A stretch of DNA of 64,000 bases from Octopus sinensis (taxonomy: Eukaryota). A program made the translations under genes and the position numbers. The DNA is taken from NCBI RefSeq assembly GCF_006345805.1, contig NC_042999.1, forward strand, positions 47,554,001 through 47,618,000. Direction: 5' to 3'. How positions within the stretch are numbered: position 1 is the first letter of the stretch; each line of letters opens with the position of its first letter. The notes below the pieces were generated by a model. That model ran no database searches. It was given only the letters and a program-made list of their open reading frames with translations, and had not been told where the DNA came from. Of the stretch, positions 1 through 64,000 are shown piece after piece.

Positions 1-199
1 TTTCGCAGGTATTGGTGTACTCGAACGTGTTGGATATAATTGTACACACCGCTATGTAGATTGAACTCACAAAGTCTTGAGGAATATGATGGCCTTGAAA
101 AGTTGATTAAATATGTAAATGAAATCAATGAAATAAATAGAGGCAGCTTTATTCATGTTTATTATCAGTGAAAGAATTTAAACTTATAACACCACTCAC

Positions 200-575
200 T
201 CGTTGGAGAGATGGAATTTTTTTTGTGCGGCTCTGACGGTCAGGAGTATATCTGATGTTCTGCCGGAGAAGAAAATATTCCAAAGATCATGAATCTTGCA
301 GTGAAGCATGGTGACACAAGACCTGCATATTGAATGACACATTCTGAAAAAGAATCGGTCGAACTCCCTCGAAGCACTTTATGATAGAGAGTACGACATG
401 TTCGCAACACTTGTTGAAGATTAGGCTTTTATAAGTCAGATGTGACTTGGGAGGCAGACTTTATATTATGACAACTCCATGGAACATACTACAGGATTTA
501 TCAACAATTACCCCGTAAGAGATGAAATCCGAGTGTAGAAATGGCTAACATAAGCCGCGGGTTCAAGATATACAT
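200..575 (+). pseudogene. Highly degenerate Tc1-like transposase remnant
   Basis: Broken frames read FLCGSDGQEYI*CSAGEENIPKIMNLAVKHG, YYDNSMEHT and IRV*KW. These resemble the Tc1 motifs LFGSDG..YVRR..GEE..TVKHG, QDNDPKHT and VLEWP. Many stops and frameshifts. Confidence 0.5.
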
Positions 576-674
576 GAAGGTGTATCCACCAGCCAATTAG
601 TTATAATCTCGGGAATTCAAAACACAAAATTCAAGAAATGAAGCAAATTTTACTACATCTCTCACTATATATCA

Positions 675-675
<1 letters not shown>

Positions 676-760
<85 letters not shown>
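676..760. repeat. (TATC)n microsatellite
   Basis: Directly visible; lies just left of the PLE. Confidence 0.95.
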
Positions 761-942
761 GTTTGTTTACATAAAAAACATCTCTTTAAGGTGTTTGGTA
801 TTTGGAAGGGAATCCAGACGAAAAAATGTCTGAAGAATATTACAAAATTTAAAAAAAAAATTTTTTTTTCCTTCATAAGGACATAATTTTTTAAAGAAAG
901 ACCGGTTTCGCATTTAGCTTTTCAAATTTCTTGTGACGTTAT

Positions 943-1550
943 GTGGGTTCCACGGGACTATCCCTCAGACGTAGATGCACACTGCATCGACAACAGATTG
1001 CATTCCCTGAATATAGAATGATACCTTTTAGTGAGCACATTGAGAAATGCGCAAAGCAACTACTACCACAATTTTTAATCTTTCCATTCTACCAATGTGC
1101 TTTCGGATCATCAACACAAGTTAGACTAAACAAGGAAACATTCTTCATTGAAAAGTACAAGCCCAGACTCAACCATGCGAACATACTGATACAGAGAAAT
1201 TCACATTAAGGGAAAAGGAAAAAAAAAATTAAGCGATTATCTCCCTTACACCGGAAGAAATCACCCACTACCTTCCCTTATTTAGAACTCTCCGGAGCAT
1301 AAACACAAGGATAACTCTATTCAACATAAACATAACGTCACAAGAAATTTGAAAAGCTAAATGCGAAACCGCTCTTTCTTTAAAAATTATGTCATTATAA
1401 AGGAAAAAAAAATTTTTTTTTAATTTTCTAATATTCTTCAGACATATTGACGCAAATATATATATTTTTTAACATATAAGCCTTCTGTCGTTTTTTCACT
1501 CTTTACTATTTTTTATATATTCACCCACGTGCTTTCACAAACCAACTTTC
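943..1550 (+). repeat. 5' pseudo-LTR of PLE (includes a duplicated endonuclease C-terminus)
   Basis: Near-identical to 4873-5472; ORFs 943-1209 and 4873-5139 encode the same peptide with few substitutions. Confidence 0.95.
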
Positions 1551-1569
1551 TTATCTATATATTATACAC

Positions 1570-2937
1570 GTGGGACCGAAAATGCCACAGAAGACCAACA
1601 CCTCGGATAAAACCTTAAATGAGGACATACTGAAAGAACTGAAAAATATTAATACACAGCTTCTTAACCTGAACAACAAAATCGAGGAATCAAACTTACT
1701 CGCCCGGGAAAGTAAAAGCAATGAAGATACAACTCGCTACACTGACCAGGTTAGTAAGGATTTGCAACTGTTATACACAACACTAAATTCAATTTTCATC
1801 AACAAATCCGAAAATAATACACACGCACCAAATGAAACACAGCAGGACATCATACGCACCCAAATTAACCCAGCAAAAAGAAAAATAGGAAACATTTGGA
1901 ATACTAACCTGCACAACAGAAAACTCGCCTTCTGGAACATGATAAAAAATTCCAACAAAGCAGATATTTACGAGGGATGGATAAACTCAACACCAATTAT
2001 CCTCCCACGCAAATTCCAGATAAAATTAATTCCTAACGAGCCTGACGGACAGAGATCTATTAGGGAAAAGTCAGCTCTGTTCAATTTTAGATCAGAAATA
2101 GAGCTTCTAAGGCTCAGGGCCTCCACAAATGAGGAAAAATTTAAAAGCATAGACGAGGAGATGCACAATATAATACTGAAACATACCGAGGGACAACCCC
2201 TTGAAAATACATTAGATCATTGGAAGGATACCTGTGAAAAAGAAGAGAGAAATTCTCTCCTACGCTGGGAGAAAAACACGGACTTCTTCCAAAAATATAG
2301 TGAAACTTTCAAAAATGAATTGGGTACAAATAATCCCTTCCTTAAGAAAATTACAATAAATAAAAAAGAAAAACCAAACAACCCACGAACAACCCCCAAC
2401 TATCCTCCATACACTAAAAACAGAAATCACCCACAACCAACCTTTGCAAACCACGCAAGACTTAACAGGGAACTAGCTGACAGAGGACGCGTCTATGAAA
2501 TAAATTACACCAAAAACAGAACACACCAACAACATCCTAATACCAGACCCAACCACCATACAGCACAAAACGACACTAGAATAAGAAATACACCACACAC
2601 AAATCGCTACTACCCCATGAACCAAAATTACTGGTCCCCACTAAACACAAGACAAACGCAAAAAAACACTATGTCAAGCAACATCCCACATACAAGCAGT
2701 TCGAAACAAAAATAATTCCCATACAGAAATTTTACACACACCACAAACAATAACAACCATAGATTCCCTCACACACAGAACGATCGGGGGCAACAATACC
2801 ACCACTCCCTCGACCAAATACCACACAACCTCACAGACAACTCATACAAACAAAATTACACCCAACATTTTTTAGCCAGGGACCAGGGACACCAGGACAC
2901 AGGCTGGAACCTAGTAATAAGGAAAAACCGAAGATAA
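1570..2937 (+). pseudogene. PLE ORF1, orphan protein with coiled-coil-like N-terminus and N/T/H/P/Q-rich tail
   Basis: 381-aa ORF (ATG at 1582) directly after the pLTR. The same frame stays open past a single TAA (2713) to a stop at 2935-2937. Confidence 0.7.
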
Positions 2938-5139
2938 TCAATCTTTCAACCAAACCTCTTTCTAGCATAAAAATTGACATCCTCTCAAAAGGGCTCAAGT
3001 TTACACCAACTCCACACAGAGCCAACCTAAATGAAATCAAGGATAATATAACAGAATTTTGCAGAAAATTAAGACTAGCAGAAGCATAAACCAGTTTCAA
3101 TACTGAAGATGAATCACTAGTCAAGAACAAAAGTGAACACATCCCACACAGAGGAAGAAATAAAGATCTTGACGAATTCTGTAACCACATTGAGAACTTC
3201 CCCTACCATACTATACATAAACAGAAAGCTAACTCAAATTTTAACACTACACAATGGAAAGAACTGATAGAACTTCAAAATGATGAGGATATAACCATTA
3301 AGGAAGCAGACAAGGGAAATGCAGTTGTAATAATGGATACATCATACTACAGAAATCTTGTAATTTCCTTGCATGATGACGACCTACATTATGAAAAAAT
3401 TACCAACTACACCCCACAAAAGATAACGGAAACTCTATCTTCACTAATTAAAACCCATGAAAAGGAACTAACAACCAAAGAGATTGACTTCCTAACAAAC
3501 TTTAAATGCAAACCTAGCCTTTTCTATGGTCTGCCAACAATTCATAAAAGTCAAATTATAAATGAAACCATTAAAAAATCACCAAAGACATACATACACA
3601 CACCTAACCCGGGGGACCTAAAACTACGACCCATTGTAGCTGGCCCAACCTGTGAAACACACAGACTAAGTCTACTTATGGACATCCTCCTGAAACCCTT
3701 CCTTAAACATATCGATAGACATATCAGAGATGACTTAGATATGTTAAACCACCTTCCAAAAAAAGCCAAGGAAGAAACAATCCTGGTTTCATTTGATGTA
3801 GTCAACTTGTATACCAGTATACCTCATAATTATGGACTGGAGGCAATACAATTCTGGTTAGACCAATTTCCGGAAGAAATACCAAAAAGGATCAGTAAAG
3901 AATTCATTACTAAATCAATTGAATTCATCCTACACAATAACCACTTCATGTTTGACAATACATTTTACCGTCAAAAATCCGGAATTGCTATGGGTACAAG
4001 GGCAGCACCAGTCATTGCGAACTTAACAATGGGATACATGGAAATAATCATTTACCAGGAATCTTTATCAATCTTTGGAAACCCCTCTCTCAATACATAA
4101 AAGAGAACTGGAAACGATTCTTAGACGATTGTTTTATTCTCTGGAATGAAAACACAGATAAACTCCTAAAATTTAAAAACCTATTGAACAGCATAAACCC
4201 AAATATACAGTTCACAATGGAATACAATCAAAAGGAGCTCCCGTCCTTAGATATACTAATTAAAAAAATTAACCTTAAAATAGAAACAGACATTTTCTAC
4301 AAAGCCACAGACGCCAAACAATACCTTCTCTTTAATTCATGCCACCCAAGACACACTAAAGCAAACATCCCCTTCAACCTTTCAAGAAGGATATGCACAG
4401 ACATTACCCAGCTCAACTCATAGAGGATGGGATCAGACGTGCAAAAGAAATCAACATAGAAACTTTAAGAAAAGTTCAACACCACAACACACCTTCCCCG
4501 AAAATACTACCTTACATATCTACATACAACCCCAGAAACAAAGAAGCCTTCACCATCATCACCCAGAATTTACCAATACTTCATAAAAACCCCAAATTAA
4601 AGGAAATTCTAAACATACACCAAATCATTAAAAGCTACAAACAGCCTAAATCACTTAAAAAGATTCTCACAAAGGCAAAATAGTCTTCTGAAATTACGGA
4701 TGCAAAAGTAAAAAAATGTGGTAGATCGAACTGTGCAACATGTCCTAACCTGCTAGAAGGATCAGAATTCCTCTTTAAAGAGGGACAGAAATTCAAGATC
4801 AAATCTAACTTTCCTTGTGCCTCTGAAAATATAATTTATGTCATAAAATGCTCGGGCTGCCACCAAGACTACGTGGGTTCCACGGGACTATCATTCAGAC
4901 GTAGATGCACACTGCATCGACAACAGATTGCATTCCCAGAATATAGAATGATACCTTTTAGTGAGCAATTTGAGAAATGCGCAAAGCAACTACTACCACA
5001 ATTTTTAATCTTTCCATTCTACCAATGTGCTTTCGGATCATCAACACAAATTAGACTAAACAAGGAAACATTCTTCATTGAAAAGTACATGCCCAAATTC
5101 AACCATCCGAACATACTGATACAGAGAAATTCACATTAA
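2866..5139 (+). pseudogene. PLE reverse transcriptase + GIY-YIG endonuclease ORF, disrupted
   Basis: PLE RT motifs and FLDD. Stops at 3087 and 4681, frameshift near 4090, apparent deletion near 4400. Confidence 0.92.
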
Positions 5140-5472
5140 GGGAAAAGGAAAAAAAATTTTAAGCGATTATCTCCCTTACACCGGAAGAAATCACCCACAA
5201 CCTTCCCTTATTTAGAACTCTCCGGAGCATAAACACAAGGATAACTCTATTCAACATAAACATAACGTCACAAGAAATTTGAAAAGCTAAATGCGAAACC
5301 GGTCTTTCTTTAAAAATTATGTCATTATGAAGGAAAAAAAAAATTTTTTTTAATTTTCTAATATTCTTCAGACATATTGACGCAAATATATATATTTTTT
5401 AACATTTAAGCCTTCTGTCGTTTTTTCACTATTTTTATATATTCACCCACGTGCTTTCACAATCCAACTTTC
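4873..5472 (+). repeat. 3' pseudo-LTR of PLE
   Basis: Direct repeat of 943-1550, followed by (TA)n. Confidence 0.95.
5272..5310 (+). ncRNA. Minimal type I hammerhead ribozyme motif (U3:A8 variant) in pLTR
   Basis: aagaaa(t)-TTGAAAA-gc-taaat-gc-GAAAC-cg-GTC-tttctt. Copies at 1342-1380 (one substitution) and 894-932 (minus strand). Confidence 0.65.
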
Positions 5473-5591
5473 ATATATATATATATATATATATATACAT
5501 ACATACATACATACATGCATACATACATACATGCATATATACAAATATACGTACGTGTACATATATATATATATATATATATATGAATACA

Positions 5592-5666
<75 letters not shown>

Positions 5667-5993
5667 GGATTGAATATGTGTTTCATTATTTATCTCTGCT
5701 TGATTGTTTATTGAGTTAATACTTCCCGTTTATACTTCCATTTGAAGAAATTTCTGTAACATTAAGAAATGATTTATTCCGATATTTAATGCACGTTTAT
5801 TTGAATAAAAAAATTAAATAGATGCTTTAAATTATTTTCCATTAAGTGGCGTTCCAATTTTATGACTTATCAACAGTGTCAATAATTGCATCCATTTTAA
5901 ATAGTAAGAAAATAAACGGAAATAATTAATGTATGTTTAATCTTCAGTATAGAACTGCCTTTAAACTGATAATATATATATGGAAATAAATAA

Positions 5994-6051
<58 letters not shown>

Positions 6052-6068
6052 CATATATATATACATAT

Positions 6069-6165
<97 letters not shown>

Positions 6166-6394
6166 TATATAGATAAACAAACACATACATACACACACAC
6201 ATATATGTATGTATATATGCACGTATGTATGTAGGTATATCAATAATTTTCTATACACACATACATATCTAGAAAATCATGCATACATACGAAAATATGC
6301 ATATATCTATGTATTTATCTATCTACATATATATATATATATGTATATATATGTATGTACGTATATATACATATATGTATTTATGTATATATGT

Positions 6395-6440
<46 letters not shown>
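5473..6440. repeat. Compound (TA)n/(CA)n/(TACA)n microsatellite tracts
   Basis: Directly visible. Similar tracts recur throughout the window (e.g. 8080-8365, 17100-17355, 19900-20280, 54737-55400, 57590-57960). Confidence 0.95.
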
Positions 6441-6442
<2 letters not shown>

Positions 6443-7223
6443 GACACACTCGCGAATACACGCAGCATACACAGGCGTACACACACATTATACTTATATC
6501 ATTACATGCGTACACATATAGAAGGAGAGACATAGATAAATATACCAGTTTAAGTATATGCATAGTATTCAGACGAGTATTTAAGTGTGTGCGATCATAA
6601 TGGAATAAATATTATTTTAACCGCGCAAGCATACATATTTGTACAGACATATAATATAGACACATACAGTCTCACTGACACAAAAGTATATAAGTGTATT
6701 TGAAATGGCACTGGTTAAAAGAAACAAAAGTAGGAGAAACAAAAGCATATCAATACAGAAATGCTGCAATCCATGATCTGCTGACTCGTGTGATGCGAAA
6801 TAATACTGTTGATTGTTGAATTGGCGGCCATTTGTTAAATATATTCTTTTCTTTTCATACATTCAGACAATGTCATCGTTGATAACAATGAAAGACATAC
6901 ATTGTATAAGATATATCGATGACGTGGGCACGAACAAAGTGATATGCTAATAAAATACGCGTACACATACAATAACACACTCGCATAGCGTGCACGACCA
7001 CACAAACGTTTATATGTGCATGTGTGATCGATGAAAGAACTCACACAGATACAGCCACATGTACGCCTATACGTATTTAAAATACACACGCACGCACCAT
7101 ATATCTACACTTTACATTTATTTACATAACGGCATATATTAAAAAAGCATTTATAGTTTCTAACACATCTTCACAATCAAACCAGGATGTAAATGTGCAC
7201 CCACCCATATATATATATATGTT

Positions 7224-7273
<50 letters not shown>

Positions 7274-7374
7274 TACATATACATATATATATATACCTAC
7301 CTACCTATGTAAGTATGTATGTTTGTATGTATGTATCTAATCTATCTGTCTATCCATCTATCTATAGTTGCAGC

Positions 7375-8055
7375 ATCCGGCTGTCTGGAGAGACCATAGA
7401 TCAATACTCGAAGAAAACGTGTCAGCTACAGATAGTGGTGCAACGTCTGTTTTGGCTGTAGAGGCCCACACGCGAGTTGCCGTCACGCATACAGTGATTG
7501 CATTTAAAGGAGAACCTCTGCCGGCGCTGCTGCTTTTTCCTTCCGTCGTGATCGCTTTTTTCTTTCGGTGGCGAGTTTTTTTTTCTTCTCGCTTTCGTAG
7601 TATTTGTCTCCAGCGTGAGCAATCTTTTGCGACCTCCTCCCATCAAGCAAATTCATATCTCATTTGCTTACATCCTTGAAACGAAGCTGGGATCGTCCTA
7701 GTCCTCTTCTGCCCATACAGAAGAACGTTTGGGACGCTCCTGTCCGGCATATATCACCGATACAATGGATAGGACGTCGCTTGAGCAGGGTGAGTATATT
7801 GGGTATCTTGGCGTGGTTGAGGAATTCGATGTAGCTGATGTGATCGGTCCACATGATATCCAAGATGTGTTTCATCTTACGAAGGTGGAAGATGTTGAGA
7901 CGCCAATCTGCCTTAGAGGCACCACATTTCAGTGCTGCAAAGTAGTGCTCTAAGGATGCCCGCCTTATAGACAGCAGTCATGGTGCTTGCAGCCAGTTTT
8001 CTGTTTTTCCATACACTCTTTGTGACTCTCTGTGAGCCTGGCAAATGTGGAGGGC
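7375..8055 (-). mobile_element. RTE-clade LINE 3' fragment, degenerate
   Basis: HILDIMWTDHISYIEFLNHAKIPNILTLLKRR..GRSQLRFKDV and C-terminal [23 protein letters not shown] match RTE/BovB-type C-termini. Confidence 0.8.
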
Positions 8056-8122
8056 GTCTTTACATGCATCTACTTATCTATCTATCTATCTGTCTGTATG
8101 TCTATCTATCTATCCATCTCTA

Positions 8123-8218
<96 letters not shown>

Positions 8219-8296
8219 TATATATATATATATATATAGATATATATATATATACACATATATATATATATATTATATATACATATATATAGAGGA

Positions 8297-8364
<68 letters not shown>

Positions 8365-8365
8365 A

Positions 8366-8779
8366 GGCGCAGGAGTGGATGTGTGGTAAGTAGCTTGTTT
8401 ACCAACCACATGGTTCCGGGTTCAGTCCCACTGCGTGGCACCTTCGGCAAGTGTCTTCTACTATAGCCTCGGGCCGACCAAAGCCTTGTGAGTGGATTTG
8501 GTAGACGGAAACTGAAAGAAGCCCGTCGTATATATGTATATATATATATGCGTGTGTGTGTTTGTGTGTCTGTGTTTGTCCCCCTAGCATTGCTTAACAA
8601 CCGATGCTGGTGTGTTTACGTCCCCGTCACTTAGCGGTTCGGCAAAAGGGACCGATAGAATAAGTACTGGGCTTACAAAAACAATAAGTCCCGGGGTCGA
8701 GTTGCTCGATTAAAGGCGGTGCTCCAGCATGGCTGCAGTCAAATGACTGAAACAAGTAAAAGAGTAAAAGAGTAAAGAG
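8366..8779 (+). mobile_element. tRNA-headed SINE, family A
   Basis: A-box-like TGGATGTGTGG, B-box-like GGTTCAGTCCC, internal (TA/TG)n and AAAGAGT tail. Homologous to 34931, 43089, 63137 and 10965(-). Confidence 0.9.
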
Positions 8780-9014
8780 AATATGTATGTCTGTGTATGT
8801 GTGTGTGTGTGTGTTTTGCGGGAGTTGTGTGTGCGTGTCTGTGTATATTTGTATCTGGGCACACCAACAATAAAGTATTCACATTGTACGAAACAGAACG
8901 CACGATTAGCAATCCATTGAATTTGTTGCACAGTAAGTGAACAAATGGAAATCTGTTGAGTAACTGTAAGGCTGCTACTTCTCCTAGAACTTCAACTACT
9001 GCTAACGATAATAA

Positions 9015-9190
9015 TTTCCAATTTTGGCACAACGCTAGCAATTTCGAACAGAGATTAACTCGTTTGCATCGAACGCAATGCTCGACAGGTATGTATTTTA
9101 TCGAGATCGGAAAGATTAAAAGCAAAGTCGTCTCCGGTAGTATTTGAACACCGAAAGAAAAGATGTAAAAAATGCCTCTAAATACTTTGC
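9015..9190 (-). mobile_element. Old degenerate SINE family B fragment
   Basis: Diverged match to the 35398-35814 body (atcga..cggaaagattaaaagcaaagtcg). Confidence 0.5.
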
Positions 9191-9346
9191 CCATCTCAAA
9201 GTCTTAATAATAAATATTATGATGATTAGCTGAAGAAGGATGATAATGATTATTATCATAATAATGGCAATTAGATGATAATGATACTAATAAAAACAAT
9301 GGTAGTAATGATGTCAAATTTGACACAAGGGCAATAGCTATGATAA

Positions 9347-10016
9347 TCTATTATATAAAATCCGTTCGGTCTGTCTGTGTGTGTCTTCTACAATCTCGTG
9401 CATCCTCCATCCGATTGTACTCTTTGCCTTTCATCCTTTCGGGGTCAATAAATTAAGTACCAGTTACGCACTGAGGTCGATGTAATCGACTTAATACCCA
9501 GGTATGTCCTTGTTTGTCCGCTCTATGTTTAGCTCCTTGTGGGTAATAAAGAAATAGGTATCAGGGCGTGTATAAGTCTTGAAAAAACTACAAAACTCGA
9601 ATCCAGGTGAGAATGCGATCGATAAAGCCGTTTTTGTCCTGCTTTTCTTCCGTCAACCTGTCCATAACTGCATCTTCCATTTTTTGCTGTTTTTGTACTG
9701 CTAAAAGGCACGTTTCTTTCCTGTCAAGCTTACTGTTTAAACCATGTTTGTGTTCTCCCAGTCAACAGCCTTATCATTACTGGTACTTTAAACTCTTCGG
9801 TTGCTTATTTGTGTGAATAAAATTGTTTCTTTTTGGAATAGAAAAAAAAGTCTATCTTTATTTCTTTTTTGGCTGGTGCATCAAATTTAGGTTTAATCAG
9901 TGTTTCTCAAAGGGGAGGCTTATGGGACGGTCGGACAAGTTGTTTTGAGAAAATTTGGTTTGAATGTTTGACAACTCAGCACCGTATATTGGGTGGGGGT
10001 GCGGGCGTTTTGCTCG
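9347..10016 (+). mobile_element. Putative non-autonomous Helitron, interrupted by a SINE fragment
   Basis: Starts a|TCtattatataaaatc..gtctgtctgtgtg, like the 5' end at 56486(-). Ends with a gcacc..ggtgc hairpin and CTCG|t, a CTAG variant. Confidence 0.45.
9421..9558 (+). mobile_element. SINE family B 3' fragment
   Basis: tttgcctttcatcctttcggggtc..aagtaccag..gtgggtaataaagaaatagg is the reverse complement of the 35398-35540 tail. Confidence 0.85.
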
Positions 10017-10964
10017 TATGAATATATAATATGATAATAACAATTGTTTGGATTACTTTGACAGCTACAAGTACTCACCATTTTGGTGGGATGTATCTAT
10101 TAAACAGTTGCTATTGTAATGAGATCTGAACAATGAAAGTTCGACAGGAACCGGACACTAAAATTTTGTTGTATTGCCTAAAGATTTTGCTGCCCAGAAT
10201 GCAATAAAATGTTCTGTAATTAGGATACAACAAGAGATAGCGGTATAAATTTGCTTTACCCATTAATCCACTTCAATATATGTAGGAAGCTCTTGTACAA
10301 GACAAAGCAGAAAGTGCTAATAATGAAATATTTATAAATTCTAATAATAACTCTAAAAAGCTAAATGCAATATATATGTCTATTTTCAAATAAAATGCAA
10401 ACAAAAAACTGGGTTTCATTATATTCTCAGCTGAAATCTCATTTGCGATATCTATACTGTTTTCTTTTTTTTAAGTATACATATGTGTGTGCATGTGTGT
10501 GTGTGTATGTATGTGTATGTTTGCATGTTTTTTGTGTGCGTTCATATACTTTTTGTAAACATATTTATATATATATATATATATACATGTATGTGTATGC
10601 TTATGTGCTTTTTTGCTTTTATGTGTGTTTATATTCCATGGGAAGTGAATGCTTATACGACTGTACTAATAAAGTGCAATTCATTTATGTGAGAATCTGT
10701 GTATTTGATGAATGGCAGTATGCTAATACTCTGTCTCTGTTCAGGGAGCGGGTAATCGATCGCTATTCAGTCAGTAATAAAGGCTCAAAGTACTCAGAAT
10801 TATTTTTCATTTATAACTACAGTGAGAAAAAAAAATTGTCTTTTGCTGGCTCTACATTTCTCAGTGAGACAGAATTATGCTTTTCTCAAAAACGCCTGCT
10901 GTATGGTTGACAGACAACCAATTTAACACCTTTTAGTGCTTCTATAAAGTTCTCTGTTCTCCTT

Positions 10965-11400
10965 TATCTTTTACTTGCTTCAGTCATTAGACTGCTGTCA
11001 TGCTGTGAAACCACCTTGGAGATTTTTTTATGGGATTAATCGACCCCAGAAACAATTTTCTTTAAGTACTGGTACTTATTCTTTGGGTTACTTTAGCCGA
11101 ACTGCTAAGTTTCGGGAACGTAAACACTCTACCATCGATTGCCATGCGATGGTTGAGGACAAACACAAAAACGATAATGCAACACACGCACACGCACTCA
11201 CGAATACACACACTCACACACACATTTATATATATATATACGACGGACTTCTTTCAGTTTTCGTCTACTAAATCTACTCACAAAACTTAGTTCTGCCCGA
11301 GGCTACAGTAGAAAACATTTATCCAAGCTGTTACGAAGGGGGACTGAACGCAGAACCACTTGGTGTGGAATCAGGCTTCGCACCAAACAGCCTACGGCTG
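10965..11400 (-). mobile_element. SINE family A, diverged copy
   Basis: Reverse complement of the 8366 element (cttctttcagttttcgtctac, actggtacttattc). Confidence 0.85.
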
Positions 11401-11429
11401 TTCATACACATATTCATATAAATATTCTT

Positions 11430-11583
11430 ACATTATTTACATTATTTACATTCGACGAATATTTGTCCTCATCTTGTTTGTTGTTAATATAAACATTCGG
11501 CTGATATACTCTCCAGCTTTCTTGAGGTGTTTTGGGGAAGTTTCGAACCTGGGTTCTCATTCCTAAGGTATTTTTAGATGCTG

Positions 11584-11656
<73 letters not shown>

Positions 11657-13367
11657 CTAGTTAAGAGTAGCAACATCACACTAGATAAAACCAATGAAAT
11701 AAAAGAATTAGACCAAAGCCAAACTTACAAATACTTAGGAATCCATGAACTAGATAAGACACAACACACACAAATGAAAGAGAAAATAAAAAATGAATAT
11801 TATAGACGAGTAAGATCAATACTAAAAACAGAGCTCAATGCTAAAAACAAGATAATAGGTATTAACGCTTTAGCTGTCCCAGTTATAAGTTACAGCTACA
11901 ATATCCTTAACTGGACACGAAATGAACTGACCAAAATAGATAGGGAAACAAGAAAAAATAAGGACAGGATCTAGGATGCATCATCCAAAATCTGACACAG
12001 AAAGACTATATATACAACGTATAGAAGGTGGCAGAGGCCTTATTCATCTGGAAAACTACTACAAAATAACCACCATAGGACTGCAAAAATATCTACTTCA
12101 GAAGAAAGGAAAACTGATACAAATAGCGGCAAAACACGAGCAAAACAAAAAAATTGTTCTCAGTCGTTAAGGAAGCTGAAAAATACAAACAAGAAATCAT
12201 ACCACCTAATAAATATGAAGAAGAAGAAGAAAAAGTTGAAGAAACAACAAAAGCTATAAAACAAATGAAATCCAAAGTAAAACTAGAACAGCAAAGAATC
12301 GTGATAAGACGATGGCAAGAAAAGCCCCTTCGTGGTAAATACTGGACTAAACTAAATGCAAAAGAAATAACAAAGAAAATCCCAGCAATGGTTGAGAAGC
12401 TCAGGACTCAAAGCAGAGACAAAGGGATTTTAATTGCAGCACAAGTCCAAATATCTCCCCACCAGAAATTACCAAAAACATGTAATGAAAAGAAATATAA
12501 CAAGTAACTGCAGAATATATGGAGATGGACAAGAAACAATAAATCATATTATCTCTGGCTGCCCAGTCCTGGTTAAGAAGGAATATATTCACAGACATGA
12601 CAGAGTTGGAACCTACATACACTGGAAGCTATGCCAACATTATGGAATAACAACAGAAAAAAGTTGGTATAGGTACACACCAGAAAAGGTCACAGAAAAC
12701 GAGAAAGCAACCATACTCTGGGATATGCCGATACACACAGATAGAGAAATTAAGGCCAACAGACCAGATATAGTTGTCAAAGATCATGAAGAAAAAAATG
12801 CTTTCTAATTGATGTATCAATACCGGCAGATGACAACGGTTCTCTAGATGAAATGGAAAAACGTTCAAAATACAAAGACCTGGAAATAGAGGTAACCAAA
12901 ATGTGGAATCTAAAAAAAGAAACAATTCCTATCATAGTAGGTGCATTAGGCATGATAAAAAAATATTCAGACAAATACATAACAAAAACACCAGGACTTA
13001 CAAACACATATAACATGCAGAAAATTGCACTACTAGGCACTGCACACATCCTACGCAGAACACTTTCCATACAATAACCATCAGAGCATCACAACAAATC
13101 ACAGCACATACCTAAGGCACACAGAGCTGCGCTCGGTAATGAAGTGAAAGCACGCTTTAAAAATAAAACTACTAAAAATAATAATAATAATAACATCGAA
13201 AAATACCTTAGGAATGAGAAACCTGGTTCGAAATTTCCTCCAGACACCTAAAGAAGGCTGGGGGGTATATCAACCGAATCGTTGTGTTAACAACAAACAA
13301 GATGAGGACAAATATCCGTCGGATGTAAATAATGTACATAATTCCTCATCTCTTAAATATAGAACTG
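11430..13367 (+). mobile_element. Composite insertion: inverted hammerhead-like repeat + R4/Dong LINE 3' fragment + hammerhead-like repeat, 13-bp TSD
   Basis: Arms ~11430-11588 and ~13190-13340 are inverted copies. TATAAATATTCTT occurs at 11417-11429 and 13368-13380. Confidence 0.75.
11657..13190 (+). mobile_element. R4/Dong-clade non-LTR retrotransposon, 5'-truncated (RT C-terminus, CCHC, restriction-like endonuclease), frameshifted
   Basis: YKYLGI, HHPKSDTERLY..EGGRGL, CRIYG..ETINHIISGC..YIHRHD, NRPDIVV, LIDVSIP, KYKDL, IPIIVGALG; ends in (TAA)n. Confidence 0.9.
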
Positions 13368-14789
13368 TATAAATATTCTTCTTGGCTTATATATGTAGCA
13401 TTTGTAAAAAAAATCAGGTAATTTTACTGATAACTGCATTTCAACATTACATAAAGTCAGTGCTTTAGCACGTAATTATTTAGTCATTGACATAAATGGT
13501 CTACTGGTCTGCCTTATTAATTACTCATCGGTAAACCTATTTCTGTGCAGACTATATGCGGGCTAAATACATTTTTATTAGAATTTTTCTTTTCCTAATA
13601 AAACAATAATAACATATATACAGCTGCATATCAGTTGAAATTTGTTCAATTCCGAAGTTATTTTCTTAATTTAGCTACAGATGTTTCCGTTTAAAAATCA
13701 ATAGTTTTTGGAAGCATGTGCTATTTTTCAATTTTTAATATCAATAATTTTATTTTATTTTGACTTAAATAGAGCTAACAATTTATAATTGAGAATTTTC
13801 TTAACAATTCGTCTATGTGAGCCGTTTGTGGGTGAGGTTCATTAACGTTGCTATTGTGTTAAGTCAGGTGAGCAACAGGAATATTTATAAATTTGCTGGA
13901 CCCATTGACTGGTGTCACTGATGCATCATAGGCCCAGCCTGAAATAACTTGCTTGCTAATAACTGCATGTTAAGTCTATATCACGAACATCAATTTAATA
14001 CTTGTGAAAGAGCGAAATCAACGAAATATAGACTGTCATGGTAAACGCAATAATTCGCCGCAAATTGAAAGAAAAATTAATAGCGCCAGTACGAGTTTCT
14101 TTACGTAACTAAAGAACTTAAATATCAATCAACTAGCAAGGAAAAAGTACTTCAACTTTCAGTTGATGTCCGTATGACAGCATTGAAAAATATGAATATT
14201 GGTACATTAAAAATGTTCCCTTCATTAGTGAGTAAGTATGTGTTAGGAGTAGCGCATACGTGTCTATAATATACGTGAGTGAATTAATATATATATATAT
14301 GTCAATAGATTAAAGGCAATTAACTTTCAATGATGTTAATATTAGATCGTCTTCCAAGGAAAATAGGTATAATTTTGAAACATGAGTTTTAGCGAGATAC
14401 TATAGAAAATCCTATTGTCGTATTATTTTCATTGAGATAGAGAAACATAAATAAATACTTGGATATAAAAAGAAAATTGTCATTATTTACAGCGAAACAC
14501 ATTGACGTTGCATTGGGCTTATTGAGACCCCTGTGAAAGGTATTTCCGATTATACTGCGAATGAAGACATTGAATATATGCGATAATTCAGAAACGATGT
14601 GACCATGGAATCTTTCTGTATATATATATACATATATATATATATATGTATGTATGTATATATGTATGTATGTATGTATATGCGTGTGTGTGTCTACGTG
14701 TTTATGTGTGTACGAGCGTGTGTCTATGTGTGTGCGTGCTTGTTTATATGTATATGTACATACATATATATATATATGCATGCACACAT

Positions 14790-14863
<74 letters not shown>

Positions 14864-15414
14864 ACGTATATACACTACCGTCAGAAATTAATAGGCACCC
14901 TTGATTTGCTCTTCACTCAAGGTATGTGCTGTCACCTAGTGGCCATATCTCGAACTATTGCTTTGTTGCGAGTTCACTGTTGCGCAGAACGATGACGTAA
15001 CTTTGTTTGCAGAGCAGTTTGAGAGTCTACAGCCTTATGATGTTGACATAGTGCAACAACAACTTGGAGTGCGGATGCAGACAAATCTTCCTTTGTTTAA
15101 TAGATATAGGTAGCGCCTCGCAAGGACCGATAATCACACTATACTAAGTTTTCTCATCGCGTAAGACGTTTTGAACAGCTCATAGGTTAATTGATTTAAC
15201 CTATTTAATGTAGAAATTTGAGAAGTGCTAATTAATTTCTGACGCATGTGTATATCCATTCTAGCAAAAACTGTCCCATGAACGGCAACGGGAAACTCAG
15301 AGTAACAGGTTTTGTTGAATTTTTTTTTCTGCTTTAAATAAAGCATATTACTCTACCACTGGTATTATTTGATTACTCTTTTCCCACCTTGTTTCACATT
15401 TATGTGTTTACTCC

Positions 15415-15453
<39 letters not shown>

Positions 15454-16077
15454 CTATTTATTTATACTCACACATATGTATGCAAAGCAGAGGTATTGAA
15501 TTGCTTTAGTAAGAAGTTTATGCATACGTACATATGTATCTATGTAGGCATATATATACGTAGGTATATACACACACACATACACGTACACACGTACTAC
15601 AATATTGTGGAAGTTGACTATTTCAGTTCACACGCTAATAATCAGATGGAGTGTCAACTGAAAAACGACTGAATAAAAGTTGTGTTAATGATTTCTTGAG
15701 GCAACATGAAAGCACTGACTAATGTAGTGCAACGCTTCCGGTTCATTATGATGATTATATCAGGTCTATAAATCTACAGTTAGATCTCATAATTTGTAAA
15801 TCTCCGCTTCGTTTCATTCTTTTTATTTTATTATTTCTTAATTCGAACTAAATATTCCAGTTGCTTCTTACGGATGTTGAGTGAGAACAGTAGGCATTGT
15901 TTGGTTCAATTCGAGCATGATATACTAAGGACGGTTTCATATAATAATTGTCAACACCTTATCCTAAAATATTATATTACTAAATAGCGGTAAAGCATGT
16001 CAATTGTCAAGTATCATGATATTAATGTGTATTTCGGAAACTATTTTTCAATACTATTTAAATGTAGTATTTAATGC

Positions 16078-16121
<44 letters not shown>

Positions 16122-16125
<4 letters not shown>

Positions 16126-16392
16126 AAATATTATTCGAGACAAAACCACTATTACTTCATAATTTGACACTGAATTATTGGAAGTCCACCTGAAGATTGT
16201 CGATCAAGACAAGAAACGATTGTAGTGGCGGTTTTTTTGACTATTTATTAAAATTATGTATTGATTAAGTCTTTCCTTGTTGTTTTGCAAAATAGTGGTT
16301 TTGTCTCGAATAATATTTTATAATATTTTACTATAAAATCGATTTAATCCTAAATCTGATTTTTTCCCTGTAAATTTGGATTTATTCCCTAA

Positions 16393-16397
<5 letters not shown>
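16122..16397 (+). mobile_element. Hammerhead-bearing mini-element with 32-bp 5' inversion, embedded in (TA)n
   Basis: 16122-16153 is the exact reverse complement of 16291-16322. The same 3' tail recurs at 44839-44953 and 57112-57167 on the minus strand. Confidence 0.8.
16186..16228 (+). ncRNA. Type I hammerhead ribozyme, canonical core
   Basis: ccac-CTGAAGA-ttgtc-gatcaa-gacaa-GAAAC-gatt-GTA-gtgg: stems I and II pair perfectly, short stem III, GUA cleavage triplet. Confidence 0.85.
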
Positions 16398-16463
<66 letters not shown>

Positions 16464-17094
16464 CTAAGAAGTGGCAATCGTATTGTGGTAATAACGTTGT
16501 TGGGGAATTGAAATGAATCAATGAAACAAAAAGAGGGAAGATGATTCATGCATTTCAGCGTTGTTTCAGCACTACATGCTTGGCTAATTTAAAATTTATA
16601 TCACATGAGGGCATTCTTTTATGGTATAATTATAGACACGTAGAAATAATATGTTTCTAAATCTCTGAGAGAGATTTATGCAGTAGTAGCACGATATAGT
16701 GATAGCATGTTATCAACTTAATGTGGAATTCCCATAAAAGGGAAGAATGCTACTGTTATTTAGCCCTAGAAACACCGTTTCCTGGTGGGCTGAAACACAT
16801 TTCCTATGTCTTAATGTTTTCAAAGTAAGTTTTTAAAGAAGACACGTATGCTAATAAATGCTTAGTATTGTATCGGCTGAACATATTCAACATTGCTCAA
16901 CTGTCAGAGGTGGAAACATTCACAAGGCATGCGTGCGAGAATTTACCAAACAGCATGCTCTAGAAAGAAGCTGGAGAAATTATAGTTTGTACGAAATTAT
17001 TCACCGAAACGTACAAAACATGAAGCATAGTTGGTTTAGAGAGGTCATTCAATGGATTCATGTTTATAGTTATATACATATATACATACACACA

Positions 17095-17193
<99 letters not shown>

Positions 17194-17205
17194 TATATAT
17201 ATATC

Positions 17206-17236
<31 letters not shown>

Positions 17237-17320
17237 GTGTGTGTGTATGTGTATGTACATTTATATATGTATATATGTAAGTATGTATACATATGCATGT
17301 GTATATGTATGTGTATACGA

Positions 17321-17356
<36 letters not shown>

Positions 17357-17780
17357 CATTAAGCATTATAAGGAGTAGTCTTCGGGAAAACGAAAGGAAC
17401 TTCTAAGTATTATAGCAATCTGTTAAAAAAATGTTACAGGCGCAGTTGAAACCCAGTTAGAAAGAATCTACTGGATATTAAAGAATTCTACCATCAGAGT
17501 CAGTGTCACATCGAGTTTTCTTGAAAATAATTAGTTCTACTGAAGAGAGCATTCCAAACTCTTTATAAACAATACAATATTCATTGCTTCATGTCAAGGT
17601 TACATATTGCGTAATAAATACATTGTCAGTATAATGTTAAAACCCCAAAAAATGTGCCTTATATTACTTGACAAAATGACTAATATACGTCATCAGACCC
17701 AGATACACGTAGGACTTAGATACATATATGAATATCCGGGCTGATATGTACATATATATTATATATATATATATATATAC

Positions 17781-17893
17781 CTTGGCCTGCTCGCTTAGCC
17801 AGCGGGGTGGCGTCATTCGAAGGCTAAAGCAATGCGAACGCATTATGACCAGCGATGTGTAACAACATCTGATGGTCTGGTCGGTCACGTGAT
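17781..17893. repeat. Short GC-richer interspersed-repeat fragment within (TA)n
   Basis: Sharp composition change, bounded by TA tracts on both sides; family not identifiable from this window. Confidence 0.4.
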
Positions 17894-17950
17894 ATATATA
17901 TATATATGTATACCCATATCTATCTATCTATCTATCTATCTTTCTATCTA

Positions 17951-18058
<108 letters not shown>

Positions 18059-18448
18059 CATGTTGCTATTATGCAAAAGCGTCCCAATTTCAAAATGGTG
18101 CTTTTTTCAGAAAACGAAAACACAATTTCACTAATTACATTACCTTTTACATTGGCCACAGTTTCAGCTTAACAATAATACTTTGTTGGGTGCATAAAAT
18201 CGTAACTCCATGCGTGTATATTTCTAGTCAGAAATAGTATTGCAAACCTTTCACATATGGGATTAACTACATTTTTGGAAAATGATAAGTCGTTGCACTA
18301 CAATTTGACAATTTTCATATCTTGGCATCTGAAGCAGCTGGACAAACTATCGTTTGACCAAAAGAACCGGCTATTGCAAGCAAACATAAATATTGCGAAA
18401 AAAAAACGCGTTTGGCCAACTTTAGTCATACGTCAGTGAAATATAAAA

Positions 18449-18521
<73 letters not shown>

Positions 18522-19048
18522 TATATACGTATATATATATATATATTATATGTAAAAATTAATGACTGTGGTTAGACGCAGGGGTGTAGAGTAGCACATA
18601 TATTGCATGAAATATGTCCCTTATAGCCACAAAACGCACATTTGCTATGTACTGTCAGGGGAAATAAGCACCCCACAGTGGCATATTTATGTAAAACCAT
18701 CATATGGTTAATAACATTATAATGTGCATTTCAAAACTCCCCTACATTTATTGGCATCCTTGCTATCCTACGGTTTGAATACTTTCACTGCATATGCATG
18801 TGAAAATCTGTTAGCGTATGCAGAATTCATATCAAAAACAATATTATACAGGATAGTTTGAATAGTCTTTAATCCATTTCACAGCAAACGTTTGTTTTAA
18901 AAACAGATATATTTTACATATTGTTATATAAATATAGAGATAATTTCCAGCAATATTTGTGCACTCGCACATCATCAGCCGAATGACGTTGAGAGTACCA
19001 CTGGATCACTTTGTCTTCCTGTTCTATACATATATTCTCGCTTTAGTA

Positions 19049-19254
19049 TAGTACTCCCTCGACTATCGTGGGCGTTACGTTCCCATTCCCCCTCGCGATA
19101 GTTGAAAATCCGCGAAGTAAAAACAGTACTGCACTGTATTTTTTGACTATTTTAATATTTTGTACATATTTATTTTATTATACTTGCAAAACAACAACAC
19201 GGAGGAATCGACGTAAGCTTAAATAATAAACCGCGATATGGTGAGGGATTACTG
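19049..19254. mobile_element. pogo/Tigger-like MITE
   Basis: TA|tagtactccctcgactatcgtgg ... ccgcgatatggtgagggattactg|TA: imperfect TIRs with TA flanks. Confidence 0.65.
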
Positions 19255-20095
19255 TATTCTTCTGATAAATTCCTATAATAAATGTGAGCATATGAGGTTT
19301 TCTGGAGTTCTTGGGCCACAAAATGGTCGCTAAATATAAGAACTAAATAGTCACTAAATATAAGAATAGATTTACTATGTAAAATTCTTGAAGCATAAAA
19401 ATGTACAAAAATGCACATACATGTGCGCCTTGTTCTTTATTGTTGCTTCTTCTTATTGGTCTGATAACAAAAAATCCATGTCAATTCTTGGGCTAAATAG
19501 TAACATTCCTAATTCAGTGAATACTAAGTAAAGACTAAAATGGTAGAAATTTTTTTCAGTGTCCATATATTGTAGGTTTGGTGTAGTAGCCTGATTAGTT
19601 TTCCAAAATAGTTGTTATTTCCCTTCTGCTCAACCCAGCTATGTTTATTATGGGCGTACCAAAGAGATTCACTAGAAACACATAAAGATACATATATACA
19701 CAACTTCGTATGTATATCTATTTTCGCGTATCTGTATGTATCTGTGGGAGAATGAGTTTATATAATTGCGTATATTCACTGTTATTCAATGTAATTTTTA
19801 TTGTATATTTACCGATTCCCAACAACATAATTATAGTATTATTTCAGTTTAATAGGTTGTTATGTGATGATAATTATCTCTTTATACACGCCACATACAT
19901 ACGATTATATATACATATATATGCGTATATATATTTATATGCGCATATCAATCTATATATATATATGTGATATATATATATATATATATATATGTACATA
20001 CTTATATATATTTATCCATACATATATGCATATAAATGAATATATATATATATATGTAATATATGTATATAATGTACAATATAATATATATATAT

Positions 20096-20141
<46 letters not shown>

Positions 20142-20180
20142 TAGATAGATAGATAGATAGATATATATAGAGATAGATAG

Positions 20181-20265
<85 letters not shown>

Positions 20266-20708
20266 GAGAGAGATATATATTCATGCCTACATTTATATAT
20301 GTATGTATGTAGCTATCTATATATTTATGTATGATGTTTGTTTCTCAGTTTGTGTATGCATGTTTTTATATTTGTGTATGTATATATTCACTTAGTTTAT
20401 GTTTTAATTGTAATTGGACTGCAACATCAACGATATAATTGAAGATAGATTTGATTCTCGTCAGCGAACCCTTTCATTATTTGTTGCTGATTGCCAGGCT
20501 CTCGGGAATAATTGTTATAAGCCTTTGAATATGAGTAATAAAAATAGAGAGGTCAGAAAGAAAAGATGAAAAGAAATATTAATACATAGTTATTATAGAT
20601 GTACTTTTATTGTAAGGCGTGAGCCATACCTGGTCATTCTGTGTGCTAGAAACAACAAACTGGTATTTATAAAATCATACGCTATTGTCTTATATGAAGT
20701 TAAACCTA

Positions 20709-22325
20709 CAGTGGCTTGCAAAAGTCTACACTCTCTTTGAAAATTTATACATTTTGTATAATTTAACAGGGAACAGCACATTTTTTCAATTCCGATGATT
20801 GTTAAATAATAAGCAGATCCATCACACTTTTCTTTGATATAAAAATTACATTTTAAAAATTTCACACTGATTCTTAAAATCATATAACTTACAAAAAATG
20901 TCTTTGGAAAAGTCTACACCCACCAGATATTATACTGTGTTATCAGGTAGTTTGTCATTGATGTATACAATCCAAAACAATCAAAAGTGACATGTGCCTT
21001 CTACCATAACAAACTTGGCTAGTCTAGTATTTTGCTATATAAGGTGATTTAACTGCCTACAAAATTATTCACCACGTGGTTTTTTTGGTATGTTGTTCTT
21101 TGAACTCTGACTGTAAACACAGGGTGTCCAACTCGGGAAAGAAAATGGGCAAGCCTCTGTCACAGGAACTTAAAAACCTCATTCAAAAGTACAATGAAAA
21201 TAATGGCTATAAAAAGATTGTAAAAGCTTTAGAATTGCCCCTAAGCACAAAACCATTGCTGCCCTACAAAGATCTGGGAGACCGAACAAAATTACCAGAA
21301 GGAATATAGTCAAAACTGATCCGGTAGGCAACATCCAACCCTAGTACAACCCTGGAAGACTTGAAAGCTTCAGTTTCCAGTACTGGGACAGATATCAATG
21401 CATCTACAATTTCCACAGAATTACACCGGTCTGGGATGCAAGGGAGGGTAGCTAGAAGAAAAAAGCTCTTTCTGAAGCCTATACACAAGCAAGCTTGGCT
21501 AAACTTTGCCAAAAGTCACATTAATGATTCCATGACCATGTGGTGAATGAGACCAAAGTCGAATTATTTGGAAATAATACAAACGCTACTTTTTGCGGAA
21601 AAAAGGTACTGCTCACCAACCTCGTTACACCGTCCCCACTGTAAAGCATGGCGGTGGCTCGGACACGCTTTGGGCTGTTTTTCAGCTGCAGGGCCTGGAG
21701 AGTTGGTAACCATCTAAGGTATCATGGACAGTGTCATCTCAAGCACCAAGAAATATTGGAGGCAAACCTGCTGAAGTCTGCAAGAGCTCTGCGCTTGGGT
21801 CGCAATTTCAAGTTTCAATAAGATAATGACCCCAAGCATGTGTCAAAAAACACTAAAACTCGGTTTGCTAGCAAGAAAATCATAGTTTTGGAGTGGTCCA
21901 GCCAGTCTCAATCCTATAGAAACTCTATGGCGAGATCTAAAGCTGTCTGTACACCGACGTTCCTTATCCAATATGACATAGTTCGATAAGTTCTGCCATG
22001 AAAAATGGCAAAAACTGTCAGCAGACCACTGCAGCAAGCTCCTGGAAGTCCATCCGACGCGTCTGTAGGCTGTATTTGACGCGGCAGGATCATCCACAAA
22101 ATATTAGCGGAAGGCATTCCAAAGGGGGTGTAGACTTTAAAAAAGACATCTTTCAAAAATGTTTAAGTATCAGTTTTAAATGTTTCAAATGCTTTTTTCT
22201 TTTATGTTTTAAATGAATGTGTTATAGATCAACAAATTATTAGAGATTAAAATATGTATTGTTCCTATCAAAATAAACAAAACACATCCAGTTTCCGAGG
22301 CGGTGTAGACATTTGCAAGGTGCTG
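20709..22325 (+). mobile_element. Tc1-family DNA transposon (IR/DR type), full length, transposase pseudogene ~21145-22130
   Basis: TA|cagtggcttgcaaaagtctacac ... gtgtagacatttgcaaggtgctg|TA. Internal repeats of aaagtctacacc. Peptides GYKKIVKAL, GRVARRK, ETKVELFG, PTVKHGGGS, DNDPKH, VLEW. Confidence 0.92.
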
Positions 22326-22988
22326 TATTTCTACCAATAGAATATGACTTTTACTTTAACGATACTGATATAACCGATTTTGAAAGTTTTTGAAATTTAT
22401 TTTCTAACGATAACAAAGCTTTGGTTTAATCTCAGTGTATTGTAGTTTAAAACTTGAAGTAGAGAAATGTTGTAAACAAAATTTAGTTATTTTCTTAAAC
22501 AGTATAGTTTGCACCTGTTAGTCTAGAATTCGATTTGTCCGGTTTGAAAATATACTTATATTATCTACATATGTTATTTAGACATAAGCCGAATATAGCA
22601 ACATTCTGACTGTATGGTAAGGATTAATTTGATTAAGTCCCTTTGCATTATCAAATATTCTTATGCGTCCTCAATTCGTATGTGAAATACAAGAACTGCG
22701 TTTTATTCCCACTGATGAGATACAACAGCTAAATTTTGTTTACACCTTTTCTCTACATCAAGTTTTAAACTACAATACACTGTTGAAACCAAAGATTTGT
22801 TATCATTAGAAACTTAATTTTAAAAACTTTCAAATCGGTTATATCAGTATCGTTAAAGTAAGTCATATAATTTTTAATAGAAATACAGTGCCTTGCAAAA
22901 GTCTACACATCCTTGGAAACTGGATGTATTTTACTTATTTTGATAGGAACAATTGATATTTTATTGCCACTGATGAGATACAACAGCT
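22258..22988. repeat. ~230-bp inverted duplication (22258-22486 vs 22729-22953); second copy flanked by a 30-bp direct repeat
   Basis: Arms align by eye. ttttatt(c/g)ccactgatgagatacaacagct at 22701-22730 and 22959-22988. Confidence 0.85.
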
Positions 22989-23474
22989 TGCTTGTGACGC
23001 TCTTTACATATTCTGAAAATCCTATGGGTTTGGTCAATAAAAGGATAAAAACACTAGTGTGAAATATTGTTTCTTTGCACAACAAACTAAAGATATATGC
23101 GAAAAATATGGAAGACGGGAAGAAAAGATTTAGTCTATTTGAAACATTCACGAAGGACCGGTAAATAGTTTGGGGCTATTATAAATCTTCTTACATGATT
23201 ATAAACCGAGCTAAAATGGCTGCTCTTCATCGAAGGGTATAACCAGTTTATTCCGCCACAGTTATCAAAACTAATGGTTGAATAAGCTGTGAGGGGGAAA
23301 TTCAACGACACAGTCAACACTCATACTTCTTAATGCTAACAGACACACAGGCACACGCAAAAATTTATGCAAACATTAGTAGGTAAATATATATATATAT
23401 GCGTATATAATATATATATAATATATATATATATAATATTATATAGATATATATATATATATATATTATATATA

Positions 23475-24498
23475 AGAAGGTGAATGAATTATCCTAGTAA
23501 TGGATAATTCAGTTAACCGATACCTGGGTAGCAAATTCCGTCAGAAAACACGATTGAAGCTATATGCCAAGGGCAGGGATCCCGTGTTCTCGTGTGTAAA
23601 TTTGTGTGTTTTGTTTAACTATGAATAAATGAAAGAATGGAGTCGAACGACGATTTTAACAAAATTCCTTTACTCTCGACACATGTTTCGAAGGCTGCAT
23701 ATTCCTAATTCCGAAGGAATAAAGGGTGCATTATGCCGCCATCTCATCAGGAAAGACAAGGAAGTTATGTCAGCACCATGAAGAGCAAAAACTTTTAGAT
23801 GACTGCCCACATGATGTCCACAGTAATAATGAGTGTTTCTTTAAAATATCCCGTTATAAGCAATGACGTCAAAGTTGGTTGGATGGAGAATGTTCTAAAG
23901 AGTTCATGATTTCAAATTTGGTTGGGAAGAGAAAGCTCTAGGAAGGGGATAGAGGGCAAGCTGTATTGTATGGGGATGCGTGGGTGTATTCTATTGTTAA
24001 TGAGTTTGAGTGCGTCTGTGTGTGTATGTATATAACTGGATTCGTGCCTCTGTGTGTGTGTGTGCGTGACTGTGTGTGTAGGGTGACAAATGTCAGAAAC
24101 ATTTAGTAGTGAGGTGACAAATTTGTGTCTGTTTGTTCGATTGTGGGTATGATAGAGAGAGAGATAGAAAGAGAGAGAGGTGGGGAGATGCAGAGAAAAA
24201 GAGGAAAACATATCCCAACAAATTTAGTAGTAATTCTTCATGTACGTAGTAGTAAAAGAAAGAAATTGTCTATGGTGGTGTTGTAGAAGTGAAACTAAAT
24301 TATTAAAATCAAAGAGGTTATTTATACTAATCATCATTCATATGAGAGGAAAGTATGTCTCTGCCAATGTTTGCTGATGAGATGGCGGCATAATGCACCC
24401 TTTATTCCTTCGGAATTAGGATTATGCAGCCTTCGAAAATGTGTCGAGAGTAAAAGGATTTTGTTAAAATCGTCGTTCGACTCCATTCTTTCATTTAT
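23475..24498 (-). mobile_element. Hammerhead-bearing PLE-type cassette with ~125-bp terminal inversion, in (TA)n
   Basis: 23625-23750 is the reverse complement of 24374-24498; TA tracts on both sides. Confidence 0.8.
23673..23755 (-). ncRNA. Type I hammerhead ribozyme with extended stem II
   Basis: Minus strand reads ctttc-CTGATGA-gatggcggcata...tatgcagccttc-GAAAC-atgt-GTC-gagag. Confidence 0.8.
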
Positions 24499-25580
24499 AT
24501 ATATATATATATATATAATATATAATATATATATATATATATATAATAATATATATATATATATATGTATGTAGGTATGTATGTATTATGTATGTATTGT
24601 ATGTATGTATGTATGTATGTATGCATGTATGTGATGCAAACCGGAACCATAAACCTGCAAATGGAGTATATGTATATTTTTATTAGTACGTAGCAGAAGC
24701 TACACATTGACTGGAGGTCTGCAAGGTTCATCTGTTGGTAGTTATCACCGATACTCTCAGACCTTGAGTCCCTGTCCTGTTTCTGTTAAATAAATATATA
24801 TATATAAAATTAGAAAAAAACACCTTTTATCAATTCAAAATGAATAATTAAATTACACCATCTAGAAAATTACATGTAATAGAAGTATGTATATATATAT
24901 AATTGCATCATGGAAGGTGTTTATAAGCCATTTAAGAAACTCACAAAATCCGTTAGATTTGCTTCATAATTTAAATTTCCTTTGTTAAAATATTTTCGTC
25001 GCTTAGAAACCGCGGTCTCAAAGCAACGAAAGTTCCAGCACACGATCTCAGGTCAGGTCACCTGCTATGCAAGTATATCTCCGTATATATATACATAGAT
25101 ATGCCTGTGTGTATGTCTGTATCTGTATATATGCGTAGATGGAAAGGTTGAGAGAGAGAGAGTGCGCGAGAGAGAGTGGGTTGTGATATTGCAAGAAGGG
25201 TTGACATATCATAGATGAGGACAAAGATACAACTATCAATGAATAAATGTATAAGGCAATTTCATTACAACCTTTTAGCCCGTAAGCAGCATAAAACTTA
25301 TTAAAAGTGATAGGATCATATAACCAATAAATTAAGAGACTAAAAGAAGGTTTAACGCATGTGCATGTGTGTGTTTGTTGGACTGTTTGTGTGTCTGTAT
25401 GCGTGTATGTTTTTTTCTGTGTGCTTATGTTTGTGTGTGCGAGTGTGAGCGCTTGCGTGCTGAGAAACGGGATCAAAAAGTAATTATAGCATAGATGTTA
25501 ACAATTAGGGGATGATGGCATACATGAGATATTTTTTGAATCATCCTGTATTCACGGAGAACGCATTATATATATATTAT

Positions 25581-25658
<78 letters not shown>

Positions 25659-25743
25659 TGTGTGTGTGTGTGTGTGTGCATGTATATATATATGCATGAT
25701 ACATATATGATGTATGATATCGATATATGTGTTCATATGTGAG

Positions 25744-25777
<34 letters not shown>

Positions 25778-26154
25778 ATTATATATATATATATAATGCA
25801 TGTATGTATATGTATATGTATATATTCGCGGAAAAGTGTATAGAATAAATCGACCTCACCGATGAATACATTAGGGAGCGTGGAAAAAAATTGAAATGTA
25901 TTGTCACATCGGAAAATACATAGAAATGTCTATACACATAATTCTGCATGCGAAGCAAGTGTATATATACTTGCGTTTGATTGCGCGATTGTGGATGTGA
26001 GTGCATCTGGAAAATCTCTAATAAGTATCACAGTTTCCAATATGTTCTTTTTTTCTTTTGTTTGTTTTATTGACACATCAGCAACATGATAATCATCAGA
26101 AATTTCCCCTCAAACCAACTACAATTACAGCAGAACGGTTACACCGGCTTAGAA

Positions 26155-26268
26155 TACAACCATCACCACCAACAGAAGTACCATCATCACTGTCTTCAGA
26201 GTCGTCGTCTTCGCCGCCATCATCATCAGCCTCAGCATTATTATCATCATCACCACCATCACCAAAAC

Positions 26269-26301
<33 letters not shown>

Positions 26302-26310
26302 AATCATCAG

Positions 26311-26357
<47 letters not shown>

Positions 26358-26393
26358 CCACCCAACCATCTTATTCATCATTATCACAACCAC

Positions 26394-26449
<56 letters not shown>

Positions 26450-26475
26450 ATCATCATCACCAGCGTCATCATCAC
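26155..26475. repeat. (CAT)n trinucleotide microsatellite
   Basis: Directly visible; source of the poly-His/Asp/Ser pseudo-ORFs. Confidence 0.95.
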
Positions 26476-26716
26476 AGTAATGTAAGCATTATTGTTTCCT
26501 CAGCTTCAATCCTCATTATCGTCTGATTCATCAATATTACCGGCAGTAGCAAAGCCATTAACATAAGGATCAGTATCTCAATTATGAGATTACAAAAATA
26601 TTCTACGCATACACATACACACACACAGACAAATGTGTCCATAAATGCATATAAGTGCGTATGTGTGTGTGGTATATTTCAACATAGACGTCATGTGTAT
26701 ATACTACACACACAAA

Positions 26717-26751
<35 letters not shown>

Positions 26752-26765
26752 CACACACACACACA

Positions 26766-26801
<36 letters not shown>

Positions 26802-28325
26802 ATATATATATATATATATATACATATATATATCTATATATGTAGATATATATAGATATATATATATGCGTATATATATATATATTTATATTCATATATA
26901 TATATATATATATATATTCGTATAAATATATATATATTCATGTATATATATATGCATATTTAATACATACTTATATATATATACACATACATATACACGC
27001 ACAAACATACATATGTATATAGTCTGATAAATATGGGGATGCGTCTGTAAGTGAAAAATTGAGAGTGTGTGTGTGTGAAAGAGAGTGAGAGAGAGAGTGA
27101 CAGAAAGAGTGCACGAGAGAGCGTGGTGGAAACCAGAGAAAATTATAGAGATTTTTTTTTTTTAATTCAAGATATTCCAAACACTTTTCATACATGACTC
27201 TCCACACGAGTACACACATACACACGCACACGCACACACACCGACATAGATATACATGTATATCACACATACACACTCATATGTATTTGCATGTATGTGT
27301 GTGCATGTATGTATATAAATATATGTATAGATGTGCATGTATGTGTGTGCATATAAGCATTTAAGTGTGTCTATATATATGATTGTACGGATAAATGTAT
27401 GTATTTTTGTTAACCAATCTTGAAATTACAATAGAATAGAAATTGCAATAAATTTTTCTTTGCTTTGCTTTTGCCTGTTTCAAATTAGAAGCAAATCGTT
27501 GAGCGAATATCATGCAGAGCTGATGTTGAAAAAGTAGTACATTTTTAACGCTTCTAGCCGATGTAATCTTAATATGCAATCACATTCCTAACGGCAATTA
27601 GCGATTGCTATAGACAGATATCAAAACATATTATCTCACTCATACTTTTCGTTTCATCTTTTATAGTTTAATATGATTATTCCTGCAGAGTCTCCTCTCC
27701 AATACGTCCTCTGTCTAATAAAAGATAAATCGTTGAAAGTAATAAAAAAAAAAATTTAATAATAAAAACAGCCCTGATACTGTTATTCGCCTATGAAGCT
27801 GGATTTTTAATATTTTTTTCTTCCATTGTTTTTGGTGGGTAGGGGCCTGTCTTCTTGTTTATTAATCGACATATAATGAGTACTGTTATGCAGCACTCAG
27901 TTTCCGGAAAGAAACAATTGTTATAAAATTATGATTTTTTCAATACAATAATAATTTTTTAAATTCTATCTTACATTTGCTTCAGTGAATGTTTCACAGG
28001 AGTGGTGCAGATAACTGTGAATATGTAATATAAATGTCTGCATTAAGAAATAGATTATTTATAGTCTAAATAAAATTTAAATAAAAAAGTATACCCGTGT
28101 GTTTTTTTATCCTGCATGTTATATCATATTGTGAAACATATTAATATATTTGCTTGGTGTTCGGTATGTATGTGTGTATACGTTCATAATACATACTTAC
28201 ATGCATATGTGTGTGTGTTTGTACGTGTGCATGTGTGTGTGTGCGTACAGTTGTACATATAAATTTACATGTATGTATTAATATATAATTTATGAAGATA
28301 TACATACATATGTATATCTGCATGC

Positions 28326-28357
<32 letters not shown>

Positions 28358-28391
28358 ATATGCATTTAGTTATCTATCTATATATCTATCC

Positions 28392-28458
<67 letters not shown>

Positions 28459-30614
28459 CATAATTTTGGGTTACAAAAGTAATTGTGTTCATTACACATA
28501 GCTATTAGATGTAAGCACAGTCAGATATACTTTTGTTATCAGTAGGTTAAGCGAGGTTAATTGTGAGCACGAACGACTCGTTCAACGTCTGGCATGGATT
28601 TTTAAAGATATCCTGACATCAAATCTGTATATATATAAATCCTCTTTAAATCATCGTTTTCTTTCGAAATCCGCTCTTACATTATGCATGCATTTCAGGG
28701 CGTATGAAATACAAACAATTAATAATAAACCACGAATATCTGAAAGAACATTTTGGGCAATTCAAATATTAAGTGTAGTATTTATATTTGCTCACAATGT
28801 TAAATGCCATAATCCAGTGTTGCATTTAACTAGGGAAACCCTTTCTATATGAAACATGCTAAAACTGCAAACCATCAACTGGATAGCATGATACATGTCT
28901 GTTCATGAATAACTAATGTACGCATTTAATCGATTCTCGTCGTGTTTTCCACTCAAATATCTATGTATATGCCTCTTTAAATATGTATGTATGCATATAT
29001 GCATGCATGTTCGTAAAAAATATATGCGTAGTTACCCGCGTAAATTTCCGTAGATAGTATGAATTAACACTGTCTGTCATTTCAGATTTGTTCCACTTGT
29101 AAATTTATAACACATCTTTCTGTTCCTCTTTAAAATATAATCATGACGTACATGCTAATGTGTTACGTTAAGAGATCTAACGATGTGTTTTCCTTATAAT
29201 AAATTAATGATTTGTTGCAGAGAGATTTTCCAGATGAATCTGCATGGGAATTCTATCGGGCAGAGATTGCTTAATTGGCTTTCGAGGTCTGGACATTTAA
29301 CTGAAATGCACGCAACATAAATAAAATTAATGGAGAAGATTTAATTGTTCATTTATGAGTTTACCATCTTTCCTTTCTGGAATAGACAGTATAAGAAAGA
29401 ATAGCCTTCACAAATTATTCACGCTGAAATACAAGATGAATTGTTCAGTATAATCTTCCACAAGATAGGAGCAACTAGTATAGGGAGTATATGGGATCAT
29501 TAGGTCCGATCGCTTATCCCAAATTTTATACGATGCCTCGGTGGAGAAAATTGGTCAACATACTAACAAAACCCAAAGGACAACTATACCTACATCGGAA
29601 TGCGATACATACGTTTTATCTTCAAGGTACACAGATTTGAGTATTAATTGAAGTCTTGTGTTAGTTTAGGCGTTGAAACGTAATAAAAATATATTCAGAT
29701 GGATGAGAAATGCACGTTCTGATAATAAATCTCGTCATTAGAGTTCAGGTCAAATTAATGTTTAATTATCTATTTTGAGTTCCATTCATGAGCAGATGCT
29801 GGTGATTAATTGTCCGCTCATAAGTAGTTTCTCAAATCACATAACACATCAGGAGTACCTCATTTCTGCATTCTTTGTTTAATAAGATAATGAATGAATG
29901 TAGAGAAATAAAATTAATTTTACGTCGAGAAATGTTTACAAAATCTTGAACACCGCAGGACTTTCACGGATTCACATTGATATACATGTGCATATGAACA
30001 GACACACAGAAACACACACACACATAAACACGCACACACACATGCACACACACACAGACTACACACGAATCCATACACACATAAGGGTAAATACATACAC
30101 ATAAGAATATGGTTATCTAGAAACATTTAATCCCTCTTCCTATATATATAAATATGTGTATCTATCTATCTATCTATATATGTATGTATGTATATATGTA
30201 TGTATATCTATATCTATATCTATATCTATATATGTATATATATATATATATATATATAGTTCAAATCTACGGAAAAACAAAAGAAGGACGAAGATAGGTG
30301 TAAGAACAACAAGTAGGTGTGTAATAGCTTTGACGCACGGGAAAAGTGGAAAGTTTTGTTCCTAGCCTACGTTTTTCCACACAAAGGAATAAGTAGGAAG
30401 AAATGGAGAAAGATTGAAAAAAAAGAGGCGTTTGTGTGTATATATTGTCTCTGTTCCAATATCGTGTGCGTGCGTAGGTGTGGGAGTACAAATCATTTGT
30501 GTTCAGGTATTACGTGCTTGTGTGTGTTTGGAAACGTGCAAGATGGTGTGTAGTGTGTGTCTGTGACAAACAGAGCGTCTGTGTCCTTCTTATTGACTCC
30601 AATTTCTTAGAGAA

Positions 30615-30656
<42 letters not shown>

Positions 30657-30696
30657 TATATTTATATATATAAACATACATACATATATATATACA

Positions 30697-30766
<70 letters not shown>

Positions 30767-32654
30767 CATATATATTTACATATATATAATTAAATGCAGA
30801 AACGGACAGAAACAAGGAAAATGCCACTTGTATTTGAACACTATGCAAATATTCTTTAAAAAATATTTCTTTTAATTTATCCAAAATTTAATCTTATTTC
30901 TATATTTACAGATGAAAAAAGTCTCAATGACTGACACCGGTACTGAAATATTTTTTCTAAAATTATTTTAACATCTTCTACCTTGACGTTTTTTCCATAT
31001 ATATATATATATTATATATGCACATATGTATATATCCACACATATGTATGGATATATGTGTCTATTTATACACACACACACACATGTATATATACATATA
31101 TGGATATACATGTATGTGTTATGGGTATTCTTTTAATGAGTCTTTTTCAAGTATATTCTTAGCTTAATGTTTGAATGTAAAAACACTCTGCCTACATTCA
31201 AACGGCTGCTCCTGCTAAATATTAGTAAATATGTATATATATATGTATATCATTCGGTACCTACGTCTCAGCTTTTGAGCAATGCGTAATAGGACATAGA
31301 TCCATTATATAAATCTTCCTTAGTTATGACATTCCAAAATATTAGCAACATTTACGTAATGCATTTTCTATTACATATTCTTCTAACAAACATTTGGAGT
31401 AGGTAGTTATATTTTAGTCGAGTCAAACATTCTGGTACTCTGCACTGCTTCTAAGAGTGACGCAAAATACATATATGCATAAATACAATGCGTACATTGA
31501 TACATACATGCATACATTTATATATATATACATATACATATATATAAATACATTTATTACACCCAGTAGTGTAATTTCCACGCAATAACCAAAACTTCTG
31601 TATTAATTGGGTATTGTACCAGCAGTATATTGGATAGATACTATGCATTGGTTGGATTCACAACCTCTAACACTCTTTGAATTATATATGCTTATATATA
31701 TCATATAAATATATACATGGAATCCTGACAATCACTTAATACAGTGAAGTGTAAAGTGATTTTTGAAAAAGAATGTCATCAATTCTCTCATGAGGTTGTT
31801 ACTAAACTGTTTCAGGAAGAAAAAGTTTCTAGTGTGTGAGCGCTTTCAATTAACCTTTCAATATGTGTATGCATGTCTGTGTGTGTGAGTGACTGTGTAT
31901 GTTCATATATTATATGTATAATATATAACATCATACGCGTAGATTTATAATAGAAAACTACAACAATAGGAACACTGGGCATGTAGGTCGCTACATGCAA
32001 CACTCTACAACCTATATTAAACCATATAAACAAAATTTATTAATGGACGCGTTCAGCTCTTGGCTTGCCTTGTTTTTGAAAGAGAAATTGATTTTATATT
32101 ACGAGAATCCAGACATATAAATGTTGAATAGTGATTTATTCGCGTTACATAAAATGATGTCCTACTATAATTACATTGAAGCGCAATAGCTCCGATTTTC
32201 TATTATGCTTACTGACTTCAAAAAAAGATTCCCCGACACAAAGGAATACTTAGACATAAATATATACAATTCATATTTACAAGAATAATTTGATAGATTA
32301 TTTATCTGTGTTATCCGCTTGAGAAATAAATTAATCCCCAGGAGACTGGCTTTTCGTAATAAGTGAAATCTGTCAGTAAGAGCCATGTTTAGGTTCCTTT
32401 TCAATTTGGCGATCTACGTATAATAGTGTTGCGTAATACTTTTTATTGAATGTTCAAGAGGTCGTTAGGCAAACTTATAGCAATTTATGTACATAAATAT
32501 GCATCTTATATATGAAATGTAAGTATGTATATTAGTATATATGCATGCATGTATATATGTTTGTATGTAAGTATGTATGTGGGGATGCATGCATGTATAT
32601 TTGTATCTATGTATATAGGTATATAATATCTATGTATACAACTGTCTGTGTGTG

Positions 32655-32714
<60 letters not shown>

Positions 32715-34930
32715 TTCACAATTCAGTCAATATAATATTTTTTAATAATAAATGTAATGTATATATATTTTTTAATATTCTGCAGTAATTCGAGGAAAAA
32801 TAATGTTATCGTATTATGCTATAATGTAACCGGAGCCACTCTGATACCAACATTATATACAACTTTTTGTATATCCTCCATAAGTAATGTTGAAACGGAT
32901 GTTTACAGATATAATGGTAAAAATAGAATATAGACTACATAACTGTAAGTTGATGTGAATAATATGCCTACTCGTATACAAAATTAATTCCGATAAACGG
33001 AGGAAAAATTTTTTTTCCGTAAGTGCAATAGAATTAATATAAAACAGGATTTCAACTTCCAGCTTTTGCTTTATTCTGAACAATAAATAATAAATTCGAT
33101 ATTCGGAAATCTTTTACTGGTTAAAAAATTATTGAAAAGAAAGTCGCCAGGAACTCCGGGAATAAAATTCTAATCAATCTACCACCAAGAATGATTTAAT
33201 GATATGTGAGTAAAGGAATAATAAAGTGTTGAGCACTTTTATTGTGACGTTTATTTACATCTTTACTGGATTTGTTGTTTCTTAAAGATGTCCATTTATC
33301 GATAGCATGCTTTTATAGAATGAATAATTAAAACAGTATGAATTAAAGTATTTCATCTTGTGCATAAACATATCCTTAATATATTCCGTATATTTTGGTT
33401 ATTCTCAATTTTTAACAGAATTACGCTTTATTGAATTAGACTTTCGAATGATAGGAAGGGAAATCAAATTCACGAAAACCAAGGCAGAATTTGTGACGTT
33501 TCTTTAAAACCTAAATGTATGTGCCGAGCGTTTTTATTTATACGTGATACCATTCAATTAGTGAATCATGTGCAATCGATTACACCCCAACATAAATTGA
33601 AGGTCGCATTCACATATAGGCGAAAATATATTAATCCTTTACAATTAAAAAGAACAAGACTCATTCGACATACATTCATAATATGAATTTAAATTGAGTC
33701 GATGAAATATTTTATCGTATTTATATATTCATATCGCAGAGGGTTCTAAATTACAACATTTAACTTAATTTTCATCAATTGGAAAATAACAATATATAAT
33801 TATTTCAGTAATTATAACACTTTCAATAGAGATACATAGAATTAGGGAATGTTATATTCGAATCTAAGTGGGAATTCTTTTAATTTTCATAATAAAGAAA
33901 AATCAGTGACCATATGAATGTATGATATGGAAATCGACGAACAGAATTTTACATTAATACTTGATTTAGATGTAGAATATTTTCACCATAAACAATAAGG
34001 GTGTACAGCTCGTAATCATATTTCAATTCGTTGGTTATATTTGATACAATTATAAGATACCATCAACGCTATGTAATTGGTTCCGCAGTAATATGGACTT
34101 TTGAGGAAATCATAAGCAAAACTCTTTCGTGGTTTCTTTTGTAGAACCATCTGATGTAGAGAAATAATGTCTGTATTCTTTTGTACTCTTGGTAATTTCG
34201 GCAGATGTTTCTCTGCCGACACTAGTAAAAATAATGCGAATTATTTACTATGAAAGGTCTTGTCAACTGATGTTGAAATATGTCTTACCAAAGTAGGACA
34301 TTTTTGAATATCAACGGCGTGCCGATCATAAATAATTATGAAGAGAAGGTTCTTTGGCTTTTTATATATATCTCTTAAGCTTATTCCACATTACGTCCTT
34401 TATATGCTACAGAAGCACAGCAGAATATACGATGAAGTATTCATAAAATCATGCACACACAACAAAACATACACGCACGGAAATAAAACTCATTTGACAC
34501 ATGGAAGTATTTTATGTCGAAAGGATGAAAATGTTGGAAATAGTTATCTGAATAATCTCGGCCTTCGCTAACATATAAGGTGATAGTCAACTAATTAATC
34601 TCATTCATTGCTTTATATCTATTTTCGAAATACTCTGAGTTCTGTGTATCAAGCTAATATCGTCAATTTTGTTAGTTATAAAACTTTATATTCATTTTTC
34701 AAGAATAGCAGAAATTATTGGTCACGTAATGCAATAGATGTTCTTCCTGTGTTAGAATATGCCACAACATCTGACAAAAAGAATAATCGAGGAGGTAAGA
34801 ATTGTATGAGTATTGAGAAATAGGATATCTTTGTAACTGACGCACAACTAAGTCAACGAATATTTTCTCTAACTTTAATTCAAAGAGTATACATTGTCAA
34901 GGACTTTGTAACCAAAATATACATACAGCA

Positions 34931-35350
34931 GGCGCAGCTATGGCTGTGTGGTAACAAGCTTGCTTCTCGACCACACAATTTGGGATTCAGTCCGATTACA
35001 TGGTGCTTTAGGCAGGTATCTTCTACTATAGCCTCGCGTCGACCAAAGACTTGTGAGTAGATTTGGTAGACGGAAACTGAAAGATGCTCGTCGTACATAT
35101 GTATATATATATACATATATAGCTATGTGTGTGTGTACGTTTCTTTGTGTCTCTGTTTGTCCCTCCACCACAGCTTGACAACCGGTGCTACTCTATTTAC
35201 GTCTCTGTAACTTAATGGTTTGGTAAAAGAGACCGATGAAATAAGTACCAGTCTTTAAAAAAAATGCCCATAGTTCGATACGTTCGACTAAAAATACTTC
35301 ATGTCGATGCCCCAGCATGGCTTCAGTCTAATGACTGATACAAAAGTAAG
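34931..35350 (+). mobile_element. SINE family A, diverged
   Basis: Collinear with 8366-8779. Confidence 0.9.
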
Positions 35351-35397
35351 AAATCATAGATAAGTCTGTTTAAAGTGACAGCGTTATTGGAGTTCAT

Positions 35398-35814
35398 TCC
35401 TATTTCTTCACTGCCCACAAGGGGCTACACACAGAGAAGACCACCAAGGACCGACAAACGGAGTAAGTCGATTATATCGACCCCAGTGTGTAATTGGTAC
35501 TTATTTAATCGATCCCGAAAGGATGAAAGGCAAAGTCGATCTCGGCGGAGTGTGAACTCAGAACAAAACGGCAGACGAAATACCTATTTTTTACTATCCA
35601 CAAGGGGCTAAACACAGAGAAGACAAACAAGGACAGACAAACGGATTAAGTCGATTGTATCGACCCCAGTGTGTGACTGGTATTTAATTTAATTGACCCC
35701 GAAAGGATGAAAGGAAAAGTCACCCCGGCGGAATTTGAACTCAGAACGCAGCGGCAGATGAAATACCGCTAAACATTTCGCCAGGCGTGCTAATGTTTCT
35801 GCCAGCTCTGCGCC
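35398..35814 (-). mobile_element. tRNA-headed SINE family B with duplicated 3' half
   Basis: Head ggcgcagagctggcagaaac..gagttcaaattcc. Body cctttcatcctttcggg..aagtaccag resembles the Meta-SINE core as recalled, not verified. Tail is present twice. Confidence 0.85.
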
Positions 35815-36719
35815 TTATATTCGAGTTTATTCCTGCATTTCTCTAGTGCATTTAGCCATTTCATTGGACAGACATTTTTCTATTCCATAACAAATTTGAA
35901 ACACCATGTACACCAGAAAAAGCTCTTAAAATTGCTGAGATCGATACAAGTTACTTAACGTACAGTTATGTTTTTAGCAGCCAATCACAGTTCACATTGA
36001 CCAAGTAAATACATTCAGCTTAACGTACCTTCCTTTTCGAAGGATTTTCTCCACTATGGTATTTAGATGTTATCTTCTGAAGAGTTCTTGGTATGCAAAA
36101 TCGAACGGTCACCAACACCATGATTTCTTGGTAAACGTTTGGAATGGCAGTTTCTATTATTCACACAATATGTCTATTACTGTTCAATTGTAGCAGTTCA
36201 ATACAAAGTCTTCTTAGTTTCAATTAAAAATGGAATCTCATGCTTTTTCTCATGCTATCGTTCATTAACGTATACACAAATATTCAGGATCAATATCGTG
36301 TTATGCACATATGTGTAACTGATTCTATTATTAAAGTTATCATTGTTGTTATTGTTGGTTATCAAAAATATCTATTAGGTCAATGCAGTACAGTAATTGC
36401 ATAATAACAGGGGTCAATATAAAACCAGTACTAAACCCAAAAAAAAATAATAACCGCAATCAATATAATCTTTATGCATATTAATGTAATTGCAAGTAAA
36501 TCACGAAGATAAACAGATATAATAGATATTTCAAATAACAATGCACACCCCATATTTTCAGCAGACGAAAGTTCCTTCCATTATTATTATTTAAAGAATA
36601 CCATGTTCCGTCTGAATTTGGTAACATAACAAAGCAATTTTAGCTGGAGTACAAAATATCAATATCACCAACGTCATCAATATTAACATCGTGGTAGTCA
36701 TCGTAGTCGTCTTCGTATT

Positions 36720-36747
36720 CGTCATCATCATCATCATCAGTATTTTC

Positions 36748-36785
<38 letters not shown>

Positions 36786-36874
36786 GTTATTATTATTATT
36801 ATTAGTAGTAGTAGTAGTAGTACTAGTTGTAGTAGTAGTAGTAGAAGTAGTAGTACTAGTAGTACTAGTTGTAC

Positions 36875-36907
<33 letters not shown>

Positions 36908-36911
36908 CAGC

Positions 36912-36949
<38 letters not shown>

Positions 36950-37005
36950 AAGCAGAAGCAGCAGTAGCAGCAGCAACAGTAGCAGTTGTAGTAGTAGTAG
37001 TAGGA
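36720..37005. repeat. (TTA)n-(TAG)n-(CAG)n compound microsatellite
   Basis: Directly visible. Confidence 0.95.
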
Positions 37006-37517
37006 GTATCGTACGTATTTCAAAATTAGGTTATTTTCCTGTCGGTATGTATGCTTGTATTTGAATCTTTGCACTATTTACTGCTTTCTTCATTCGTGCG
37101 CATCGAACATTATTGTGCAATTGGATGAATTGAATTTCTGGTGAGAAGAGAATAAAACTCTAATAGGCAAATTAATCTCAAATTGAAAAGAATACTGAAA
37201 TGATTTATCTCAAGAGAGACACTAACAGACTGGGTGACTGAGAGTAAAAGGAGAGAAACAAAGAGATGATTTATAAGAAAAAGAGGCGCTCGATTCAATT
37301 TATAATGTTCGATTTTAAATAAATGATAAAGTTAAAGAGTCATACAGCATTCATTCCTTGCGTTATTATAATGCCCGCTTCCATTCGTATAAATAACATT
37401 GATACTGATACAAAATGAATTGAATCTATATTTAGAGAACGAATTCATGGTAGTTAAATAAATGTGGCTAAACTCCCGAAAGGGTAATAAAGATAGGGAA
37501 TATTTTGTAGAAGTATG

Positions 37518-37907
37518 GGATCTTTTCGGTTTGAACAGCAGTTTTTTCTAGCGGTGTCATATGAAATTGTCACCCCTAATTATGATCCTAGAATCGATCT
37601 ATTGCATTTCAATCTCTTTTAGGGTTAGAGTTAGGGTTAGGGGTGGGGGGAGGGTATCATTTTTTCTTAAACGAGGGACATATTCATACGGCACAGAATG
37701 TTGTTTACCTCAATGGACATCAGTGTTTGGTTGAAATTGCAGAAATTGAAGAAAAAAACAACAAATATCTTACAAACTATAGAATTTTCTCAATAAAGCT
37801 AAGAGACAAAGATGTTTTATAAACACATTCTACCAGTATACGAAGTTTAAAATATTTTAGTTACCTAGAAATTATGTTAAAAACTGCCGTTCAAACCGAA
37901 AAGATCC
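37518..37907. mobile_element. 390-bp MITE with ~29-bp TIRs and 8-bp TSD (hAT/Merlin-like)
   Basis: ggatcttttcggtttgaacagcagttttt / aaaaactgccgttcaaaccgaaaagatcc; TSD GAAGTATG at 37510-37517 and 37908-37915. Confidence 0.92.
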
Positions 37908-38499
37908 GAAGTATGTAGCCAATTATATGAATATAAGATATACTTGTCGTCATTTGAAATATGCTTGCGGCATATTCGAACCTGTAAGATAGTAATTTAT
38001 TGCATTTTGTCATGAAAGAAATTACTCGCAGTATTATAGCCTGCTGTAAACACACCATATCACTAAAAATGCTTCTATCTTAAGGCATTCCGTTGCAGCT
38101 AACACTCCCAAGGTCTGATACAAACGAGGAGATAACTAATCCGAAATGCATGCATCCAGCAGTCTCACTAGGGCTCGTTGCAAACTGTCTTGGTGTGTTT
38201 ATAGTGAGAATTTTTTTACGACAAAATACAGTAAAAGGCTTTATTACAGGCTCGAATAGGCGCCGAGCTTATCTGAAATGGTAACAACTTTATGTCTATT
38301 AACATTAGTGCTTAGCGCTGCTATTCTGTATAGAAATCTAATTTTGTCTTAATTAATTAAACATTTTCTAAAGGTAGCATTCCTACGGAGAATCATATTT
38401 ATAATTCTCTTTAGGTGATTTATCATCGCATGTCAATAGAGTATGTTTTGTTTAAATTAATTATTACGTTTTTGTTCCTGCATTCCAGCCTATTATAGT

Positions 38500-39420
38500 T
38501 CTTTACACATTGAGTTCAAAATCAGCCGACGTCACCTTTGTATTTTATCATGCGGCGATCGCTACAATAAAGTACTGATAAAAAGCTAGTTCTAGGGTAT
38601 TACTTGCTCCCCCTTAAAATGTCTGGCCTTATTTCTAAAGAAAAAGAAATATATATGTAAATAAAGCGGTCAGCGGGCTAAAACCATGAACGTATCGGAA
38701 ACAATGCTTCGTGTTATAAATTCCTGGGTTTTATTTTCTGTAGTTCAAATTCCACCGCGTTCAACATTCTATTTTATCTTCAGGAAAAACATGAATTTGA
38801 TTGATCCCTATTTCCTTGAGTAAGATACTTGTTGTAATTTTTCTTTTGTCTTTTCTAAAATGCACCATTCACAGGCTTGTTTATCAATTAAATTCAAATT
38901 TCATTATTATAATTGTAGAACCATTCAAACAAAAGTTTTAATAATATTGATAAGTATCCTTTCTACAATAAATTATTACTCAAACTTTTGCGATGGATTT
39001 TATCGACTGATTCATTTCCATTAAACTCGTTGGCCACGGTCCAAAATTCAAAAGCATTGTTTTGTTTTTAGTAGTTTGTATTATTGCTTCTGCGTTGACG
39101 TTATTGCTTCCCATATCGTCTAGAAGTTTTGTCGGAGTGGTAATTAGATTAAATCGACTGTAATATTCAGACTTTATCTTACCAACCCCAGAAAGATGAA
39201 AAGCAAATTTGACATCGTTGAGTTTAAACTCAAAATTTGGAAAGCTGCAGCAAATCCCGAAAGCTATTTTTGTCTGATGTTTAAAAAGGCATTGTTATAC
39301 ACTTACGGCTCTTTAAATTCCGAGTTCTAATTAAGTCAAGTTCAACTATGCTTTTTATCTCGCAGAGGTCGTTAAAATAAAGTACCAATCGAGAGATGAG
39401 ATCGATGGTATGCAATTGTT
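38500..39420. mobile_element. Cluster of very old SINE family B-like fragments
   Basis: Repeated degenerate gagttcaaa..gccga.gtc..ctttg..tttatc and aataaagtac motifs at ~38510, ~38740, ~39190(-) and ~39320. Confidence 0.5.
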
Positions 39421-42400
39421 AATTCCTTTCAAAATAGAAGTTTCTGTCTTAATCAAAAACAATTACTGTATGATAGTGAAAGACGATAGATTGCAGTGTT
39501 GTGGAATTTGGAGAACAGTGATTGATATACCATTGTTTCTTCCCAATCCTGGGATCGCCATTGTCACTGATTTAGAAAATATCTTGTTTAGGTCTATAAA
39601 AAGTATCCGTGAAGTATCAATAATGGGATGGTGTATATAACCGTTAGCATTATTTCCGTAAAATATTTACTGTGTGGGCTGTATAGGAAATTACTTTTTC
39701 TTTCTTTCTTATGAGACTTCACAAAATCTGTGGTTAGGTCAACGGATCAAATATCCTCCGGTGCTGCTTATTATGCATTATCTTTTCAGAAATATTTATG
39801 CCGGCCAAAATTATCAAATGTGTGTTCTTTAAGATTGAAGGATAGGGTTAAAGGTTATTTTAGTAACATATTTAAGAGACAGAGCGGACCCAAAGATACA
39901 CTCGTTGGATATTTGGTTTCGTTTATGCTGCTGGTTTGCTCAGGTTCAAACCTGAACAAGCAAATCTACAACCAAAGGCAATTCGTGCCATAAACATGCA
40001 GCTTCGCCAGACTTCCTTAACCAATGTGCTAGTTACTAAAGAGAAATGCTTGAGGGTAATGTTACTTGTAGTTCTAGCATAACGGGCTATTATTTTCTCT
40101 ATATGATGTTGGTGTTGATATTCTTAAGTATTGTAAAATTGTAATGAGTATCCTAATATATTGAATACAACTTCTAAATATATTGAACAGAATTTCTAAA
40201 TAGTGAATACATTACGTGTAATTATTACAAGTAGCATACTGAAACAGGGTATTCTTCGTTTTACACGTTTCATATCATCTCTTCCTCTCTCTCTCTCTCA
40301 CAAACACACATACCCACACACGTACACACAGACACACACATGTATGTACGTATCTTTGTATGCATTTAAATATATTAGTAACCTATATATATCCGCATAC
40401 ATTGCACTTCTACGTGAATGTCACCTCCATAATGGATTCTACGTTTGTTTCATTTAACGGTGAAAAATAATTTGTTAATGATATTTATTTTAATACTGTT
40501 AATCGGAAGTAAGATGTCACTGCGAATCATTTCAGCTACTCTGTGTCAACATGTTTATAATTTTCGTTTCAGATGAGGTGAATAGCAAATGTCAGGGAAA
40601 TTTGACCTTTATTCACAATGCGATGCATTATTGACGTAGTATGGTTTCTCTATTTCAATTGTATTGGAATCTTGTAAACACATTTGGTTTACTTGTGTGT
40701 TAGACAACCACTGAATACTCCCTCCTACGCCCTCCACTGTCCAGGGTCAATTACTGGTCTCGGATATTTACATTTTTTCTGGTAATGTACTTGAGATTGA
40801 AAACAAATAGACACAACGACTACCAACGTAGTCTATTCAATATCGACATTGGAAATATTGCTCCCCAATTGTTAGTATCTCTGAAAAGGAGTGGCTGAAT
40901 AACATAATATTCTTATCACTTTGGTAGTTTATTTGATAAACAATTCTAGTATTTTTATTTATTCAAGTTCACTTCACGATGCGGCATCATTTCTGGAGAT
41001 TTAGTTCATATGATATTCTACAGGAAACAGCACGTTTTAGTAATACTGGTTGAGATTTCGATTTAAAAATGTTTAGCCATTACAGTGAGAAGGCCGCTAT
41101 GTAATCTGCGAGAAATAACAGCTTCATATTCTTCAAACTACACCATATTTCATAATATATTGCTTTTCGTCAAATTCGCGCATATGATAGGAAGCTTATT
41201 CAGATTTAAGAAGGTTGCATCATTAGTTTGCTCAGAAGGAACTAATACAAAGTGAACTATATATTCGATATGAGGTATCATTATTTGCTTGTCGTACATA
41301 AATAAACTCGGTTAAGTGTAAAATCTAAGGTTATCACAAGCATAATCCTGATAATAACCAACAATGCTGTGGTCGTGGCTTACTTAAAAGCAGACGCTAT
41401 CTTCAGAATTCAAATACAGAGAAAATAATGCAAATTGATGTGTTGCACATTCCAAAGATCAACACGGATATCTCTAACTGGTTGAATTCCATGTACACTA
41501 TGAAATGTTAACTCATCAATGATTCAGTTTAAAATCAAAATAACAATGCAGCTATTAATAATCGTGCACAGCTGCAGCTGCGAACGGAAAATAATTTAAG
41601 TACGGAATATATAAATCTTACAAGTAATTATAATTTTAATAAATAAAGCAATCCTCACTGTATGGCTCACATATTTGTCAGGACTACTAAAACTCAAACG
41701 CTCAAAATACTAACATCTATATGGGAACAATCTCGGTTATATTACAGTCTTTACTAACACTATTGCAAAGATTCTCAACTTCACTACACTCTCACACTAT
41801 TTCACTGCCAGATTATAATAAATACTCGCTATATTTCTTTCTCTCAAGACCTCAATGCCTCTGTCAATTATCACAGTTATATTTTTAATTCGCAGTTTTA
41901 AAATCTATATTCAGGGCTTTGCATAACGCAGATAAAAACCATTAAAATCATCGAGGACGTTTTGGTAATTTTATGTGCAGTATAACCTCTACTTAAATCA
42001 ATAAATAGAACACGAATGTGTTGCTATTTCTATTAGGTATTCATACACATTGCGTGGAACTGGGAGTGACATATTATAGAAAACTGAAACATAATTATAA
42101 TTGTAATTATATTAGAATTATATAATTGTATTAATTATGTAATAATGTTTGATTATTCAAGTGGGTGGATCTTGCTACTGATTGAAGTATACTAGTGTGT
42201 GTAGTGTGCAGTTAGGAACTTACAACATTGCTTCATAAACACCATTCACAACGGCCATTTTTATTTCAGCAAATTGCGAAGATTCTTATAAATTTTTTCT
42301 TCGTTTTAAACTATTTTTATAAAAAGAAGTAAATTCTAATTGGATTCCAATAAATTTTTACTAAAATAGAAAACAGTGCAATGAAATACAAATGAATAAT

Positions 42401-43088
42401 ATTTTTGTCTTTTAGGTAGGAATGGCTGATTTTAGCATGATAAGAATTAATGAGTCTTAAGATATTTGATGATTGTATTGAAGATAACGCGAAAATAAAT
42501 TTTATGTGGCTTCACAATGTTTTTTGTTTTTATTTAGAATACAATTTAAACGTACAATAATTATTCGACATGAAGAAATATAATAATGATATTCATCTTC
42601 AATTAATCAATGGTATTTTTTAAAAATTCAATTTTTTAATCAAAACTAAGAGATAAGAATATATATTCTCTGCTACCATATAGATATATGTAACTATATG
42701 TTTGACAAAATATCTATAACCTTATCACTTTCGAAAGGTGCTCAATAATTACTGACATTGAAAGTAGTTTTATTTATGTATTGTAAACTTTGTATGATCA
42801 TTTGGTCATAAAGGAACAAGTCTATTGTGTTTCTAAGACATATTATCAAAATGTAGCATCGTTGTAGAAAGAAGTCGAAGTTATCAAACAGTAGGAGCCG
42901 GATTCATTTGTTTATCAGCCAAAATACCACGAAAAAGTAATTGGTGGTACGGGAAGAAATCAATAAAAATTCAGACTTTTTTGAGTTTAACATGTCAGAA
43001 CATGACCATTAAAGACTACTTAATCAGAAGATGAAGAGGGAGCTCTATGCGACAGTTTGACGTCCACTATGTGATAGTAAAATTCCCA

Positions 43089-43495
43089 GGCGCAGGAGTG
43101 GCTGTGTGGTAAGTAGCTTGCTAACCAACCTCATGGTTCCGGGTTCAGTCCCACTGCCTGGCATCTTGGGCAAGTGTCTTCTGCTATAGCCCCGAGCCGA
43201 CCAATGCCTTGTGAGTGGATTTGGTAGACGGAAACTGAAAGAAGCCTGTCGTATATATATATATATATATATGTTTGTGTGTCTGTGTTTGTCCCCCTAG
43301 CATTGCTTGACAACCGATGCTGGTGTGTTTACGTCCCCGTCAATTAGCGGTTCGGCAAAAAGAGACCGATAGAATAAGTACTGGGCTTACAAAGAATAAG
43401 TCCCGGGGTCGATTTGCTCGACTAAAGGCGGTGCTCCAGCATGGCCGCAGTCAAATGACTGAAACAAATAAAAGAGTAAAAGAGTAAAAAGAGTA
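43089..43495 (+). mobile_element. SINE family A, young copy
   Basis: Highly similar to 8366-8779 along its full length. Confidence 0.93.
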
Positions 43496-44758
43496 TACAC
43501 ATTACAGTCTTCAAAACGTATACATACATTTGATACCTCAACTGCAGTTGCACTAATTAAAATAAGCACGGAATAGCTACGGTTGTTTACTGCTTTATTA
43601 TGTGTACTTGAATAAATTCAGAACCCTTCCGAGTTTACATAACAATATATGTAGATAAATTAGATAATAGAATCGGATGGCGAATCTAAGCTGCACAAAG
43701 TGTATAAATGGACTGCAACGTAAACGAGAAAAATATGATTCTGTGTACATCAAGTAAATTATCAGCAGTTTATTGTTTTCCTTATACAATAAAGACCATG
43801 TATTTCGTATTATTAGCTAAGCAGGCACATGAAACGAATACGTTGGCAGAGTATCGCTCTCAAAATGATGACATTTCCACATAAACTGAAGTACTATAAT
43901 ATACCAGCTAACTATTGAAACTCAATAAGTTGCTTCCCGCCGCCCCACGACCACCAGATTATCTAACTTACATCGGTACACATAAACACACATATTTACA
44001 CGTAAGGATAATGAACTGTAATGGACATTGTATGAAAAAGTAACATTTTAAGCCTGCTTCGTCATCGTGTGTGACTCGTCGATATTTCTAAGAAAATGGA
44101 AACGGCTTTGAAAACAACCTTTTACTTTCTCAATGCTAAATATAACATACTGAGTTCTAAATGAATGAATAAATGCGATACCTTGTAAAAATATATTAAT
44201 GACAAATACACAACCAATGACACATACACGTGCATACATACATATGTAAACATTATGGCAGGATTTTTTGGGGGGGAATTTGCTTCGTGACCACGAGGAC
44301 CCAGCTCCGATGCCACAGAGGACCACTTTAAGTAAAGTGAGATCAACCTGACAGAAACTGAACAAGAAAGATAGTTAGGTGGATTTTATCCATAAATCTA
44401 AAAGTAACGCTTTGGCTGAAATGCTGTGCCATATCAAATTCCTATTAAGATATTTGCCTGTGGAAACCTCATCAGCATCCACGTTAATCCACATACATTT
44501 AATTCAATGTGTAAGTCAACTGAATCGTCAAAATCAAAGTACATCTCACATTGCCCTGCGATCAGGCCGACACCTGCTGTGCATCAATTCAGAAAACGTT
44601 GATTTTATGGTGAGAGTGGGAGAGAGCGAATGACTATGAACAAAATATTTGAGTAGGTGGTTCAGCAAAAACTGAACGCTCATACGTTGTGATCGAGGGG
44701 AGAGTCCGCCATATACTGGTAAGTAGAGAGACAGATAAATAGAATAGAATAGAAAAGA

Positions 44759-44833
<75 letters not shown>

Positions 44834-44838
44834 ATAAT

Positions 44839-44953
44839 AAATATTAGGGAATAAATCCAAATTTACAGGGAAAAAATCAGATTTAGGATTGAATCCATTT
44901 TATAGTAAAATATTATATAATATTAATTAGAGACAAAACCACTATTTTGCAAA
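44839..44953 (-). repeat. 3' tail fragment of the 16.2-kb hammerhead element, next to (TA)n
   Basis: Reverse complement of ~16285-16397. Confidence 0.85.
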
Positions 44954-45629
44954 TCAATTCCGAAATATTTGGAATAAAATAAAGAGGAATATGTTAAGTT
45001 ATCTCGTTGATATTCACATATTTTGATAATTACGTTAATTGACAACAGTGAAACACAAACATGTATATCAAATTATCCCTATACATATAAGCATTTATGA
45101 ATGCCTGTGTGTACACACGCGTGTGTGGATACAATTCAGTATATTAATGTACAAATACTAAATCAGTTTACCTAACATTTTCTTTATAATGTTGGTCTGC
45201 AGATTAAGTCTAGTAATGCATTATTTCATTAGCTATGTCGGCTGAATCTTATAGTTGAATGGCAAATGCAAAAACATATATTCCACGAGTTTCAGGTTTT
45301 GCCGAAAGGCGGCCAGATTTAAAGAAACTAACGAAAATACTTGTAGCTGAAGATCTCTAGTTTTTATGCTGTGTGTATTTCGGGAAGCTCGCCGCACCGA
45401 CTTATAAACAAAAATTTTCTGCGTACTAGCATTTGTTCACTTTGTCTGTTTTGGAATACAGTGTCCATTGTTACATCTTGGGAAGTAATTTGGTATAATA
45501 CAGCAAGGCGAGAACATATCGTGAAAAGAATTTATTTTTCAAGCCTACAATTTATACATCTTTAGCATCGAGCTCCTTGACTGATGCAGGAAATCGGTGG
45601 ACTTACTTTTAAAACCTACACTTTATTCA

Positions 45630-45890
45630 TCATCGTCAACGTCAAGATCCGTTTACTGATGCAGCAAGTCGGATGGGAGATATTCTAGATGCTTTCTAGT
45701 CAGTCACCGTCTATGGTATCCGTTCCCTGTTATGCGTTGCATATTCGCTCCGTTGTGACCTGTCTCGTCTCTGATGTTGTGGAACAAGTATTTTCTCTGC
45801 CTGACTCTCCTTTGGCCACATTCAACTGTGCTCTGAAGAATAGTTTTGGACGAGGAGTTGCAGCGATATGCTTGACTGTACAAGGCAATC
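45630..45890 (-). mobile_element. RTE-like LINE extreme 3' fragment
   Basis: Minus frame SSSKTILQSTVECGQRRVRQRKYLFHNIRDETG resembles AKTILQGTVEGGRRRGRQRKRWxDNIKEWTG. Confidence 0.7.
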
Positions 45891-46484
45891 TTATATATAT
45901 ATATATATATATATATATAGGTATGTTACACATCCTGAGTTCTGTGGTGTGAACAATCATCGAATATATCGATAGGTTAATGTAAATGACTTTAACTAAC
46001 GACGGAAATATACAGCAGTCGTTTTACCGGTGTTGATGTTCCATAGACAAATAGGAATAATATAATTCAAAAATGCACATGCACATAACTACTATACATA
46101 ATATCATGCTTTGATGATGATAATATGTCAGTACCTGTGAGGAGAAAGCTTGCCATATGAATGTTTAGCATTTCACAAATGAGATTAATTATGGAAATAC
46201 ATATTCCGTAGATACCTATAGTCGACGTTTACGATCGCTTTTGAGAATGTAATTAGTTATTGAGAATAACGAATACATCCTTATCCAAGTCATATTTCAT
46301 ATATTTAATTTCTAATTTATGTTAATGTTTCTCTAATTGTTTTGTTATACTGCGATTACTAGTTTATATAATGCGAAAAATATTCAATATCGGTGGGGAA
46401 TAAGCATAGAAATGTCAGACGTTTTAAATTCATATATATACGAACCCAGCATTTATTTCATCTATCTATCTATCTGTCTATCTG

Positions 46485-46547
<63 letters not shown>

Positions 46548-46586
46548 CTCTATCTATCTATTTATCTATATATCTATCTATCTATC

Positions 46587-46649
<63 letters not shown>

Positions 46650-46802
46650 GTCTATCTCTATCTCTCTCTTTATATATATATATATATAATATATATATAT
46701 ATAATATATATATATGCGTGGTTCTGTGGTTAGCAGCTTGCTGCCCAAGCATATGACTTCGGGTTTAGAAGTCTTCTAATATATCCTTATATATATATAT
46801 AT

Positions 46803-47477
46803 ATAACAATAATAAATCTCTGAGCGAGGTATAAACAGTAACTGCTCTATAATATAAGCGGGATCAGCCATCTGAATGTGGCTAGGGACAGGGCTGGGTG
46901 GTGGTGGTGTTACTGATGCATTTAGCCCCAGGCGACTATCGATGTCACCAGAAGAGCCGACACCCGGTGAGGCTGATCTCCCTTTGCAGGCTAGCAAGGA
47001 CACCGTGATGGTGTCGGCTCTTCTGGTGACGTCGATAGTCGCCTGGGGCTAAATGCATCAGTAACACCCCCACCACCCCGCCCTGTCCCTAGCCACATTC
47101 AGATGGCTGATCCCGCTTATATTATAGAGCAGTTACTGTTTATACCTCGCTCAGAGATTTATTATTGTTATCGAACGGATTTTCTACGCCAGTGACTGTG
47201 GTTACTGTGAAAATCTATATATATCTGGCCTGTACAGGAAGTCCCTCGGCGAAGAACGGTGCTTGTCATACGCTGACAAGAGGCAAATACCTCGAAACCA
47301 GTCCGTGTGTAGCATCCGTATCTTCGGTGAGGCTGATCTCCCTTTGCAGGCTAGCAAGGACACCGTGATGGTGCCGGCTCTTCTGGTGACGTCGATAGTC
47401 GCCTGGGGCTAAATGCATCAGTAACACCCCCACCACCCCGCCCTGTCCCTAGCCACATTCAGATGGCTGATCCCGCT

Positions 47478-47486
<9 letters not shown>
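46803..47486 (+). mobile_element. Retrozyme-like cassette: 360-nt unit, 1.45 tandem copies, with 162-bp 5' inversion, in (TA)n
   Basis: Direct repeat 46965-47126 / 47325-47486; inverted repeat 46803-46964 / 47010-47171; GC-richer than flanks; no credible ORF. Confidence 0.75.
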
Positions 47487-47563
<77 letters not shown>

Positions 47564-48654
47564 GTTGTGTTTGTGTATACTTCCTTCGTATTTCACTTTC
47601 GTTTTCTAATATGTGTATCACTTCCGCATGTTAGCGTGTCGGTTAATTTTCATTTGAATATTGTTTGCTAAAACGTATGTTGTTCTGTTGCATGTAAGCA
47701 GAATACGGATGCTTCTTTTGTTTCTTAAATCTACTTGCAATGATTCTATAATTTTGTGCTATGCTACAGGCGATTTTCCTTATAAAATTTCTGTTAATGT
47801 TCTTGCATACTAATTCATCAACTACTCTTTAAGTATTTGAATATGGATTCATGCATTTTTTATAAGATTATATGCTGTTTTGAATGAGGATATTATATAT
47901 TTGTTTTAATGTATATCACTGGTCTTTACTTTTATTTTAAGTTTTACTACACGTTTCTATCGCTGTGAAAAATTTATTTTCCTTCTTTCATTCTTATTCT
48001 TTCCTATGTATTTCAATAATTTTCACCGCTAGTAACGCTGGCCCGCTCTATAATTTTTCATGAGATTCTTTTTATTTTCCTTCTTCGATCATTTATAACT
48101 GATTCAGTTGTGTCGATTATTCTATAATTTGGTAACTCGCGTTGCCAGGATAAACAAAATGAGTGCCAAGATAAACGGGGCGAAACAAACGATATGGTAT
48201 TCCCACACATGCAAACGAAACAAATGTTCGTGCCCGGGAAATCTTTGACTATAAGTCCGGTCGGACAGGGTTCTTCCAAATCTACACAGCAGAAAAAAAA
48301 AAGCGAGATCTGCAGCTACAAATATACGACGAAAAACATCTTTCAGTAGGAGGAAATACAAGCAATTACGTCACCACCAGCTTTGCTAGAAAACGAAACG
48401 TTGGAAAGAATCTCCTTTATATACACGCGTTGTTCATCCTACGAAAATCATAGTGTAGCTATTAAGTCGGAAAGGTAGAAACAATAAGTTTTCAGAGTTA
48501 CATTCATCGTAGCAAATTTTGTTATATAAAACGTAATCAAGAAAATGAAATGACATCTCCAAACTAACCTTCGAATATGTCGTAGGGTTAATGATCAAAG
48601 TTCGTAGAATAATAATTTATTCTCCTCTCTCAGATACTGTTATGAAGGTGAGCA

Positions 48655-48719
<65 letters not shown>

Positions 48720-49513
48720 ATATATATATACATTCATACGCTTACACACTCACATATAGAATGTGTATATGTGTATCTATATGTGTATTTATATATGTGT
48801 GTGTCGTCGCGCATTTATTTATATTTATATTTATATTATATTCATATTTTATATTCCTATTGCGATAAAATTTGTAGAGGCCATGTAAATTTCAGGTCCT
48901 CCTTGAGCAGTGAGGTTGAAGATTTTACTGTTGCATCCGAGACATTATAAATCAAAATCCATTTGGGAGATATCAAAAATAAATAAATTCCGGAATACCG
49001 AGGTTCTGGAGAAGAATATTAAGAGTAAGAATATCAAGTGTAAGAATATTAAGAGGAAAGATAGAAAGCAGATTGCCTTATTACCGTTGGCAACACTGAA
49101 TCAGCTCAGCACAGTGGCGGTGTATAAATGAAAACACAGGAATTAACACTTGTATGTAAGAAGCTCCATCTTGTCTTTAAAAGACATTATAGTTATCACT
49201 CACTTTTTTGGGGCTCTGATGGGAACGGCCTATCATTCGGTGCTGATCTCAACTCGTTAAAGACGCCTTTTCTCCCAAATAGATAGCTGTATATATTGAA
49301 GCCGGTGATTTTCACGTCTCTGATGCTTTCTCAATATGTACACAACTATCTATCCATCCACCCATCCTTCAAGCTACACACACACACACACACACACACA
49401 GATCACACAAATATGTATATATATATATATATACTCACACACATACACACAAATATATCTATACATATATGTATGTATTTTAGCACGCATGCACGTATGT
49501 GTGTGTATACATG

Positions 49514-49614
<101 letters not shown>

Positions 49615-49662
49615 GTGTGTGTATTTTGGTATGCATGCACGTATGTTTATATATGTAAATAT

Positions 49663-49705
<43 letters not shown>

Positions 49706-49790
49706 GATATAGCCTGATAATTATACATTTAGATATATAGATGAATACACACACACACATACACACACACACACGCTCATATCTTTATAT

Positions 49791-50945
49791 ACAGGGTGTC
49801 TCAAAAATTGTACACACAATTTAGCAGCTGATAACTCAATTAATGTTTTGCTTTCTTTCCTGATGAAACCAATTGTAATTAATGATGGCCTTCCGAATAA
49901 AGGATATTAATTCTCAATTGCTACTGGAAGTGTGAAAATGCAGTTGAAGTGCAAAGACAGTTTAGGAAGGAGTTTCAAACAGATCCACCAATGCAATTCA
50001 CCATCACTCGAATTAGAGATAAGTTTGAAACCGATGGAACTGTTCAGATGACCACGAACATCAGCAATGCCAACAAAACAAGGAGTACTGGAAACGAATC
50101 ACCAAAAGTCCAACAAAATCTGTGCATCAAGCGAGGTAGGAGGTGGGTATTCCAAAATCGTCTGTCCAACGCATTTTGATGAATTATCAATGGAAAAGTT
50201 ACGTTTCATGATTAGCCCATGCTATTAATCATGATGATCCAGACCGAAGAGTACAGCATTGCGAGTGGTACTTGGTGCGATGTGTAGAAGAGTCACTCTT
50301 TCCAACAAAGATTGTGTGGAGTGATGAGGCCACATTCAAATTAAGTGTTTCAATTAACCGCCACAATTGCACCTAGTGGGAACCTGAGTATCCGCAAGTT
50401 ATGGTGAAACAACATATTAATTTAGCATAAGTTGCAGTGTGGTGTGGCTTATAATCAAGAGGATTAATGGACCATTCATGTTTGACGCTATTGTGAATGG
50501 TCCCGTTTATTTGAACTTGCTGCAACAGTGTGCCATGCCAAGCATTAGAGAAGACTTTGAAGATGAGGAATTTTATTTTCAGCAAGATGTGCAACCACAC
50601 TACCATCGCGATGTTAGATCCTTCCTTGATGAGATCTTGCCAAACAGGTGAATTGGACGAAGGTGGTTCATTGAATACCCTCCACGTTCACCATATCTCA
50701 CACCGCTAGACATTTTTGTTGGAGATACCTAAGAGAAACCTGCAACAGTCGCTGATTTGAGAGCCGTCATTCAACAAGAATGCACACAAATATCAAACAA
50801 ATTGTTTCATGATATTTGCGACTCCATTTCTTCGCATTGTCAGCAGTACCTGGACCAGGATGGACGTCAGTTTGAAAACAGGCATTGACAAAACAATTAA
50901 ATAATGTCTGAAAATTCTATTAAATTGTGAAAATAAAATGTACTT
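49791..50945 (+). mobile_element. Tc1/mariner DD41D (rosa/Visitor-like) transposon relic
   Basis: TA|cagggtgtctcaaaa left end. Peptides [51 protein letters not shown] and YPPRSPYLTPLD, with about 40-41 aa D-D spacing. Confidence 0.85.
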
Positions 50946-51041
50946 TAATATATATATATATATATATACAGGGTGTTAAGCAGTGTGTCCCCGAAAAACA
51001 TGTACACACTTCAAATAATTGTAAGGTAGGTGTTTATGAAA

Positions 51042-51076
<35 letters not shown>

Positions 51077-51254
51077 CACATATATACATATATATTATAT
51101 ATATTATATATATATATATATATATGTAAAAAAAATACAAACTGGGACAAGAACGCAAAATATTTAGAAGACGATACAAAAACACGGACGGGACAATCGA
51201 AGCCTTCAATATATACCTATATATGCATACACACACACACACACACACACACAC

Positions 51255-51333
<79 letters not shown>

Positions 51334-51959
51334 TATAAATATATATATATCTGTACATATGTGTATATATATATAGCTATCTATCGATCTATTTATATAC
51401 ATTTTTGTGTGTGTATTGTATGTTTGTGTTTATTCCATGAGAGAAAACAACGGCGATGAAGTTCCAACCCGTTTATGAAACTGTTTTAATTCGTTTATAT
51501 ATTTACGATTTCTGGTAATAATATTAATGTAAACATTGTGATCCTGTCTACTGGAAGTTACGTAAAACCAAGAAAACCTATATCAGTTGTTTGTTTTAAA
51601 TAATTCTCATGTTGAGTTGTATGCGTTTGTTTTGAAGTAGATCAGCGAAAACATCTAATTATACTGAATTAGTTGATGCGCTATTGTAGTATTCACTAAC
51701 TTTTACCGTGTTATTGATTCTTACCGATAAAATATACTATATCATAGCCACGTAAATGCAGAACACATTTTAAACGAATTTCCTTAGATGAAAGATAAAT
51801 GGTAAATGGCGTTCATTGAACGTTGGCATCAAAGCATTTACCATGTTAACTAAATGTATAAGTGCCTTTTCAGATGTAAATTAGATGTTAGATGAGTCTA
51901 TGTTTAGTATTACCATTTCAGACAATGTTAATTCGATTAAGAAATATATTTATCAATCA

Positions 51960-52176
<217 letters not shown>

Positions 52177-52528
52177 CATGCACACATACATTCTTTTGTT
52201 ATATCGTTTTCCTGGTTTTATAAATTCTATTGCGATCACGCTGGGTCATGCTATTTCCCCGTTGAGGAAAGTGTTACTTGATTATATCGACCCCAGTCAG
52301 CTAGCAACCACATCGATCGTAGAAAAGAGTTAGAAATAACTAGAGATAGGAGTTAGAGGATTACAATTTGTTTCTAAATTCTTTTTACTAAAAGAAAACT
52401 ATCTTCTAATTTCTCACATTTTATCTACAAAAGTATAAGTTAAATAGTACATATATGAGTGTGTATGGGTGTTATGTCTGTATTCGAGAGTTTGTTTCTG
52501 TATATTCATAATTACATATCTACACACG

Positions 52529-52600
52529 CACGCACACACGTACATGTACGCCCACGCACACACGTACATGTACGCCCACGCACACACGTACATGTACGCC
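52529..52600. repeat. 24-bp minisatellite x3
   Basis: cacgcacacacgtacatgtacgcc repeated three times. Confidence 0.9.
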
Positions 52601-53277
52601 TGCGCACGTATTTCTTGCACGTACTTCTTGCAAGCATAATGTGCAACTTAGAGTTACATTACACAAAATTTCAGATTTAAATTTCGAATAGACAACTTGC
52701 TTTTGTCTTTCAATGGCCTTAAAGGAATAATTCAGCTAAAAACCGTCTCTGTAACCGTTCACAGTTTTCTTTTAAATTATCGGGACAGTAATTGTGTTTC
52801 CAGGGGCAATTCCTAGATTCTCTCCTCTCGAAAGTGTGAAGATTTAAGACAAGATCTAAAATTTATGGAAAATTGCAAAACATTAAGTTTTAGAATTGTA
52901 CAGCAAGCTAATGAATTGAAATATTTTCACGTTACATGTATCATTCTGACAACCTGTTTTATTTAAAAACACCAACGGTGCTTTTAAATAAAGCAAATCC
53001 ATCACAATCATACAAAAACAGCTGGAGTGCATTTCACACGTTCTGGAATATCTTAATTTGGTTGTATCAGTAATGTTGCTTGCGTCGTTTGAAATGTGTT
53101 TTAAGATATCAATAAAGACCGGTTTTTCTAAAGCTCAGATAGCAAGATGTGTGTCTGATATTTAATTAAGAATGCAGCGATTTTATCCTTGTCAATGATA
53201 CGTTGATAACTTCCATATACCCCACCTGAATATTCATAAATACACTTTATTCACCCATCTGCAACTCATGACGTTAA

Positions 53278-53313
<36 letters not shown>

Positions 53314-53439
53314 TCTTTCCTATACAATCTAGCTCTTTTCAGGTTAGCAATTAATCCACGTTATATGCGGTTAAGGTGAACTTCGTATAATACATATAAA
53401 AAAATTCGTAATCCTTTGGTTAGTGTAGGGGTGAGGGTA

Positions 53440-54736
53440 TTTATATCATGAAACAATTTATTTTCAGAAAAGTAACTTCTCAACGATGAGCAAAATCCTA
53501 TGAAATTTGTCTACAATAACAAGGTCAACCAAAAGCGTGGCACTACCCAGGGAAAGACAGATAGCTGCAGAAAAGGGAATCCTGCCAACAAACGGACTGT
53601 GTACTACACAAGTCAAATCGTCACAAAGTGATGACAAGAGGTATGCACGACTGACCAGGAAAAGGATCTCCATGGCAGAACAGCGAGCAGTTGCAACGGG
53701 TTAGTGAAGCAACTTCTATGAAGCAGCTTTCAATTATGATCCAGCACTTCATTATGCAGATGGCACTAGTTTCCATTGGTGCAATGACAACTAAGCGCAT
53801 ACATTGTAAAGCAAAGAAGTAGTCTAGAGAGACACCCGCACTGTGCTGCACTGGTGGAATGGTTAAGCCGCCTGCAATCCACCAACCTCCAGAGATATTG
53901 GAGAAGCTGTTACCATCAACTGACCAAGTTTCCAAGCACTTCCAAAACAAAATTAGTAAGTACAATGCTGCACTACAGATGACATCATTTGGAACCACAA
54001 CAGATATAACTGAGCCAGGATTCATGCAAACTTTCAGGGTCAAAGGTCAGATTTATCATCAGTTTGGCTCTCTAGAATCTCTGTCAAATGAATTATAAAA
54101 ATTCCTTGAAATATATTTTATGGATGATTCTCAACAAGAAGGGAAAGAAAACATTGCCAGCATCAAGATGAACATTATAGTGTCTCTACAGAAGATTTTG
54201 CATAACACAACCTGATCAGAAGCTTCAAAACTGCATTTGAAAAAATTCCACCTGGCTCCCTGGATCGGACAAAAACACTTACACGCATAGTAAGTCCATG
54301 TCATATACAGAAGTGTAGAACCATTCAGTGTTAAGGTGTTACTATTGCACTTTCCGTTTTCGACTGACATGCGTCAATGCATATCTGTGTGTATAAATAT
54401 GCAACACTAACGTGATATAGTCATTCTCTTTGTGTGTGTGTGTGTATGCGTGTGTGTGCGCGTACGAGCGCGTGTGCACTCTATGCACGGCCTTTCATTG
54501 TTCATAATCTGTACCTGCATTTTGGTTACAAAATAAGTTAGACAAAAGTGCATTTACTTTATATACATATATGAGTTGAAAACTTTCTTTTCGCATTTCA
54601 CTTAATGCATGGGTTGCAGAGTTACGTAGAAAGTTGGTGTCTCAGCTACTAGTAGTTGAGATCTGCGTAATCTACAGGGCGTATTTAAATTTTGTTATTT
54701 TCTTTTAAGCCGGGCAACAACGGGTATTTCTGCTAG
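53440..54736 (+). mobile_element. Helitron deletion derivative: RepHel N-terminal fragment and 3' terminus
   Basis: FNYDP..IGAM..HCKAKK..ETPALCCTGGMVKPP..PPE.L..L..SKHF...I.KYNAALQMTSFG..F..TFRVKGQIYHQFGSL. 3' end has a ccg-ggcaacaa-cgg hairpin followed by CTAG|T. Confidence 0.85.
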
Positions 54737-54742
54737 TGTGTG

Positions 54743-54775
<33 letters not shown>

Positions 54776-54830
54776 ATGTATATATATACATATATATATA
54801 TATATGTGTGTATATATATATGTGTGTGTG

Positions 54831-54865
<35 letters not shown>

Positions 54866-55200
54866 ATGTATATATATACATATATATATATATATGTGTG
54901 TATATATATATGTGTGTGTATATATATATATATGTATCGATACAATAATTGTTTCTTGTCAGGAACAAAAAAAGGGTTTGATAGGGCTGCAATAGAAGTG
55001 CTCTATTGGAAGAGACAAAAATATCAAACTATGTATTTGCTTGTTCAATGATTTTAGTTTGATATATATATATGTATATATATATGTGTATATATATATA
55101 CATATATACATATACATATATATATACATATATATATATATATTATATATATATATATATACATATATATATACATATATATATATACTATACATATATA

Positions 55201-55238
<38 letters not shown>

Positions 55239-55323
55239 ACATATATATATATGCACACATATATATACATATATATATACACATATATATATACACACAC
55301 ATATAAATATATATATATATATA

Positions 55324-55369
<46 letters not shown>

Positions 55370-55397
55370 TATATACACACATATATATATATTATAT

Positions 55398-55600
55398 ATA
55401 TATTGCCCACCGGATGCTCCAAATCACATAGGCAAGTTTGAAGATTGCCTCACAAGAATTAAAGAAATCCTCATGAATCTGGAACACCACGTGACCATAT
55501 TTCTTATGGGTGATTTCAACTTCCCCAACGTCAAATGGCCCGAAGGTCACATACTCTCAGGAATGAATCATTGCAAGCAAGTACAGGTGGAGTCGAAGTT
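55398..55600 (+). mobile_element. APE-endonuclease fragment of a CR1/L2-like LINE
   Basis: IYCPPD..FEDCL....[14 protein letters not shown] matches YRPP...GDFNxPxIxW. Confidence 0.75.
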
Positions 55601-55649
55601 ATATCTTGATATCGCCAGTGATAAGAATACTCAAAATATATAACAGACT

Positions 55650-56486
55650 GGAATTGTAGGCCCGTCTCTTGCAATTCGGTCAATTGGATCTTGTCTTACC
55701 TCTTGTATAGAAGTGTAAGGCTGCAGCGAAATTCAGTTCGGGACTTTCTTCTATCGAAGGCATTTTAGCAAAAATGCTTCCGCAAAGACGTTGAAAATAT
55801 TGTCAATTTCCCCAAACAGGGACACAATTCAATTTTTAAACAATAACCAAAGCCCCTTCTGCGAAAGGAGAAGGGTTACGGTTTACAATTATTTAACAAA
55901 TGCAACACAACAACGTTTCCCTGACGAGGAACCAACAAATGTGATTACAATAGTCAAACAGTAATAATAATAACAACAAACCTTTTTAACTTATCCCCAT
56001 TTATGTGAAACCACTTATTCAAGTTCAAGTCATTGATGCAATGTTATACGAATTGCTAATACATACACACACACATAATAAGGGTGAAAAGTTGAATATT
56101 AATTTGATTAATATGAATTGAAAACCAGTGGTGTAGCATATAAGACCATAGCGGATCTTTTTCTAGCAAAATAGATGACCTCTCTTAATGGTTCATCCCT
56201 GTAATATAATACTTTCACTTTAATAGTTTCAGTATTAAAGTAAATGTCTGCATTACAATAGAGAGATGTTTTTGTTTCACCTTTAACACGTAATACTGAA
56301 ATAGTGGAGAAGGTATGATATTGCTGTGGGGTCGCCCTAGGGAAAAAGTTATTTTTTCTTGCCGATGACACTCCCCGGGCTTTAAGTAAGGCATGTGTAA
56401 AATTTGAATGAAATTGGTTGTGTAGTTCTGAAGTTTTAGGGAATCACACAGACAGACAGACACACATTCTCAGATTTATATATAGA
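55650..56486 (-). mobile_element. Helitron-like 5' portion (non-autonomous)
   Basis: Minus strand begins TCtatatataaatctgagaatgtgtgtctgtctgtctg..aaccaatttcattcaaattttacac. 3' boundary uncertain. Confidence 0.55.
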
Positions 56487-56973
56487 GAGATAATATATAT
56501 TATGTGTGTGTGGTTTGTTACAATTGCAGTTAAGTCTATAATGAATAGATGTGAAAGATGCACTGATTTATCTTGACTATATATCTATAAAATCCATAGA
56601 ATACATTAGCAAATACAAATTGTACTATGCTTTTGAATGAGGACGGATATTATATATTTTAACGTTCGCCACTTAGATAAACATGAATATAGATAACATT
56701 TCAGAAATCAAATCTGATCCTAGTAATCATAATTAAATAATTTGGAAACTTTTCAAACGTTTGAAGTATATTTGCATTATTTAGAATTTTTGGCATAAAA
56801 ATACAATATATTAATGTAAAATTTCACAAGTAATGAGGTATTTTCGGCTGTTATTAATAAACTTCTCTCATTTAGTATTTATATGTAAACACATGAATAT
56901 ATATATATATATGTGTGTGTCTGGGATTTTGGGTGTGTGTGCTGTGAATGTGTACGTGTGTGTGTGTCCATGT

Positions 56974-57019
<46 letters not shown>

Positions 57020-57063
57020 GTATATATATATATATATGTATATATATTTATATATATATATAT

Positions 57064-57110
<47 letters not shown>

Positions 57111-57111
57111 A

Positions 57112-57167
57112 TATAAAATATTATTTGAGACAAAACCACTATTTTGCAAAACAAACAAGGAAAGACT
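57112..57167 (-). repeat. Fragment of the 16.2-kb hammerhead element tail, next to (TA)n
   Basis: Reverse complement of ~16268-16322. Confidence 0.85.
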
Positions 57168-57678
57168 ACACACATACACTCTCGCACACACAAACATTAG
57201 TATATGTGTTTGTATATGTGTATGAAAGACCAAACGCATTTCAGTTGGCTTTAATTCAGTTAATAATTAACGTTGCGGAAGGGAATAAGTAGAGAAGGTA
57301 TTTTAATTCTCCTCCAATTCCACTGTGATGATAGTATTTGAATTAATGAGTTTGCTGATGGCAATATCAAGTTAATTTATATTAATATTTATTGCATTTT
57401 ACTGTTATCAATCCACATATTTGTCTACGTAACATTTTAGTCTTTTGAATTAGTCGATGATTTTTAAAATTCTTTTATTGTTTTCTGTTATTAAATTTCT
57501 GCGAAAGTTTGAGAATTTTTACCTTGTACCTTTCAGAGAAATTTTCATTAGCATAAATAACGTTCATTTTCATTACGATTATAATTTCATATGTGTGTGT
57601 GTGTATATATATTTATATATATGTGTGTATATATATATATATATAATATATATATATATATGTGTGTGTATATATATA

Positions 57679-57711
<33 letters not shown>

Positions 57712-57750
57712 GTCTGTGTGTATGTATATATATGTGCGTGTGTTTATATA

Positions 57751-57799
<49 letters not shown>

Positions 57800-57868
57800 G
57801 TGTGTGTGTGTATATATATATATATATGCGTGTGTGTATGTATATATATATATGTGTGTGTGTGTATG

Positions 57869-57906
<38 letters not shown>

Positions 57907-58239
57907 CGTATATATATATATATATGTGTGTGTGTGTAAATACATACATATGTATGCATGTATATAAATTCTGAGATGTAAGATTTTGCAAGATAATGAC
58001 TGGTCAATCACAATTTCTTACTCATCATCATCCGTAGCCGTGACTTAGTATGCTTAGTATGCATCTGTAAATTGTAGTAATGTTTATAAATAATAGTAAG
58101 AAAGACAATAACGACGAGAACAGTAACAAAAAAAGTATAAATAAAAACACTAATTATAATTGTTCAATAGCATGTCAGTCTATTACTTATAAAACCCTCA
58201 CATTTGTTACTTTCAAATGTGTTATTATCTGAGAAACAA

Positions 58240-59480
58240 CGTTTTTCCAGAAGGTATACCGAAGGGTGATGTAAGGTGGTAAATAGCAGCTGGGGGTGAA
58301 TCGAGCCGTTATATGAGAGTGTAAAGAGGACAAAAAAATAATAAACTTTCTTACGGCCAGGATTGACCACCAGAAGGTGTTCGACAGCGTTTCGCTCTCA
58401 TGGATACTGAAATCTTTCGACATAAATTAAGACACACCAGGAGTACTAAAATATATAATCAGTGACACACTACAAAACCAGTATAATATTGAATGATTAG
58501 TAAACAACGTTAAGACCTGCCCTACACCCACAAGAGGAGGACTTTTCCAAGGAGACACGCTACCTCTCACTGATTTTCTACTGAAAAACATGTTGACTGA
58601 AATGACTGTGTATTACAGATGTTGTATTTCCTATATATAGATGGATTAATTGTTCCTTTTTTTACTAAGAATATCACTGAACATGTAAACCTAGAAATTG
58701 TCCATTCTTTTAGCAAAGACATCAGGATAAGAATGTCGACCAATGTGCCAAAATGACATTGAAAAAAAAAGCCATTGAGTCAGGCACTAAAAACACTGCA
58801 CTCAGCACCGACGTTGAAACCAGAGAATTATACCACGATCTCCCATACAAATATCATTGAATAAACGAAAAAGCTTAAATACAACGCAGAAATGATGAAA
58901 TAAATGAGGAAATGTTCCAGGAACGTAAGCTAGCCATATCCTACTGCTTCAGCATAATAAACTGGAAGATTGGCAATTTGAGAAACTTAGCAATGAAAAC
59001 TAGCAAAATATTAACAGCTTATCGAAGTCACTTAGCCGCGACAAAATATACATACATAGAAAGAGAACTGACATAGATAGACAACGTCTATAAATTAGCA
59101 ACAATTGGACTAGAGAAATACATAAAACAAGATGTTGGCCACTATTACATGTCATAAAGCAACACAAAAACTATAAAACTCTGTCAACTAGGAATCTATA
59201 ATTTAGAAGACAGATATAAACTACAAAGTGGACGCAGATGACAACACATGTGAAATTATTAAAGAGATAAAGACAACATGACAACAGAATTACAAATTAT
59301 ACTAAAGAAGAAATGTAGAGAACTATTAGCCCATGCCCAATATCCTACAAGCCTTGGGAGAAAAGTGAGCGTAGGTGGAATTCTTCTATGGCTGAATGTT
59401 ATTAGGCAAAAAAAATACAATACAAACATTAATACGTCAAAAGACTCAAGCTAAAGACTGGAAGCAATACCCCCGCTTTA
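58240..59480 (+). mobile_element. Old, decayed R4/Dong-like RT fragment
   Basis: ARIDHQKVFDSVSLSWIL, GLFQGDTL, FLYIDGL, FSKDIRI and YKLATIGLEKYI; the last matches YKITTIGLQKYL at ~12060. Confidence 0.75.
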
Positions 59481-60037
59481 GCTAAGGAGTAGGTAATAAT
59501 AACAACGTCGAAAATACTAATAACTTATTGAAAATAAATCGATTTTATAACTATTAGAAAACGTTTAAAAAACCGTTTGTAAATTTATTTATATAATATC
59601 GAAATTTTATGATTATATTTCCTCGTTTAATAAATTGCATTTCTTTAAATGAGTATTACTTGCTGTTTTGATAAAAACGAATTTCCAAGTTTGTACATGG
59701 TTGTACATTGCTAATCAAGGGCTAAGGGCCCTAGGATTTACTTCCCTGTAAAGCCAACACTGGCATGAAATGTATTTAATTTTCTCTCACAAATTGTAAT
59801 CTGTTTTAAGACCTCACGAAAAATGAATGCACTGAAGTCAATTTTACAAATTATTATCTGATGAAAATAGTGATGATCGTGATCATGGTGATCATGATGG
59901 TAGTCTTCATGATGACGACGACGATGAAGAGGATGTTGACGATGATGATAATGAAGATACAAATATATGTATATATATTTGCGTATATATATGTATATAT
60001 ATATATACAGATATATATATATATACACACAGATATA

Positions 60038-60090
<53 letters not shown>

Positions 60091-63000
60091 GTATGTATGT
60101 ATGTATATATATATATATACTGAGAGGAAACCGAAAAACACACATACACACGCGCACACGCATATATGAACAGGGATTCACACACATTTGCAATGTCACA
60201 CATTTCTATCTGTTCATGTATGTAAGCAACTGTACACACGTATGTATGTCTATTTTGTATAGGAAAATTTAGTGTTGCAAATTAATTTATATGATTTTTC
60301 AGTGAAGATAAAAGACTGTTGTAGCTTCACAAAGAGAAATATTAACTTTGAACGCACTCCGCATTAATTTATTGATGCTACACAACTTTTGTCCCTTTGT
60401 TAGTTTTTGAACATGATATATAAACAAAGGTAATCATCATTGCTTTTAAAGTTGCGTATAACGGATGTATTTGTATCATTTATGGAAATTAAAATAATAA
60501 TTCAAGCATTTTTTTAAATCTATTTTTGGCAAAAAGTGGACTTGTTCTAAGTGTAAAGGAAATATGAGTATAATACATAACCAATATAGCAATAACGTTT
60601 TGTAATTCAAGTACAGAAATCTTCAATAAGTGTTTCCTGTTTTTTTTTCTTTATTTTTGTCTGTTTTTTTTGTTTTTTTTCTGGAGTAATTGCTTCGTTA
60701 TTGTCAAGCACAGAACAACTAGCAGAAGAGAAACGAACAGTGTTCCAGCCCCGATCTTCTGGTGTTTTAATGAACTGAAGTATATTCCTGACCAATAAAA
60801 TCGAATAAGTTTTAGTGCCTTTCGTTGTTATAACCAGCATGTTACACAAACGAGTAAAATACTCTGCCTGCTTATCATCCTGATACTTTGTCTGTTTGAC
60901 TCTCTCCTTCTCTGTCTCTGTCTCTCACATTCTAGTTTATTGCACACTAATTTACTTATATTTCTATTGAAGAAGGCTTCACGTAGTTGTTTTTTAAAGA
61001 TATGTGGAATCATAATTCCAATTGAGGATTAGTCAATCCTATATCATCTTAGGTGAACAACGGTTTACCACCAATGACACTGTTCTGCTGAATAGACACT
61101 AGTCATGTATGTATGAAAGTAATTGTAGATTATACATTGTTTACAACATTTCTACTTCCCTACTTATTGTACGCAACGTAATAATGAGTATCTTTATTCT
61201 ACGTGTCCGATTTAATTGTACACGTATGTCTGTAAGAGATGTGTATTTTTTCGTCGATAGCATTTGCAGAACACTACTACTCTCATTCACTTTATGACGT
61301 GACATTCAAAACAACATAACCACTAAATACATATTTGAATTACTGAGCATATATGAACTTTGAGAGTTGAATTTGAGAGTTGGAAAACAATTAAGCAGCA
61401 ATGATTTATATTTCACAATATGTGAATATTTGTAAGTTGATTAAAAGATCTAAGTAGATGTTTTATTCATAGCTAGAGTAAATCATATCCCTCAAATCAT
61501 TAAACTTCTAAAACTTTAAGTTTACTACCACTTGCGTAACGACGTTTAGTAGAAGTAGTATCCACCTCGTAGATGTCGTAGACACAACGAATAATCTATA
61601 TGTCTTATGAAAGGAATTCGACATAGTAAGTTAGAAACCTCTTGTGTTAATATCGTGGTGACATATCAGGCTTTTTATAGCAGCCTTTGATTCTTTCGGC
61701 ACAATAGCCTGAAGACCTATACGTACCACTGTATGAAAATGCATACTGTGCGTAGGAATTGAAGCAGAATAGTTATCTACGTCAGCTATAAGATTTAAAT
61801 TTCTTATTTTGATGAAAATAAGGAAAAGCCAATAACAAAAATAAGTATATGAAAGAAAAAAGATTTTAGTGGACATTCCTATCAATGTGTTGCATAGCAC
61901 AGCAATGTGAAACATAATCCTTCACTAGGACTGGATTTTACTGAAGGGAAACCGTATAAAAAATCTGTAATGTTGATTCCGTAAGCTTTATATTTAAAAT
62001 TTCCGTACTTTTGGTTTTGATTTGAATTATGCTTATTGAGAAGAGATTTACCTGGTAGATCCAAGGCAACATTGACTTTAAAAGTAATGGCTTTCTGTAA
62101 CAAGTGAAACTTCAAAGTAGGATTTGTTGCGTTTGCAAATTCATCATAGTAACAACATAACAACATATATTATAAAAGTACATGCTAATGCTATGTGCTG
62201 ATTACGCGATTTGATTCTGAGTTTAGTTTTGTAAGGGAAAATACAATAACGAAAATACGTATATAAATGCAAATGCAAGCATATTTGTGTATGGGTGTAT
62301 TTTCAAATTTCATAAAGGATTTCTTAGGCGACGAGTAGAAGCGAAATGTAAAACAAAGTATGAAATAAAATAGAAAGTAAAATAAAATATATATAAATAC
62401 AAATATTTATATATGCGTTCATATGTTGCATGCAAGTTGAAACTGAAGTCCAACTGCAAGCTATGACATGTCTTGTACTTAGTGGCTGCTCTAAACTTGT
62501 TTCTGCTTGATCCATTGTTTCGCAATTGTTCATGTGAAAACAAAACATTTATCAAGTGTCGCATCGATATATGGCGTTGGTGCAATGTCTCAACAATAAC
62601 GCAATGAGATATTGACAATTCAAAATACAATGAAACTACTATGGTAGTGAGTACGTGTAGTGCACGTATGTTAGGGGTATCAAATTGATTTGTAAGACAT
62701 CGGTAATATTGACTTAACTTATCCTAGGGAGTGTATATTCAATAGCATATGTGCCATGTGAATACATAACAGCAAATATATCAACGGTTAGATATGGACT
62801 TGCACAGGCCATTTCACTTGGTCTGCCTGCTTTTTATTTAACCGCTTTCGAGCTCAGACAGTATTAAGTTGAGATTCCAGTAGAGCAATTTATTGAACTG
62901 ACTCGTAAGGTGGGCCCGTGGTTTGTCACTGATTATAAGGTGAATGTTATAACGGTAATGCTTTTGAGGTAGGAGGGACATTGGGCATATATTTGTAGCA

Positions 63001-63136
63001 GTGAGCGTCAATGAATTTACACCGGTTTCTAGTAAATAACAGTTAAAATTATCGCAAGTCACAGCTGATCGTCTTAATCCTGAATGAGTTGATTGATAAT
63101 GTAGACGTAGTCAAATGATGCTTAAAAACTAGGATA

Positions 63137-63300
63137 GGCCTAGGAGTGGCTGTGTGGTAAGTAGCATACTTACGAACCACATGGTTCCGGATTCAGTCCC
63201 ACTGCGTGTCACCTTGGGGACGTGTCTTCTACAATAGCCTCGGGTCAAACAAAGCCTTGAGAGTGGATTTGGTAGACGGAAACTGAAAGAAGCCCGTTGC

Positions 63301-63362
<62 letters not shown>

Positions 63363-63560
63363 CTATTTGTCCTTCCAACATCGCTTGGCAACCGATGCTG
63401 GTGTGTTTACGTCCCCGTGACTTAGCGGTTCGGCAAAAGATACCGATAGAATGATTACAAGGCTTACAAAGAGTAAGTTCTGGGGTTGATTTGCTCGAAT
63501 AAAGGCGGTGCTCCAGCATGACCACAGTCAAATGCCTGAAATAAGTACAAGTGTAAAGAG
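63137..63560 (+). mobile_element. SINE family A
   Basis: Collinear with the 8366 and 43089 copies. Confidence 0.92.
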
Positions 63561-64000
63561 AGAGATAGATGAATCCATGACAGCTGTGAAATCTCAGCTG
63601 ATACTTTTATTTGAAAATATCTGACACAAGGCATATCGTTGTCAACATCAAATAATATTTAGATTGAGTTCACTATTGCAAACCAGCGAAAACAGCTGGA
63701 AACATAGAAAGAACGAGATTTGTATTAGCCTGCAGATCTCAAAAGAAATTGTATCCCTTAATGTATACATGTACACAACCATTTGATACCTCCCTTCTTC
63801 GAACGTATTTTTATTTCTAAATTAATAATATAAATCTTTTTTTATGAATTATTACTTAATCACGTCACCAAATTTATCACTAGGAGTCTGCGATAAATGA
63901 GGCTTAATAGATTTAAAAAGCGGTCAAATTACACGGGAATTTCATCCAGAGCCTCAGTTTGAAATATGATGTTCTCCTGCCAGTAACATATACTTTTGCA

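Follow-up and report, generated by a model that had tools for sequence, protein, structure and literature searches.

A 1,938-bp unit in the genome of Octopus sinensis has outer ends that were very probably produced by a single integration of the Penelope-like element (PLE) type, and we incline slightly to the view that the LINE fragment inside it was carried along as cargo of that integration. The unit lies in a 64,000-nt stretch of contig NC_042999.1 (the window), which was analysed as a whole. Between 13-bp direct repeats it consists, in order, of an inverted arm, (TTA)23, a 5'-truncated RT/REL LINE fragment, (TAA)5 and a direct arm. Its features, in window coordinates, are as follows:

11417-11429, plus strand: left copy of the target-site duplication (TSD), 13 bp, in an AT-rich stretch
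11430-11586, minus strand: inverted arm, pLTR-like, stopping at the tail-less end of its family
11486-11531, minus strand: degenerate minimal type I hammerhead of the left arm, with the core and the 3' side of helix I broken
11587-11656, minus strand: perfect (TAA)23, read as (TTA)n on the plus strand
11657-13077, plus strand: 5'-truncated Dong/R4-like LINE ORF (late RT/thumb, CCHC-type knuckle, restriction-like endonuclease)
13078-13157, plus strand: LINE 3' UTR, with high contig depth to about 13159
13158-13193, plus strand: degenerate TAA-like stretch (13158-13178) and then (TAA)5 (13179-13193), from reading the sequence
13194-13336, plus strand: direct arm, pLTR-like, delimited by arm comparison and contig depth
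13243-13288, plus strand: degenerate minimal type I hammerhead of the right arm, with a predicted cut after 13283
13337-13369, plus strand: 3' tail of about 33 nt, on the right arm only, delimited by the loose ends of its family
13368-13380, plus strand: right copy of the TSD, 13 bp, of which the first 2-3 bases match the end of the arm family as well

An earlier note on this DNA had described a unit of about 1.94 kb directly flanked by a 13-bp repeat, and this holds to the base: TATAAATATTCTT is found at 11417-11429 and at 13368-13380, identical at 13 of 13 positions and 92% A+T. When pairs of 25-mers were drawn at random from the window, 13 or more exact bases were common to both in 45 of 20,000 draws, and among pairs free of microsatellites at least 10 bases were shared in 12 of 14,831. 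Because these frequencies are low, an exact match flush with both ends is improbable by chance. Since copies of the arm family stop at 13369/13370, microhomology instead of duplication may account for the opening 2-3 bases of the right TSD copy. We consider it very unlikely that two arms and a LINE landed together by coincidence as separate insertions and that the 13-mer match arose by accident in AT-rich DNA. The great abundance of all three components and the base composition of the repeat would assist such a coincidence, but the match is exact and flush in the face of the random draws, sequence comparison showed no inner duplications at the remaining junctions within the unit, and the asymmetry between a tailed and a tail-less arm fits one event. 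Contig runs X1 and X5 contain the right junction plus 603 bases with no differences, and the insertion is therefore present in both; among the flank pieces listed, run X10 covers only 13586-13857, with four differences and one gap. No empty site was seen among the contigs. The insertion site itself adjoins the 5' end of an old copy (10950-11425, minus strand) of a SINE-like family of about 420 nt, with further copies at 8365-8784, 34930-35343, 43088-43496 and 63134-63562.

The inverted arms span 185 nt each (11432-11616 and 13158-13342) and are 85% complementary. A search of the window with the arm sequence gave two matches, both of them the arms themselves, and no tandem arm was found at the locus. 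To place the arm in its family, public runs were aligned to 12750-13950 at 80% likeness. Three contig runs were used, and the raw-read run X22 was left out (56 reads placed, almost none on LINE or arm). The contig alignment excluded the repeat at 13162-13203, i.e., the LINE-arm junction. In the three contig runs, depth over LINE and arm lies 4-5 orders of magnitude above the single-copy flank; these summed depths are not copy numbers, and their ratios to the flank differ about five-fold among runs. In X1, depth is 9,618 at 13160-13200 versus more than 1.2 million on either side, records being cut at the repeat there. These data show that the arm belongs to a very high-copy family.

The family has two 3'-end sites about 30 nt apart. 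Loose contig ends cluster at 13336/13342 and at 13369/13370 in all three contig runs, followed by diverse AT-rich sequence, and contigs with a loose end at 13336 continue with the letters that close the left arm. From this match, the left arm corresponds to the short end and the right arm to the long end, some 33 nt further on. The tail of about 33 nt is absent from the left arm, a point that the earlier note did not raise. These two ends bear directly on the possibility that the LINE's own machinery moved the unit, by 3' transduction through the downstream arm, the 5' inversion being due to twin priming. An RT and an endonuclease are encoded by the LINE, a relative of it (L002) has an internal inversion, and R4 elements generate 13-bp TSDs. 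However, both outer ends are the two preferred ends of the arm family, which largely refutes this explanation; the target is not a TAA repeat; and twin priming, as in L1, inverts an upstream segment without duplicating the 3' end. We regard it as highly improbable.

PLEs leave ends of this kind. Craig et al. 2021 (PMC8557442) give as typical an inverted, 5'-truncated copy and a tail of 30-40 nt on one end. Frangieh et al. (PMC11167929) place the tail between two RT start sites and describe cleavage and extension of both target strands in AT-rich DNA, and Arkhipova et al. 2013 (PMC3846280) report inverted pLTRs with TSDs of 9-10 bp. Since the inverted pLTR, the tail and the TSD match this published layout, a single PLE-type integration is very likely. 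A PLE-type 5' inversion in one event had already been suggested in the earlier note, and the two-end tail signature together with the single TSD points that way.

The degenerate hammerhead letters previously noted in the two arms were read again as given. At the core positions, the family majority departs from the right arm: among the differences listed (40 of 83), it has G at 13250 (92-96%), G at 13273 (89-93%), A at 13279 (98-99%) and T at 13252 (55-59%). Substituting the majority letters gives ACAC-CUGAUGA or CUGAAGA, an unpaired A, helix II and GAAAC-GUU-GUGU, and thus restores the core in all three contig runs. The consensus expected beforehand was CUGANGA with GAAAC, and a consensus lacking a core was to count against the proposal; with CUGAUGA or CUGAAGA and GAAAC in the majority, that objection falls away. 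Judged by its letters, the majority core is that of a minimal type I hammerhead as in PLEs. Both local arms deviate from it at core positions, and neither is predicted to be an active ribozyme. An Rfam search of the two arms gave no hammerhead (none among six weak matches), neither native arm folded better than its shuffles, and a hammerhead scan and motif search of the window returned matches at chance level only and missed both broken arms. Because the Rfam search was negative and the folds are no better than those of shuffles, the assignment rests on the majority letters of the family. Both arms have in common the minor family alleles at 13252 (about 42%) and 13321 (about 23-29%), and possibly a third at 13279, which is rare (at most 2.4%) and ambiguously aligned. 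These common alleles suggest that both arms were copied from one template.

An open frame runs through the hammerhead of both arms, at 13214-13369 (plus strand) on the right and in the corresponding frame on the left. Short ORFs with this motif are also predicted in related repeats elsewhere, and many of them stop at the homologous tail end. At least two copies of the motif are held by 12 of 54 arm-like ORFs from elsewhere, which suggests that tandem relatives of the arm family exist; two long matches, P0098 and P0135, proved to be unrelated repeats and were removed before this count. Searching with the open frame of the arm, we found no autonomous PLE partner, the matches being short spurious ORFs of related repeats. 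Likewise, no RT/EN protein carrying the arm translation was found, and the interior of the unit is a LINE ORF, not that of an autonomous PLE. In one predicted ORF, P0114, an N-terminal (internal) piece of a LINE RT is followed directly by a related, co-oriented hammerhead arm; this piece is not a Dong 3' end.

The enclosed LINE ORF falls into seven in-frame segments split by frameshifts; no in-frame stop occurs among the 452 codons read. The database protein P0001 matches one segment at 91% identity, and identities to the other 81 matches are 42-74%. Several homologues are RT proteins of about 1,200 aa, the full-length ones being single ORFs; the best PDB match is weak, to R2 (E=0.0017). We take the element to be Dong/R4, a name adopted from the earlier note and from general knowledge. 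RT, a CCHC knuckle and a restriction-like endonuclease in one ORF are the Dong/R4 layout, and the 3' end lies in TAA repeats, as it does, with a long (TAA)n, in one of two relatives (L001), the other being without its 3' end. From these sequence traits, Dong/R4 identity is plausible. The degenerate TAA-like stretch at 13158-13178 may be the LINE's own 3' end. Dong elements target TAA repeats (PMC3812793), and Dong-R4 and Penelope families are both listed as recently active in O. vulgaris in PMC13282606. L002 is the relative with the internal inversion: its positions 1-1830 run forward through residues 770-1148 of P0011 and then, reversed, through the partly overlapping residues 684-866. An older, stop-ridden LINE RT fragment at 58110-59183 of the window is 26-39% identical to the homologues of the focal LINE.

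How the LINE came to lie between the arms can be accounted for as follows. At a source locus elsewhere, a Dong element would have inserted into (TAA)n before an arm, and a read-through RNA comprising the 3' part of Dong, the TAA tract, the arm and its tail would have escaped hammerhead cleavage. A PLE RT/GIY-YIG protein, acting in trans, would have made a nick in each strand of an AT-rich target, at a distance of 10-13 nt. One nick would have primed at the tail end, with about 1.7 kb copied before a halt at 11657, and the other at the tail-less site, with about 150 nt and a portion of the tract copied. Joining of the two cDNAs head to head would have completed the unit, the filled-in stagger becoming the TSD. 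Uncut RNA is the main PLE substrate in vitro (Frangieh et al., PMC11167929), which speaks for this account. Since integration the locus has decayed by about 4-6%, and it likely does nothing now.

Several observations favour carriage as cargo. LINE homology begins at 11657, flush with the (TTA)n and with no plus-strand TAA between them, and a later insertion targeted to TAA would, we infer, usually leave plus-strand TAA there. The LINE has the same orientation as the tailed arm. The unit at 823-1448 of the window has the same layout, with the end of a GIY-YIG-like ORF in place of the LINE, and capture in trans between pLTRs, with a TSD, has been published: for Pen3a of Adineta vaga, PMC3846280 describes an NRPS gene and other sequences, non-coding DNA included, as captured in this way. 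That the same RNA served as cargo and as template of both arms falls, in our judgement, a little short of an even chance; that two RNAs were involved is improbable. The single-template version fits the alleles common to both arms, which the alternative of a later LINE insertion fits equally, and it needs later slippage because the left tract, with 23 perfect units (23.3 in all, at 11587-11656), is far longer than the right, with five. The description of the tracts as inverse to one another stands for the left, (TTA)23 on the plus strand, and in part for the right, where only five perfect TAA units follow the degenerate stretch. A second junction of a Dong 3' end with an arm was found neither in the window nor in a metagenome pattern scan (0 matches).

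The alternative with the greatest claim, which we think possible though the less probable account, reverses the order of events. A PLE-type event would first have made a nearly perfect palindrome of two head-to-head arms, arm-(TTA)n-(TAA)m-arm, flanked by its TSD, and a 5'-truncated Dong would later have entered the central TAA, removing or leaving no plus-strand TAA on its 5' side. The TAA targeting of Dong and the long terminal (TAA)n of L001 suit such an order, as do the somewhat lesser decay of the LINE compared with the arms and the much greater length of the left tract. A palindrome of another family with a near-zero spacer exists at 46803-47171, and P0114, one of the 54 arm-like ORFs, hints that arms can start near the tract. 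Yet the 5' junction of Dong would have to sit exactly at or beyond the centre of the palindrome, free of TAA, and the changes private to the right arm (at least 6-9 over about 170 nt, from 40 of 83 difference rows) fit the age of the LINE.

Nor are two ages demanded by the divergence clock. Between the two arms, 18 of 143 sites are different, equivalent to 6.3% each (interval 4.0-9.4%). Of 202 LINE sites on which its two closest homologues agree, 19 are different in the fragment, or about 4.2% (interval 2.6-6.2%), a range that overlaps that of the arms, and the overall estimate is about 3.7-4.2%; at 6.5% decay, finding no stop in 452 codons has P=0.01. Conserved columns from distant homologues give residue changes of 11-19%, depending on the threshold, and overestimate LINE decay. 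In a joint likelihood, the Bayes factor for a younger LINE is 1.6, and 0.7 if the clustered changes of the left arm count as one event. The evidence leans towards a LINE younger than the arms, and with a Bayes factor of only 0.7-1.6, the clock does not decide between cargo and later insertion.

Other inverted units occur in the window. At 823-1448, within the region 823-1566, inverted arms that are 93% alike (823-944 and 1330-1448) enclose an ORF end at 937-1206, whose GIY-YIG likeness comes from an Atlas lead at 0.90-0.91 and is negative in Pfam; a second, 95%-identical copy of the 823-1566 element with the same 5' start and no inverted arm lies at 4870-5489. The unit at 23625-24498 has inverted arms that are 96% alike, the left with an intact CUGAUGA...GAAAC core and a long helix II, and its low-complexity interior, in which no ORF was recognised, may be another instance of foreign DNA being enclosed. 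A pair of 240-nt inverted arms with 87% likeness lies at 22248-22963. The region 46780-47553 holds a near-perfect palindrome of 369 nt and, after it, one half again as a direct copy with 99% identity, an inverted-plus-tandem layout of the PLE type. At 35399-35767 a 183-nt unit is present as a tandem dimer, and a further partial copy lies at 9422-9561. No convincing flush TSD was found at five other units or copies in the window.

The locus is one dead, decayed insertion, and its outer architecture and pLTR-mediated capture have been published before; only the aspect of a LINE as cargo would be mildly new. In a literature search that covered titles and the starts of abstracts, with most subscription journals outside its scope, we found no LINE moved by PLE machinery. 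If the cargo reading is true, one class of retrotransposon was moved in trans by another. A further step, which we think unlikely, is that Dong recurrently enters the TAA tract of the hammerhead/pLTR family and that the chimeras form a hybrid family which Penelope machinery mobilises anew. A microsatellite-restricted LINE would thereby gain a route to non-TAA sites, and broken hammerheads would favour full-length copying. The high copy number of both families means that open questions about PLEs can be addressed by counting: whether the inverted 5' copy and the main copy come from the same RNA, and whether a terminal repeat alone is enough to mobilise any RNA upstream of it.

Compared with the PLE inverted insertions described in PMC8557442 and PMC3846280, the unit is alike in its head-to-head inverted repeats, its one-sided tail (30-40 nt in PLEs) at one of two family ends, its AT-rich target, the hammerhead of the family majority and its putative single TSD (8-10 bp in Adineta PLEs versus 13 or 10-11 bp here). 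Unlike the insertions covered there, it has no PLE ORF inside, its interior is a LINE fragment and its arms begin at a TAA microsatellite. The Pen3a capture of the NRPS gene (PMC3846280) likewise placed foreign sequence within pLTRs and one TSD without internal PLE sequence. There, however, the cargo lies between two direct pLTRs plus an inverted one, introns are kept and an empty allele is shown, whereas the present unit has one direct and one inverted arm around the 3' fragment of a LINE.

The hammerheads of metazoan PLEs (Cervera and de la Pena 2014, PMC4209133) are minimal: helix I is short, one base stays unpaired ahead of helix II, and the minimal helix III is palindromic. Ours resemble them in these features, with a helix I of 4-5 bp, and in motif pairs on opposite strands; they differ in that the cores are broken, the two motifs are separated by about 1.75 kb and not by 100-700 bp, and helix II is about 5 bp. 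Non-LTR retrozymes (bioRxiv 10.64898/2026.07.22.740005) are also non-coding, carry a type I hammerhead and derive from PLEs; the arms here are inverted instead of tandem, the hammerhead is of the minimal and not the canonical form, and the absence of a tandem arm rules out a tandem non-LTR retrozyme at this locus. With LINEs of the Dong/R4 clade, finally, the enclosed fragment has in common the layout of RT, CCHC knuckle and restriction-like endonuclease and an ORF that ends shortly before TAA repeats, and it differs from them in a 5' flank of (TTA)n, not (TAA)n.

What the first reader, a model, noticed from the sequence alone, without database searches (positions are those of the whole stretch)
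46803..47486. 360-nt noncoding unit in 1.45 tandem copies plus inversion: candidate circular-RNA retrozyme
Seen: monomer 46965-47324 is followed by a 162-nt re-copy with one mismatch and preceded by a 162-bp inverted arm. It is GC-richer than its flanks and has many local hairpins (gacacc-gtgat-ggtgtc; agcca..tggct; cttgtca-tacgc-tgacaag). One hammerhead-like motif is present: cg-GCGAAGA-[branched stem]-GAAAC-ca-GTC-cg (47247-47305), with a non-canonical 5' core and weak stem I. Known: non-LTR retrozymes are few-hundred-nt tandem hammerhead repeats that yield circRNAs. Inference: more-than-unit-length copying is what RT on a circular template would leave, and near-identity implies a recent event.
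Basis: partly seen in the sequence, partly recalled or inferred. Interest (0 to 1): 0.75.

Follow-up and report, generated by a model that had tools for sequence, protein, structure and literature searches.

The report
Hammerhead-bearing mini Penelope element insertion
This is one insertion of an abundant 360-base, non-coding repeat that carries a hammerhead ribozyme motif and has the ends typical of Penelope-like retrotransposons, whose enzymes likely copied it in; this kind of element is already known, and a circular RNA form is untested.

Summary
The repeats are real: a 360-bp unit (46965-47324), a 162-bp re-copy (1 mismatch) and a 162-bp inverted arm (3 mismatches), between (TA)n tracts. 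The hammerhead was mis-parsed. The real type I motif is at 47267-47309, and this copy has a C3·A8 core mismatch. In contigs of four public runs, relatives mostly carry U3-A8 or C3-G8, a compensatory pair, so the ribozyme is conserved family-wide. The family is abundant and ORF-less. Most copies are 3' stubs (13-54 times the summed depth of the hammerhead part) that stop at a fixed end. A 45-nt 'tail' lies at only one outer end of this insertion. Partial tandem, inverted 5'-truncated arm, tail and (TA)n target are the published anatomy of Penelope-like element (PLE) insertions. A decayed coding PLE of the same anatomy lies 42 kb away but is unrelated in sequence. Verdict: a non-autonomous PLE derivative, the class called animal non-LTR retrozymes. 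The 1.45 copies do not show a circular template, and circular RNA is untested. The scan noted similar PLE-type mini-insertions in other genomes. New family, known kind.

The parts
46789..46802 (.). Left (TA)n target tract
   Evidence: Sequence. No target-site duplication can be discerned inside the microsatellite.
46803..46847 (-). 45-nt 'tail' at the outer end of the inverted arm (= 47127-47171)
   Evidence: 100% match to 47127-47171; absent from the right end of the insertion. Family depth falls about 15-fold across 47166-47177 and loose ends pile up behind 47167.
46848..46964 (-). Inverted, 5'-truncated copy of the unit's terminal part (pLTR-like arm)
   Evidence: 117 nt, 3 mismatches to 47010-47126; joined head-to-head to 46965.
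46965..47126 (+). First direct copy of the terminal part (5'-truncated upstream unit of the partial tandem)
   Evidence: It starts 21 nt downstream of the predicted cleavage-site equivalent.
47127..47171 (+). Internal copy of the tail; likely the segment between two RT start sites; shared with other repeat families
   Evidence: table 7: many contigs join 47127/47129/47134 from unlike upstream sequence (18, 87 and 28 in X2; 102 and 37 in X3; 59 in X5; 13 in X1). Role inferred from PMC11167929.
47172..47245 (+). Short non-coding linker where an autonomous PLE would carry its ORF
   Evidence: Contigs run tail to linker to hammerhead in all four runs laid (table 8). The 94-codon open frame 47128-47409 has no Pfam match and no credible homologue.
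47246..47330 (+). Long stem closing the hammerhead (extension of stem I)
   Evidence: Fold of 47240-47330: z -4.62, 0 of 200 shuffles.
47267..47309 (+). Type I hammerhead: 6-bp stem I, 4-bp stem II, 2-bp helix III with a 2-nt loop; core C3·A8 mismatch in this copy; predicted cut 47303/47304
   Evidence: covariation in relatives.
47325..47486 (+). Second direct copy of the terminal part; tail-less 3' end of the insertion, 183 nt past the predicted cut
47487..47561 (.). Right (TA)n target tract

Best explanation
This is one insertion of a multi-copy, ORF-less 360-nt hammerhead-bearing unit with PLE-type ends, likely reverse-transcribed into a (TA)n tract by a Penelope-like element's RT-endonuclease acting in trans, probably from an uncut linear read-through transcript of a tandem donor. 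Shown: the arrangement, the (TA)n flanks, the family's abundance, its fixed 3' end, the excess of 3' stubs, the tail shared with other families, and the U3-A8/C3-G8 covariation. Inferred steps: (1) a tandem donor is transcribed; (2) a PLE protein binds near the terminal part and tail; (3) its GIY-YIG nuclease nicks both strands of AT-rich DNA; (4) the right-hand nick primes cDNA from the tail-less start (47486) for 522 nt across one hammerhead, and the left-hand nick primes a second cDNA from the tail end (47171) for 162 nt, or the first cDNA folds back on itself; (5) the two are joined head-to-head at 46964/46965. This copy's hammerhead is predicted to be inactive (C3·A8 mismatch, no second motif to dimerise with). 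I put the identity as a non-autonomous PLE derivative at about 0.9; the confidence given is for that identity together with a linear template.
For: Anatomy: searches match the description in PMC8557442 (partial tandem, adjacent inverted 5'-truncated copy, 30-40-bp tail at one end, (TA)n bias) and PMC3846280. In vitro, a PLE protein nicks and extends both strands, starts RT at two internal sites that delimit the tail, and does not need hammerhead cleavage (PMC11167929). Family data (4 of 24 listed runs laid): 94, 1815, 1598 and 684 contigs laid. Summed depth at 47034-47105 is 12.7, 53.6, 24.9 and 19.2 times that at 47262-47309. Loose ends behind 47167 number 7, 70, 71 and 48, with agreement of only 0.50-0.59, i.e. 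unlike flanks; 24 in X2 behind 47171 run into (TA)n. Overlapping contigs with depth in the hundreds to thousands link tail, linker and hammerhead in X2 and X3. Core: U3 share plus G8 share is 0.995 (X2), 1.05 (X3), 0.89 (X5), 0.82 (X1), and in X2 the depth with C3 equals the depth with G8 exactly (1596.7). U3-A8 is a known PLE hammerhead variant (PMC4209133). All three arms share minority alleles at 47115 and 47121, as expected from one template lineage. C3·A8 also appears to occur in a sister contig (X1 record 6, by subtraction) and in about a tenth of X5 depth, so a probably uncuttable version existed beyond this copy. A coding PLE with the same anatomy lies at 823-5472 of the window.
Against: No coding partner sharing the tail was found. 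The PLE in the window is unrelated in DNA sequence (score 20; 156 of 500 shuffles as high). No listed contig spans the whole unit, so the 360-nt continuity is tiled, not read. No junction from the end of the stretch back to its start was listed, so tandem organisation at other loci was not directly seen. Contig depth is not copy number, and tables 3, 7 and 8 hid 9, 156 and 4187 rows. The tail is 45 nt against the published 30-40. The tail-less end at 47126 is seen in the shown rows only for a variant subfamily (11 contigs in X2, 3 in X5). Conservation of the core pair means the ribozyme is selected, which suits a cleavage-and-circle cycle equally well. Inactivity of C3·A8 is inferred from C3G and G8C mutants; two searches found no paper on G8A.
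Confidence: 0.62

Rival explanations
1. Same element and same PLE machinery, but the template is a 360-nt circular RNA made by double hammerhead cleavage and ligation. RT starts at the fixed internal site and runs 1.45 turns.
For: Size and hammerhead geometry (6-bp stem I, 4-bp stem II, short helix III) match canonical retrozyme motifs better than minimal PLE motifs. The core pair covaries. The circular fold is stable (z -3.5 against 100 shuffles). Mussel retrozymes of about 350-390 nt make circles. The two direct turns differ at 1 of 162 and share T at 46968/47328 where all covering contigs read G.
Against: The same partial-tandem anatomy occurs in PLE clades without canonical hammerheads and in the 3.9-kb coding PLE of this window. 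The paired fraction of the circle (0.61) equals that of shuffles. This copy's core is mismatched and the mismatch seems shared with relatives. Eight of nine Xenopus dimers tested did not cleave.
Confidence: 0.28
2. Just the end pieces (pLTR) of a coding PLE, brought together here by a one-off internal deletion; no independent mini family.
For: Most copies are 3' stubs, which would look the same for a coding parent. Other sequences share the tail.
Against: Contigs cross from the tail through the linker into the hammerhead at high depth in runs of three organism labels and with several subfamily variants. The share of laid records running on into unlike sequence is 0, 0 and 0.01 in the three large runs (0.18 in X1). 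A second, shorter tail-to-hammerhead variant exists (joint 47166 to 47269, one contig in X3).
Confidence: 0.07
3. A DNA-level local duplication and fold-back inversion of an older single repeat, or an assembly artefact.
For: The locus sits among microsatellites; hairpin-forming DNA is prone to rearrangement; a 5-nt match (CACCG) lies 4 nt before the re-entry point of the inversion (noticed after the fact).
Against: The inverted arm ends within a few bases of the family-wide terminus (47167-47171) and both outer ends abut (TA)n. The arms differ at 1 and 3 sites, unlike a collapsed assembly. The neighbouring PLE shows the same design.
Confidence: 0.03

Closest known systems
Insertion anatomy of endonuclease-bearing Penelope-like elements (PMC8557442 passages; PMC3846280 passages; PMC11167929 parts 1-2 of 4)
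   Same: Partial tandem forming direct terminal repeats, adjacent inverted 5'-truncated copy in head-to-head order, tail at one end only, (TA)n target, type I hammerhead in the terminal part, strong 5' truncation.
   Different: No RT/GIY-YIG ORF; the unit is 360 nt instead of 3-4 kb; the tail is 45 nt; the mobilising partner is unidentified.
Animal non-LTR retrozymes (PMC7229834 parts 2-3 of 6 and Discussion; bioRxiv 10.64898/2026.07.22.740005 parts 1-3 of 5, supplements not seen)
   Same: Non-coding unit of a few hundred nt, about 50% GC, type I hammerhead with short helix III, many copies, co-occurs with coding PLEs; the preprint argues such units are non-autonomous PLE derivatives.
   Different: This locus has one hammerhead, not two or more consecutive ones, so it fails the preprint's 'active' criterion. 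Long arrays, expression, cleavage and circles are not shown. The parts read do not describe tails or inverted arms for retrozymes ('inverted' occurs 0 times in PMC7229834).
PLE hammerhead with U3-A8 core (Schistosoma Cercyon variant, PMC4209133 parts 1-2 of 4)
   Same: U3-A8 in place of C3-G8; very short helix III that implies dimeric action.
   Different: Both core types coexist as subfamilies of one mini element. Stem sizes are canonical rather than the 7-8-bp stem II of minimal motifs. Loop III (CA) is not palindromic.

Membership tests
Non-autonomous PLE derivative | Partial tandem (direct terminal repeats) | tested here: met
   162-nt direct repeat at 360 spacing.
Non-autonomous PLE derivative | Inverted 5'-truncated copy adjoining the 5' end | tested here: met
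   46803-46964.
Non-autonomous PLE derivative | Optional tail at one end; fixed 3' termini across copies | tested here: met
   Tail on the inverted arm only; terminus at 47165-47171 in 4 of 4 runs laid; the tail-less terminus only partly visible.
Non-autonomous PLE derivative | AT-rich or (TA)n target | tested here: met
   Both flanks; loose ends in relatives are AT-rich or (TA)n.
Non-autonomous PLE derivative | No RT/endonuclease ORF | tested here: met
   3-7 stops in each of six frames; longest frame has no credible homologue.
Non-autonomous PLE derivative | Terminal sequence shared with a coding PLE | tested here: inconclusive
   No match to the one coding PLE in the window; other families share the tail but their sequence could not be followed; no genome held.
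Animal non-LTR retrozyme | Conserved type I hammerhead in a 150-450-nt non-coding unit | tested here: met
   core covariation. Rfam did not detect it.
Animal non-LTR retrozyme | Two or more consecutive units each with a complete hammerhead | tested here: inconclusive
   Not met at this locus (one motif, mismatched core); arrays elsewhere could not be seen in fragmented contigs.
Animal non-LTR retrozyme | Self-cleavage in vitro | not testable with these tools
   Needs a bench assay.
Animal non-LTR retrozyme | Monomeric circular RNA in vivo | not testable with these tools
   Only contigs were available; they cannot show ends, strand or circles.
Autonomous PLE | RT plus GIY-YIG ORF between the terminal repeats | tested here: not met
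   Only 198 nt lie between the direct repeats; no ORF match.
tRNA-derived SINE | tRNA-like head | tested here: inconclusive
   ARAGORN found 0 genes in the window and Rfam nothing at gathering score; decayed heads escape both.

The most novel reading that the evidence does not exclude
An abundant, ORF-less 360-nt family that is a true circle-making retrozyme and is integrated by the two-start-site PLE mechanism. Its junctions (tail, inverted arm, (TA)n) would be direct structural proof that PLE proteins mobilise retrozymes, with active U3-A8 and C3-G8 subfamilies, a C3·A8 natural control, and several mini families competing for one PLE protein through a shared 45-nt tail. Because the unit is short, long reads could settle whether PLE partial tandems come from circular or linear templates.
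Probability: 0.25. Interest if true: 0.55.

Novelty: new member of a known kind. Interest (0 to 1): 0.3.

Why it matters
The link between animal retrozymes and PLEs has been argued from shared hammerheads, co-occurrence and terminal-repeat similarity. This family adds insertion-junction evidence: a retrozyme-sized unit carrying the full PLE signature. It is a handy small model for the open question of whether PLE partial tandems are copied from circles, and the shared tail is a candidate cis-signal for PLE reverse transcriptase. As a class it is known, and the scan has met similar cases in other genomes.

Tried and rejected
No whole genome is held for this window, so copies could not be counted or aligned. 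Rfam found no ribozyme family: region scans at E up to 10 gave only miRNA-like and other sub-threshold matches and the whole window gave 0 at gathering score. No RNA holder listed: none of the 20 runs holding the stretch is on record as RNA; X1 is only guessed to be RNA, so its cover of all 30 bins is not used as evidence of expression. Exact 20-22-nt pattern scans found nothing in metagenome contigs, prokaryote genomes or viral contigs. The 94-codon open frame has a CxxC..YI stretch that recalled GIY-YIG; rejected, since Pfam gave 0 families and the single library hit (P0001, E 6e-9) is a 60-residue low-complexity repeat protein at 25% identity whose score is summed over repeats. A guess that helix III had decayed from a palindromic loop was dropped: no variant at 47299-47300 was among the rows shown. 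A GT donor at 46967/47327 suggested splicing; dropped because all covering contigs read G at 47328. The coding PLE in the window was tested as partner and shows no DNA similarity. The scan's index held no look-alike sequence and no notes on this genome. Literature searches showed no listing describing a cephalopod hammerhead repeat; the Octopus vulgaris repeat paper PMC13282606 has no mention of 'hammerhead' or 'ribozyme' in its main text. Repeat libraries (Repbase, Dfam) and paper supplements were not seen and may already hold this family. That the host is an octopus is my recollection from the SINE-like repeat and microsatellite load, not a tool result.

Full report
Observation. The arrangement is as described. 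A 360-bp unit (46965-47324) is followed by a 162-bp re-copy with one mismatch and preceded by a 162-bp inverted arm with three mismatches against 47010-47171. The monomer is 50% GC against 30-32% in the 1-kb flanks, and both outer ends run into (TA)n. The inverted arm includes 45 nt (47127-47171) that the right-hand end lacks. There is no other copy in the window.

The ribozyme. The motif is a type I hammerhead: stem I 47267-72 with 47304-09, core CTGACAA at 47273-79, stem II 47280-83 with 47290-93, then GAAAC-CA-GTC, with a predicted cut at 47303/47304. It was the only strict-pattern hit in 64 kb, and 0 of 20000 shuffles of the monomer gave one; the pattern was written after I had seen the sequence. 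The surrounding stem folds at z -4.62, while four other parts of the unit fold no better than shuffles. Rfam misses it. Position 8 is A opposite C3, a mismatch in a pair that is needed for cleavage (PMC11167929: C3G or G8C abolish activity, the double mutant partly restores it). The locus holds only this one motif.

The family. No genome is held. Twenty of 24 listed public runs, from 10 studies and five organism labels, hold the stretch or part of it; none is on record as RNA. I laid four (X1, X2, X3, X5; three labels) on 47010-47369. 94, 1815, 1598 and 684 contigs were laid, the largest class being 90-95% alike in each run. Summed depth over 47034-47105 is 12.7 to 53.6 times that over the hammerhead and collapses across 47166-47177. 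Loose ends pile up behind 47167 (7, 70, 71, 48 contigs) with agreement of only 0.50-0.59, which means many unlike flanks; 24 in X2 run into (TA)n behind 47171. A variant subfamily ends at the 47126 equivalent and runs into (TA)n (11 contigs in X2, 3 in X5). So most copies are 3' stubs with a fixed end. Many contigs join the 45-nt tail from unlike upstream sequence, so other families share it. Overlapping contigs with depth in the hundreds to thousands link tail, linker and hammerhead, which argues that the 360-nt unit is a family and not a local deletion. Limits: no listed piece spans the whole stretch, no wrap-around joint was listed, depth is not copy number, and 9, 156 and 4187 rows of tables 3, 7 and 8 were hidden.

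Core covariation. At 47273 many contigs read T and at 47278 others read G. The two shares add to 0.995 in X2, 1.05 in X3, 0.89 in X5 and 0.82 in X1; in X2 the depth with C3 equals the depth with G8 (1596.7, one contig). The family thus has U3-A8 and C3-G8 subfamilies, and U3-A8 is a described PLE hammerhead variant (PMC4209133). This is phased by arithmetic, not by reading single molecules. The remainder (X1 record 6, 4 differences in 122 from the window; about a tenth of X5 depth) appears to be C3·A8 like the window's copy. Variants in the stems (47262, 47307, 47313) keep pairing through G-U or A-U.

Mechanism. The anatomy is that published for endonuclease-bearing PLEs: partial tandem, adjoining inverted 5'-truncated copy, a 30-40-bp tail at one end, (TA)n bias (PMC8557442, passages; PMC3846280, passages). 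A purified PLE protein nicks and extends both target strands, starts reverse transcription at two internal sites that bound the tail, and inserts equally well with a dead hammerhead (PMC11167929, parts 1-2 of 4). Applied here as inference: one cDNA began at 47486 and ran 522 nt, a second began at the tail end and ran 162 nt (or the first folded back), and the two were joined head-to-head. All three arms share minority alleles at 47115 and 47121, as expected of one template lineage. The window also holds a decayed coding PLE at 823-5472: RT with the DKG motif and a C-terminal nuclease with a CxxxxCxxC linker, GIY-YIG by atlas features at 0.96 and weakly by Pfam (E 0.014), and 178 homologues at E 1e-20 or better, many with RT and GIY-YIG domains. 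It has a 628-nt direct repeat, a 122-nt inverted arm, U3-A8 hammerhead-like motifs in all three arms and a (TA)n end. It shows that the machinery and the design exist in this genome, but it is not the partner by sequence. Its Neptune/Nematis-type label rests on the linker motif; no tree was built.

Circle or line. More-than-unit length does not decide this. It is general in PLEs, including clades without canonical hammerheads, and is present in the 3.9-kb neighbour. For a circle: the size and canonical stem lengths, the selected core pair, and the precedent of mussel circles of about 350-390 nt (PMC7229834). For a linear read-through template: hammerhead-independent insertion in vitro, an apparently mismatched sublineage, and the low cleavage rate of tested dimers (1 of 9 in the 2026 preprint). 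I put it at about 0.62 linear to 0.28 circular.

Comparison with what is known. It works like a PLE insertion and fits the non-autonomous PLE derivative on five of six features tested, the partner being unresolved. It resembles animal non-LTR retrozymes in size and ribozyme, but two consecutive complete hammerheads, cleavage and circles are not shown. A 2026 preprint (10.64898/2026.07.22.740005, parts 1-3 of 5 read, supplements closed) already argues that such retrozymes are non-autonomous PLE derivatives. My nine literature searches showed no listing of a cephalopod example, but repeat libraries were not searchable, and the octopus host is recalled rather than tested. Earlier notes of this scan report similar PLE-type mini-insertions in other genomes; I did not check them and do not count them as support.

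Verdict. A real, previously unlisted-looking family of a known kind; interest 0.3. The useful additions are the corrected hammerhead, its core covariation, and junction evidence tying a retrozyme-sized unit to PLE integration.

Noticed in passing
window 823-5472 (+): Near-full-length, frameshifted coding PLE (RT with DKG motif, CxxxxCxxC linker, C-terminal GIY-YIG; Neptune/Nematis-type by motif) with a 628-nt direct repeat (940-1566, 4870-5489; 95%), a 122-nt inverted arm (823-944), U3-A8 hammerhead-like motifs at 1349, 5279 and 925 (minus), and a (TA)n end.
   Followed up: partly
window 1480-2715 (+): A 411-codon open frame (first ATG at 1583) upstream of the PLE RT frames, with an asparagine/threonine/histidine-rich end and no Pfam match; possibly a separate upstream ORF or long N-terminal region of that PLE.
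   Followed up: no
window 47127-47171 (table 7): At least two other repeat families join this 45-nt tail from unlike upstream sequence, and one X3 contig links the tail to the hammerhead through a shorter 27-nt linker: several mini families may share one cis-signal.
   Followed up: partly
window 22248-22486 and 22729-22963: A 240-nt inverted pair (87% identity) around a 240-nt spacer; looks like a MITE or transposon end.
   Followed up: no
window 35399-35767: Two tandem 183-bp units of a SINE-like repeat, which I recall from octopus genomes (recalled, untested).
   Followed up: no
window 8344-8784, 10950-11425, 34929-35344, 43088-43496, 63134-63563: Five copies of a roughly 420-nt interspersed repeat, 66-91% alike.
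   Followed up: no
window 12434-12808 (+): Weak zf-RVT match (E 2e-4, below cut-off), probably a LINE remnant.
   Followed up: no
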